A stretch of DNA of 64,000 nucleotides from Rebecca billardiae RCC1528 (Eukaryota > Protista > Haptophyta), in assembly GCA_965240325.2 (NCBI GenBank), contig OZ251230.1:1612001-1676000 (forward strand). The letters are read 5' to 3'. Both the position numbers and the translations under genes were made by a program. The notes beneath the pieces were generated by a model. That model was not told the origin of the DNA, did not search any database, and was given only the letters and a program-made list of their open reading frames with translations. Shown here piece by piece: positions 1-64,000 of this stretch (position 1 is the stretch's first letter; each line of letters opens with the position of its first letter).

Positions 1-614
1 TTAGCGCTGCGGCCCGTGCCAGCCAACGACCAGACGTACTCTGGCCACTTGACCCGTTGCACGGGTGAGTGACCGTACGCCCTGCCTAGTGCCTACCGCG
101 CGCGCCGCGCGACCGGCGACTCGGGGTGATGGAGAGCGGATGGCGACAGCAGCAGCAGTCCTCATGAAGACGATGAAACTGGCGGCACGGGTGCACGAGG
201 TGGCAGGCGAAAGCGCGCCGACGAGACCGCATTTGACACACCTGAGCCGCACGCGCGTGCCGTCGCCGAGCGGCGAGCGCTGCAAACGCGCAACCGTACC
301 GCGCGCGCCACGACGGCGCGGCACTAGCTGATGCAGGCCGTACTGCCGGCACTGCTTCTGCGATCATGCGCCACGGTCGCAGCTGACTGCGTGAGCAGCA
401 AGCGGGAGGCGGGTCCGGAGGCACGTGCAGGCGCCGTCCCGCATATCCGCCATCGCCCATCGTGCCGGGGCACGTCACCTCCGACGATCCGGATGTGGCC
501 CAGTCCGGACGTCACGCGATCCGGGAAGACGAGTACGATTCGCTCGTAACGAACCGTTACACTAAAGTCACGGCCAGGCTCACGTCCCGTCCATCGATTA
601 CTTATGGAATCAGC

Positions 615-822
615 TGGGCGCGCTCTTTTTCGGCCTAATAGACCTCTCTATGCGATCTCAAAAACTCGAAACTCGGTCTCCGCCAGCCCTAAAAATCGCC
701 CCCCGTCCCTTTTTTTCCGCCGCCCCCCGTCCCTTTTTTCTTGATCAAAGATCTTTTTGAAACGTGGTTCGGGCCCGCTGGTGCGGGCTCCACGCTGCGC
801 GCTCCGCCCTGCACCGCGGGCC
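615..822. mobile_element. End of a putative TIR DNA transposon (terminus ...CCGCGGGCC|AT); same family as 58467-58650
   Basis: About 725-822 is almost the exact reverse complement of 58467-58565, and similarity decays toward ~615. Both copies stop sharply at GGCCCGCGG next to AT in AT-rich sequence. Contains a local tandem duplication of CGCCCCCCGTCCCTTTTTT. Confidence 0.55.
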
Positions 823-1214
823 ATTAATTGACTGAATAAATTCCAATAATCACGACTAGTAAATCTGAAAATCAGGAACGCCGAACGGGGCCGGGCAGCC
901 CGGGCACTGCAGCCTGAGACGGCAGCGAACTCTGGCGCCAAGTAAATAGTACTGATATAAGCTACCCTGAGCGGTACCTAGCAGCAGTTCTGATCGACTT
1001 ATAGACTGAGCGCGGCCGCCGCCGGGAGGCCGTGACGCGCGCGCAACGGTGTGAGTGTCACGCGCAACGCTCGGCTGGCAGTCTCCCTAGTCCGACCCCA
1101 AGCGGACCGCGATGGACCCGCCGTGCTGCGGCTGCTGCGCGATGCGGCGATGCGGTGTGCACGGTGTGGGCGCGAGTGCGAAGTCCGCAGTGCCGCCGCG
1201 GCGCGCCCACGACC

Positions 1215-2620
1215 TCACGGGTGCGGCGGCGGCGGGAAGGGCCAGCGGCCCGCGCCGCCCGGCGGCGGCGCGCCCGACTGCCCCGGCGGCATGGGCCCGC
1301 CGTGCATGCCCGGCATCATCCCGCCCGCGCCCGGCCCGCCGCCCATGCCCATCATCCCGGGGAAGCTACCCATGCCCTGCGGCGCGCCGTACGGCAGCTG
1401 GCCGGGCGCGCCGCGCCCCGGCTGCGCCGCCCACGGCATCTGGCCCGGCGCTCCGTACGGCTGCAGCATGGGCGCGCACGCGTTCGGAGGCATGTGTTGC
1501 GCGCTGGGCATGGCGCCGCCCATGCCGGGCTGCTGCGGCTGCGGCTGCGGCGCGCGCGCTTGCTGGCTCTGCTGCGGCTGCGCCGCGCCGCCGCCCGCGT
1601 ACGCACCGCCCGCGTCCGCGCCCGCCCCCGCGCCGCCGCCTCCGCCGCGCATCGCCGCAGACACCATCTCGGCCGCGCGCTCGACCGCGTCCGCGCCGCC
1701 TGTCAGGGTGATGGTCCGCATCGCGCCAAAACCGTCCACCTGCGCGCTCTCGCGCGAGATTGCAATCTTGGCGCCGGCGCGCTCCTCGAGCGAGCGGATG
1801 AGCGCGCCGCCCGCGGCGAGCAGGCCGGCGGTCATCGCGGAGGGGACGCTCATCGTGTGCGCGCGCTCTTCGGCGCCCGCGCCCGCGCGCGCGCGCCGCG
1901 CGCCCCCGCCGCGCCGCGCCGCGCCGCCCGCCTCGTCAGCTGAGGACTCGGAGTCGGACGAAGGCGAGCGCTCGCGCCGGCGCCGCGCGCCGCGGCCGCG
2001 CTCGGGCGACTCGGACGCTCGGCCGCGCTTCGAGCGACCGCCGCTGCCGCGCTTCTTCCGCCGCGCGGGCGAGGGCGAGTACGAGCGAGACGAGCCACCC
2101 GAGTCGTCGTCGCCGTCGCCCTGCCGCCGCTTCTTGCGCCGCTGCGCGCGCACCGCGTCCAGCCGTTCCTTGAGCTCGCGCTCCTCGCGCGCCCACACAT
2201 CCTCGGGCTCGGCGCGCGCGGGCGGCATCGGCTCGCGCTCGCGCCGCGCGGCACGCGGCGGCGCGCTGCCCCGTCCTGGCTGCTCGGCGGCGCCGCCGCC
2301 GCCCCAGCCGTCCCCTGGACCGCCCATTCCCATCCCGCCCATCCCACCGCCCATCCCACCGCCCATCCCACCGCCCATGCCGCCGCCCATCCCACCGCCC
2401 ATCCCACCGCCCATCCCACCGCCCATCCCACCGCCCATCCCACCGCCCATCCCACCACCCATCCCGCCGCCCATCATCATCTGCGCCGCGGCAGGCATGT
2501 ACCCTGCCTTGCGCGCGAGCTCGGCAGCGAGCATGCCGCCGGGCGGCATGGGCGCGCCCGGGCCGCCATAGTCGGGCGGCATGGGCGGCGCGCCGCCGCC
2601 GCCGCTCGCCCAAGGCGGCA

Positions 2621-2657
<37 letters not shown>

Positions 2658-5301
2658 TCGAGCTCCGCCGCCACCGCCGCCGCCGCCGCCGGCGCTGACG
2701 CTGTCGCCGCCGCCGACGCTGCTGCGGCCCAGGCCCTCGCGCCGCAGCCACTCGCTCTCAAAGATCAGCTCGTTCGTCTCGACCGGCCCGAGTGCGTCCG
2801 CCTCGCGCGCGCGGCCGGCGGCACGCAGTTTTTCGAGCTCGCGCGTGCGGTCGCCCTGCTTCAGCCGGTCGAGCTCGGAGAGCTTCGAGCGCAGCAGCTG
2901 CTCGGCGCGCGCGCACGCCGGCGGGGGCCCGACCAGCGTGAGCGACTGCCACGGCTTCCCGTGCAGCATTTCTTTCTTCTGCACGATGACGATCTGGCAG
3001 CCTGTCGTCTTCTCGAGCTCGTTCACCTTCCGACCGCCCGGACCGATGATGAAGCCGACCGCGGGCGTCTGCAGCATGTACGCGATGCTGTGCTTGCCGG
3101 ACGCGGCGGCGGCGGCGGCGGCGCCGCCGGTGGCGCTCGGCGCGGCGGGCGCGCTGGGCTTCGGCGGGCTCGGCTCGGCCGCACCGGGCGGGCGCGGCGG
3201 CGGCGGCGGCAGCGGCAGCGGCAGCGCGGGGCGGCCGGCTGCGGCCGCGGCGTCGGCGGGCGCCGGCGGCGAGGGCATCGGCAGACCCGCGCCGCCGGCG
3301 GAAGCCGCCGCCTTCGCGACGGGCGCGGGGCCGGGCGGCAGCGGCGGCAGCTCGCCCGCGACGCGCCCCGGCGCGGGCGCCACGGGCGACGGCTGCTGCT
3401 GCCTGGCTGAGGCCATGGCGGGCGCGGCGGCCGCGGGCTTGTGCGGCGCGGGCTGCAAGCCCGCCCCGGCGGCGGCGCGCGCGCGCGGGTCGGGCGCGGC
3501 GCTGATCCGCGTGCTGCCGGCGGCGCCCGCCGCCGCGCACCCCGGCGCGGGGGGCGGAGGCTGCTCGCCCACGCCGACGAGCGTCTCCGAGGCGGAGTAG
3601 GACGAGTGCGAGACGCGCGCCGCCTGCGCCTTCGCCTCGTCCGTCTTCGGCGCGGCGCCGGTGCGCATGTGCGGCTGCGCAAAGTCGATGCGCTCGGGCG
3701 CGCGCCACTGCACGCGCGGCGTCGGCGCGGCGGGTGCGGCGGGCTGCTGCGCGCCGCCGTTCGCCTGCGCGCCCGCGCCGCCGGCTGCAGGCCGCTCCTC
3801 AGCGTCAGGCGCGGCCGGCGGCGCCGCCGCGGCGCTCGCGGCCGCAGGCGGCGCACCCGCCGGCGGCCCGGCGGGGTTGGCGCTCGCGAGCGCCTCGCGG
3901 CGGCGCTGCACGACGACGAGCGTGCGCGCAAAGTTGCTGCTGCTCAGCGCCGCGTCATCCAGCCCGTTGATCTGAGCGGCGGCGCGGGCGGCGCGAGCGG
4001 CGCGGACGCATCCAGGCGGCAGCCGCAGCAGGAGCAGGAGCGCGCGGCGCGGGCGCGGCGTGCGTCAGCTGGCTGGCTGGCTGCCAGGCCTCGCGTGCGC
4101 GGGCGGGCGCGCGCGGGCGCCGAGCGGGCCGAGCGCCGCGCCAGTGCGCCCCTGCCCGCCACCCGCAACCCGCCACCTCCGCCCGGGTCTTCGCGAAGAC
4201 GCGCGGCAGAACTTGCTGGCGGCCGCGCGGCACGGCGCGGCCTCTGCCCTCCGCCAGGCGACCGCGGCGGCTGGCCGTGCAGACGGGGCGTGCGCGAGAC
4301 GGGCAGGCCCCAGACCGTCGCGCCAGCGGCCGTCGCAGGCGCCGGACTGCCCCCGATCTGGGCGCGCGCGCACGCGGTGTGCCTCCCTCCCGTCGCACCA
4401 TGCGCTCTTGACTGGCGGCCGAGGCGGGCGCGCGCGCGCGCGCCCGCGCGCGGCGCCGCGCACACCTGCGCCAGAAGGACGGCGGCGTTCTTGGCGATGA
4501 GCGTCTTGACGCCGTCCGGCGAGGCGAGGTTCTCGGGCAGCCGCCCGCGCGTCGACGCGCGCACCTTCTCCACCACGCGCTCGCACACCGCGTTGTAGGG
4601 CGCGCTCGCCGCGCCACCGTCTTCGGTCAGCAGCTCGACGACCGCGTGGCAGATGTGCGTCGTGGCAAAGTCGCCGTGGTGGAAGGTGGGCGCGTACAGC
4701 GCGGAGGGCTCGACGAGGGTGTACCACGCGGCCGCTGTGCGCAGCAGCAGCCGCGGGTCTTCGTCGTAGTCGATACACCACTCGACCACCTGCGCGCGAG
4801 CGCCGAGCGCGACGCGCGTGCGCGCACGGCGCGGCGTGGGAGCAACATCGCATCAGGCGCGCGGCGCGCTGCGAGGGGCGGCCGAGCCCGCGAGTGCGCG
4901 CGCGCGCGGACGGGGGGCGCGGCGCGTGCCTGGTCCAGGCGCACGGGCAGGTCGGGCTGCCCGGGCGCGGCGACCGCGCCGACGACGGACGGCGACGCGG
5001 CGCTCAAGCAGATGCCGACGAGTGCGCCGTGCGAGTCGCGCATCTCAAACGAGGTGAGCTGGCGCGACGGGAGCGGGCTGCCATCCGTGCCGTCCGCATC
5101 CACGTCACCGTTGTACGCGGCCGGAATCTCGCTCTCTGGCACGGGCGCGGGGGCGCCGGGCGCAGCTGCCGCGGCCGACGCGGTCTCGGCGGCCGCGGCC
5201 GCGCCACCATCCGAGTCGACCGCACCGTCAAAGCTCGCGGTGGGTGCGGCGGACAATACGGGCTCGTCACTCAGGTCGGTCGGCTGGCCGACGCTCGACA
5301 T
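1215..5301 (-). CDS. DNMT1-type RFTS (replication foci targeting) domain + 2 KH domain protein with GGGM-repeat and RS-rich regions; predicted exons 5301-4930, 4789-4466, 3971-1215
   Basis: Spliced N-terminus LPSRQLTSFEMRD...VRLDQ|VVEWCIDYDEDPRLLLRTAAAWYTLVEPSALYAPTF...VLLAQ|INGLD..LSSSNFARTL fits the DNMT1-RFD pattern. KH1 has VGFIIGPGGRKVNELEKTTGCQI; KH2 has AGLLAAGGALIRSLEERAGAKIAI. Phase-0 GC-AG intron 4929-4790 and GT-AG intron 4465-3972 keep frame with ORF 1215..3911. Intron 2 could hide an extra exon. Confidence 0.75.
2337..2474 (-). repeat. 12-bp coding tandem repeat encoding (GGGM)n
   Basis: About 11 copies of CCCACCGCCCAT on the + strand, inside the KH-protein exon. Confidence 0.9.
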
Positions 5302-5665
5302 CAGAACCGACTCGCGACGGCAGCGGGGGGTGCGCGTGCGCGCGTGCGACCCGCGCGCGTCGGCGATGTGCGCGCTCGCTGTTCTGTCCTTGGGCCGCGC
5401 GCCCGTATCAAGCAAGCTCGTCGCGCAGCCGGACCAAAGCGGCGCTGGTCCGGCTTGAGTCCCCACAAAGCGCGGGTATTTTTTGCAAGGAGCGGGATTG
5501 TATCTCCGCAAGGGCCGCTCGTATTCGAGGAGCCGTTCCAATTACGAGTCTAATTGACCCGCGGTCCAGGACTGATAGGACGGCGAGAACACGTGCTCTC
5601 CGGCGAATTCTGCGTCGGGGCCGCCGTCGATCGACTCCGCCGCCTTCGCGTCGCCGCCGCTGCCG

Positions 5666-6612
5666 ATGATGATTCGCGCGTGGCTGCTCGCTTCGGCGCT
5701 GGGATGCGCGTGCGGCGTGCAGCTGCAGCGCTCGCGGCTCCCCACGCGCCGCGCCGCCACCATCTCGGCAGCCGTCGAGACGCAGCAGACTGACGCCGAC
5801 TACCAGATCGACCGCGCGCGGCGCTTTGCGTCCATGCCGCCCGTCATCCTGTGCTACCGCGATCAGCTCTTCGCAGACAACTTCCGAGGACGGCTGTGCG
5901 GGCGCGACGTCGACAAAGCCGAGTACCTGCGCGCACTCAAGACGCTCGCCGACGCCACGCCCGCGCTCGAGTTCAACGCGCACGAGTTTGTGGCGCGCGA
6001 CGACGGCTCCGTCGAGTACAAGGTGCGCATGACGGGCGAGCACACGGGCACGCTCCGCACCGACTCGACCGTCGTCGCGGCGACGGGCACACGGCTCATC
6101 GGCGACGTCGAGCGCGCGGTTGTCGCCTTCGACCCCTACGGCCGCGTGACGTACGTCGAGGCGGGCGAGGTCGTTGAGGCGCTGGACGACGAGGACAAGG
6201 CGGCCGCCGGGCGCAAGGAGGTGGAGGCCGAGCTGGAGGTGGTGGCGGGCGAGGTGGTGGAGGCGCAGGAGCGCTGGACCGGGCTGATGGGCTCCTCGGG
6301 CCTCCGCACCGCCGACGCGCACGCCGAGTCGCGCGGCGTGGAGAACGAGCTCCGCGCGCTCGAAATGCGCCGCGCACAGCTGCAGGTGCGCGCGCCGCCG
6401 TGTGCCGCTTGGCGCCCGCGCGCCGGACGCGGAGCGTGGGCGCGGGCGGGTCGTCTCGCGCGCCCTCTGACGTGCGCTCCCCGCCGCGCGCCGCGCCTAC
6501 GCGCGCCGCGCCGCAGCTCAAGCTCAACCTGCTTGTGTGCAGCAACACGGGCGGGCACGGCCACATCGACGGCGCGCTCCACGCGATCAGCGCCGCCGCC
6601 GCGGCCGCGTGA
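5666..6612 (+). CDS. SnoaL-like/NTF2-fold (ester cyclase-like) protein with predicted N-terminal targeting peptide; exons 5666-6385, 6517-6612
   Basis: Hydrophobic leader, then an R/S/T-rich segment, then LFADNF...YLRALKTLADATPALEF...VRMTGEHTGTL...ATGTRL...FDPYGRV, typical of SnoaL-like cyclases. GTGCGC...CCGCAG phase-0 intron. Confidence 0.65.
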
Positions 6613-7491
6613 GCTGCCGGGGCGTGGCTGGGGCTCCAGAGCTGCCGCGCGGCCAGGCTGGCCACGGGGGCGACGAGGGCCTCTGCCCGGAGACGCGAAC
6701 CGAGAGTGCCCGCCGTGCGCGCGATGACCACCAACTCGCTCTACTCACTTGACTCAGCCCCAGACGCCATGCCCATGGCCGCCATCGGCCATGGCGCGAG
6801 CCCCGTGCGTTGTTCGCCGAGCTATCTATACGCTGTTGGACATCGTTGAGTCCACGTCTTCGGAGTTTCGGAGTTTAACAGATTGGTGCACTGACGGTCG
6901 ACCAGGCCCTTTTAAGTCTTCGAGCGAGCCAACCGCCGCCTGCTGCACGCGGTGACACGATGTCCGCGCGGCCGGCGCGGCGTACGTCGTCGTATTATAT
7001 ATATATTATATTTGATCGATATATATATATATATATATATATATGAGTGTAACACTCGCGGCGCGACGACGGCACTCGGCAGCGAGTAAGAGTTACAGTT
7101 ACTACGAGCGAGACCGAGTCACTCATCACTGCGAGTCGTCGTCGGTGAACTCGGTGATCCGACAGTCCCGCGGGGCCCGGCCACACCGTCCCCGAGGTGA
7201 CGCCTGACGGACCACCACTCACCAGTGACTGACTAAGGTGACCGGTGCTAAGGCCCACGGCCACACGGTCTGACAACGGGCAACGGCAGCGCCAGCAGCT
7301 GCGTCCCCGTGGCCCGTCTCCGCCCGAGCCACTGCTCGCCCGCGGCTGCGGCCCCCGCGCCGGGCCGCGCCCCGCGGGCGGCCGCCCCGCCCCCCGGGGC
7401 GCCCCTGCGGGCCCCGGCGGCCGGCGAGCCCCCAATGATTAGCTAGCTAGAGGACGATGATGATCGACCGCCGTATGATACCTATATAGAG

Positions 7492-8790
7492 TCACAGGCT
7501 CCTCGAGCAGCCCGACGCCGCCGCGGTGACGAGGGCCATGATGCCGCAGGACCGGACGGCGTGAACCCATCCCGGCACGAGCGATGCCCATGCGCTCCAC
7601 AGAGGGCCTGAGACCTGAACTTCTGGCTGATGAATCGGCTCATCGGCGCGTGCGGCAGCCTGCTCGCAGTCGCGTGCGCGTCGGTCGAGCAGCTCGACGT
7701 GCGCATTCGTCGCCCGCGCGGCCGTGCTCAACCCGTGCACGTGCACGACCTGCTTTTCGGGCAGGTTGCACGGTAGCCGGCCGGATGCACGGTGCGCGGA
7801 CCGGTTCTCGTCCGTGCGGATGGCCGCTGCGATGCCAGCCGCGGAGTCGCTCGTTTTGGCCTGGCACTCCTCGAGCGAGCGCGAGGTGAAGTGGAAGAGG
7901 TGCAGGGCGCTATAGTCCAGCAGCTCGTCCACGCGTGCGGGGCGCACGCCCCGGGGCGACCTGGCTGTCAGGTTCACGTTTGCGCACTTGGGATGGAAGC
8001 GCAGGCTGGTCAGCGCAGCTCCGTACGGTCTGCCGTCGCGGAAGACAAAGTGTGGGTTCATGGTCAGGCCACGCCCGAGCCGCGCGAGCACCTTGCCCCG
8101 GCACATCGAGAGCGTGTGCGCTCCACGCATGACTGGAGCCAGCCTCGCGGCCGTGTACACGCTGGGCTCGAAGAAGGTCTCGCCGAGCTTCTCAACAGGT
8201 GGGCGCGGGTGGGTCGGCTTGCCGTCCGCGCGGCGCGTGTCGTACACGGGCAGCCTGGGCATGATCATCGCGTCGAGGTGGGCAGGCACCTTCGCGAGCA
8301 CCGTGCGCACATTCCACGGGCGCCATTGCGCCCCCCGCGCTGCCTTAGCCGCGCCCGGCCCCAACGGCGGCCCGAGGTGCAAGTACTCATCCATGTCGAA
8401 AGTGGCCAGCCAGCCGACATCCGAGGCTCGCTCGCTCGCTCGGAGGCAGTGCGAGATCGCTTCATCCTGATGGCTGACGCCAGCTTCCGACCAGAGAAGC
8501 ACGCGGGTGGGCGGCCATGCCCGCAGCCGCGCCAGCGTGAGCGACGTGCGCAGCAGCGCGAGCTCACCATTGAGGCGGTCATCGATGTACACCCACATCG
8601 ACGACACACCCACCCTGTGGTGGTACGCGGCGTGATGGAGGATCGTGTGCTTCTCGTACCTGAAGCTCGCGACCGCGCATAATCGGAGGGTGCTCTCCAC
8701 GCCTGTCGCCACGCGATCGCACGGGCCACCACCCCCAGGGACAGGCTGGCTGGTGCCGTGGCTAGAAGCCATCATGAGGCCGAGCAGCAT
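7492..8790 (-). CDS. Glycosyltransferase, GT92/GT2-like (GT-A fold, DxD motif)
   Basis: LCAVASFRYE...YHHRVGVSSMWVYIDD...Q..AISHCL...WLATFDMDEYL...NPH...LFHFTSRSLEE. Intronless ORF; start codon uncertain (first ATG used). Confidence 0.7.
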   Translation of the reverse strand: MLLGLMMASSHGTSQPVPGGGGPCDRVATGVESTLRLCAVASFRYEKHTILHHAAYHHRVGVSSMWVYIDDRLNGELALLRTSLTLARLRAWPPTRVLLWSEAGVSHQDEAISHCLRASERASDVGWLATFDMDEYLHLGPPLGPGAAKAARGAQWRPWNVRTVLAKVPAHLDAMIMPRLPVYDTRRADGKPTHPRPPVEKLGETFFEPSVYTAARLAPVMRGAHTLSMCRGKVLARLGRGLTMNPHFVFRDGRPYGAALTSLRFHPKCANVNLTARSPRGVRPARVDELLDYSALHLFHFTSRSLEECQAKTSDSAAGIAAAIRTDENRSAHRASGRLPCNLPEKQVVHVHGLSTAARATNAHVELLDRRARDCEQAAARADEPIHQPEVQVSGPLWSAWASLVPGWVHAVRSCGIMALVTAAASGCSRSL

Positions 8791-8909
8791 GCCGCTCGTG
8801 GTGTCTTGTCTCAAGATTGGGAGGCGGATCAAGCGTGATAAGCGCAGATTCGGGATTCCATGCCCACCGGCCGGTCAGTCCGACTGCTCCGGCCACCTCG
8901 GCTCGCAAG

Positions 8910-9993
8910 ATGGCGGCGAAATGTCGCACTCCGCCCACCAGCACGCTTGAGGCCGCTCTTTGCGCGCTGACCGTCGCCGTGAGCCTGCACGTGGGACATT
9001 GCCGTAAGAGAGACTATATCCTTTACCACATCCACGTTGGCAAAAGTGTGTCAACGACTCCACGCGCTGCAGGCCCAGCGCGCACATGCGCCAACAAGTG
9101 CGCCGACCTGCTGGTGCATTTTGCCCGTCGTTCCCCTGCAAACTGCGCTGTTTTGCCTCTCCGCAGCAGGTGGATCCAGCATACAAGCGTTTCTGAATCG
9201 CTCGGGCGTCCGTCACGTACACGAGGTGCACATCCATCCATTCCGTGAGGAGCAGGCATTGCCCTTGCCCAAGTACGATCACGGGCCAGTGCACAAGAGA
9301 GTTGTCGTCACACTCCGCGACCCTGTCGCGCGCGTCGTGAGTGCCTTCAACTGGCGGCACACCGACGGCGGTGGGCCGGTCCGCCGACCGGGCGAGACAC
9401 TCCGATTTGAGCGGGAGCTGTACGGCTGCTTCGCCCGCGTGGACGCGTTCGCACGAGCCCTCGTCCACGGAGAGGCGCCATCCCCCGCCTGCCTGGTGAC
9501 TGCTGAGACAGCGATCGACCCAACACGGTGGGCGAAACGGCTGCCTAGCTTTCACATGGGAATGGGCTACCGCTACCACTTGCCGGCTGCAACCCTCGAA
9601 ATCGTCGCGACGAATTCGAGCTTGTACGCCTTGCGCTTTGGCAGGATTGCTGACGACGCAATCGGCCTCATGCGCTGGCTGAACGGCACGTTCTTTTGGC
9701 AGCCGCCCGGCCTCACGGAGGAGAGCCTTCAGCGCATACGGCTCCCGGCAGTGCGAGCAGTGGATTACCCGCGGCGTCATGACCGGATCGAGGACGATGC
9801 CACGGCTCTGGCGCTAGCGCGGAAGCTTATCGACGAGTACCACGTCGTCGCGCGGCTGCTGTGCCATGCGAATGTGACGATGAATGTAGTGGGACGACGA
9901 GATCCCGTGCCCGCACAGATCGGCCACCTGCAGGTCCTCGATTGTGCCACATCGCCGCCTCGCATGGAGCTGGTGCCACTCGCCCGAGGCTAG
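8910..9993 (+). CDS. Golgi-type sulfotransferase (Sulfotransfer_2-like); exons 8910-9045, 9167-9993
   Basis: Removing a phase-1 GT-AG intron (9046-9166) rebuilds the 5'-PSB motif HIHVGKTGGSS. The 3'-PB motif TLRDPVARVVSAFNW follows, and there is an N-terminal hydrophobic anchor. Confidence 0.8.
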
Positions 9994-10174
9994 CCTGCCG
10001 CTTCAGGGCGCTCATGTCGCTCCTGACTGTCACTTGAGCTTGTCCCGCTTCCGTCTTCCGATGATGCCTCACGATTGTCTGACTCTGGGTTACTGTGCAC
10101 ATTTAACTGTCAGTGAACCTACTATATATATATATAGCTATAACCGTCCGGCAATGCAGTGTGAGTGTCCGTAG

Positions 10175-10221
<47 letters not shown>

Positions 10222-10276
10222 GACACACACACTGCACACACAGTGACACACACATTAATATATATATATATAAATA

Positions 10277-10307
<31 letters not shown>
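10175..10307. repeat. Compound microsatellite (CA)n/(TA)n/(TG)n
   Basis: Directly visible dinucleotide tracts. Confidence 0.95.
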
Positions 10308-10308
<1 letters not shown>

Positions 10309-12292
10309 AAACTTTTCTGAGGATAGCGCACCAGCAATTTCCCTTGACCGCCATCGGGGCCGAAGTGGCGCAAAATGGCGGTTGCCCCGTTTGGGCGCCC
10401 TTCCGCGCCTTCGAGCGGCTCGTGCGCGTCGGGAAGTGCGCCAAAGCGTATCCGGAGCATGCTCCATCGCCGAGTCGCACCGCTGGGCCCTCGCATGCGA
10501 GCCCACGCCGACGTCTGAGTGCGCCTCGCTGCGCACGGTACAGCTTGACGGTACACGGCACGATTCGGCCCGCGAGCAGCCTCGTGCGCGCGACCGAGCC
10601 AGAGGTGGTCTTCGAGAGTAGCACGAGCGGCGGCACACGAGCCGGGCTGGTCGTTGCCGAATATCTGACGCACCAATCGACCTCGCCCAGCGCCATCTGC
10701 TCGTTTGTGCACGTGTTGGAAAGGATGAGCAGCTGCGTGCAAACGCCCAGCGCGCAGATGAAGCATGGGCGAGCGAAGGGGCGGCGAGGGCCGGCGCGTG
10801 CGCGCGCGTAAATTCGAGCCTCCCCATACGCATCGAAACACACCGCGCTCGCTCGTCGAGCTGCGCACGGGTATCGGTGCGCGCGCGCCAACGCGGCGCG
10901 CCGTGCTCGCCTGGCGGGTGCACACCTGCTTGCGCGCGCACGCGTGCGTGATGGACCGAGGAGGTCGCGCGAGCATGCGCAATGTGTCTGGATGGAGCGT
11001 GTAGGAGGTGTAGGCTGCGCTCCGCACGCACTCCGCCACCGTGCAGCGCGCTGCCCCTCGCCCACGCGGTCGCCGCCGAGCCCAGATTCAAACGCGTGCG
11101 AGCGCTCGAGCGCACCTCCGAGCAGCAGTCGCAGCTATCGTGTCGAAGGCGTGGCGAGAGGCAGGTGTGCATGGCAAGTAGCGCCATGGTGGTGCCCATC
11201 ACGCGCACACACTCGCGCACGCTCGCCGCACCACCTCGTCGCGCCCACGTGCAGCGCGCGGGGCGCGCTTCGCGCCCGGAGCAGCTGCCGAGCGGCTCCC
11301 GCGCGCAGTGCGCGCGTCGAGTAGGGCTCAGCCAATGGTCCGAGGGCGAGCCGCCCGAGCGTCGTGCGTGACGCACATGGACCTAGTACAACGCCGCGTA
11401 CCACTCGCTGCCACCATAGGGCCCGTACCAGCGAGCTGTGGCCGCCGCAGACACCCAAAAGCTGCCCAACGGTCAGCGCGCGACAGCCGACGAGCGCCCG
11501 ACGCGCGCGTCCACCACCGTGATGAGCACGGACGAGCGCGCGCGCCCGTGTCGTAGCTCAGGTGGGGTCCCCCGATCGCACGCACCACCGCGCTGCCACG
11601 CCTTCGACCATCTTGTGTCACCATGTGGCCGCTCGCCGCTCGCGCCGAGCGGCTGGCGGCGCAGCTGCACGACCCGGGCAAACAGTCAGCGCGCGGCAAG
11701 GGTGGAGTCCGGCGAGGGTCGGCCGGACTGTCCGGCGCCACCAAGGTGGACCACGTGGTGGTCACCGGCGCGCTCGTCACCACGCTCGAGGCCATGGAGG
11801 CCGCCCACGAGCAGAAATGCTCACTGCATCTGCCTGTGCAGTGCCTTTTCAGTGCTCCTTTGCGCGCGCACGCAGCGGCGAAGAGCGAAAGCGTTTAGCG
11901 CGACATAGTCCGGGGCTCAAGGGTACCATCATCAGAGAATAGAATGCGCGCAAAGGTCGCGCTAAACAAATTTCGTGTCGCCCGTGCCGCGCGCGCGCAA
12001 GCACGGCCAATGCGGCTCCTTGCACATCTGCTGCAGATCGGCTCGTGCGCGACGAGCGCAGCGAGGAGGAAGGTGCGCGCTCGCGAGCTGGCGCACCTGG
12101 GAGTCCTCGCGGCCTCCGAGCAGAAAGAGCGCGTCGAGCGCCGCGCCGCAGGTCGCACGGTCGCGATCTCGCGAGAGCGGTCGTGCGACGACGGGCCACT
12201 CCATCGCGCGTTTCGCCGTCTGAACGCGGCCTCCGTAAAATCCGGATGGCGGTCAAGGGAAATTGCTGGTGCGCTATCCTCAGAAAAGTTTA
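10308..12292. mobile_element. Non-autonomous DNA transposon with 48-bp perfect terminal inverted repeats
   Basis: 10308-10355 (TAAACTTTTCTGAGGATAGCGCACCAGCAATTTCCCTTGACCGCCATC) is the exact reverse complement of 12245-12292. The outer TA may be the TSD. Microsatellites lie on both sides. No recognisable transposase. Confidence 0.85.
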
Positions 12293-12296
<4 letters not shown>

Positions 12297-12369
<73 letters not shown>

Positions 12370-12377
12370 GTATGTAT
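12297..12377. repeat. (TA)n and (TATG)n microsatellite
   Basis: Directly visible. Confidence 0.95.
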
Positions 12378-12486
12378 CGACGATAGCAGTCGTCGCGTCG
12401 GCGTATAGCAGTCGTCGCGTCGGCGTAGCTATTTCGTCTGCTTTTTGGTAATGAACTGGTCACTGGAGTTGAGTCTGGTTTCGCCC

Positions 12487-12675
12487 ACGGGCGCTGGCGC
12501 GCCGCGAGCTAGGCGGCCGCAGCCCTCATCCGCAGGCCTCGCAGGCGGACGGCTGAACGCGGAACCCATTCTGATGGCGCTACCATCGGCGACGGCTTCA
12601 TGGGCGATGACAGTTGGCGGGCGTCAATCTCGCCTGCCTAAGCTGTGTGCGTAGCTCTTATTCTTAGTCAACTGT
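12487..12675 (+). repeat. Dispersed ~185-bp repeat, copy 1 (copy 2 at 52977-53153)
   Basis: Shared blocks GGCGCTGGCGCGCCGCGAG...GGCGCTACCATCGGCGACGGCTTCATGGGCG...GCGTCAATCTCGCCTGCCT...CTCTTATTCTTAGT in the same orientation. Confidence 0.85.
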
Positions 12676-12941
12676 GAGCGTGTGCCTCCGAGCGCGGGGC
12701 GGCCGCTTGCCGCTTGGCGCTTGCTCATTGCTGCCGAATGGCCGCCTCGATGAGGTGCGCGGCAACGCGCCCCTCACCTGCCTGCGCCGGTCTGTTTTGT
12801 GGCGGTGTCTTTGTGCAGTGTTGGATGGCGCCAATCACGCCTTAACCAAGTATGCACGTTGAAACATAGTCATAAACTGTAGGCTTCCGAAGTGCACTGC
12901 AATACTGGCCTGGATCCGTTGGGCTTCGGCAGGCTGCAGCT

Positions 12942-14680
12942 TCACGCGAGCCGCTGCTCGAGGGCTGTGATGTACTCGAGCTGGTCCTGGCTCATGCCAC
13001 CTGCGGAGCTGCGAGCCGGGTGAGCGCGTGTGTGTGACAAGGGCCGGGTGGCAGACGCACATGGTGAGAAACCAGCAGAGATGGCACGCGCGCGTCAAAC
13101 CAGCTGCCACACGCGCGCGCAGCAGTCTGCAGTGCGGCCCGACCACTCACGTACCTGGAGCCTGATGCGGCCACCAGCTCAGCGCTGATCCACTGCCGCA
13201 TTACGCGCGTGCTTGCGCGGTCAGCCACCTGCTCGGCCAGCTGCAGGTGCGAGCGAATGCGCTGCAGGTCGTCCTTCAGCTGCTCGACTTTGCGATCGCG
13301 CTCATGCTGAGCAAGCTCGAGCTGCGCGCGCGTGCGCTCACTGCGCTGCAGGTCGTCCTTCAGCTGCTCGACTTCGCGCTCGCGCGCATGCAGCTGCAGT
13401 GTGAGCTCGGCCGTGCTTGAATCCTTGGCCGCAGTGGGCTCGGCGCGCGCATGCAGCACGCCTTGGTGGCGTGTGCGCTCGGCGCCGGGAGCAAACGACG
13501 TCGCACGCGTCGCCGGCAGATGATCGCCGGTGCCTCCTCCGGCCCGTGCGATTTGCACCGTGGGCACAGCGGGCGGTACGTCGGAGTGATGGCCGCTTCC
13601 GCCAACAGCGATGACCATGCACGTGCCCTGCCCAGCATGCTCGACGCGCGGCTGCGCGGCGCGCCCACCGATCGGCTGCGCCTCGTTGTTGTCTGCGCGG
13701 TGCTTGAGCTCGTCTGCTGCTAGGGGGCGATGCTGCTCCACCTCTACAGTCGTCGACATCGCGCGATGCTGGTGCGCGCAGCCCTCGTTCCGCCTGCACT
13801 CCTCCGGCCTCGGAAAGTTGAGCGGCTTGCTGCCGACGAAGCGCTTCTTGCGCACGAGATCGTCGTACGCGTGAGCGGCCTCCTCGGCAGTCGCATATGC
13901 ACCTTCGGCTCGATAAATCAAACTCTTGTGTTCGAACTTCACAACCCACTTGCAAGCAGGCCTCTTGTTGTCGATGACCACGCCCACAAAGCCATGCTTC
14001 GGTGCTCGCGCGATGGAGCTGCTCGGGTGTGGCTCAGTGGCCAGCGCGGGGCTGTCCTCACTCGGGCCCGTCCACCCGAGCGGATCGCCTTCCTTGAACT
14101 CATCCGCCTCCTCGTCCTCCTCCCCGCGCTGCTGAACGCCAGCGCCGCCCGGTGCGCGGCCGTGGCCGAGCGCGGCCTCGGCCTCCGTCGGGAAGTTGAG
14201 CGGCTTGATGCCGACGAGGCCATGCTTGCGCACGAGCTCGTCGCCAGCGCGGGCCGCCTCCTCCGCGGTTGCATACGACATCCGCGTATAGTACCTTGCG
14301 TTGCGGTGCCTCGTCTCCCACCGCCATGGCTTTGTGGATGCGTACCGCCGGTCAAAGCACAAGCCGTAGTAGTGCTGTCCAGCATGACCGACGCCCTCGG
14401 CAAGCTGCGGCTCGCGTGCGCGGAGGGATGGGTCCGGCCTAGCATCATCTCTCACGTCGCCGCTCTTCGCGCGCGTCAGCTCGTTCTTGGCCCTCTTGAC
14501 TGCTGGAGCAGACTCGCGTTCCTGCAGCGCGTGCTCCGCAGCGCGCTCACGCTCGGCGCGGAGGGCGAGGAGGGCCAGCCCATGCACAGAGGACGAGCCT
14601 CGCTGCTTCGTCTTTGACAGCTGACCATCAGCGCCTGCATGGCCATGCACGTCGTCTCCGCGCTCTCCGTCACGCTCCAT
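12942..14680 (-). CDS. AP2-domain protein, paralog 1 (2 AP2 domains + C-terminal coiled coil); exons 14680-13155, 13008-12942
   Basis: YYGLCFDRR...PWRWE...YATAEEAARAGD...LNFP and FVGVVID...KWVVKF...YATAEEAAHAYD...LNFP match the AP2 fold signature. Intron 13154-13009 yields the last exon SAGGMSQDQLEYITALEQRLA*, homologous to the C-termini of the other two paralogs. Confidence 0.8.
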
Positions 14681-15069
14681 CGCCTGTCGAGTGCCGCGCG
14701 GTGAGGGGGGAGAGGGCACAATGCGTCGCGGCTCGCGCGTATGGTATTGTACTGGTCGGGCGCGCGAAGGCGCTGCGCACCGGCGCGACGCAGAGCGCTT
14801 CCCAGGCGTCCGGATCTGAGACTGAGAGATCGCGTCGCTGCAGTTAGCCCATGCGATTCTCGCCCGCCGCTTGATAGTGTCCGGGGCCGCGCCGGACGGC
14901 CGGGTGGGCACTGTCGTGACCAGGACTGGTGTGCCGTGTGCAATCAAAGGACCATCTGGTCCTTTGGTGCAATCCAGCAACTGAGCTCACAGTGAGCTGG
15001 TTAGAAGCTTATGTACCCCCATTTGGATGGGGGTAATGAAATAGCTTCCTGATCGTCATCACGCACACG

Positions 15070-15870
15070 ATGGCTCCGCCTGCGGCCGCCGCGCGCTTGC
15101 CCCGGCTTGGCTACTGGAACACGCGCGCCCTCGCGGAGCCGATCCGGCTGCTGCTCGCGCTGGCCGACGTCCAATTCGATGACAAGCGGTACGAAGTCGG
15201 CCCGCCGCCCGCATACGACAAGTCGTGCTGGGAGTCTGAGAAGCACAGCCTCGGACTCGCCTTTCCGAACCTGCCATACTGGATCGACGACGCGCGCGGT
15301 GTGAGGCTCACGCAGTCGCACGCGATCCTGCTGCACATCGCCGAGACGCACGGGCTAGCAGGCACCACGTCCGTCGAGCGCGCCGCGTCGATGCAGGCGG
15401 TCGAGTCCGTGCGCGACTGGCTCTACTCGCTGTTCGACGTGACATACGCCAACGCGCCGTGGATGGCGGACATTGACGAGGGCGTGCACGTCGAGGGCGC
15501 CGCGCAGGCGTCGAAGCGGAGCGCGCGCTTCGATGCGATGCGCGCAAAGTACGAGAAGGGGGACCTCCTCCGCCACCTTCGCACCTTCGAGGCCGCGCTC
15601 GCGCTGCGCCAGCCCTCGCCCTGGATCAGCGGTGGCACGGACGCGACTGTGGCCGACTGCTCGCTCTTCGAGTGCGTCGACCAGCATGCCCTGCTCTGGC
15701 CGGCGATCTTGGAGGGCGACGAGTGGCCGCTGCTGCGCGCACACCACCGTGCATTCGCCGCGCTGCCGAAGATTGCCGCGTACCGCACGAGCGACCGCTT
15801 CAAGGCGGAACCCGTGCACAACAAGTATTCGCACCTGCACACCGGCTGGGTGCAACGAGCAGCCAGCTAA
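15070..15870 (+). CDS. Glutathione S-transferase, Mu-class-like
   Basis: LGYWNTRALAEPIRLLL, Mu-loop YEVGPPPAYDKSCW, LGLAFPNLPYWID, LTQSHAIL. Intronless 266-aa ORF. Confidence 0.9.
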   Translation: MAPPAAAARLPRLGYWNTRALAEPIRLLLALADVQFDDKRYEVGPPPAYDKSCWESEKHSLGLAFPNLPYWIDDARGVRLTQSHAILLHIAETHGLAGTTSVERAASMQAVESVRDWLYSLFDVTYANAPWMADIDEGVHVEGAAQASKRSARFDAMRAKYEKGDLLRHLRTFEAALALRQPSPWISGGTDATVADCSLFECVDQHALLWPAILEGDEWPLLRAHHRAFAALPKIAAYRTSDRFKAEPVHNKYSHLHTGWVQRAAS

Positions 15871-17272
15871 GAACCAAGGTCAGCTTTCTGATTATGGCTG
15901 GCAACACCTCCGTCTCATCGCACCGCGGGGCGGGCATCCATCGCTGCGACGGCCGCCCCGACGAGGTGTGCCCCAGGCGGGCTGGGCGGCAACGCACGCC
16001 CTCTCGGCCGCTGACCGTCTGCGGAGCGCGGTGCCTAGCACCACCACAAGTTCTTCAGCCGGTGCTCGGGCGGTCGGTCAAGACTTACAATGGCGGCGTT
16101 TCGTGCCAGTGACGGCCTGGCCTGTGCTGCCTGGTTTGTGCAGCCAGTTGATGATGATGTTCGGTCGGTTGACGCAATTCGTAGCGGCAGTGCCAGTTCG
16201 GACTGTTCTAACTGAGTTCACTCTGTTGCCAGTGCACCGTCTAACCGCACACGGCGGTATCATGTAGTCACATCACTGATTCCGCGCGTCCGACTACTTA
16301 ATAATAACTAATTCGCGAGTATATCGGCACGGCTCGCGGACGGACGGACGTCAGTCACGGCTGTCGTCGCCTCCGGCCAAGAGGCAAGACTACAAACAGA
16401 AATAGCTATATATATATATATATAGTTGCACTGCACTATATGCAGATGACTGCTGTCACTGCGGCGGCCGACAGTCCCGGACCCGGTAGTGACGGACTAG
16501 CTCCGATTCCGACTTGCAGTCCCCGGCAGAGGCCTGCATCATAAATCCGTCCGAATATTCTGAATTCTCAGCAGATCTGAGTCGGATGACACTTCAGATG
16601 AGGATGCACAGACACTGAGGACCGAGCACGATACATCGTCATTGTCTGAGTCCAATCATTATATATATATCATGCTGAAACACCCGTTCGCTACGCGCAT
16701 CAAGCGCGCGCCGCGATCTGACATAATAATGCCTTCGCTGCTGCTGACTGACTGACTGGATGACACAGATAAGTCGGGCTGACCGTCTGGCTGACGAGGC
16801 GCACGTCAAGAGGCGCTGCTAAAGAAGGAGACGCACATCGCCCTTCCTAGTTCCTGCCGGCAAGCTGAACGCTCTAGGTGTAGATCTACACCTGTGCCGA
16901 GTGCGCGGCGCAGAGCAGCACACAGAAGTACACTAGACAGCCGGATGACGGATTGACGGGCCGACGGACGAATCCGGATGCCGGGCCGGCACGCCTCGTC
17001 CGGACCCGGAAGAGAATCGCATGAACCAAATGGAAATATCCAACTGAATTGCACAAGTCTCATACCCATATACCCAAGTCAGTAATTTAGTCACTACGAC
17101 TATAATTGGAACAATCAATCTCGGCCAATGATCACTCCCTCATGCGCCACGTCTGACGTCGTGGAGGCGTCGTCGTCGCCCAGGTTCGGCGCGTGCACGC
17201 CTTCGCGCCGGGACCAAGTGCGCGAGCCAAGGGAAAGCTCAAAGCTCGCAGTTCCCGCTCCCCCCCGTGGCC

Positions 17273-19747
17273 ATGGAGCGTAGCGAAGCGGAGCGCGGAG
17301 ACCGCGTGCACGACGATGGCAGCGTGGATGGGCAGCTTCATGCGCCGACAAATCGCTCGGTGCATGGGTTTGCCCTCCTCGCCCTCCGCGCTGAGCGCGA
17401 GCGCGAGCGCAGCGCACGCGCTGAGGACGTCGATGACGAAGCACGCGCGCTGCAGGCGCGCGGGGCTGCTGCCGCGGTCAAAGGGGGCGAGCATGCGCCG
17501 ACGCGCGAGACGAGCGGCGGCGGGCGCGAGGACGCCAGCCTGGCGCACGACGACGAGCCGCGGGGAGCCGCAGAGCCGCTGGCCACGGGCCCACAACACC
17601 ACGATAAGTGGTACGACTGGACGCGCGAGGATGACGACGCCGAGACAGAGGTCTCGGACGAAGATGAGCAGCGCGAGCAGCCCGCCGCTGTCGATGCGCG
17701 GGGCGTGACCTCCACGCACCCAAACCTCGAACTGCCGCAAGAGGCCGGCGTGCGGGCTGGGCGTCGCACCGCGTTTGTGGGCATCGTCATGAAGGACGGG
17801 CGCGGTGCACGGCGCCGGCCGCGCCCATGGTACGTCAAATTCCAGTACAACGGCCGGATGTACAACGGGTCGTCCGGGTACGAGGGGTGTGCCGGCTACG
17901 CGTCTGAGGTCGAGGCGGCTCGCGCCTACGACGAGCTCGTGCGCGACTTGCGCCTCGTCGGCAAAAGGCAGCTCAACTTCCCGGAGCAGAACGAGTGCGA
18001 GGCCAACGAGGGTGGGCTGCTCGGCACGGCGCGCGGCTTGGCGGCCGCCAGCGACGAGCGCCCTGATCCGCCCGCCGTCGGTGACGATTCGCGCGAGGCT
18101 CCGCCTCGCGCAGATCGCCCTCCCGGGCTCGCAATGCCACCGCTCAACATCACGCGCGTGCCGCGCAGCAGCTTCATCGGGGTACAGTTCGACCGGCGCA
18201 CCGCCGATGCCGAGCGGCCGTGGCGCGGGCAGTTCTGGTACAACGGCGTGCTGCAGCACGCTCCCGGGTTCTACGAGACGGCGGAGGAGGCGGCCCACAT
18301 GTACGACGCGCTCGTACGCGCGCTCGATCTCGTCGGCGTGCAGCAGCTCAACTTTCCCAGGCCGGATGAGCGCGAGGCCAACGAGCGCCGCGGACGGGGC
18401 AAGCGGGCGCGCACCGCTGCGCGCGACAGTGACCTATCAGCCGGCGATGCTTGCGCGGGGTCCGCTGCCGAGCCCGCCACGTTCGATAGGGCGCATGGTG
18501 CGCTGGGCGCTGGTAGTGCGATCGGCGCTGACGGCCAAGACTTGCCACCCGCACGCGAGCCGCAGCTTGCCGAGGACGTTGGGCATGCGGGACCACGCAG
18601 CAGTTGCAGCGGCCTCTACGGCTTGTGCTTCGATCGGCGCCATGCAGGCACAAAGCCATGGCGGTGGGAGACGAGGCACCGCAACGCAAGGTACTATACG
18701 GAGATGTATGCAACCGCGGAGGAGGCGGCCCGCGCTGGCGACGCGCGCCTGCGCGAGCTTGGCTTCGTCGGCATCAAGCCGCTCAACTTCCCGACGGAGG
18801 CCGAGGCCGCGCTCGGCCACGGCCGCTCACCGGGCGGACCTGCTGGCGCGGCAGAGACCGCGGAGTCAGAGTCAGAGTCGGAGCCGGAGTCGGAGGTGCG
18901 TGGACTCGACGAGCGTGATCCGCCGAAGCAGATGCAGCGTGACGGTGGCAGCCCTGCGATGGCCCCAGCGATGGCCTCTGCACCAAACGCAAGCAGCGTC
19001 GTCGCGCTAGCACCGAAGCATGGCTTTGCAGGCGTGATCATCGACAACTCGAGGCCTGCACTGCGCAAGTGGGTTGGGAAGTTTACACACAACCGTGTGA
19101 AGTATCAGGCCAGAGGTGGACATGCGACTGCCAAGGAAGCCGCTCGTGCGTATGACGATCTCGTGCGCAAGAACCACTTCGTCGGCATCAAGCCGCTCAA
19201 CTTTCCGACGCAGGAGGAGTGCAGGAAGCAGTACGAGGGCTGCGCGCAGCAGAATCGCCCTGCTGCAACGCCTGAGGGCAGTGAGGCGGCGCAGCATCAG
19301 CGTCGCCCTCTCGCAGCAGACGAGCTCGTGCGCCGCGCTGGCGACAGCGATGCTGCGCAGCCGACTGGCGGATGCGCCGCGCAGCCGCGCGCCGAGCATG
19401 CTGCGCGTGGCCCGCGCCCCGGCACCGCCGTCGACTGGAGCGCCAATCGGTCTGTGCCGCCCGTGCCCACGCGCCTGACGGTGCAAATGCCAAGCCCACT
19501 GGCCGCGGGTGGCACGGGCGATCTGGCGGCGCGAATCGCGTCGCTGGAGGCCAGCGCCGAGGACGCACGCCGCCGAGACTTGGGTGGCGTGCGCGCTGAG
19601 ACCGCTGCGGCCGAAGAGGCAAACATCGCCGAGCTAACGCTGCAGCTGCGTGCGCGCGATCGCGAAGTCGAGCAGCTGAACAACGTGATCCAGGCCCAGC
19701 TCGCATACATACGAGCCCTGGAGAATAAGCTACTTGTGAATCTGTAA
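17273..19747 (+). CDS. AP2-domain protein, paralog 2 (4 AP2 domains + short coiled coil), intronless
   Basis: Four repeats of (F/Y)xG....W......Y/H.(T/S)..EAA...D......G...LNFP; ends QLAYIRALENKLLVNL. Confidence 0.85.
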   Translation: MERSEAERGDRVHDDGSVDGQLHAPTNRSVHGFALLALRAERERERSARAEDVDDEARALQARGAAAAVKGGEHAPTRETSGGGREDASLAHDDEPRGAAEPLATGPQHHDKWYDWTREDDDAETEVSDEDEQREQPAAVDARGVTSTHPNLELPQEAGVRAGRRTAFVGIVMKDGRGARRRPRPWYVKFQYNGRMYNGSSGYEGCAGYASEVEAARAYDELVRDLRLVGKRQLNFPEQNECEANEGGLLGTARGLAAASDERPDPPAVGDDSREAPPRADRPPGLAMPPLNITRVPRSSFIGVQFDRRTADAERPWRGQFWYNGVLQHAPGFYETAEEAAHMYDALVRALDLVGVQQLNFPRPDEREANERRGRGKRARTAARDSDLSAGDACAGSAAEPATFDRAHGALGAGSAIGADGQDLPPAREPQLAEDVGHAGPRSSCSGLYGLCFDRRHAGTKPWRWETRHRNARYYTEMYATAEEAARAGDARLRELGFVGIKPLNFPTEAEAALGHGRSPGGPAGAAETAESESESEPESEVRGLDERDPPKQMQRDGGSPAMAPAMASAPNASSVVALAPKHGFAGVIIDNSRPALRKWVGKFTHNRVKYQARGGHATAKEAARAYDDLVRKNHFVGIKPLNFPTQEECRKQYEGCAQQNRPAATPEGSEAAQHQRRPLAADELVRRAGDSDAAQPTGGCAAQPRAEHAARGPRPGTAVDWSANRSVPPVPTRLTVQMPSPLAAGGTGDLAARIASLEASAEDARRRDLGGVRAETAAAEEANIAELTLQLRARDREVEQLNNVIQAQLAYIRALENKLLVNL

Positions 19748-19794
19748 TACATGCGGCAGCACGACTCGCCCCAATCATCAAAGGACCATGCCCC

Positions 19795-19797
<3 letters not shown>

Positions 19798-19852
<55 letters not shown>

Positions 19853-19880
19853 ATGTGCGTGTGTATGTATGTATGTATGT
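19798..19880. repeat. (CT)n and (TATG)n microsatellite
   Basis: Directly visible. Confidence 0.95.
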
Positions 19881-20382
19881 AATTGTATCCATGTAAGCTG
19901 CTAGCTATTGTTACTTATTCATGACGAGCTAATAATGGCATACCGATTACCGTAGTCCGTCCCTAGCAGTCCTGCAGCGCCATCCGCGGACTGCTGGTGA
20001 CTGGTGTTCAAGGCGGCGGGACTGACAGCAATCGTCCAAGCTGCATGATAATTGAATCTGTCAGTGTCAGTTGACGCCTGGCCCCTAGTAATATATATAA
20101 AACCGATCCCCTTATTTATAATAACGGGCTTCGGACATTAGCGCGCCACGCGTCGCTCCGCCTTGGCATTATAATAATGCGCGGCCCGCCCGACGCATTT
20201 GTTATCTTAAAACTTGGGCGGTGAGTCTTAATTTTCGGCGTCTGGCAGCAGTTTATTTACTTAGCCCGTAACGGCCACTGTCCCTAGTGCCTCGCGCAGC
20301 GAGCAGGCCGTTACGGGCCTATTTATTACTTTATATTAGCAGATATATACCGTTCTGAGTAGCTAAGACTTTCAGTTCAGTA

Positions 20383-20540
20383 CAACGTGCGCGCACACTC
20401 GGCTCGGCAGGCGCCTGATAATGATTGACGCCATCCAACACTGCACAAAGACACTCACACCGCCACAAAACAGACCGGCGCAACAGGTGAGTGGGGCGCG
20501 CTGCTGCACCTAATCGAGATTCGAGGCGGCGGGCCATTGC
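20383..20540 (+). repeat. Paralogous 3' flank shared by AP2 paralogs 1 and 2 (inverted match to ~12740-12862)
   Basis: CGCCATCCAACACTGCACAAAGACA...CCGCCACAAAACAGACCGGCGCA is the reverse complement of ~12783-12832. Confidence 0.8.
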
Positions 20541-20965
20541 AGTCAGGAGACCCGCGTCGTCCTACCTGTGTCGTTAAATCATAGAATGAGTACAAGAACG
20601 GGCCGCCGCAGGCCGCGCTCGAGGACGAGGAGGCATGCGGCGCACGCGAATCGAGAGCGCGGGGAAGCATTGCTGCACCTAGATAATTAGTATATCTCCG
20701 CCATCACCTCGCGAGAGTGTAGCCGCGCCAAGCACCTGCCTGCGTTGTGAGCGCCGCCGTGTGGACTGATCTGTCTGAGATCGGCCCCCCCAGAGCGCGG
20801 GGATCGACGCCCCTCGGCCTGGACGCACGGCGAGCCGCGCGCCCCGCGCCGCGCTGATAGGAGAGCTGCGGCCGGAAACGGCGGACGAAACGGCGAAACC
20901 GCGTTTACCTGACCATCACTGGCCGCCGGCACACAACACGACGATGACTGGTCTGTATATATATA

Positions 20966-23158
<2,193 letters not shown>

Positions 23159-23735
23159 ATTCTGAGTTTCCAAACTCAACCACTCTGGTCTCTGGACCCA
23201 TGTCGCTGCCGGGTTCGATCGGCACAGGCGAAGGTGCGGTGTCCGCGCGCCTGGGCCTGGCCTTGGATCCTGGCTTCCTGTGGCCAGCGATCCGGCTGGT
23301 GCGTGAAGCATCTAGCATGGAGGACGTCGTCGTCTGCTGCCGTCTGGCAGTCCGCGCCTGCTGATAGTAGTCAGCTGTGCCACGAGCCTGCTGTCGTTAT
23401 ATCAAAATTGTTTGTAGTTCAGACCCCCGCCAGCTATTGGAGGTTGGTTACGTGAAATGCGCATACGCGTCATCCGGACCGCCTTGGCGGCCGGAGCCCG
23501 GAGGAGGCCAGGAGTCCGGAGCCAAGGCGGCTGGGTGCGTACCAGCCAACACTGGTCCGGACCCGGCAGAGAATCGCATGCTGGACTCGGCAAGTCACAC
23601 CCAACTGCAATGGTCATGGAAGTGACTGTTGATCATTGGGACCCTGCTCGTCCGGACGAATCGTGCGCGAGCGACCTCCTTGTGCGAGCCAAGCGAAAGA
23701 GGAAGGCCTACGAGCTCCTCCCTTCCCCCGTGGCC

Positions 23736-26614
23736 ATGGAGCGTAGCGAAGCGGAGCGCGGAGACCGCGCGCACGGCGATGGCAGCGTGGATGGGCAGCT
23801 CCATGCGCCGACAAATCGCTCGGTGCATGCGTTTGCCCTCCTCCCCCTCCGCGCTGAGCGCGAGCGCATCAGCGCGCCCTCTGATGACGTCGACAACGAA
23901 GCACGCGCGCTGCAGGCGCGCGAGGCTGCTGCCGCGGTCAAAGGGGGCGAGCACGCGCCGACGACGAGCGGCGGCGAGCGCGAGGACGCCAGCCTGGCGC
24001 ACGACGACGAGCCGCGGGGACCCGCCGACCCGCTGGCCCCCGGCCCACAACACGACGATGAAGGGTCTGGCTTGTCACGCGACGACGAGGAAGTCAATGA
24101 CGACGACGCCGAGACGGAGGTCTCGGACGAATATGAGCAGCGCGAGCAGCCCGCCGCTGTCGATGCGCGGGGCGTGGCTTCCACGCACCCAAACCTCGAA
24201 CTGCCGCAGGAGGCCGGCGTGCGGGCTGGGCGCACCTCCGGCCTTGTCGGCAAAAGGCAGCTCAACTTCCCCACTACAGAAGAGGCCGAGCGTGAGCTGA
24301 ACGAGGGGCTGCTCGGCACGGCGCGCGGCTTGGCGGCAGCGGGCGACGAGGTCCCTGATCCGCCCGCCGACGGTGATGACGCGAGCGAGGCGCAGCCCCG
24401 CGCGGATCGCCTCCCCGGGCTCGCAATGCCGTCGCTCAACATCACGCGCGTGCCGCGCAGCAGCTTCATCGGCGTGCAGTTCGACCGGCGCACCGCCGAT
24501 GCCGAGCGGCCGTGGCGCGGGCAGTTCTGGTACAACGGTGCGCTGCAGCCCGCACCCGGATCATACGCGACGGAGGCAGAGGCCGCTCGCGCGTACGACG
24601 CGCTCGTGCGCGAGCTGGGCCTCGTCGGCGTGCAGCAGCTCAACTTCCCCAGGCCGGATGAGCGCGAGGCCAACGCGCGCCGCGGACGGGGCAAGCGGGC
24701 GCGCACCGCTGCGCGCGACAGTGACCCATCAGCCGGCGATGCTTGCGCGGGGTCCGCTGCCGAGCCCGCCACGTTCGATGGGGCGCATGGTGCGCTGGGC
24801 GCCGGCAGCGCGATCGGCGCTGACGGCCAAGCACTGCCACCCGCACGCGAGCCGCAGCTTGCCGAGGGCGTCGGTCATGCTGGACAGCACTACTACGGCT
24901 TGTGCTTTGACCGGCGGTACGCATCCACAAAGCCATGGCGGTGGGAGACGAGGCACCTCGGCGCGAGATACCATACGGGGATGTATGCAACCGCGGAGGA
25001 GGCGGCCCGCGCTGGCGACGAGCTCGTGCAAGAGCTTGGCTTCGTCGGCATCAAGCCGCTCAACTTCCCCACGGAGGCCGAGGCTGCGCTCGGCCACGGC
25101 CGCGCACCGGGCGGCGCTGGCGTTCAGCAGCGCGGGGAGGAGGACGAGGAGGCGGATGAGTTCGAGGAGGGCGATCCGCTCGGGCGGACGGGCCCGAGTG
25201 AGGACAGCCCCGCGCTGGCCACTGAGCCACACCCGAGCAGCTCCATCGCGCGAGCACCGAAGCATGGCTTTGTGGGCGTGGTCATCGACAACAAGAGGCC
25301 TGCTTGCAAGTGGGCTGTGAAGTTCAAACACAAGGGAGGGAACTATCGGGCCGAAGGTTCATATGCGACTGCCGAGGAGGCCGCTCACGCGTACGACGAT
25401 CTCGTGCGCAAGAAGCGCTTCGTCGGCAGCAAGCCGCTCAACTTTCCGAGGCCGGAGGAGTGCAGGCGGAACGAGGGCTGCGCGCAGCAGAATCGCCCGG
25501 CGGCAACGCCTGAGGCGGCGCAGCATCAGCGTCGCCCTCTCGCAGCACACGAGCTCGAGCGCCGCGCTGGCGACAGCGATGCTGAGCAGCCGACTGGCGG
25601 ATGCGCCGCGCAGCCGCGCGCCGAGCATGCTGAGCTGGGCTCGCGCCTCGATACCGCCGTCGACGGGAGCGCCAATCGGTCTGTGCCGCCCGTGCCCACG
25701 CGCCTGACGGTGCAAATGCCAAATCCACTGGCCGCGGGTGGCACGGGCGATCTGGCGGCGCGAATCGCGTCGCTGGAGGCGAGCGCGCAGGACGCGGGCC
25801 CCCGGCACGTGCTCGAAGCATGCGCTGAGACCGCTGCGCATGCTTCGAGCATCGTCAAGCTCAAGCTGCAGCTGCAAGCCAGCGATCGCGAAGTCAAGCA
25901 GCTGAAGGACGCCAAGGACGAGCTGAAGAAGGAGCTGCAGCGCAGTGAGCACCGACTCGAGCTTGCTCAGCATAAGCGCGATTGCGAAGTCGATCAGCTG
26001 AAGAAGGAGCTGCAGCGCAGTGAGGATGAGCGCGAATGCGAAGTCGAGCAGCTGAACGAACAGCTGCAGCGCGCGCAAAAGCGAGCTGCAGCGCGATCGC
26101 GAAGTCGAGCAGCTGACCGACGAGCTGCAGCGCGCGCACTCGTGCGAGCTGTCACAGCGCGATCGCTCGAGCGAGTGCAGCTCCATCGCGTGACCAACGA
26201 GCTGCAGCAGCGCCATCGCGAAGTCGAGCAGCTGACCAACGAGCTGCAGCGCGCGCGCTCGCACCTGCGGCTGGCCGAGCAGGTGGCTGACCGCGCACGC
26301 GTGTGCTCGCTGCGGCAGGTGCTCGATCCTCTGGCGGCGGCCGCAGGCTGCAGGTACGCGGGTGGTCGGGTCGCACCGCCGCGCGCGCGCGCGTGCGTGC
26401 TGATTTGATGATGGCCGGGTGCGCCACCGCTCCGCGCCGACCAACTCTCACCTCTCACTTGCCCCCGCGCCCGCCCGCCTCACGCCTATTCATTGACTAC
26501 TCGCAATAATTCTTGTACACGCGCTTGATCGGCTTGGCTAGCAGCCCTGCAGGCGTCATGATCGAGGACCAGCTGGAGTACATCCGAGCACTCGAGGAGC
26601 GTCTTCTCGCCTGA
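23736..26614 (+). CDS. AP2-domain protein, paralog 3 (3 intact AP2 domains, one deleted, expanded coiled coil); exons 23736-26353, 26545-26614
   Basis: Mosaic of paralog 1 and 2 sequence. Intron 26354-26544 sits at the same position and phase as in paralog 1; last exon PAGVMIEDQLEYIRALEERLLA*. The ORF is also open upstream of MERSE, so the start is uncertain. Confidence 0.8.
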
Positions 26615-26645
26615 AGGTCACTGCTATGGCACTCCACAGCGCCAT

Positions 26646-27390
26646 GTGCCCATCTCCTATCCCGGATTCCGGCCATCACCCGGGTCCAGCGGCAGCGGCA
26701 GCTGGCACTGGCAGGCTGGTGCCGGCGGTGGCCGGCACGGCTCGGACGCCGACGTGACGCGCGGAGGCCTACTTGACGGTAGCCGGTGGGCCCGGTGGCG
26801 GCACCAGGGCCAAGGGTGAAGGGTAGTCGTACTGTGACTCTGATACATGCGCGTGATACATTGGGCGATGATGCGGCCGACCGCAGCGCTATACTTAGCA
26901 CCGACTTGGCGGTTCGTCACCGAATTCCGAAAGCCCGCGCCGTCCGTAGTCTGCGCAGCCTGCCTGCTCCATCAACCGCGAGTCCAATAACGTGATGACC
27001 CACTTGAGCAGTATATATTTGTGCCCATCTCCTATCCCGGATTCCGGCCATCACCCGGGTCCAGCGGCAGCGGCAGCTGGCACTGGCAGGCTGGTGCCGG
27101 CGGTGGCCGGCACGGCTCGGACGCCGACGTGACGCGCGGAGGCCTACTTGACGGTAGCCGGTGGGCCCGGTGGCGGCACCAGGGCCAAGGGTGGAGGGTA
27201 GTCGTACTGTGACTCTGATACATGCGCGTGATACATTGGGCGATGATGCGGCCGACCGCAGCTATACTTAGCACCGACTTGGCGGTTCACCGAATTCCGA
27301 AAGCCCGCGCCGTCCGTAGTCTGCGCAGCCTGCCTGCTCCATCAACCGCGAGTCCAATAACGTGATGACCCACTTGAGCAGTATATATTT
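26646..27390 (+). repeat. Head-to-tail tandem duplication (~375 bp + ~370 bp)
   Basis: 26646-27020 and 27021-27390 both run GTGCCCATCTCCTATCCCGG...GCAGTATATATTT with only a few small differences. Confidence 0.92.
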
Positions 27391-27818
27391 GGACGTCTGC
27401 ATCTGTAAGCTAGGTCTGCTGCTGCCAGATCGACTACTATAGGCCTGCTAGGACCTAGCAGGTGACTCCACAGCGCTTATATGACAACCTCTTTGTACCG
27501 ACGACGGTCGTAAGTCTCAGACGGACAGGCTACAGTACAGACGCTACGGTCGTAGCAGATCGACGAATGATGGCGGGTGCCATGAGCCATCGTCAATGAT
27601 GATGACGATGCGCTATATCTCCGTATATCTACTATATCGTCATCATCTATCTATCTCGCACGCGCGCTGCTTATCACGCCGTCGTCAATCGTCATATATA
27701 TCATCGTCATCAGTCGTCGTCGTATCGTCATGACTCATGATGATGCAGCGCTAGCATATATCATGGCGCTTCCCCCTACGCCCCCTGGGGCTGGGCCCCG
27801 CCGCCCCGGACGCGGTGG

Positions 27819-30427
27819 CTACACCTCCGAGCCGTCCGCGTTGGGCGCCGGGTGCGTGAGCAGGCACACGCCGCGCAGCACCCACTTGTCGCTCGGCTCG
27901 GCGGACGGCAGCTCGACCGCGCAGACGAAGTGCGCGAGCGTGCGCGCGGACGCGCGGTACAGCGGGCACTCGTACAGGTGGCGCTCGGACGGGCCGAGCC
28001 CGGCGCCCACGCCGCCCGCGCCGCCGCCCTCGGCCGCGTGCGCGCCGCCGGGCTGCGCCCAGCCCGGCGCAGCGAGCACGTGCGGATGTGCGAGCGCCAG
28101 GCTGTGCAGGGTGCCGCCCACCGCCGCGCTGTCCGCCGTCCGGCCCGACGCCGTTGCGCGGACGGCGGCGGCGGAGGGGGTCGCGGCCTGCGCGCCGGCG
28201 AGCGTCGAGCTGCGCCGCTCAAGCCCGCCGGCGGGGGCGCCGCCCTCGCCGAGCGCCGTGGGCGGGATGGCGGTGAGGTGCAGCAGCGGCAGCGGCTGCG
28301 ACGCGACCGTGCGCGGGTGCAGCTCGGCGAGCCGGCCGCTCGTGCGGTCCCAGCGCGCGCCGTCGACGAAGAGGCCTGCGTGCGGTGGGCGGCAGGGCGC
28401 GCGGGGCACGCGCGCGGGGGGCGCAGACGGGGCGGCGGCGGAAGTCAGAGCGAGGCGCGCGCGCTCGTCGTCGTCGCAATCGTCGCCGCGCGCTCGGCCG
28501 GCGCGGCGGTTTTTGGCCGGGGGGCGCAGCCGCGCGCGCACCGTGCACATAGATGCCTTCCTCAGGCCCCCTGCGCAGCTGCTCCTTCTCGAGGGGCACG
28601 ACCTCCGCGCACGTGACGAGCGAGTCGAGCGCCCAGCCCTCCTTCGCGTGCCGCCGCGCCGCCTCCTGCCGCATCGCCGCGAGCAGCGCGACGGGCGCGA
28701 AGAGGCCATCCAGCCAGAACGAGGCGGGCGGGCCGTCCCGAAGCCAGTGCAGCAGCTGCTCGGCGCGCGCTCCGATGGCCTTGACCCACCGCCCGATCGA
28801 CATGGCGCCCACGCCGATCGCGGGCGTGGACGGCGCGTCGGCGATCGCGCCGCCGAGCTCGCGCACCCACGCCTCGGGCACGCAGCCGCGCGAGAGGTCG
28901 TCGAGCACGGCGCTGAGCGCGGACGGCGCGCGCAGCGAAAACTCGCCGTGGAGCGCGCGCTGCGCGGCGCCCAGCGTCGCCCTCGCCGCCTCGATCGAGC
29001 CACGCAGCCGCGCGACTTCGGCGTACAGGCACACGTTGAGCGGCCGTCCGAGCACGCCGCCGTGTCGCTTCAGAGCCTCGCGCACGCCCGCGTCATCTGC
29101 GCGCGCACGCGCGGCGCGGCGCGGGCGCGGCGCGGAGGGCGGCGGGGTTACACCCACTTGTGACACGCGCCCGTTGCCCGGGCTTGCGCGGGCGCGGGGT
29201 GGCGGCGTGGGCGAAGACGGCTGCAGCGCACGGGGACGGGGCACGCCTCCCGTGCGCCGGGCCGCGCGCGCGCGCGCACCGAGCACCGCGGGCAGCGCGG
29301 CATAGAGCTGGTCCACGCGAGATCGCAATCTCTCCTCCTCCGAAGCGGCCATGCCGAGCGCGCGCGCGATCGGGTGCTCGTGGTGGTCGGAGCCGTCGAG
29401 CGGCGGAGTGCCGGGGTGCGGCGGCGAGGCGGCGGCGTGGGACTGCGGCGAGTACGACGCGCGGCGCGAGCGCGTCTGCAGCTCCGACGTCGGCGTCATC
29501 GGCCGCAGCCACACGGCGCGCGCGCCGCTCGCCGTCGTGCCCGCCACCGACGCGCCGCGTCCCGCGCGCCGCTCCGCGTCCGCGAGGCCCTCGAGCGATC
29601 GCTGGAACGCGATGGCCTCGCGGCGGCGCGCGGCGAGCTCGGCGGCGGCGGGCATGCCGAAGAGCGCGGCCGGCTCGGCCGCGGGCAGCCCGTCGATGAA
29701 CTTGCGGTAGCTCTCCATCTCCAGCGCGAACGGCAGCACGAACGCCGCCGAGCCGCCCACAAACGAGAAGGACGTGTCGGTGAGCGCCGGCGACACCCAC
29801 GCGCGCGCGTGCGTGGCGAGCGCGCGCGCGTCGTACGCGTCGGGCGCGGCGCCGCCGTAGTGCACGTCCGCGGTGAGGTGCAGCGCCGCGCCCCAGTCCA
29901 CCGGCCGCTTCCGAGCCTCCGCGTCCGCGAAGAGCGCGTGCAGGGACACGAGCGCCGACGCGTGCTCGGCGCGCCCAAAGTTGTACGCCACCGCACAGCC
30001 GGCCGCGCCGAACCGCCGCCGTCCCATCAGGACGGCGTGGAGCATGCCGAGGGCGTAGAGCGCCGCGCGCCACGCGGCGCTGCCCACGGCGTCGAGCGTG
30101 TCCTGCGTGAGCCACGAGTACGCCTCGGCCATCGTCGCGCGCACGCCGCTCGGCGGCTGCGCGGCGCGGCGCGGCGGCGCGGCGGCGCGGCGCGTGAGCG
30201 CGCGCGGCCGCGGCGGCGGCGGCGCGGCGCGCGGCGCTTGCCCCCGCCGCCTCACACTGTGCGCGCCGGCGCGCGCGGCACGCGGCACAGGTCGGGCGCA
30301 CGCACGCACCTCGGCCACGAGTGTGCGCGACTGGTGCAGCAGGCCGAGCGGGAAGCTGTCGTGCGGCTCCGTCGTGAGCCACAGCCGGAAGTCCGGATGC
30401 ACCTGTGCGCACGCACGCACGCACACA

Positions 30428-30463
<36 letters not shown>

Positions 30464-33400
30464 CGTACGCACGCACGCACGCACGCACGCACGTACGCAT
30501 CGTCGAGGGAGGAGGCAGCGGCGGGGGGCGTGCGCCCGGGGCGAGCGCTCGTCAGCCGGCGCCGAGACGGCGGCTGCTTCCGGCAGCAGTCGTCACGCAT
30601 GGGGCAGCATCCAGCCCAGTCGCGCGCAACTCGACGCCGCGCTCCGCGCGTGCGCACGCGCGCCGCGCGCCGCCGACTCCGCCACCCCACCCTCTCTCTG
30701 CGCGCGTGCGCGTCTTCGGCCCGCGCGCGCGCGCGTGCGCCGTGGGCTCACCTCGTCCACCTTCTCGATGAGCGGCTCCACCTCGGCGAGGAAGCCGATC
30801 GCGAGGTGGCAGTTGGGCAGCACCACCCACGCGCCCTGGCTCATGCCCGTGCCAAGCAGTTTCCGTCCGTGCAAGTCGAGGGCCGCGTGCGCGGACAGGT
30901 AGCGGAGCACGCGCTTGCGCCGCCGCGCGAGCTCGGCGATGGCGACTGCGGGGGCACACGACGCGGCGCGCGCGCGTGGCGTGCGCAGTGCGCGCGTGAG
31001 CGCGTGAGCGTGCACTCGCGCGGCGTGGGTGAGCTCGGGCGCACGCGCCTCATCCGCGCACCCGCGCGCGCGCGCGCCGCGCCGCGCACCGAGCGGGTCG
31101 ACGGATGCGCCGCGCGGCAGCAGCATGATGAGGGGCGTGACGGCCGCGGTGCCGCCAGCGCCGCCGCCCGCCGCGCCCGCGCGCGGCGCGCCCGGCGCGG
31201 CGGGCAACGCCTCGAACTCCGCGATGGTCGGGAGCGCCAGCGAGGCCGCCCGCACGCCCAGAGCCTCATCGGAGAACAGAGTCGCTGCCGGCTGCAGCCG
31301 GTCCTCGCGCAGGCAGCGCACGAGGAGCAGCCTGCGCGCGCGCGTCGGCGCAGGCGCGCGCGGCGTGCAGAGCGGAGGGCGACGAGCGCGCGCGCGCCGC
31401 GCTGCGTGAGACGGGCGGCTCGCGCCGGCGGCGGCGGTGGTGCGCACGCGCAAAGGGAGGGCCGGACGGGGCTGCCGATGCGAGGGCACGGCAGATCGGC
31501 GGTCTGGCGCGCGCGCGCGAGCCGCGCGCGCGCGCGCACCGCTCGAGCGGCGTCGTCCTGTCGTGAAGATCCGGAATGTGATCGGACTCGGGTGTGTCCG
31601 AGTCGATCCACTTGCGCCACTGCGCCTCGTTCGAGGCGAGCGAGCCCGGGAGCGTCGTCAGCCCGACGGAGACGAGCGCGAGCGCGCTCGCCAGGCGCCA
31701 GCTCCGCTCGGGCAGCCATGGCGGAGGCCGCTCCGGCTCCGGGAGCGCGCGCAAGCGCTCGGGCGAGGCAAGCGCGGCCGCCCTGGCGCAGGCCTCGTCG
31801 GGTGAAGCCAGGAGTAGCGCACTCGCCGCGTCCACGCTCAGCCCCCCCTCCGCGCGCCCCGCCAGCTGCAGCGCCAGCCGCAGCAGCCAGATCGCGCGGT
31901 CCCGCCCGAACGTCGTGCGCGTGACGAGCGCGCACGCGTCGCGCGTGAGCTGGTGGCTGATGAGCGCCGCGCGCTTGGACGCAAGCGGCACCCGCTCCGA
32001 GGCCTCGAGGGAGCTGTCGACGAGCTGCATGAACTGCTCGAGCGAGGTCTGCGCGGCACGCGGCAGGCGGGGCGCGAGGGGCGGCGCCGAGGGCGCGCGC
32101 GCGCGCGCGAGCGCGGCGATCGGCGCGTCACCAATCGGCGCGTGGCCGCGCTCGCCCCTGCGCGGCGGGCCGGGCGGGTGCCGAGTGCGCAGTGCGCGTG
32201 TGCAGGGTGCCGCGTGCCAGCGGCCCCGCGGCGGCACGCACCCGGTACATTGCGTTGAGCGCGTCCAGCTGGCTCAGCAGCGCAAAGACGAGCGCCGCCT
32301 GGCCGGCGGGCGCCCTGAACTCCTCGCGGGACGCGGCGAGCCGCGCCGCGCGGTCGGCGACGGTCGAGAGGCGCTCGCGCGCATCCGCCGTGACGCGCTT
32401 GGTGCGCGCGAGCTCGTCAGGCAAGCTCGCGTCGTCGAGAACGCCGCCGGTCGCGCGCGCGAGCCGCTCGAGGATCTCGACCTCGAGGTGGCCGAGCGTG
32501 CCGTCGAGCGTGCACGCCTCCTCCGTGAGCCGGCCGTGCTCGGACTCCACCTCGGGGCGCTCGGCGCGCGTGATGCGGCCGAGGAACAGACACTCGAGAC
32601 CGCCGACCGTCAGAGAAGCGTCGATCACGGCCAGCCGCGACTGCGCGCTCGCGCCGAGCCTCGGGCGCGCGTGCCGCGTGCTCAGCGTGAGCGAGAAGTC
32701 CTCGTGCAGCTCGAGCTCGGCGCCGCCGACCCAGACGATCGCCGCGTGCCGCCCCGCGACGCGCACGGCCGCGCGCTCGATGAGCGGCGTGAGCAGCGGG
32801 TCGATGCCGCCGCCGACATCCGAGACCAACAGTGAGTGGCCGCGCCTGATCGCGTCTTCTACGGTGGCGCCAAACTTGCGCGAGGTCTGTAGCACCTCGC
32901 GCACGGCGGCGGCGGGGTGCGCCGCGGTCGCCAGCCCCTCCGCCGCGCCCGCGCGCTCGCGCACCCACGCGGCGCCGAAGCCGTGCGGGTCGATCAGCAG
33001 CGGGCAGCGCGTCGCGTACGCGCGCGCGAGCAACTCGGAGTTGACCGCCGAGGCCTCGTCGACCACCAGACCGCGCGCGCTCCACGCCGCCGCCGACACG
33101 TCGGCCAGCAGGAGCGAGCGCACGTCCGCGCCGCCGGGCGTGTGCGGCAGCCCCCGCTCGCGCGCGTCGCGCAGGATCGACGCGCACAGCGCCGCCTGCC
33201 GCGCGTCCGCGTCGAGCGGCCCAGCGTACGCCACATACGCGGCCGTGAGCGCCACGTCCGAATCCAGACGCCGCAGCTGCTCCTCCGCCTCGAGCCGCGC
33301 GCTCGCCCAGCGCTCGCGCTCCGCGCCGAAGGAGCCCATGAGCCGGTTCGCCGCGTCGAGCCGGCGCTGCAGCGAGTCCACGTCCGCCTGCAGCGCGTTC

Positions 33401-35776
33401 TTGAAGCGGAGCGCCTCGTCGAACGCGCTCTGCAGCGCGGAGACGTCCTGCTGCGCCGCATAGTGCTCAGCGAGCGCGCGCGAGTGCTTGGCTGCCGCGT
33501 ACCGCTGCCGCGCCTCCTCGCGCCGAAGCTGCCGGATCTGCGCGCGCGCGGACGCGGCCGAGCGGTGGTACGCGTACATCGCGCCCGCCCACGCAGTGAG
33601 CGCCGCGAGCGCGGGGTGCGACTTCTTCGCGGGCTCGGGCACGTCCAGCCCGCTGCCCGCCGCATACGGCCAGAGAAGCTCAAACTGCTCGTCCGAGATT
33701 GAATCTCGCTCGAAGCCGGAGACCGCCTCGGCGAGTGAGCCGCCTGCGGCGAGGAGCGGCGCGGCGTGCCGCCACGAGTCGGCCAGGCTGTACCGCCCGT
33801 CCTTGCCGCGCGCGAGGCTCGGCGCGTCGAGCTCGCCGTACAGCAGGATCAGCGTCGCGTCGAGGCCTCGGCGCAGCACCTCGTGCACGCTCTTGCCCGC
33901 CTTGGGCGCGCCGCCTAACTCCTTGGCGTGCGCGTGCAGCGAGACGAGCGCGCTCTCGGCGTCGGCGAGCGCCGGGCGCGCGTCGACGAGCTTGGCGTCG
34001 ATCACGGCGCGCAGCGCGTCCGCGGACGCGTCGGCGGACGCGGCGCCCTCGCGCGCCTGCACGAGGTCGAGCCGGCGGCGCTCCACCTTCGACGTCGAGA
34101 TCGTGATCTCCTGCAGGAGCGCCCCGTTGCGCTCCTGCGCGGCGGTGAGCTCTCGGTCGCGCGTGTGCAGCTGCGCGCGCAGCGCCTCGAGCGCGACCGC
34201 CGCGTCCGCGAGCTGGTGCGAGCCCACCGCGAGCCGCGCGCGCGCCGCGCGCAGCTCGGCGCCGCGGCTCGCGCGCAGCTCGACAAACGCGTGCAGCAGC
34301 GCGCGGTACGCATGCGGAGGCGCGTGCGCGTACGGCGCGCCGCGCCGCTCCGCATACGCGCCGCCGCCCATCACCGCCGCGCCGTGGCACGCGGCGAGGT
34401 GCGAGGCGAGCGCTCCGGAGACGCCGTCGAGCGAGCTGTCCGCAGCAGACGCCTCGACGCTCGCGCGCCGACGGCCGGGCGCCGCCGCCGCATGCGCGTC
34501 GGCGGGCTCGAGCCAGTGCGGCGGCGCAGGCGGCGACGTGGGCGTTCTCGGCGCGGCGCCGAGCGCGTCGCGCAGAGACACAAACGCGAGCGGCGTCATC
34601 GCCGCCGCCGCGTCGAGCGACGGGGCGGGCGGGGGGTTGAGGTGCGAGGTCGCGATCTCCACGAGCGCGCTCTCCGGCCACGGGTCGAACCAGTCCACCG
34701 TGCACGCGCGGAGCAGCGGCGGGAAGCGCTGCGCAAGGCGCGTGACGCCGCCGTCGCGCGCGGACGCGGCGAGCACGACACGCATGTGTGCGCGCGCGCG
34801 CGAGACGAACAGGTCCCACAGCCGCTCCGCGCCGGGCTCGAGGCCCCCAAGCCCACTGTCCGAGCTGCCGCCGTGCCCGCCGCCGCCGCCGCCGCCGTGC
34901 CCACCGCCGCCGCCGCCCCCGCCGCCGCCGCCGCCGCCGCCGTGCCCGCCACCGCCGCCATGCGTTCCATGCAGGTGCTCCCGCGCCCAGATCGGCCCGA
35001 GCTCGCCGAGCAAAGCGTCGCGCTCGTCGCGCTCGAAGATGCCCGGGATCTCGCCGCTGGAGAGGAACGTGGCGAACACGTCCGCCACGCCGTCGTCCGC
35101 CAGCGCCTGCTCGGGCACGTGGATGACGACGCCGCCGCCGCTCGGCGGCAGCGGAGGGCCGGGCAAGGCGGCGGGCGCGCCGTGTGCCTCAGACGAGCCG
35201 GCGGCGGGGGGCGGCGCGATGCCGCCGGCGTACACGCCCGCCGCGCGGTACAGCGGGCGCAGCTGCGCGAGCACGTCCGCGCCCGCGGGCGTGCCCGCCG
35301 GCGGCAGCTGCACCGACGCGCACCCGAGCCCGGTCACAAACGCCGCCAGCCGAACGAGCGCGCGCCGCCCGCTGCCGGCGACGCCGACGAGAAGCGCTGC
35401 GCCGCGCGGCATGGCGAGCACGCGCGCGAGCCGGGCGAAGTGCAGCACGGCGTCGTCAAAGAGGACGAGCTGCGCGACGCTCTCCGCGTCGCGCAGCGCC
35501 GCGTGCGTGTGCAGACGCACCGCGCGGCCGCTCGCGCCGCGCGGCACCGTCGGCGCGCGCGGCGGCGCGGCCGCGCCGCCGCCCGCGCCGCCGCCCGCTC
35601 CGCGCGCCGCTGACCAACCGTCCTCAGTGACGTCCGGTGCGGCGCCGTGCCTGCCGCCGCGCTGGCTCTGCGTCGAGGCGTGCCGGCTGAGCGCGCTGCC
35701 ACCGGCTCCGAGCGTCGAGCTGTGCCGGCTGAGCGCGCCGCCACCGACCCCATGCGCCGAGCCGCGCCGGCTGAGC

Positions 35777-35809
<33 letters not shown>

Positions 35810-38800
35810 GCAGACGCGGTCCGATGAGCCATGATGGCCGCCGTTGAGCGCTCGCCCGTCAGCAGCCCGTGGCCCGCGTCGCGCGAGCCGCGGCGCGCGC
35901 GCGGCGAGGCGAGCGTGGACGCGCCCGCGCCCGCGAGGTACTGCTCGTCCTGCGAGCGCAGCGCGTGCACGAACGCGTCGGCGTGCGCGCCCATCGCACG
36001 CCGGAGGGAGTCGATCGATGCGGCGGCCGCGTACGGTGCCGGCCCGGTCGGTGGCGCGGGCGGGAAGTCCGGTGCGGCGTCCGGGCCGTGGGAGTCCGGC
36101 GGCGGGTGGTGGTGATGGTGCGGGGCGTGATGCGGCTCCACGGCGCCGGCCGCGTCCGAGCCCGCCGCCGCGCCGCCGCCGCCGACGCCGCCACTTGCGC
36201 CGCCATCGAGTGGCGCTTCAGCGCGCTCCGCCGAGGCCGCGGGCTCGGATGCGGCCGAGCGGCGGCGCGGCGCGGCCGCCGCGCTGCTGCCGGCAGCCGC
36301 GCCGGCGGCAGCGGAGGCCCCGGCCTCGGGCACCGAGGCAGCGGCGTCGGCATGTACGCTGCTCGAGCGCCGGCGCGCCGGCTCGCTGTTCGCCGCGCGC
36401 ACCCCGCTCGCAGCCGGCGTCGTCGCGTCCGCGTCCGCGTCCGCAACCGCTGCGAGGGTGACACGCCTGCGGGCGACCGCGGGCGGAGTCGACACATCCG
36501 TAGTGTCGTGGGCCGCCAAGGCCTCCGCGACCTCGCGGCTGCTCGTCGAGGCGTTCGAGACGCGCCCGCGTGGGTGCGCGTGCCCGCTGGCGCTGTGCGT
36601 GCTCGCGCGCGCGAGCGGGCCGCCACCGCCGCCCACCTCGTCGCCGGCCGCGCCGGCGGCGGCGGAGGCGGCGCCGCCGCCGAATCCGCCGCCGTGATGA
36701 GACTTGGAGTGCCGCGGGGGCGTGCCGGCGAAGGTGCCGTCGACGGTGGTCGAGACGGGCGAGACGCGGCCCGAGAGCAGCTGGCCCGTGTGCACCGGCG
36801 CGTACAGCCTCGGCAGCCCCGCCGCCCGCCCCACCACGTCCTCCCGGAACCGGCCGTCCGAGCGCAGCGCCTCGAGCGCCGCGCCCGACACCCACGCTCG
36901 ATCGTGCGAGCTCACGAGTCGGTCCCCGAACTCCCGCTCGCACTCGTGGCGCCAGAGCGCGAGGAGCGCGGCGGGGTCGGGCACGGTGGCGGGCTCAGCC
37001 ATGATCACGCCGGCGAGCACGCGCAGCAGCTCGCGCTGCGACAGCCGGTAGTGCGCGAACACGGGCGTCGGCGCGTACCGCTCCGAGAAGCGCTGCCACA
37101 ACGCGAGCGTCGCTGGCACGAGCCTTGCCGCTGAGTCGGCGAGCTGGCGGGCCGGCTTGGAGAGGGGCTCGCCGCCGGGGCCGCGCGCGGGGAAGCGCGC
37201 GCGGAGGAGCGCGCCGAAGACGCGCTCGAGCGACGCGCGCGACGGCGCGGGCACGAGCAGCGCGACGAAGCGCGCGCGGAGCCTCTCAGGCACGTCGACA
37301 GACCGCGCGGCGGCGGCGGCGGCCGCGCCGTCTGTCGCCGCGCCCGGCGCCTCGGCGCCGCGCGCCGTCGCCGTCGCGGCGAAGAGCAAGTCGACGACGC
37401 CCTTGGTCTCGCCGACGCGCGCGGGGTTGGGCACGGTGTGCGTCGAGGCGAGCTGGCGCACGAGCTCGAGCGTCGGCCTGTCGCCCCACCCGTCCGCGCG
37501 CGGCGCGCCCAGCTCGTCGATGAAGAGCAGCATGGACTTGCCGAGCGGAGGCCCGTACGTGCGCCCCTGCCGTTTCTCAAGGAGGCCCTCTAGCGAGCTG
37601 AGGAGCGAGGCGGGCGTGGTGGAGGCGGCGAGCGCGAGGCGGCGGCCGACGCAGGCGGACGCGTCGAGGCGCGAGAGCACCTGCAGCGCCGCCGCGCGCT
37701 TGCCCACGCCCTCGCCGCCGAGCAGCAGCACGTGCCGCCCGCCGGCGAGGGCCGACTCCATGAGGGCCTGAGTCCGCACCGCGTCGACAGTTGGCACGTG
37801 CACGGTCGGGATGAGCGCGGTGAGCTGCGCGGCGGAGGCGGAGGTGCCGCCGCTCGCGCCGGGGGGCGGCTGCCACTCGGGCACGCGCGCCGACCACGGC
37901 TCCCAACGCCCGCCCTCGCCAACGAAGTAGTCGAAGATCGTCGGCAGCTGCTGGCTGTCGACGCCGGCGCCGGCGCCGGCGCCGCCCGCGCCGCCGCCGC
38001 CGCCGCCGCCCGCGGGCTGCGGCGGCATGACGGACTTGCGGATGGCGCGCAGCGCGGCGTCGAGGCGCGCGCGCTCGTGCGCCTCGAGCGTCCCGCCGAT
38101 CGCCCACGCCGCGCAGAACACGAGCACGCGCTCCATCACCTGGCTCTCGGGCGGGTCATCGGCGGCGCCGCCGCCGCTCGCCGCCGCGGCGGAGGCCGCG
38201 CGCTGCGTCGCCGACAGCAGAACTCCGAGGAGTGACAGCAGAGAGGCGACGGCGGTGTTGGGGCTGACGCGCACGACGGGCGCGCACTCGCGCTCGACGA
38301 GCGAGAGCAGCGGCGGCACGTACCGCTCGAGCGCCGCGCGGAGCAGCGTGCCCTCCGCCTCGCGCCTCCGGCCGAGCCACGCCTGCGCGAGCGCGCGCCA
38401 CCCCAGATCAGATCCGGCGAGATGAACGATCGCGGCGCGCGAGACTGTGGAGGGCGCGGCGTGGCTGAGCGCGTCGACCTCGAAGGCGAGGGTGACGTTC
38501 GGGCGGAGCATGGGCAGCCGGTCCGCGTTGGGCAGCGTGAGCACCCTGTTCTCGTCCATCACCGAGTGGATGCTCTCCACCCAGTCCGGGTCAATCGGAC
38601 CATCCAGCACCACCCAGCTGAAATGGCGGGTGTCGCGGTTCGCGCGGCGCCAGAGCGCGGTGAACACGCCGTCCACCCAGCCCTGGCCCGAGGCGGCGTC
38701 GGCGGAGCCGAAGAGCTCGGTCGTGGAGAGCGCCTTCGCGAAGATCCGGTGCTCGCGGTGCGGCTTGCCCAGCGGCGGCGCGAGCGGGCTGCCGCCGCTG

Positions 38801-39249
38801 CCGCCACCCTTGGCACCGCCGCCGCTGCCGCCGCCGCCGCCGCTTCCGCCGCCGCCGCCGCCGCTCGCGCCGCCGGGCGGCGCGTCGTCCTCCTGCGGGC
38901 CGAGCGCCTCGAGCGCGGCGTGCAGCGTGCGCAGCAGGCACGTCTTGCCCGCGCCCGCCGGGCCGACGAGCATCAGCGCGTGCCGCGAGACCGAGGCCTG
39001 ATACAGCTGCACCGCGCGGGCGACCCACGGCGGCGGCGAATGGAGTCGCGCCGCGCCCGCCGCGTCGCGCACTGCGGCCGCGATCAGGTCGGCGTCGGCG
39101 CGGGCGGGGCGGAGCGAGGCGCCGGGGAACGCGTCGCCCACGATCGCCGCGAGCGCCGCCACGCCGTCCGCGCCGAGCGGCGCGCCGAGCGTGTCCAGCA
39201 GCGCGCGCGCCACCACCGACGGCTCATCGACGCGAGCCTGCCCGTGCGA

Positions 39250-39339
<90 letters not shown>

Positions 39340-41603
39340 GCTGCCCGAAATGCTGTGCACGACGCCGTCCGCAGCGGAGGCGGTGGCCGCGGCGGCGGCG
39401 GCCTCGACCGCGCGTCGGCGCGCGCCGATCGCCGCGCCGAGCACCGCCATCGTCGCGCGCAGCCCGTAGTCCGCCGCCGCCGTCGCCGCGAGCGTCGCCG
39501 CGCACTGACCGAGCACAGTCTCGACTTTTCGAGCGAGCGGTGCCGCGTGCGCAAACCCGACCGCCGCCAGCCGGACCCGGACTATCTGGTGCACGCTGGG
39601 GCGGGACATGGCGACCGGGCGCAGCAGCACGGAGAAGTTGGGCGGGAGCACGCGCGCGTGCGAGCCGCCCGGCCGCGCGGCGAGCGTCGCGCAGATCCCC
39701 ACGTCCGCGCGCCGGATCGAAATGAGCTGCCCGTCAGCAAATTGAAAATGCGACGGGGCGCTCGGCCTCCCTGCGGCCGCGTGCACGCGCATCGCGTCGA
39801 GGACGGCGGCGAGGTACACGCCGATCGAGGAGAGGAGCGCGGGGCGCAGCCGGTCGAGCTCGTCGAGGCAGCTGCGCGGCGACGCCGGCAGCAGGCAGCC
39901 GGCAGCGGGCGCGCGCGCGCGGCAGCAGAGGGCGCGTGAGCGCAGGCGGGCCCCGCGCGCGCGCTCGCGCGCGCGCGCCGCACGGATTGGATCGCAGCGC
40001 GCTGCGCGCGCGGGAGGGGGCAAGGTGTTGGCGCGCGCGCGCGGCGGCGGTGCGCGCACCCCCAGCAGCCCGACTGCGCGAGCGCCTTCAGCGTCGCGCC
40101 CACCGCGCGCTGGTCGAAGTCCGCCGAGCAGTTGGTGACGACCACGTGCTGCCCCAGCGATGCGCCTAGCTCCACGATGGTCTGCGTCTTGCCGACACCC
40201 GCCGGCCCGCCGAGCACGCCGCCGAGCTGGCGCGCGAGCGCCTGCGAGAGGGAGAGGAAGCAGCGCTCGGTGAGCGGCGTCATCACCAGCCGCGGCCGCG
40301 AGCCCAGGTACTCGTGCCCGTACTCCAGCTCCTCGTTGACGAGACACAGACTCAGGCCAGAGTCGATGGCAGGCAAGTCAGCTGTCGAGGCCGCGACGGC
40401 CGACGGCGCCGCGCCGCCGCCGCCGCCCGAGTACGCGCCCGCGCCCGCGCCGCCGCGCGCGTCGAACTTGGCGGGCGCGCGCCTCTCGCCGAGGGCGCCG
40501 CGCTCGGCGCCCGCTGCGATGCCGCCGCCGCCGTCGCCATCCGCGGCGCCGTCGACCGCCGCGCCGAGCCCACCGCCGAGCGCGTCCGCCGAAGCTCGCA
40601 TGCCCGCACCTCTGCGCGCGCCCGCGCGCAGCTGCGTGCGCAACTGGCGCGTCCAGTCCCACGAGCGCGGGTCGCGCACGCGCCGCCGCGCCAGGTCGTC
40701 CGCGATGTCGCGGTGGTTGAGCTCCGCCGCGGCCATCGACTCGAGCGCGACGCGCGCGCGCGCCACCGCCTGCGCATCCGCCTCCGCGCGCGCGGCCGCT
40801 CGCCTTTCTGCGTTCGGGAGCGCGCCCGGCCTCGCGAGCGCGCCGGTGCTGGCCGTGCCCACGCGCGAGGAGGCGAGGCTGGCGCCGTCGCCCAGCGAGG
40901 CGAACGAGCCCGCGGTCGGCGGCGGCTGCTGCCCGCCGCCGCCGTACGCCGCGCCGTACACGTTCGCTGTGTCGGCGTCGCTACTCGCGTCGTCCAGCCC
41001 GGGTCGTCCGCGCGCGCCCGCGCCGCCCGCGTCGGCGGGCATGCCGGCCTTGGCCGCGCGGAGCGCGCGTAGGATCTCCGCGTCCGAGGCGGCGCTCAGC
41101 GCGCCGAGCTCCGCGGCGCGCGCGCCCACCTCGCGCGCCAGCGCGCCGAGCAGCCCCCGCTCCGTGCGCGCGCGCGCCAGAGTAGACTCGGCCTTTGTCG
41201 TCCAGAGGTAGCCAAGGGCGAGCACACCCGCTTGCGCGGGGTAGCGGAGGGCGAGGGCGCTCATCGGCAGCCGGCCGTCGCCGAGCGCGAGCGCGTCGAC
41301 GCACGCGTCGTACGCGAACGCGGCCACCGCCGCCTGCGTCGCGTGCAGCAGCTGCCCCAGCCACTCCTCCGCCGGCGCTGCAGTCGAGACCGGCCGCAGA
41401 AGCCTCAGGTCTTCGCCCAGCGCCGAGCACACGCCGACGACCGTGTGCCCCGCGGCGCCGTGCGGCGCGGCGGAGCCGCCGAGGGCGACCGAGCCGCCGC
41501 CGCTCACCGCGCCAGCGCCCACGCCGCTGCTGCCGCCCGTCGCGCCCGCGAGCGTGCCGGCGCTGCCGGGCGCGGGCGCCACGCCGCCGAGCACGCTGCC
41601 CGG

Positions 41604-41646
<43 letters not shown>

Positions 41647-44600
41647 ACGCTGCTGCCGCCGCCCAGCTCCGCCTCGTGCGCGCCGTGCGTGAGCAGCTTG
41701 GCGACGGCGGAGAAGAGGCTGGGCAGGTGCGGCTGCAGCGCGTGCGGGCTCGCGCCGTTGCTCAGGATCTCCAGCAGCACCGAGTTGCTCACGAAGCCGA
41801 AGCGCGGGAACGCCGCGCGCTTGTGCGTCAAGAATCCCGAGAGCGCGTGCTCGCACAGCTCGAGCTGCTCGCGCAGGTGCGGCAGCAGCTCGGCGAGCGA
41901 GTCGTTGGCGTGGCAGAAGGCGAGCACGCCGCGCACCTCGAACGCCTTGCCCATCAGCTTCTCCCACGCACGGTCGATGTTCGCAAAGCGCTTGCTCTCC
42001 TGCGGCAGCTGCTTGGCGATCTCGCCCGACGAGAAGACAGACTCGAGATGCAGCCACGCCGCCTGCACCCTCGACCACGTCTCCAGCACCTCCGCGACGG
42101 CGGAGAGGGTGTTGATCAGCGCGGTGACGTCGTCGCGGAAGGGCTCGATGTACCGCGAGAGCAGCATCGCGCCGAGCGCGAGCTGCGCCTCCTCCAGCCG
42201 CGCGATCAGCTCGGCGGTCTCGGCAGCCTTGAGCAGAATTGGCCCGCGCCCCTTGAACGGCGCGATCGCCAGCTGCGCGTCTGCCCACTCGGCGCCGACG
42301 GCGTGGAGGCGCTCCTCGAGGCGCGCCTCGCGCGCGGCGGCGTGCGCGACCGCGCGCACCTCCTCGCGGAACCCGAGCACGTCCGCGTCGATCAGCTGCG
42401 CCAGCGTGAAGCTGTACGAGTGCACGTTGATGTGCGTCCCGCTCAGCGCCTGCAGCTGCTCCCAGTGCCGCGGCCGCATCGCCGGCGCGACGAGGAGCTG
42501 GAGGAGCGGGAGGAGCTCGGTGAGCTCGTCGACCATGCGGCGCAGGTCGGCGTACGCGTCCCACTCGCGCAGCGCCACCGGCATCTGCCGGCACTCCGCC
42601 TCGAACCGCCTCGCCTTCGACTCCATCTCGGGCACCGCCGCGCCCACCTCCGCCCACGGCAAGTCGTGGAACTCCCGCAGCGCGCCCAGCACCGAGGTGT
42701 ACAGCGAGTAGAGGCGGTCGAGCAGGTCGAGCTGCTCCTTGGTCGCGGCGAGCTCGGGGTAGTGCGTCTCCTCCAGCCCGAACAGCCGCTCCCCCGCGCG
42801 GTACTGCGTCCACTTGCGCTCGAGCAGCGCGTACCGCCGCCTGTACACACCGAGCCTATCGACTGCGTCCAGCGGGCGCAGCCCCGGCGCCACCGGGCCC
42901 GACGACTCGAAGGCGGCGCGGAAGGTGCGCACGTCCTCGCGGAAGGCGACGACGTCGTTGAGCAGCTCGTGCTTGAACGCGCCCTGCTTCTCCGAGAGCG
43001 CCTCCGACACCTCGTGCGCCGTCGCGAGCATCTTCCGCCACAGGTACCGCAGCTCGTCCTTGGCAGCATACTCCTCGCGGTCGAGCGAGACGCCATGCTC
43101 GGACAGCGACGCGTACATGGCCTCGACGGGGCCGAGGTAGTGGTCGACGGAGGACTCGCGCGCGCGCACCTCGCGCAGCACCTCGATCACCGCGCGCACG
43201 TCGTCGAGCTCGCGCAGCTCGCGCCCCAGCTGCCGCTGCATTCCCACCACCCAGCCCGAGACCTCGTCGAGCGCCGCGCGCGCGGACGCGTGCAGTGTGT
43301 CTGCGTACTGCGCACGCCACTGGCGCACGAGCAGCCGGAGGGTGGCCTTGATCGGCCCGGTGTCGAGCGCGAGCACGCCGATCACGTGCATCGGCGGGAT
43401 CCGCGACACCTCGCGCTCGAGCTCGAGGTAGTACCGAAGCGCGCTCTCATAGGCCTCCAGCCCAGGCTTTGTGGCCTGGAACCGAGCGTACGCGGCGGCG
43501 CGGTCCGACGTCCACAGCCACGCGTACTGGTCGAAGGTGGCGGTGAACTCGGCGATCTTGCGCCGCACGCCCTGCAGCGCGCCGGTGAGCTGGATCGCCG
43601 TGATCGTGATCTCCTTGTCCGCCGCGAGCGCCTCGAACGTCCCCGCCGACTCTGAGCCGGCGCGCGCTCCGGGCACAGGCAGGCCTCGCGCGCACGCGAT
43701 CACGGAGCGTGCGCATCGGTTCACGCCGAGCTGCACCTCGTCGATCGAGGGCGAGAGCATGATGGTCGAGGTGGCAAGCTCGACCGAGACGTCGAAGAGC
43801 GGCCGCTCGAGCAGCACGAAGCCGCGCACGGACGCCTGCGCGCGCGCGGCGCGGCGAGCGCGCGCGTGAGCGCGCGCGCGCGCAGGCCGCCCGTCGGTCG
43901 CAGCGCAGCGCCAGCCACGCGCGATGCCGCGCGGCGCGTGGGCGCGGCCGAGCGGCCGACGGGCGCACACGCCCTGCGAGGGTCTGCGCGCGTGCTCGCG
44001 CGCGCGCACGCCGCGCGCGCGACGGCGCAAGCCCGCACCTTCACCCGGTCGTGCAGCACTCTGAGGGACGAGCGCGCCGCCTTCAGCAGCGCGCGGTAAG
44101 TAAGCCGCGAGTAGCTGCCGCGCAGCTCGGCCGCGTGCGCCGGGTCGACGCGGTGCGGCGTGAGCTCGAGCGGCCACTCGGCGGCGAGCTCGAGCAGGTC
44201 GCCCACCGCGCCGTCCACCTCCGTCGCGCGCTTCGCCATCACCGCCTGCGCCTCGCGCGAGTGCTTCTCCTGCGCGGCGAGCAGGCGGTCCATCGTCAGC
44301 CGTCCCTCCGTGGGAAGCGCGACGAGCAGCGTGCGCGAGAGGCCGCGCAGGTTGCGCTCGATCCGGTTGTCCATGATGTCCTTCATCTTGACGCAGAGCT
44401 CGTCGAACCGGTCGAGCGCCGAGAGCACCGACGCGATGTACGCGTCGATCGAGAGCGACATCCACGAGATGTGCACGCAGCCGGGCAGCAACCTCCGCTC
44501 AAGCTCGTCGATGTGCGGCCGGAGCAGCTGCGCGGCGACCGGCATGACGCGGCCGAGCGCGTGCTCGTGGCGCGAGAGCACGAACTGGAGCGCGGCGTAG

Positions 44601-47600
44601 TACGCCTTGAGCTTCTTCTCCTGCGCGAGCACGCCGCGCGCCGCCTCCGGGATCTCGAGCCCGAGCCGCTGCAGCCCGCGCGCCTCGCGCACGAGGAGAA
44701 AGATCTGCCGGTCGAGATTCACGACGAGCTTGGACGAGTCCGGGTGGCGGACGAGGAGCGTGGCGCCGAGGCCCTCGGCCGAGCGCTCGACCGCGGAGCA
44801 CCACGCGACGTGCCACAGCGTCTCAAACTCGATGATCGTCCGCGCGATCTTGTTGTACGAGCGCACGATCTTGCGCGCCTCCTTGGTCGCCATCAGCCGG
44901 CCGTGGCGCGAGAACTTCTTCATGGGCTCTTCGACGCGCCGCAGGAGCTGGCGCGCCCACGCAATGTTGCCCGCGGTGGGCGCGGCGTCGCGCTCGAGCG
45001 GCGGCGAGCCCTTGTCCCGCTCGTACGTCATCTGCACCACCTCCAGGTCGAGCCCGTAGTTGTGGAACACCACCATCAGCTTCGAGTCGAGGTCGTCGCG
45101 CAGCCGCTCCCGCTCGAGCACGAGGTGGAACTGCCGGAGCAGCGCGAGCGCTTGCTCCGTGGAGGAGAGCGACTCGAACGCCTGGTTGATGAAGCCCTGC
45201 AGCACCATCTCGAGCTCGTTGATCTTGGAGGTGAAGTCGAGGAAGTCCCGGTCGAACTGCGAGTGCCCGTAGTCGAGCGGGTCGTACGGCCGCGAGCGCA
45301 CGTAAGCGTACAACACTCGGAAGCCCTCCATCAGTGCGTCCATCCCCTCGACGCGGTGGCGCTCGAGCTTCGAGAACTGGTCGATCGTGCGGATCATCTC
45401 GATGAGCTTCTCCGCGCGGCGGCAGAAGAGGTCGAGCCGGCCGAAGATCCGCCCCTCGTCGAAGTCGAACTGCCGCCCCTCCGGGTTGGACGCGAGCAGC
45501 GCGTCGCGCGTCGCGCGGTAGTGCTCCGCGTACGCATCGGACACGTCGATGCACTCGCGCAGACGCTCGGCGGTCGCGCGCAGGTCGGACTGCCAGACGG
45601 GGCCACCCTGCCGGACGTACGAGACGCAGTTGGCGACGACGGCGTTGGACACCTTGCGCAGCAGCGTGCTCATCCGCTCCGCCGTGTTGTAGTGCCGCGA
45701 GATCGTGTGGATCATCCGCAGCGTCGCGAGCAGACCCGGCAGCGCCCCGAGCACCTCTCTCGGCGAGCCGCGCTCGATGGGCTCCAAGTGCTGCTCGAGC
45801 GTGGAGAGGTACTTGGCGTTGTCCTTCGCCTCGTTGGCCGCGTCGGTGATCGAGGCGTCGAGCGCGCGCCAGCGGCGCAGCGCGCGCGAGCTTCCCGCCG
45901 ACAGCACGCCCACCACCACCCGGCAGTCCTCGCCGCGCATCTGCTCGACTAGCGAGTTGAACTTGGTCATGCGCGAGCGCCAGTAGGCGATCTCGGAGGC
46001 GGGAGATGCGTCGTCGGCGGGGTTCGGGAGCGGGCCGGCGGCGCCGCCGGGCTTGGGCGCGGCCGAGCCCGCCGCGCCGCCGAGCCCGCCGCCGGCCTTC
46101 TCCGCCGACGAGCCGCCGCCGCCCCCCGCGCCCTGCGCCACCACGCCGCCGCCGCCCGCCGCAACGGACAGCGAGTACTGCGCTTCGGCGAGCGCGACAT
46201 CGTCTGACAGCAGCGCCTCGATGCGCGCGCACCATCCCTCGAGCACGGCCTCGAAGCGCTCGACGAGCGTGTGGTTCGACGCGGCGGCCTCGTACCCCTG
46301 CGGGCTCGGCTCGATCTCCGACTCGCGCACCAGCGCCGCGCTCAGCTCGACGCCGCCCTCCGCCGAGCGCGCCGCCTCGTCCAGCGCGGTCACAAACTTA
46401 GCGACTGAGCTCAGAAGATCGCGCCGCGCCTGAGCCGTCTCCGCTGAGAGCGGGGGCGGCTCGGGCTCGAGCGCGCGCGGCGCGAAGGAGTTGGCGCGGC
46501 TGGGCAGGCCAGCCACCGCGCCGCCCGCCACAGCCCCGCCCGTCCCCGTCGGCGCCGCGCCGCCCAGATCCGGCGGGCCGGCCGCGCCCTCGGCCGCCGT
46601 CGCGCCGCCCGCCTCCTCCGTCGTGCCTAGCCGGAATGAATCTGCTTCGGTGCGCGCCTCGCCGTCGATCTGGGTGCCGGGCGAGCCGGAGCGCGCGGCC
46701 GAGGCGCGGCTGCGCGAGCGCTGCAGCGGCTCGACCTCCGCCACCCCGCCCGGCGGCCCGGCGGGCGCGGGCGGCGCCGCGGGCGCGCCGCCAAGCTGCG
46801 GCGGCTGCGGCTGCGGCTGTGACGGCCGCTGCGCCGCCGACAGGTGTCGCCTCACCTCCGAGTGCAGGGCAGGGTGGTACACGTCTGCGGCGGCGCGGCG
46901 CGGCGCGCGGGGACGCGGGGATGCGCGCGCGCGCGAGGGGGGGCGACGAGCGCATCAGCTCCGCGCGCCGCGCGCGCGCACACGCACGCGGCCCCAACCG
47001 CGGCCGGCGCCGCCGCATCGCGCCGCGCCGCGCCGCGCGGCGCGCGCACTGGCAAGAACCCCGAGGAGCGATCCGAGCGCGTGCGCGTCGAGCGAGCCGA
47101 GGAAGACGCGGGTGTCGCCGCGCGCGTCGCCGAGGATGCGCTGCGTGTCGGTGCGGAACGCGTACGCCACGCGCCCCTCCACGCCCGCCAGCTCCTCGGC
47201 GCTCTCGCCGTCCGCGCACACGCACAGCTCGACCGCACCCCGCTCGGATCCAGCGATCAGCGTCACGCCCTCGCGCTCGCGCGGCGGCGTGGGCGGCGTG
47301 TCCGCGTCGGCTTCGAGCGCGTACTCGTCGGAGATGGCGATCGTGTCACCGACCGCGCCACCGTCCTCGGCAGCACCGGCGCCGACCTCCCCGGTCGCGC
47401 GCAGCGGCGGTGGCGCGCCGCCGGCATCGGAGAGGGCTGTTTCCATCGTGCTCACGAGCGAGCCGAGGGCGACGGCCGAGCCGTCGGCGGTGTCGCGCCG
47501 TCCGTCGCCGTCGGTGACGGATACGTCCATCTGCACGTCGTCGCCCGGAGCTTCGTCCACGTCGCGCGCGAGCGGGCCGGTCGCCTCGCGCACATAGCAG

Positions 47601-47815
47601 AGGAGCCGCACCGCGTGCCCCTCGAGGAACCGCGACACCGGCCGCGCGATGGTTGGGCGGACGAGCGCCGCGTCGAGCTGGTGAGCGGGCAGGCCGAATG
47701 TGAGCGAGAGGTGCCGCACAAGCCAGCGTGGGCGCGTCGCTTCGCGCGGGGGCGCGCGCTCGAGGCCTCCTCGCCTCGCCTCCTCCGTCACGGTCGGAGC
47801 CGTGGGCGACGCCAT
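27819..47815 (-). CDS. Axonemal dynein heavy chain, DNAH5/DNAH8 (outer-arm gamma)-like, multi-exon and highly divergent
   Basis: DHC_N1 (EIAYWRSRMTKFNSL...ITDAANEAKDNAKYL), linker (WLHLESVFSSGEIAKQLPQESKRF), AAA1 (EYGHEYLGSRPRLVMTPLTERC...GPAGVGKT), AAA2-4, stalk/MTBD, AAA5-6 (HPDFRLWLTTEP) and C-terminus (YECPLYR...KWVLRGVCLL). Spread over ORFs 46955-47815, 43721-46882, 39582-44465, 32128-40347 and smaller exons. Exact exon set and start not fully resolved. Confidence 0.88.
30408..30498. repeat. (GCAC)n tetranucleotide repeat in a dynein intron
   Basis: Directly visible, immediately before the acceptor of the VHPDFRLW exon. Confidence 0.9.
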
Positions 47816-47971
47816 TGGCCGGCTCCCAAGCTCCCTTGAAACGATACTGCGTCCGGGCGCGAGGCTGGCCAGGGTCGAGTCCGGTACGTTGACACAGACC
47901 TGCTTTATCCATGGCGGCGGCCCCCGACTGCTCGACGTGACTCAAGTGGGACAAGTGATTCGCTCGCGAGA

Positions 47972-49260
47972 ATGGCGCGCGTCGAGGGCTCGAGCTGCGT
48001 CCAGTACCGCTTCAAGTCGTCGAACGAGTTCGACACGCTCTGGTTCGACGGCGAGGGCATCTCGCTCAACGACCTCAAGGCGCGCATCCTCGACCAGAAG
48101 AAGATGGTCGCGGCCGGCCGTGGCGGCAAGACAAACGAGTTCGACCTCGCCATCGCGAACGCGCAGACGGGCGAAGGTGCGCGCGGCGCGCGGGCGCGGA
48201 TGGCCCAGCTCCTCCGCCCTCGTCGCCGCGCGATACCCTCCTCCGCCGCCGCCCACGCGCCCACGCGCACACGCGCCCGCGTGCCTGGTGGCGCGAGCAG
48301 AGTACTCCGACTACCACGTTCTCGTGCCGCGCAACACGGCGCTGATCGTCAAGCGCGTGCCGCTGCACCGCAAGCTGACGCTCACGAGTAAGCGCGGCAC
48401 GGTCGAGCTCGGGCTGCAGGGCGACGGTGCCGACGACGACGAGGACGCCGTGCGGGGGCTGCGCGCACCGGCCGCAGACGCGCCGGCATCAGACGAGGCC
48501 GCAGCGCCGGCCGCGGCGCCCAAGACGCTCACCGAGCTGCAGCCGGGCGTGGCGATGCTATTCTACTGCCCGCTGTGCGGCCAGCTGCTGCGCTCGGCAT
48601 CGATCGCCTCGTGCTGCGCCTCCACCTTCTGCGACGAGTGCATTCGGCAGCAGCTGGAGAGCGGTGGCGCGTGCCCATCCTGCGGCGTGCCCTCGGCCTC
48701 CATCGAGCTCGTGCCCAACGTGCAGATGCGCACGGTGCACGCCGCCGGTCGCACGCCGCGGGCCCGCGTCAGCCGGCAGCCCACGCCCGCCCTCCCTGCC
48801 TCCGCCTGCCGCCCGACCCACCCGGCGCGCCCCGCGCTCGCGCCCGTTCGCGCGCGCGCGCCCGGACGCGCTCGCGCAGGTTGTGGGCAAGCACGCAGAG
48901 CTGCACCCCGAGGAGCTGACGCCGCTGGTGAGCAGGAGCCTGGGCGGAACGGGGCCGTCGCTGGAGGACGCGGCGGAGGCCGCGATGCGCAGCATGATGC
49001 AAGCGCAGATGCAGCAGGAGGCTGGTGGCGCCACGTGGGGCGCGCTGCCGGGCATGCCGGGCCCTGGAGGCCGTGGAGGCGAGGCGGCCAACGGCGGCTC
49101 GGCGGAGCAGCAGGCGGCCATGCTGATGATGCAGCAGCAGTGGGCGATGATGGCGATGCAGGCGGGCATGATGCCTCAAGGCTTCATGGGCGCCGCGCCC
49201 GGGAGCATGGCGGCATCAAGCAACGCGCGCGGCGGTCGACGAGACAGGCGTTTCGCCTGA
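47972..49260 (+). CDS. DWNN + RING protein (RBBP6/Mpe1-like); exons 47972-48176, 48301-48734, 48880-49260
   Basis: DWNN: VQYRFKSSNEFDTLWFDGEGISLNDLK...FDLAIANAQTGE|EY...LVPRNTALIVKRVP. RING: CPLCGQLL...CCASTFCDECIR...CPSC. Two frame-consistent GT-AG introns. Confidence 0.85.
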
Positions 49261-49263
49261 TAA

Positions 49264-49266
<3 letters not shown>

Positions 49267-49311
<45 letters not shown>
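49267..49311. repeat. (TA)n microsatellite
   Basis: Directly visible after the stop codon. Confidence 0.95.
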
Positions 49312-49314
<3 letters not shown>

Positions 49315-49723
49315 CGACTCTGCTGTGGTTAGATCATTCATCATTGGCAGCGGTACAATATACTGATGATGATTGTCTGCTGGGCACTCTGCTGCTACTA
49401 AGAGGTCTGAGTCTAAGACTTCAACTTGACTAAGAGGACGACGCGATTATACAGTTTACTAAGAATAATACGAGACGCACACTCCAAGTTAGCTCAGGCA
49501 GGCGAGATTGACGCCCGAATTATTCGATCCACCAAGAACGCCCGTCGGCCCCGCGGCCGGGCGCCAGCCCGGCGCGGACGCCACATCTGATTAGCTAGTA
49601 ATCCGATAGTAGTCAGCACGCGGAAATAGTACGTCGTATATATCTGAGCTTATTACCATCATATATCGCCCTCTACTGGCTCTACTCACCGCCCTCTCAC
49701 TCTCAGTCAGAGGCTGCTGGCTA

Positions 49724-51445
49724 TAGGGGGGCCAAAGAGGCACTGTAGCGTTACTGACGGCCACGAGCGCGCGTCCTAGCGAGTGTTTAGAGCTGATTTC
49801 GGGCTGGATCATTTGCCCTCTGGAGGGGTCTGGGCCGGCCATGTAAAAAAATCAGGTGCACATACCCTGAATATAGGGCGTAACGGCTAGCATGTTTACT
49901 TATTAGAATGAGCCTGAACTTATTGGAAACGGCATGTAACGGCCGTCCTATATGTGACATATAGACCATGTCGACCTCACTTTGATAGAGCATCTCAGCG
50001 AGATCGTTCTGAGTCCCCAGCAGCAGCAGGTCCCAACATGCGATATAGGCTGTGTACTGGCAGGCTGTCAAATATGTAGTTTCGATCCTGGAAGCCACTG
50101 GTCGTTACATACCCACCGTGTATATAGCCGCCATGCTGATGAATACAGTCTCGCCTGATCTCGAGCTGCGAGATACGTTTTCAGACTGTGTATACTCGGC
50201 CACGCGTACGGCATATTGCAGACATGATGGACCCAAAGCACCGGCCCCACGTCCTCAGCCCGGGAGTGCTCTCCGTCATAGTCAAGGTTTAAAGTCACCC
50301 GAGCCAACCGCCACCGCTCCCTGGCCGAGACCTACGAGGCAGGTCAAATCTGTCGTCGTCGCAGTGCGGCACAGTGCCGAGCATGCGATTCGGCAGCAAA
50401 CGCCTGCTCCAGGCGGTGGCTGGCGTCTCTGCACCAAACCAGGCTGGATGGGATCGGTCCATATAGGTACGCCCTACCCTGTTCCGCGCTATTTCTGGGC
50501 TTTGGGGCGGATATTCGGCCTACAGAGGCTGATCCGGCGTTGTTCGGCGCTCCTGGCTGGCTGCGCGGAGCCCAACGGCAAGCGCCGGCGTGTGCAAGGT
50601 GTCAAGATTGAGACGGTCTCTGACGCTCCCGCCGGTCTTGGGCGCACCAGGGTGCATGGGGGCCCATCTGCATCTGCTTCTGCAGGCATGAGCGTCACAG
50701 GGGCGCGCTTGCAGGCACGGTCCAGTGCTAGTCGGACCTGTCGAATGAGCCAACCGCTGCCTGCGAGCACGTCCGCGACGTCCTGAGAGGCAAATGGGAG
50801 GCGTCCCGACGCCATCAGCGGGCACACGTGACCCATACCCAACGTGCTGACCATCGCAAGTGCCACGGCAGGTGCAAACACGGGCCCTACGAGCGGAAGA
50901 TGGCAGTTGCGGGCTCCGCGGAGGTGTTGCGCGCGAGCTCGCGCCGGTCTGCTGACGGCGATTCCGGCGCAGTAGGGCAGGTTAGGCGAGTTGACCATGC
51001 ACATACATACCTAGACACCTGCTCCGAGCACCGATCTCACCACTCCGAGTTGATCATGACCCACACCGAGCGGTAGCGTGAGAGGCGCACGCAGCGCGCC
51101 AATTCAAGCCGCCCGACGCGCGCCGCGCACGGCGCGAGGTGGCCAAGAAGCGGGTGGTGAGCCGCTGGTGGCGCAAAGGCACGGGTCAGTAGCGCCCACC
51201 AGCGTCACGCGCGCGCGCACCCGAGACCATCTCGGCGTCTCAGAGGTCGCGAGCGCGCGGCGGTCCACTGCCTCCGGCCGCTCGTCTGGAGCGGAACCGA
51301 GCTCTGAGCGCCCGAAGGCGTCGGAGCTCGATTTTCGAGCGGGGTCCGAGAAAAAGGCTCCGCGCCACCCTAAAAGCCCGAGGGCGGAGCGAAAATGCGC
51401 CGCGGCTTTGATTTTCTTTTTTAAATGGGCGGTTTGGCCCCCCTA
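49724..51445. mobile_element. hAT-like non-autonomous or decayed DNA transposon, 13-bp TIRs, 7-bp TSD
   Basis: TIR TAGGGGGGCCAAA (49724-49736) / TTTGGCCCCCCTA (51433-51445). Direct repeat CTGGCTA lies immediately outside both ends (49717-49723, 51446-51452). The left interior is lower in GC than host genes. Confidence 0.8.
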
Positions 51446-51846
51446 CTGGCTACCGCGGACCATCGTCTCCGGATCGTCCGGCCCGTCCGGTCGGTCTCAT
51501 TAGCCTCAGGTCTGAACTGAATATAACTGTTACCATAGCTATCATCATCGTCTACTTTTAAAATTCCAAAGCGGGATCAGCTGCTGACCCGAACTCATCA
51601 CGACGAACAAATCTGAACCAAGCCTTGACATCTCGGCCGCATTTCGCACGGTGCCACGGCCGGGCGGGCGCGTGATGATGGCTATGCGCTCAAGCGCGCC
51701 CCCTGCGTCGCCGGCGGTGGCGGCTCGCAGTCGCACGCGGGTGGCACGTCGTGTGCACCGACCGCCGAATCACTCACGCTCCGAGTCTCGTCGACGGCGA
51801 GCGGCATGCCCATCGCATCTGCTGCCGCGTGCGTGCTGATGCTGGG

Positions 51847-52599
51847 TCATCGTCCGTCGTAATCGTCCCACTGAGATGCTTGAAATGTGCAGTGCTCAGC
51901 TGATGGTTGCAGCACAGTCTCTGCAAAACGCCTGCCAGTCATACTCCGTTCCCGTGGCCAATACGTCCCATTGTAGTTCATGTGCAACACTTTTGTGAAC
52001 GTGCAGTTGTGCACACCAAGCCACCTTCTCAGGTCGTTGAATTTCTCGACGGAGAAGTCCTCTGTCGTGATTGTTTGCTGGCGGTGGGATGGGAGTCGAG
52101 CAGCTATCTCCTCCAGTTGCTCTTGGGAACGCATGATAGCATTCAAAGCTTCCGTTCCATTACGATGCCTGTAAAAGGCAGACGCAGCTTGGGCTGCTGT
52201 GTCCACGCGCATGTTGAAGATGAACTTGGAAGTGGGCAGCATGCTAGCCAGGTGCAAAACATGCACAGGGGTATGTCTAATCTCCTTGAATCCTCGAATG
52301 AGCGCAGGTGGAGTCGCCACGTCGCCACGTAGGGCAGCAATGGAGGCACACAGGGCATCCACTTGTGCCTGGTGGTCAACAATGCGCTTAAACGCCGCAC
52401 CCCCGGCGTTTCTGGTCAAGTCCCCGTGCCGCCGGGAGCTGGGTGGATGTAGCATGTCGAAGAAATGGCCAACCAGGTTCATGTTCTCTCCGGAGAGTGC
52501 CACGAACGGCAATAAATTGAGCTGTGTCATGACCGTGGTCGACCCCGACCGCCCAGTCGCCAAGATGAAGAGCCAGTAGACGTCCCTGCACCCGTACAT
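51847..52599 (-). CDS. Sulfotransferase (Sulfotransfer_3/Stf0/NodH-like)
   Basis: LFILATGRSGSTTVMTQLN (5'-PSB), ALSGEN, IRGFKEIRH, KFIFNMR...AQAASAFY (3'-PB). Start uncertain; the ORF is open to 52725. Confidence 0.75.
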   Translation of the reverse strand: MYGCRDVYWLFILATGRSGSTTVMTQLNLLPFVALSGENMNLVGHFFDMLHPPSSRRHGDLTRNAGGAAFKRIVDHQAQVDALCASIAALRGDVATPPALIRGFKEIRHTPVHVLHLASMLPTSKFIFNMRVDTAAQAASAFYRHRNGTEALNAIMRSQEQLEEIAARLPSHRQQTITTEDFSVEKFNDLRRWLGVHNCTFTKVLHMNYNGTYWPRERSMTGRRFAETVLQPSAEHCTFQASQWDDYDGR

Positions 52600-52976
52600 C
52601 CTAGAAGCCTTCGGAGCTGCACCTCGCGCGCCTGCGCCCGCGCGCTCCAGACTCGTCTCCACGGACGTGCCGTGTCGTCCCTTCGAGTTCTCAGGCACGC
52701 GGCTTGGCGCCCGATGAGTTTGCAATCAGCGGACTCTCTCACGCCCTCATCAGCGAGGGTGCGAAGCCCTCCATACCCCGGGCCCGGGCCGGCGCCAGCC
52801 CTCCAATCAGCTCTCGAGTTGGTCGAATAATCAAAGGATTACAGGTTTTTAAATTTCCCCTTTAATAACGGGCTCCGGGTGATCAGGCTGGCGGCCGAAG
52901 CCTCCAGCCCTCGCATCGGCGCCCAGTCGGCGAGTTCGGACGACGACGTTTTGTGGACGACGGTGGGGCGAGGACG

Positions 52977-53153
52977 ACGGGCGCTGGCGCGCCGCGAGGC
53001 GGCCGCAGCCCTCATCCAGGCCTCGCAGGCGGACGGCTGAACGAATTTTTCCGGCGGCGCTACCATCGGCGACGGCTTCATGGGCGGTGACAGTTGGCGG
53101 GCGTCAATCTCGCCTGCCTGAGCTGTGTGCGTCTCTTATTCTTAGTAAACTGT
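52977..53153 (+). repeat. Dispersed ~180-bp repeat, copy 2 (copy 1 at 12487-12675)
   Basis: See copy 1. Confidence 0.85.
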
Positions 53154-53524
53154 ACCCTGGCCAGCCCCCAACCAACCACCACCCTCACCCAACCTCAAAC
53201 CACTCACCGAGACACCTAGTGTCTTGACACCACTCCACTGTGGACAGCCCGCCTCCAGAGGGGGCGGGGGTATGCCATTGCCAACAGCATACAAGCCCAA
53301 CACTGTGGCGGGTGGTCCCAGGCCACAAGCAGTGCACGGCCTTGTCAATTCAAGATCATCGAGTTTGAGCCGAGTCGGCAGAAGGGGCACCCCCTAGGGT
53401 GCCCCAGTGTGGGCAGAGGGCCAGCCAAAAAAATGACGCGTCATATCTTCAGCATCGATAGGCGATGTTACAAGTACAACTACAATAAGCGTCGCGTCGC
53501 GGCTGCTGATACTGTGACTGCTGC

Positions 53525-54196
53525 TCAGAAGAGGTGCTCGAGTGGCTTGAAGAGCGCAGGCGTGATCTGCGTGATCGGCGTCTTGAAGAGCGCCTCCTCC
53601 ACCACGTACGCCAGCACCGCGAGCATCGCCAACCGGCCGTTGTTCACCTCGGACGCCTGCAGCGCGCGAGACTGCGAGCCGAGCGCTCCCGCTGCCTGCA
53701 GGCCGAGCGGGTCGCCAAAGTCGCCGGGGATCCACGTCTCGCCCTGCTCCGCCTTGCGCTGCAGCGAGTTGCCGTCCACCAGGCCGATCGCCAACGCCGT
53801 CGCCGCCACCACCAGCGGGATCGCGCCCTGCTCGAGGCCGCCGTTCAGCACGGACGGAGAGCGCCCCTCGGTCTCGGTGAGCAGCAGCGGCACGTGGAGC
53901 GCGCGGGAGAGCGCCGGGTGGAGGAGCTCCTGCACGGGCCATGCTAGCGCGGCGAGCATCGCAAGACGGCCGTGCCGAAGCTCCGCCTCGCGGTAGTCAC
54001 GCAGCACGTACGCGGCCGAGCGGTCCTTGTCGTTCGCCGAGCCGAGGTTGAGGTCGACCGCCGCCAGGTTGAGCGGGTCGAAGCCGTAGTCCGCGACCAT
54101 CGAGCCGTCGAGCGCGGGCGAGCGTGTGCTCACCATCAGCGGCGTGCCCACCTTGGGCGAGACGACGGACAGCGAGGCGGTCACGAGCGAGAACAT
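53525..54196 (-). CDS. Chlorophyll a/c light-harvesting protein (Lhcz-like), copy A, 223 aa
   Basis: DYGFDPLNL, YREAELRHGRLAMLA, WPVQE...GRSPSVLNGGL (Lhcz-type insert), PGDFGDPLGL, EVNNGRLAMLA. Confidence 0.92.
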   Translation of the reverse strand: MFSLVTASLSVVSPKVGTPLMVSTRSPALDGSMVADYGFDPLNLAAVDLNLGSANDKDRSAAYVLRDYREAELRHGRLAMLAALAWPVQELLHPALSRALHVPLLLTETEGRSPSVLNGGLEQGAIPLVVAATALAIGLVDGNSLQRKAEQGETWIPGDFGDPLGLQAAGALGSQSRALQASEVNNGRLAMLAVLAYVVEEALFKTPITQITPALFKPLEHLF

Positions 54197-54418
54197 CGTC
54201 GGCGTGCGGGCGGAGGGGATGGACGGCGCGACGGCGCGTGCTCTGGAAGGTCGGCAGCCAAGCTGGTCCTGGACCGTTGCCGCGACGCTGGAGTCTTCGT
54301 CTTCGCGAAAGCTCGCTGCTCGCCACCCGAAATCCTCGCCAAGTCCAGCTCGCCATTGGCCACTGGGCGGCACTGGCGAGCTCCCGGGACTTGCCGATTT
54401 TTGGTGTGGAGCCGCAGG

Positions 54419-54931
54419 ATGGCGGCCGCATTTCACGACGTTCGCCTGCCAGAGGAGCCAGACATGGACGAGAGTCCACGCAGCGCGCGCTGGTTGCTCC
54501 GCGATCCTGACGGGAAAGTCTCACCCGGCGACGTCATCCAATTTCGGCAGCTACTCTCGGGGGCGGGTGAGTTCGAGGGCTTATGCTTTGCTGGCGAGCC
54601 AGAAGAGGCGGACTCTGGCGCACTGGTGGTGCCTCTCCTGTGGAGCGACATCGAGTCGCCGGTCTTCCCGCGCGCCGTGGTAGATCTCGATGGCGCGGGC
54701 GTGAGTGGTCTGCGGGCCCGATACGAGTGGGCGCTCAACGCCGCCTTGCAAGCTCAGCAACCGAAGTACACTCTGGACGACATCTTCGGCGGCGCTGCTG
54801 AGGAGTTCTGGAACGAGCCCGACGTCGAGCGAGAGCCGCGGCATGCCGGGCAGCCGGAGGAGCTCGGGCCAACGAGACTGATCGATCTTCCTGCGTGCAA
54901 CGTGGTGACAAGCCGGGTGGATGGCCTCTAG
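54419..54931 (+). CDS. Hypothetical acidic protein, 170 aa
   Basis: ATG-initiated ORF with normal globular composition, unlike the R/A-rich shadow ORFs; divergent from LHC copy A. No family recognised. Confidence 0.5.
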   Translation: MAAAFHDVRLPEEPDMDESPRSARWLLRDPDGKVSPGDVIQFRQLLSGAGEFEGLCFAGEPEEADSGALVVPLLWSDIESPVFPRAVVDLDGAGVSGLRARYEWALNAALQAQQPKYTLDDIFGGAAEEFWNEPDVEREPRHAGQPEELGPTRLIDLPACNVVTSRVDGL

Positions 54932-55644
54932 TCGGCGTGATGACGACGATTTGAAAATCAGGATTCGAATGCCGGCGGACTACAGTCACTCAGCTGGTGA
55001 GTCAGCAGCCGTCACGGAGCAGTCCCAGCCTGCATATTGTCATGTGGTGCCTGCAAAGGAATGGTGCCAGCGTATCATGATGAGTCGCGGGAGTGTCTGC
55101 TGCACTTGCTGAGTGCTCAATCCGGCTCCGCTGCTGATGACGACGATATTGATATTCACGCCTCACCCTCCCCGTTACGGCCACACGGCCCGGGCGGCCG
55201 CAGCAGTGCGGCGGTGCCCGGGCCCGCGGGCGCGCGGGTCCGTCGTGAGTCTGAGTCACTTTTATTTACCGCGCGGGTTGCAGCAGTCCGCTGCCTGGCG
55301 TGGCCTACTTATATGAGGGCCTGACTAGTTAGTAGTTACTCAGACCACGACACTGGTACTCGGCACGTTTACTCAGCCGCTCCGGAGCCATAGATCGGCG
55401 CGCGTGCTTTGAGTGAGACCTGTGCTGGCAGCGTTGACTGCTGAGCCAGTGGCCGCCGGGTACTACTGACTTTGATGTCAATATTACGACTGAGAGAGAG
55501 AGAGAGAGAGATATACACACACACACACACACATATATATATACATATATATATACATATTGTATCGCAGTAGACTCTGAGTCTGATCACTGATGCTAAG
55601 ACTGGTCCGCGTGTCGGTACCGCGTCTGCGGGCCGAATCGAAGC

Positions 55645-55761
55645 CGGACAGCCCCGCGGGCAGACTAGGCTTCTAGTTACTCGGTGATTGCCTTCTACTA
55701 TGATGCGGACAGCCCCGCGGGCAGACTAGGCTTCTAGTTACTCGGTGATTGCCTTCTACTA
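55645..55761 (+). repeat. 56-bp direct repeat x2 (period 61)
   Basis: CGGACAGCCCCGCGGGCAGACTAGGCTTCTAGTTACTCGGTGATTGCCTTCTACTA at 55645-55700 and 55706-55761, followed by (CT)n. Confidence 0.9.
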
Positions 55762-55771
55762 AGTACTATGA

Positions 55772-55827
<56 letters not shown>

Positions 55828-55994
55828 GCTACGTACTGTGGCGACCGTGTCGAACCTTTTGAAATCTTCCGAGACTCAGTTAGTGAGTTAGGTTTGTTTC
55901 AATAGTAGGCGACACGAGTCCGGCCGGCCTGCCGTGCGCTGTGCTGTGACGGCGCGCTGATGTGTAGCTACGCGACGTGGTAGTAAGCCTATGC

Positions 55995-56666
55995 TCAGAA
56001 GAGGTGCTCGAGTGGCTTGAAGAGCGCAGGCGTGATCTGCGTGATCGGCGTCTTGAAGAGCGCCTCCTCCACCACGTACGCCAGCACCGCGAGCATCGCC
56101 AACCGGCCGTTGTTCACCTCGGACGCCTGCAGCGCGCGAGACTGCGAGCCGAGCGCTCCCGCTGCCTGCAGGCCGAGCGGGTCGCCAAAGTCGCCGGGGA
56201 TCCACGTCTCGCCCTGCTCCGCCTTGCGCTGCAGCGAGTTGCCGTCCACCAGGCCGATCGCCAACGCCGTCGCCGCCACCACCAGCGGGATCGCGCCCTG
56301 CTCGAGGCCGCCGTTCAGCACGGACGGAGAGCGCCCCGCGGTCTCGGTGAGCAGCAGCGGCACGTGGAGCGCGCGGGAGAGCGCCGGGTGGAGAAGCTCC
56401 TGCACGGGCCATGCTAGCGCGGCGAGCATCGCAAGACGGCCGTGCCGAAGCTCCGCCTCGCGGTAGTCACGCAGCACGTACGCGGCCGAGCGGTCCTTGT
56501 CGTTCGCCGAGCCGAGGTTGAGGTCGACCGCCGCCAGGTTGAGCGGGTCGAAGCCGTAGTCCGCGACCATCGAGCCGTCGAGCGCGGGCGAGCGTGTGCT
56601 CACCATCAGCGGCGTGCCCACCTTGGGCGAGACGACGGACAGCGAGGCGGTCACGAGCGAGAACAT
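55995..56666 (-). CDS. Chlorophyll a/c light-harvesting protein (Lhcz-like), copy B
   Basis: Same 223-aa protein as copy A except ETAGR vs ETEGR. Confidence 0.92.
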   Translation of the reverse strand: MFSLVTASLSVVSPKVGTPLMVSTRSPALDGSMVADYGFDPLNLAAVDLNLGSANDKDRSAAYVLRDYREAELRHGRLAMLAALAWPVQELLHPALSRALHVPLLLTETAGRSPSVLNGGLEQGAIPLVVAATALAIGLVDGNSLQRKAEQGETWIPGDFGDPLGLQAAGALGSQSRALQASEVNNGRLAMLAVLAYVVEEALFKTPITQITPALFKPLEHLF

Positions 56667-56887
56667 CGTCGGCGTGCGGGCGGAGGGGATGGACGGCGCG
56701 TGCTCTGGAAGGTCGGCAGCCAAGCTGGTCCTGGACCGTTGCCGCGACGGGAGTTTTCGTCGTCGTCCTCCCGCTGCAGAGAGCTTCGCGAAGACGAAGA
56801 CTCCCGTCGCGGCAACGGTCCAGGACCAGCTTGGCTGCCGACCTTCCAGAGCACGCGCCGTCCATCCCCTCCGCCCGCACGCCGACG

Positions 56888-57559
56888 ATGTTCTCGCTCG
56901 TGACCGCCTCGCTGTCCGTCGTCTCGCCCAAGGTGGGCACGCCGCTGATGGTGAGCACACGCTCGCCCGCGCTCGACGGCTCGATGGTCGCGGACTACGG
57001 CTTCGACCCGCTCAACCTGGCGGCGGTCGACCTCAACCTCGGCTCGGCGAACGACAAGGACCGCTCGGCCGCGTACGTGCTGCGTGACTACCGCGAGGCG
57101 GAGCTTCGGCACGGCCGTCTTGCGATGCTCGCCGCGCTAGCATGGCCCGTGCAGGAGCTCCTCCACCCGGCGCTCTCCCGCGCGCTCCACGTGCCGCTGC
57201 TGCTCACCGAGACCGCGGGGCGCTCTCCGTCCGTGCTGAACGGCGGCCTCGAGCAGGGCGCGATCCCGCTGGTGGTGGCGGCGACGGCGTTGGCGATCGG
57301 CCTGGTGGACGGCAACTCGCTGCAGCGCAAGGCGGAGCAGGGCGAGACGTGGATCCCCGGCGACTTTGGCGACCCGCTCGGCCTGCAGGCAGCGGGAGCG
57401 CTCGGCTCGCAGTCTCGCGCGCTGCAGGCGTCCGAGGTGAACAACGGCCGGTTGGCGATGCTCGCGGTGCTGGCGTACGTGGTGGAGGAGGCGCTCTTCA
57501 AGACGCCGATCACGCAGATCACGCCTGCGCTCTTCAAGCCACTCGAGCACCTCTTCTGA
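56888..57559 (+). CDS. Chlorophyll a/c light-harvesting protein (Lhcz-like), copy C
   Basis: Protein identical to copy B; right arm of the palindrome. Confidence 0.92.
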   Translation: MFSLVTASLSVVSPKVGTPLMVSTRSPALDGSMVADYGFDPLNLAAVDLNLGSANDKDRSAAYVLRDYREAELRHGRLAMLAALAWPVQELLHPALSRALHVPLLLTETAGRSPSVLNGGLEQGAIPLVVAATALAIGLVDGNSLQRKAEQGETWIPGDFGDPLGLQAAGALGSQSRALQASEVNNGRLAMLAVLAYVVEEALFKTPITQITPALFKPLEHLF

Positions 57560-57731
57560 GCATAGGCTTACTACCACGTCGTGACACATCGGCGTGGCAG
57601 GGACGACTTGTCGTTAGTAGTAGTAGTGACTCCCTTGTAGCCTCTTGTTGACGACTGCGCGCTGTCGCCTGCTACCATTTGCCAAAAGTCGTACAGCTGT
57701 ACTGAGAAATCCAATTACATACGAATAATCA

Positions 57732-57968
57732 GCATGCATGCATGCATGCATGCATGCATGCATATGCATATGCATATATATATACATATATATATATATG
57801 TATATATATATATACATATATATATATATTGTTTTTACCGTCGTCGTGCGACCGTCAATGATGATCAACTATACTGCGTCTGCTGCTGGTCCTGGTGAGC
57901 CTGCGTCCCGCTGCTGGGCGCTGCTGGGCGCAGTCCGCATGTGAAATTGATTATGCACGACATGAACT

Positions 57969-58012
<44 letters not shown>

Positions 58013-58162
58013 TATATATATATGTGTGTGTATACACACATATATATACATATATATCTATATCTATATGTATATCTATATCTATATCTATATCTATATC
58101 TCTATCTCTATCTCTATCTCTATCTCTATCTCTATCTCTATCTCTATCTCTATCTCTATATA
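57732..58162. repeat. Microsatellite cluster (ATGC)n, (TA)n, (TG)n, (TATCTC)n
   Basis: Directly visible tracts at 57732-57829 and 57969-58162. Confidence 0.92.
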
Positions 58163-58466
58163 GTTATGAGGAGATGCATGAGCGCGCTGACGAAGTACGT
58201 GCGCGTGATGCCACTACTGATGATGTAGATCACTGCATCATGATGATGCTGATGCTGCGCGCTGATAGATCTGATGCGCGCAGATAGCACTAATAGCAGC
58301 ACGCTGCACGGGCCACGGCGCAGCCACTCAGTCACTCAGAGTGATTCGGCGGCCGGCAGATCGAAAAGTTAATACTAAGACTACTGTACGGCGGTAACGT
58401 CTTAGCAGCAGAGAATCGACGGTAGCGCGCGCGGTCCCGCGCCGATGAACGAGTTGTAGTAATTAT

Positions 58467-58650
58467 GGCCCGCGGTGCAGGGCGGAGCGCGCAGCGTGGA
58501 GCCCGCACTGCGGGCCCGAACCACGTTTCAAAAAGATCTTTGATCAAAGAAAAAAGGGACGGGGCGGTGTTTTCCAGAGTGGAGGAGACCGAGTTTCGAT
58601 TTTTTGAGACCTCCTCACACATGGATTAGCTTCGAAAAAGGACGCGTCCG
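58467..58650. mobile_element. End of a putative TIR DNA transposon (AT|GGCCCGCGG...); same family as 615-822
   Basis: Inverted match to 615-822. The partner end for this copy was not found downstream. Confidence 0.55.
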
Positions 58651-59895
58651 CCGTCTTGAATAGTGGACAGAGGAATCAACGAAACCCACGCCCAAGTGTG
58701 CGAGGCTGGGTAATTATGGGTAGACTCTCGTTAATGTACAATAGTGCGAGACATTGAAAACTATCCGCCGCAGCTATCCGTATATATAGTCGGCCCCGCT
58801 GGCGGCCGCGATTCGTTCGGGTGCAAGTTCAAGTGTGAAGTGGTGAATCCGGGAGACGCGGCGTCGCGAAGGCGCCCCTCGCGCCCCTTGCCGAGCCGAC
58901 CCCCCGGCCGCCCGGGGGCGGGCTGCTGGGCGCACGAGCGCGAGCTGGCCACCGGCGTGAAGCCGAGGTGGAGCCAACTCGTCCTTCAGCTCGCAGGCGG
59001 CCCGGCTCCTGCGGCCGACCGCCCTGCTCGCGCATCCGCCCGGTGCCTCGGCCTGCTTTCTTTGGCGCGGAGGCAAAACCGTACGGCCTAGCCCGCCGCC
59101 GCCACGCGGCGGCCAGTCGGGGTGTCGTGTCGCGATTTACGGGTGCGCGCCTCGCGGGGCAGGCGGCGCTGTCCCGCCCGAGCGGTTCCGACCCCCGAAA
59201 TTCCCTCGCAAGCGCCCGCGAACGCGGATCCTCGCCGCGGGCTCGCCGGGGCCCATGTGCGTCACCCGGGTGCCCCTGTCGAGCCAGTCTGGTGCGAGCA
59301 CCGAAGGATGGTGCGGGCCGGGAGGCGTGGTGCGCGACGCCACCGAGGCCGCGGGCCAGCTAGGCACCGCTTGCGCGCCCACCAGTAGCCTGTGGGCCGA
59401 CCACGCGTTCAACCGTGGCACCCGATGGCAGTCACGGTGCTCTGCGGCTGGAGCGCGCTGTGCGCTCAGACGCGAGCGGCCGCCAAGTTGCCGGGTAGAC
59501 GCCGTGCGCACGCTCTGGCAGCTGCGGATCAGTATCCTGCGAAGCTCTGCTGCCCCCACCTGAATGCTCGCACCACCCACCACGCGGCCAGCCGGCCGCG
59601 CGCGCCGCGCGGCCACCTCACCCGACAACTGCGAGCCTTGGGATACTGCGCGTATATTGTGTGCTCAACGTGGGTGACACAGCTGCGCCGCGGGCCCCCA
59701 ACTACGTTGGTTCTGACGGAAGAGGACCGCGGAACGCGGTCATCATCATCAGCATCGTCGCATATACGCACACGCAGCTGATGAATTATTAGCAGCGGTA
59801 ACTCACAGTGACGTCAACTTGTCTCACGTTACACGTAACGTAGTCAGTGACTATACAGCAATTACAGGCGGCGGTATACCAGATAGCAGTCACAG

Positions 59896-60030
<135 letters not shown>

Positions 60031-60172
60031 AGGCACAATGGACCGCAGACCGCTCGCCCGCTCGGGCGAGCCGGGAGCTGCTTACGTTCCGTCTCGAACG
60101 CACAGCCAGCGCGGGCGCGTTGCCATGCGACGGCGCGCGCAGCTATCACGGCGGCGCCGCGCCGTCGCGCAC

Positions 60173-62213
60173 TCAGTGCGCCGCCAGTGCCGCCTCGCCT
60201 GCCATGCGCTCTGCTGACCTCTCCAGAGCCTCCTCCTCCTGCCGCAGACCCCACTGCACGTACTCGGCCGACTCGGAGGCCTTGTACTCCTCGATCAGCG
60301 ATTGCACGACCGCTCTGCGCGCGGAGAGACGGCGGCGCGAGGGGCAGTGTGGCGAGAGTGCGGCGCGAGGGGAGCGATGGTTCAGCCCCTCGCATGCGCC
60401 GGCTCCGCGCGCTGCCGCAGCACGCGGCCCGGCGGGGCCGGTGGCGGGGCGCGCGCGGCCGCGGGGCGCGCGGCCGCGCACCGCGAGTCATCGAACTCGT
60501 CGAGCCCGTCGGAGAACATAGCGGTCTGCCTGTACGCCTCGATGAACGCGTTCCGGTTCTTCAGCTTGTCGAACTGCGAGAGCGCGCGCGAGAAGAGCGT
60601 GTGGATCGACGTGTGGTTGGCGAGCATCAGGCCGGAGACGCGGTGCGCCGTCTTGACATACGGCGACTTGCGCGAGAGCGCCACCTGGATCGACGCGGGC
60701 CCCCACGGGATGAACGTGGCGAGCCGGCGCTCGCGGATGCGCTGCAGCGACTTGTGCACCTGCGTCGGGTCGACCTCGCCCTGGATGATGTCCAGGATCG
60801 AGATGTAGCACCCTGCGCGCGCCGCGCGTGCGTCACGGCGCGCGTGTCCTCAGGCTTTTGCGCGGCCAAACGGCCCCGGGCGCGCGCGCGCGCGCGCGCG
60901 CACCCTTGCGCGTGGAGCACGAGACCATGATGTTCTTGGTCTGCAGCAGCCGGCGCATCACGTCCATCACGCTCGTCTTGCGCACCGCGGGCGCGTCGTG
61001 GTCGACGAGCGACAGCGGCGTGTAGCCCGTCATCAGGAAGTGGAGCCGCGGCGTCGGGATGAGCGACGACACGAGGCCGATCAGGTCGTTGTTCATGTAC
61101 CCGGGGAAGCGGAGGGTGTTGGTCGAGGCGGACATGACGGTGGAGACGAGCGAGTTGATCTGCGAGTTGGTCGGGTTGTCGATGTGCAGCCGCTCCACCG
61201 CGATCCGGTTGAGCGCCGTGTTGTCGAGCACGACGACCGCGTCCGCGTTGAGCGTGAGCCGCTTGAGCGTGAGCACCGAGTTGTACGGCTGCACCACCAC
61301 GTCTGAGTGCTCGGTCTGGTTGGGGAAGACGGAGTAGGTCTGGATGAGCTTCTTGGGGAAGTGGTCGTTGAGCCGCTCGAGCAAGTACGAGCCCATCCCC
61401 GAGCCCGTCCCGCCCGCGATCGAGTGGCAGAGCACGAAGCCCTCGAGCGACTCGGAGCCGTCCGCCTCCCTGTCGATCATCTCCATGATCTCCTCCTGCA
61501 CCTTCTCCGCCGACTCGTAGCCGACGGCCCAGTTGTTGCCCGCGCCGCCGCCGTCCTTGGAGATGAAGACGTTCTCGGGGTTGAAGAGCTTCGGCAGCTC
61601 CGTCGTCAGGTTCGTCAGCACGCGCGGCTCGAGGTCGAGCAGCAGAGCGCGCGGCACGTAATGCTCGTCGTCGGCCTGCGCGAGCGAGCGGCGGTGGGGC
61701 AGCACACGCGCGCGCAGGCGCGCGGGCCTTGTGCTCAGCGCGGCGGTATGTGGAGGTGGCGCCTGGCGCGGTACCGGGGCATGCACCGAATCGCGCCGCC
61801 CTCCACGCTTCGCGCGGCCGACTGTCCTCGCGTGCACACACGCGACAGGCACGCAGTCGCGAGGCACCGGGGGGGGGGCGCGCGCAGACGCGTGCCGCAC
61901 CTGGTAGAAGAAGACGTCCTTGCGGTCAGTGCCCTGCGTCGCGTAGCTCTCGAGAATGCCCGAGTGATTGATGCCATGCTCCAAGCACAGCTGCTTCCAG
62001 AACTCCATACCGATCTGGTTGCCGCACTGGCCGCATTGCAGGGTGCTGCACGGCGCATGCGCGGGGCGCGGTACACGGTCAGCGCGGCGGCGGGCGACGG
62101 GCCCGGCGCTGCGGACGTGGGTGCCCGACACGACACGCATGGGCAGCAGCGCACTGCCCCCCGCGCGCCCGGGCCGCCGCGGCCGCCGCCGCGCACATGA
62201 TCTCGCGCGGCAT
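60173..62213 (-). CDS. TUBG1: Gamma-tubulin; 5 exons: 62213-62197, 62045-61901, 61675-60904, 60812-60482, 60314-60173
   Basis: MPREII|[16 protein letters not shown]...DRKDVFFYQ|[19 protein letters not shown]...GGGAGNNWA...[10 protein letters not shown]...[14 protein letters not shown]; all four introns are GT-AG and frame-consistent. Confidence 0.97.
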
Positions 62214-62843
62214 GGTCCACGTACGCCCGCTCGCTCGTTGGCAGCGATGGCGTCGCTGTGCAGACGGTTGGTCAGGTGAACTTCTTAGTGCGGCGAGCCG
62301 AAAAGGCGACAGGGGGGCTGCCGCCGCCCGGAGTGGTGGAACCCAGTCCGGGCGCGATTTCCGATTTCATTCACTCCCTCTTTTGCTCATCACTTTTCAA
62401 TGTCGATCGTCGTCGCGGGTCGCGGGAGCCGCCGCCGGGGACGTGACGGACGTCTCAGGACATCGATCAATCACTTCAATCGGCTCGGTCACAGTCTAAG
62501 CTAGTACTAGTCAGTAGTCGGACCGGCGAGGCCACGGGCAGGCGGGCCGACGGGCACGGTTGGAAGGAGGGTCACCCTCACCCACTCAGGCGGACCAGCA
62601 AGTGCTGACTCAGCAGCCGGCGCCGTTGGCCGGCGCGGCGTCTTCGCCCTTGCCCCGTCATTCGTCAGGAGGCCGCCGAAGCGGCGGGCGGCGCTGCAAT
62701 TCAGCGTCGCAGCCCGCTCGTTATCATAGTCATTACGGCGCACGTGAGAACGTAACAGAGGCAGTCCATGGCAAAGCCGCTGTGCCCTCGAGCCGCCCGA
62801 GACGTGCGCGCATTCGCCGGTCGAGCATGCTGAGGACACGCTG

Positions 62844-63453
62844 CTACGCCGACGACGGCTGCGTGAGGCCGACGGCCAGCGCGATTGTGATGGCGCCGGC
62901 GAGCAAGCACGCGACCGCAATGCCCCACTGCTTGGTCGTCTCGGGCGTGACGGGAGGGTCCGTCTTGACGTACGTGCCCCAGTCGGGGTCGTCAATGACG
63001 GTGTCGGACGTCTTGAAGAAGATCTGCAGCGTGCCGTCCGGGAAGCGGTCGTACGACTCAAACGTGAACGCCTGGCAAGACGGGTTGTAATCGCACAGGT
63101 CCATCGCGTCCTCGACAGTCAGCTCGACCTGGTCGCCGATCGTGTTGCCCATGGGCACGTAACCGCGGTAGTACGTGTACTCCGCTGCGACGAGCCGCGC
63201 GTGGGATAGCGTGGCGCGCCGCGGTGAGTGCGGGGGCGCGCGCGCCGCACGATGCCCGCTCGGTGAGCCGAGCGGCCGAGGCGCAATGGAAGGATCGCCG
63301 GGTGCACGCGCGAGAGCGATCACCATTCACGCAGTGGACGCACACCAACGCGAGTGCAAGTGTCCACGACAGCCGTGCACATGGTAATCGAGACACCGGC
63401 GCGGCGGACGCGCCAAACGCTCGTCTTCTTGCAGCCGCGAAGGCGGCGGGCAT
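62844..63453 (-). CDS. Small single-pass membrane protein with a PAN/apple-like Cys domain; exons 63453-63324, 63184-62844
   Basis: Hydrophobic leader (LSWTLALALVCVHC), ectodomain TVEDAMDLCDYNPSCQAFTF...IFFK...WGTYVK, C-terminal TM WGIAVACLLAGAITIALAVGL. Phase-1 GT-AG intron. Confidence 0.6.
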
Positions 63454-64000
63454 GTGCGGGCTCGCCGCGATGGCGCCTCCCCACTCGTCAGCTTTTCGGG
63501 CGGTCCGACCCGGTCCGGGAGCGCACTCCGCCCCGGGCGAGGGTGCGACGCCTGTCGCGTCGGTCGGGCTGACCAGTGACGCCTCCGTGCGGCGCGGCGC
63601 GCAAGGAGATCGGTGTGCGATACATCGCACTGCTCTCGCGCGCGCACCATCTTGACTGTGGACAGCGACCCGGTCTCGGATTCTCATTCTGTTTGAGACT
63701 TGGACGTCGACTGCGTTCTGGACAGGACCGGCCGGCAGAGGACATCGGTAGGCATTGGGTACGTGCGGTGGATGCTGCTGCTAGGCGCGGCCCGGGCGGT
63801 GACTGGCACTCGTGGAGTGCGCGCCGTGCGATAAACGGAGAGCAGTGGCGGGTCATGAATCGTGGGCCTGCCTCAAACGCCCGCCCTCGCGCAGTCGACC
63901 TGTGCCACGCGGTGCCTCGTCCTTGATCAAGACTCGGACAGTCCGAGATGTCCGTATTGTACCCCCATCCTCCGCTTGTGCGAGTCCTACGAGAATGGGG

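Follow-up and report, generated by a model that had tools for sequence, protein, structure and literature searches.

Does a single gene of the haptophyte Rebecca billardiae join an RFTS domain of the DNMT1 type to KH domains, and what might such a protein do? The RFTS domain is known almost only as a regulatory or targeting domain of maintenance DNA methyltransferases, and few other proteins that carry it, such as Raf2, have been studied. We analyzed a window of 64,000 nucleotides (the whole stretch of DNA under study), in which the minus strand between 5301 and 1215 had been described as encoding this combination of domains.

Gene model and relatives

The spliced coding sequence on the minus strand (5301–4930 + 4789–4466 + 3971–1215) is in phase 0 throughout, and its 3453 nt encode 1150 amino acids followed by one terminal stop. 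The exons and introns are as follows.

4930–5301, minus strand: exon 1, 124 codons with the ATG at 5301–5299; an acidic N-terminal motif occurring twice, then the first strands of the RFTS β-barrel (PLPSRQLTSFEMRD...)
4790–4929, minus strand: intron 1, 140 nt, GC-AG, phase 0 (CAG/GCACGC...GCGCAG/GTGGTC)
4466–4789, minus strand: exon 2, 108 codons; the remaining RFTS β-barrel (VVEWCIDY, RTAAAWYTLVEPSALY) and the greater part of the helical lobe
3972–4465, minus strand: intron 2, 494 nt, GT-AG, phase 0 (CAG/GTGTGC...GCTCAG/ATCAAC)
1215–3971, minus strand: exon 3, 918 codons plus the stop (1215–1217) in a single uninterrupted ORF; in order, the final helices of the RFTS, a linker rich in A and P, KH1, a Gly-rich tract, an RS-rich patch, KH2, and a tail rich in G, P, Q, and M

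The preliminary description had proposed that three frame-consistent exons form one gene, with junctions at 4930/4789 and 4466/3971. Both junctions were found exactly there, and the quoted motifs occur at their stated places (RQLTSFEMRD in exon 1; VEWCIDY and RTAAAWYTLVEPSALYAPTF in exon 2; IIGPGG in KH1; LLAAGG in KH2). The relatives used for comparison were the protein P0002, encoded on the metagenome contig L001; L002, from Pavlovales sp. CCMP2436; L003, a Logan contig; and the short contigs L005 and L007. P0002 carries RFD and KH in one intronless ORF, and its seamless alignment over both window junctions upholds the single-gene model. In L002 and L003, exon content and order agree with the window gene, as do the intron positions; the RFTS exons are also present in L005 and L007. 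The position of intron 1 is common to GT-AG introns of L002, L003, L005, and L007, with no such intron in L001, and that of intron 2 is kept in L002, L003, and L007. Retention of intron 2 would shift the frame and lead to a stop at 3944. Exon 1 is homologous to P0002 residues 4–78 and to the exon-1 ORFs of L002, L003, L005, and L007, and its start is supported because P0002 starts at the equivalent position. For intron 1, an alternative GT donor located five codons upstream of the GC site was rejected; its use would remove VRLDQ, which is conserved in all orthologs. A scan of intron 2 for bacterial-type promoters and terminators, which is uninformative for a eukaryote, found nothing.

The fusion could instead be a gene-model artefact, in which a tandem RFTS-only gene and a KH gene are joined by long chance ORFs in GC-rich DNA. 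DNA of about 80% GC does give such ORFs, and the deposited NCBI model of CCMP2436 (P0001) has the KH part only, the RFD exons being left out. However, the first ~120 residues of that model are unaligned to the window protein, the match beginning at P0001 residue 123, and are R/P/S-rich, as a wrong reading frame would give. The first part of exon 3 also supplies helices that the RFTS fold needs to be complete, and in all four full loci these last helices lie with KH1 on one exon and one ORF. Furthermore, frame and order are kept in the four loci, a conserved linker block is in frame, and the intronless ORF of L001 runs across both junctions. We consider an artefact very improbable. The RFTS and KH parts belong to one predicted protein-coding gene of a pavlovophyte haptophyte.

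An exhaustive search found the RFTS+KH architecture only in these relatives, at least three of which share it in conserved form; across the RFTS stretch, the window protein and P0002 share 43% identity. Scanning metagenome contigs with a KH1 alignment gave no confirmed relative, a word search with P0002 residues 1–215 (a weak search) had P0002 alone among the matches listed, and an ESM Atlas feature search yielded no usable match. The combination was not found in the literature searched; its parts are known, and their joining is new. The genes neighboring it in the window, a GT2-like glycosyltransferase and an ORF without a family, were looked for on L001–L003 and not found. The neighbors on L001 are rhodanese and Myb genes, and neither neighborhood has a bearing on function.

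The RFTS module and the ligand-reading residues of DNMT1

The protein encoded by the spliced exons contains the following regions.

3888–5136, minus strand: complete RFTS module, spliced residues about 56–260, split by both introns
3600–3719, minus strand: conserved linker block (PRVQWRAPERIDF...AQAARV) in the A/P-rich linker, aligning in frame with L002, with a similar stretch in P0002
2889–3062, minus strand: KH1, a KH domain of type I whose GPGG loop is intact
2724–2888, minus strand: extension of KH1, a long helix (76–110 in the model) and a conserved EWLRREGxGR motif
2319–2475, minus strand: (GGGM)n repeat within the coding sequence, in a tract with 43% Gly; Tandem Repeats Finder gave 12.8 copies of a 12-bp period
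2121–2204, minus strand: charged helix, seen in the sequence, ending in a basic RRKKRRQ patch
1932–2090, minus strand: R/S-rich patch (SRSYSPSPARRKKRG...RSPSSDSESSADE), 26% R and 23% S
1659–1856, minus strand: KH2, also of type I, whose AAGG loop is degenerate
1218–1640, minus strand: C-terminal tail, G/P/A/Q/M-rich and of low complexity by composition; the P0002 tail is similar in character

A DNMT1-type RFTS module had been claimed from the sequence, with a PF12047 profile search and an AlphaFold comparison suggested as checks, and profile, fold, and comparative evidence agree in its favor. Exon 2 alone scored 38.6 bits (E 1.4e-9) against Pfam DNMT1-RFD (PF12047), whose gathering cutoff is 22 bits, over profile positions 70–143 of 144. 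Like the KH matches described below, this match is stronger than chance would give. In the orthologs the profile gave 35.4 bits for P0002 and 35 bits for the exon-2 ORF of L005, and the significant PDB sequence matches of the module were all DNMT1 or MET1. The fold was tested on P0002:1–215 as a proxy for the spliced window protein. The AlphaFold model of this segment (pLDDT 92.4), whose input alignment contained true RFDs and may therefore be biased toward the RFTS fold, has two lobes, a β-barrel N-lobe and a helical-bundle C-lobe. It matched the DNMT1 RFTS (6pzv_C) with Z 17.7 and an rmsd of 3.1 Å over 189 aligned residues. Across the RFTS domains of DNMT1, MET1, and DIM-2, VIA Z scores were 12–17.7 over about 190 residues, versus 4.4 for the next fold. 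Foldseek gave E 1e-9 to the DNMT1 RFTS, and its top 18 matches were all RFTS. Conservation extends to the core motifs (LPxRxL, EW(C)I, and AWYxLxxPSxxY), while overall sequence identity to the DNMT1 RFTS is only about 18–21%.

Unlike DNMT1, MET1, and DIM-2, the window protein has no methyltransferase, BAH, or CXXC domain after the RFTS. Pfam detected no methyltransferase (PF00145) in any window exon, P0002, or L003 exon 3, as the preliminary description had held, and no BAH domain (PF01426) in the window exons or P0002; for the whole of P0002 and for L003 exon 3, it gave RFD and KH-type families only. The module itself also differs in the residues with which DNMT1 reads its ligands. The zinc-binding motif described in the N-lobe of the DNMT1 RFTS (PMC5887372; 10.1101/2020.04.27.064493) was not found, exon 1 having a single Cys and no CxxC, and the structural alignment begins no earlier than DNMT1 residue 368. 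In DNMT1, the di-tryptophan W464/W465 (human numbering) forms the pocket for H3K9me3 and the H3 tail, W465 stacking on K9me3 (10.1101/2020.04.27.064493). The corresponding window sequence is VVEWCIDY; here and in all orthologs, the first Trp is retained, whereas Cys stands in place of the second (EWC versus EWW in vertebrates). Among the DNMT1 residues that contact ubiquitin, Y399 and I442 showed no conserved equivalent. A conserved acidic loop (Y/H-D/N-G...D-G-S...PLP) lies at the structural position of the acidic loop of DNMT1 (386–404, with Y399) and keeps the equivalents of L402 and P403, although loops are not aligned reliably at such distance. The RFTS ligand is not readable from the sequence, since the zinc motif and EWW are missing and two key ubiquitin-contact residues appear not to be kept. 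The missing zinc motif, the Cys in place of the H3K9me3-stacking Trp, and the apparent lack of Y399/I442 counterparts weaken the specific analogy to DNMT1, and the module probably reads its ligand in another way than DNMT1 does.

The KH domains and low-complexity regions

The claim of two KH domains fused to the RFTS module was borne out by the KH_1 profile (PF00013; cutoff 21.5 bits), which scored 72.6 bits over exon 3 in two stretches, and 43.6 bits for KH1 and 39.7 bits for KH2 when each was scanned alone; NCBIfam gave only KH-like matches, all sub-threshold. The preliminary reading of the two loops was likewise accurate. The GPGG loop of KH1 is intact in all orthologs. The loop of KH2 is AAGG in the window species, leaving the GxxG motif unmet, versus GKAG in L002 and L003; KH2 is not present in L001. 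A model of KH1 (pLDDT 81) shows a strand at 20–27, helices at 28–35 and 37–49, strands at 52–62 and 65–74, and a helix from 76, corresponding to the β-α-α-β-β-α fold. The A2 segment, comprising KH1 and its extension, has 60–62% identity in three orthologs.

The low-complexity regions were also present as described, i.e., the GGGM tract and the RS-rich patch. Neither P0001 nor P0002 showed the (GGGM)n tract, and P0002 has an R/S-rich region at the matching relative place. From its sequence, the RRKKRRQ patch is likely a nuclear localization signal.

KH1 resembles the classical type I KH domains of FUBP1/KHSRP, PCBP, Nova, and hnRNP K, with their GxxG loop. Its best sequence matches belong to these proteins (33–38% identity for most FUBP1 matches), and its closest structures are KH domains of FUBP1, PCBP, Nova, and hnRNP K (TM by target 0.8–0.9). 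Unlike FUBP/KHSRP, which have four KH domains and FUBP-specific families (PF09005 and others, carried by every FUBP1 match), the window protein has two KH domains, no PF09005, and an RFTS at its N-terminus. These resemblances allow a reading in which the protein binds single-stranded DNA and not RNA, the RFTS delivering KH domains of the FUBP type to chromatin that is being replicated or is unwound, for example at replication forks, R-loops, or melted promoters. Many of the matched FUBP1, PCBP, and hnRNP K KH domains were solved with ssDNA, and the RFTS owes its name in DNMT1 to the targeting of replication foci. KH domains of this class, however, bind RNA at least equally often, and the R/S-rich patch points to RNA processing. 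The observations as a whole fit either nucleic acid, and we regard binding of ssDNA in place of RNA as unlikely.

Known systems and proposed function

Other RFD proteins without a methyltransferase were found among the nearest relatives. The RFD is combined with a bromodomain in P0027, with WSD in P0025 (Cyanidium), and with DDT in P0032; none has KH, and, unlike the partner domains of the RFTS-KH protein, theirs read or remodel chromatin. In these proteins the module is homologous throughout, P0027 aligning to query residues 5–200 with the LAQIxxLDD helix included. A plant EDM2-type cluster also carries PF12047 and resembles the RFTS model (TM 0.56). Together with Raf2, these combinations are precedents for a chromatin-linked RFTS that lacks an enzyme.

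Plant ASI1 uses BAH and RRM domains for reading and RNA binding. The window protein is analogous to the plant ASI1/IBM2-AIPP1-EDM2 system, though not homologous as a whole protein, in that chromatin-reading and RNA-binding modules are combined and act on transcripts at heterochromatin; unlike that system, which is spread over several subunits, it has RFTS and KH in one chain. As a precedent for coupling a chromatin reader to RNA binding, ASI1 is described as a protein that binds RNA and chromatin and acts with EDM2 at intragenic heterochromatin (PMC9910501, PMC9292364).

Raf2 of Schizosaccharomyces pombe is, like the window protein, a non-enzymatic RFTS-bearing protein. To our knowledge, it has no KH or other RNA-binding domain, and it was not recovered among the sequence-search matches. 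Raf2 is a subunit of CLRC, and its RFTS domain contributes to heterochromatin assembly by contacting Cul4 (PMC4121317).

The protein contact made by the Raf2 RFTS also bears on a reading without any link to chromatin marks, in which the window gene encodes an ordinary RNA-processing KH protein whose RFTS is a protein–protein or self-regulatory module, e.g., for dimerization or masking of the KH domains. The poor conservation of the DNMT1 ligand-reading residues and zinc motif fits such a protein, and the DNMT1 RFTS is itself also an intramolecular autoinhibitory plug (introduction of 10.1101/2020.04.27.064493). Against this, the Pfam-recognized partners in the other RFD contexts found are all associated with chromatin or DNA methylation (methyltransferase plus BAH, bromodomain, DDT/WSD, and EDM2-type PHD), and we regard this reading as possible but rather doubtful.

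We favor, with a probability of roughly 0.55, a nuclear adaptor through which single-stranded RNA (or DNA) would be tethered to a partner on chromatin. The preliminary description had likewise suggested an adaptor, one that could couple RNA or splicing to methylation-linked chromatin. By analogy with DNMT1, DIM-2, and fission-yeast Raf2, the RFTS module would dock on a chromatin-borne partner, perhaps a histone H3 tail with modifications or a heterochromatin or DNA-methylation protein. The KH domains would hold single-stranded RNA, most likely nascent transcripts, and the R/S-rich and Gly/Met/Pro-rich regions may recruit or concentrate RNA-processing factors.

A more speculative extension, which we consider a long shot, treats the pavlovophyte fusion as a "Rosetta stone," in which one chain would perform a task that fission yeast and plants assign to several subunits. 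The KH domains would bind nascent RNA, and the RFTS, without the DNMT1-type reading residues, would dock on a ubiquitin-ligase complex, an H3K9-methylation complex, or ubiquitylated H3, coupling transcripts to heterochromatin or to RNA processing during transcription, perhaps in organisms that have no DNMT1. If this were true, the RFTS would have been linked ancestrally to RNA-guided chromatin pathways, before its use in DNMT1.

The practical impact is limited; a single, little-studied class of algae contains the family, and the proposed function is putative. The pairings with bromodomain, DDT/WSD, and KH indicate that the RFTS is a mobile module in protists. As a conserved natural fusion, the RFTS-KH protein suggests a direct coupling of a chromatin-docking fold to single-stranded nucleic-acid binding, and its gene offers a testable handle on RNA links to heterochromatin and DNA-methylation pathways in early-branching algae.

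Gene structure and comparison among loci

Three ORF pieces on the minus strand of the window, in a region of 70-84% GC content, join cleanly with every exon in phase 0.

Features of the RFTS-KH gene in the window
5301-4930, minus strand: exon 1, 124 codons, ATG start
between 4930 and 4789, minus strand: intron 1, GC-AG (CAG/GCACGC...GCGCAG/GTGGTC)
4789-4466, minus strand: exon 2, 108 codons
between 4466 and 3971, minus strand: intron 2, GT-AG (CAG/GTGTGC...GCTCAG/ATCAAC)
3971-1215, minus strand: exon 3, 918 codons and stop

The spliced CDS (3453 nt) encodes 1150 aa, with its sole stop at the end. The three frame-consistent exons of the preliminary description were recovered, and all the motifs it quoted were located where it had placed them. 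The intron 1 donor (window 4925-4932, minus strand) is GC, CAG/GCACGC; GT occupies this position in all four relatives examined (L002, L003, L005, and L007). Upstream lie a divergent ORF without a Pfam family (5666-6727, plus strand, 353 aa) and an ORF with a weak GT2/glycosyltransferase-92 match (7495-8832, minus strand, 446 aa), neither of which is syntenic with the ortholog loci. An AT-rich simple repeat (~6950-7050), translated as YIYIYIYI in two ORFs, falls in an intergenic dip in GC content beside the GT2-like gene.

A word search with the KH1 region retrieved two orthologs: P0002, a 1060-aa protein from a JGI metagenome contig (L001) with both PF12047 and PF00013, and P0001, a 541-aa model from Pavlovales sp. 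CCMP2436, the closest named relative, with KH alone. L001 encodes P0002 as a single uninterrupted ORF, and its alignment with the spliced window protein is unbroken through both junctions (PVRLDQ/VVEWCIDY aligned with PVRLGAVLEWCIEY, and AVLLAQ/INGLDD with ASLLAAQIGGLGD). By sequence, the intronless P0002 behaves like a natural cDNA for the window gene. In the CCMP2436 locus (L002), homologs of exon 1, exon 2, the exon 3 start, KH1, and KH2 occur in the same order on the same strand. The Logan contig L003 again contains three exons and two KH domains (KH_1, 92.8 bits), and the RFTS exons also appear on two further short contigs, L005 and L007. Both introns occupy identical phase-0 positions in L002, L003, and L007, with GT donors throughout; L005 shares the intron 1 position and GT donor and stops before intron 2. 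Furthermore, exon 3 supplies the final helices of the RFTS C-lobe (FARTLVVVQRRREAL) in the same ORF as KH1, so the RFTS fold is incomplete unless the KH exon is included. An artefactual gene model is unlikely, and the intronless ORF, together with the order and intron positions kept in the relatives, makes it very probable (about 0.93) that the RFTS and KH exons form one gene, as had been proposed.

The ortholog on L001 (L001:4417-7599) has lost both introns. Because its ORF is open upstream as far as 3901, the true start may lie upstream of the one called. The deposited CCMP2436 model, T492DRAFT_52922 (541 aa; L002:6798-10411, MU631433.1), is truncated, lacking the two upstream RFD exons and the downstream KH2. 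No alignment with the window protein is obtained for its first ~120 residues, which resemble a translation in the wrong frame.

Identity of the N-terminal module

Exon 2 alone matched DNMT1-RFD in Pfam (38.6 bits, E 1.4e-9; cutoff 22) at profile positions 70-143 of 144, and exon 1 scanned alone against Pfam gave no match. The Pfam scan of the exons found no DNA_methylase, BAH, or CXXC domain, in agreement with the proposed absence of a methyltransferase domain. In a PDB sequence search with P0002:1-215 (E up to 10), 13 of the 14 listed matches were DNMT1 or MET1 (best E 1e-4), and the remaining one was a designed repeat protein (E 4.3). A profile built from the module together with distant relatives matched MET1 at 2.9e-45 and mammalian DNMT1 RFTS at ~1e-12, matches that are partly circular, since the profile includes true RFDs.

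In the AlphaFold model of P0002:1-215 (pLDDT 92.4, pTM 0.83), a helical bundle follows six strands; over the module, this ortholog shares 43% identity with the window protein. In Foldseek against the PDB, RFTS domains filled the top 18 places, all from DNMT1, MET1, or DIM-2, with E values reaching 1e-9 and the next match at E 0.13. VIA-align gave Z 17.7 (rmsd 3.1 A, 189 aligned) against bovine DNMT1 residues 368-588 and Z 12-13.5 against MET1 and DIM-2, with the next fold at Z 4.4. The profile match and the ortholog model show that the N-terminal module has the DNMT1-type RFTS fold, as originally suggested.

The module departs from DNMT1 at several sites. The zinc-binding motif of the DNMT1 RFTS N-lobe (PMC5887372; 10.1101/2020.04.27.064493) is absent from the window protein, whose exon 1 encodes a single Cys and lacks CxxC; the ortholog model aligns structurally only from DNMT1 residue 368 onwards. 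The DNMT1 EWW motif (W464/W465) reads the H3 tail, with W465 stacking on K9me3 (10.1101/2020.04.27.064493), whereas the window protein and all orthologs have EWC. Mutation of Y399 and I442 in DNMT1 abolishes ubiquitin binding (PMC5887372); neither residue appears to have a conserved counterpart in this module, in a loop alignment that is unreliable at such distance. A conserved acidic loop, ending in the conserved LP of PLPSRQL, occupies the place structurally equivalent to the DNMT1 loop. Two short acidic motif copies lie at the N-terminus on either side of an Ala-rich spacer, DEPVLSAAPTASFDG at window 5224-5268 and ESEIPAAYNG at 5107-5136 (minus strand). Each can also be recognised in the orthologs from CCMP2436 and L003. 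The second copy sits where DNMT1 has its ubiquitin-recognition loop. That RFTS is merely a protein-protein or self-regulatory module within an RNA-processing protein remains as an alternative; the recognised domain partners of the RFD module are all chromatin-linked (methyltransferase with BAH, bromodomain, DDT/WSD, and EDM2).

KH domains and low-complexity regions

KH_1 matched two stretches of exon 3 in Pfam (72.6 bits; scanned separately, KH1 43.6 and KH2 39.7 bits), confirming the two KH domains. The KH1 loop is intact (GPGG), as described. The KH1 model (pLDDT 81) is closest to the KH domains of FUBP1, PCBP, Nova, and hnRNP K (TM by target 0.8-0.9), which are classical ssRNA and ssDNA binders; KH binding to ssDNA at replicating or unwound chromatin remains as a second alternative. 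The final KH1 helix is extended to ~35 residues and followed by a conserved EWLRREGxGR motif. The degenerate KH2 loop reported earlier holds for the window (AAGG) and not for L002 and L003 (GKAG). With AAGG in the window and no KH2 on L001, KH2 may be weakened or dispensable.

Outside the RFTS and KH domains, the protein is of low complexity: an Ala/Pro-rich linker of 258 residues containing one conserved block, a 43% Gly tract, a charged helix terminating in RRKKRRQ, a patch of 26% Arg and 23% Ser, and a C-terminal tail rich in G, P, Q, and M. The Gly tract includes a (GGGM)n coding repeat (2319-2475; 12-bp unit, 12.8 copies). This microsatellite was seen in neither P0001 nor P0002 and is therefore probably a recent lineage-specific expansion.

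Distribution and proposed function

An exhaustive phmmer search with the module against 1.84 billion representatives returned 15 matches in total: the query itself (1), exon-sized ortholog ORFs, among them P0021, one residue apart from the window exon-2 ORF, and distant RFD proteins.

Distant RFD proteins matched by phmmer
DNMT1-type enzyme: two RFDs, BAH, and methyltransferase domain
P0025, Cyanidium caldarium KAK4535849.1: RFD and sub-threshold WSD match, without methyltransferase
P0032 (EukProt): RFD and DDT, without methyltransferase
P0027 (Logan, 474 aa): RFD and bromodomain, without methyltransferase
Quinoa protein: two RFDs

None of these distant proteins contains a KH domain. P0025, P0027, and P0032 suggest that protists and red algae use RFTS as a mobile chromatin module. 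An ESM Atlas shape search added plant BAH and RFD clusters, an ascomycete RFD cluster, and a plant EDM2-type cluster (PHD_NSD, Mtase_EDM2, and RFD), in which PF12047 is annotated in 78% of members. Full-text literature searches found no paper for EDM2 together with 'replication foci', and one unrelated review, with nothing on this architecture, for the RFTS domain together with a KH domain. The RFTS-KH architecture thus appears undescribed so far and, as far as present data go, appears confined to Pavlovophyceae-like algae.

KH domains bind single-stranded nucleic acid, and regions rich in R/S and in Gly/Met/Pro are a typical feature of RNA-processing proteins in the nucleus. In fission yeast, the enzyme-free RFTS of Raf2 acts in heterochromatin via protein contact with Cul4 (PMC4121317). 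The best reading is that the window protein would be a nuclear adaptor tethering RNA to a chromatin partner. As a working analogy, the plant ASI1-AIPP1-EDM2 complex comes closest; it reads heterochromatin located within genes and guides polyadenylation (PMC9292364, PMC9910501). Profile, fold, and comparative evidence all bear out the structural reading of the preliminary description, an RFTS-KH fusion without a methyltransferase. The protein brings known domains together in a new combination, and this is conserved in a single algal class.
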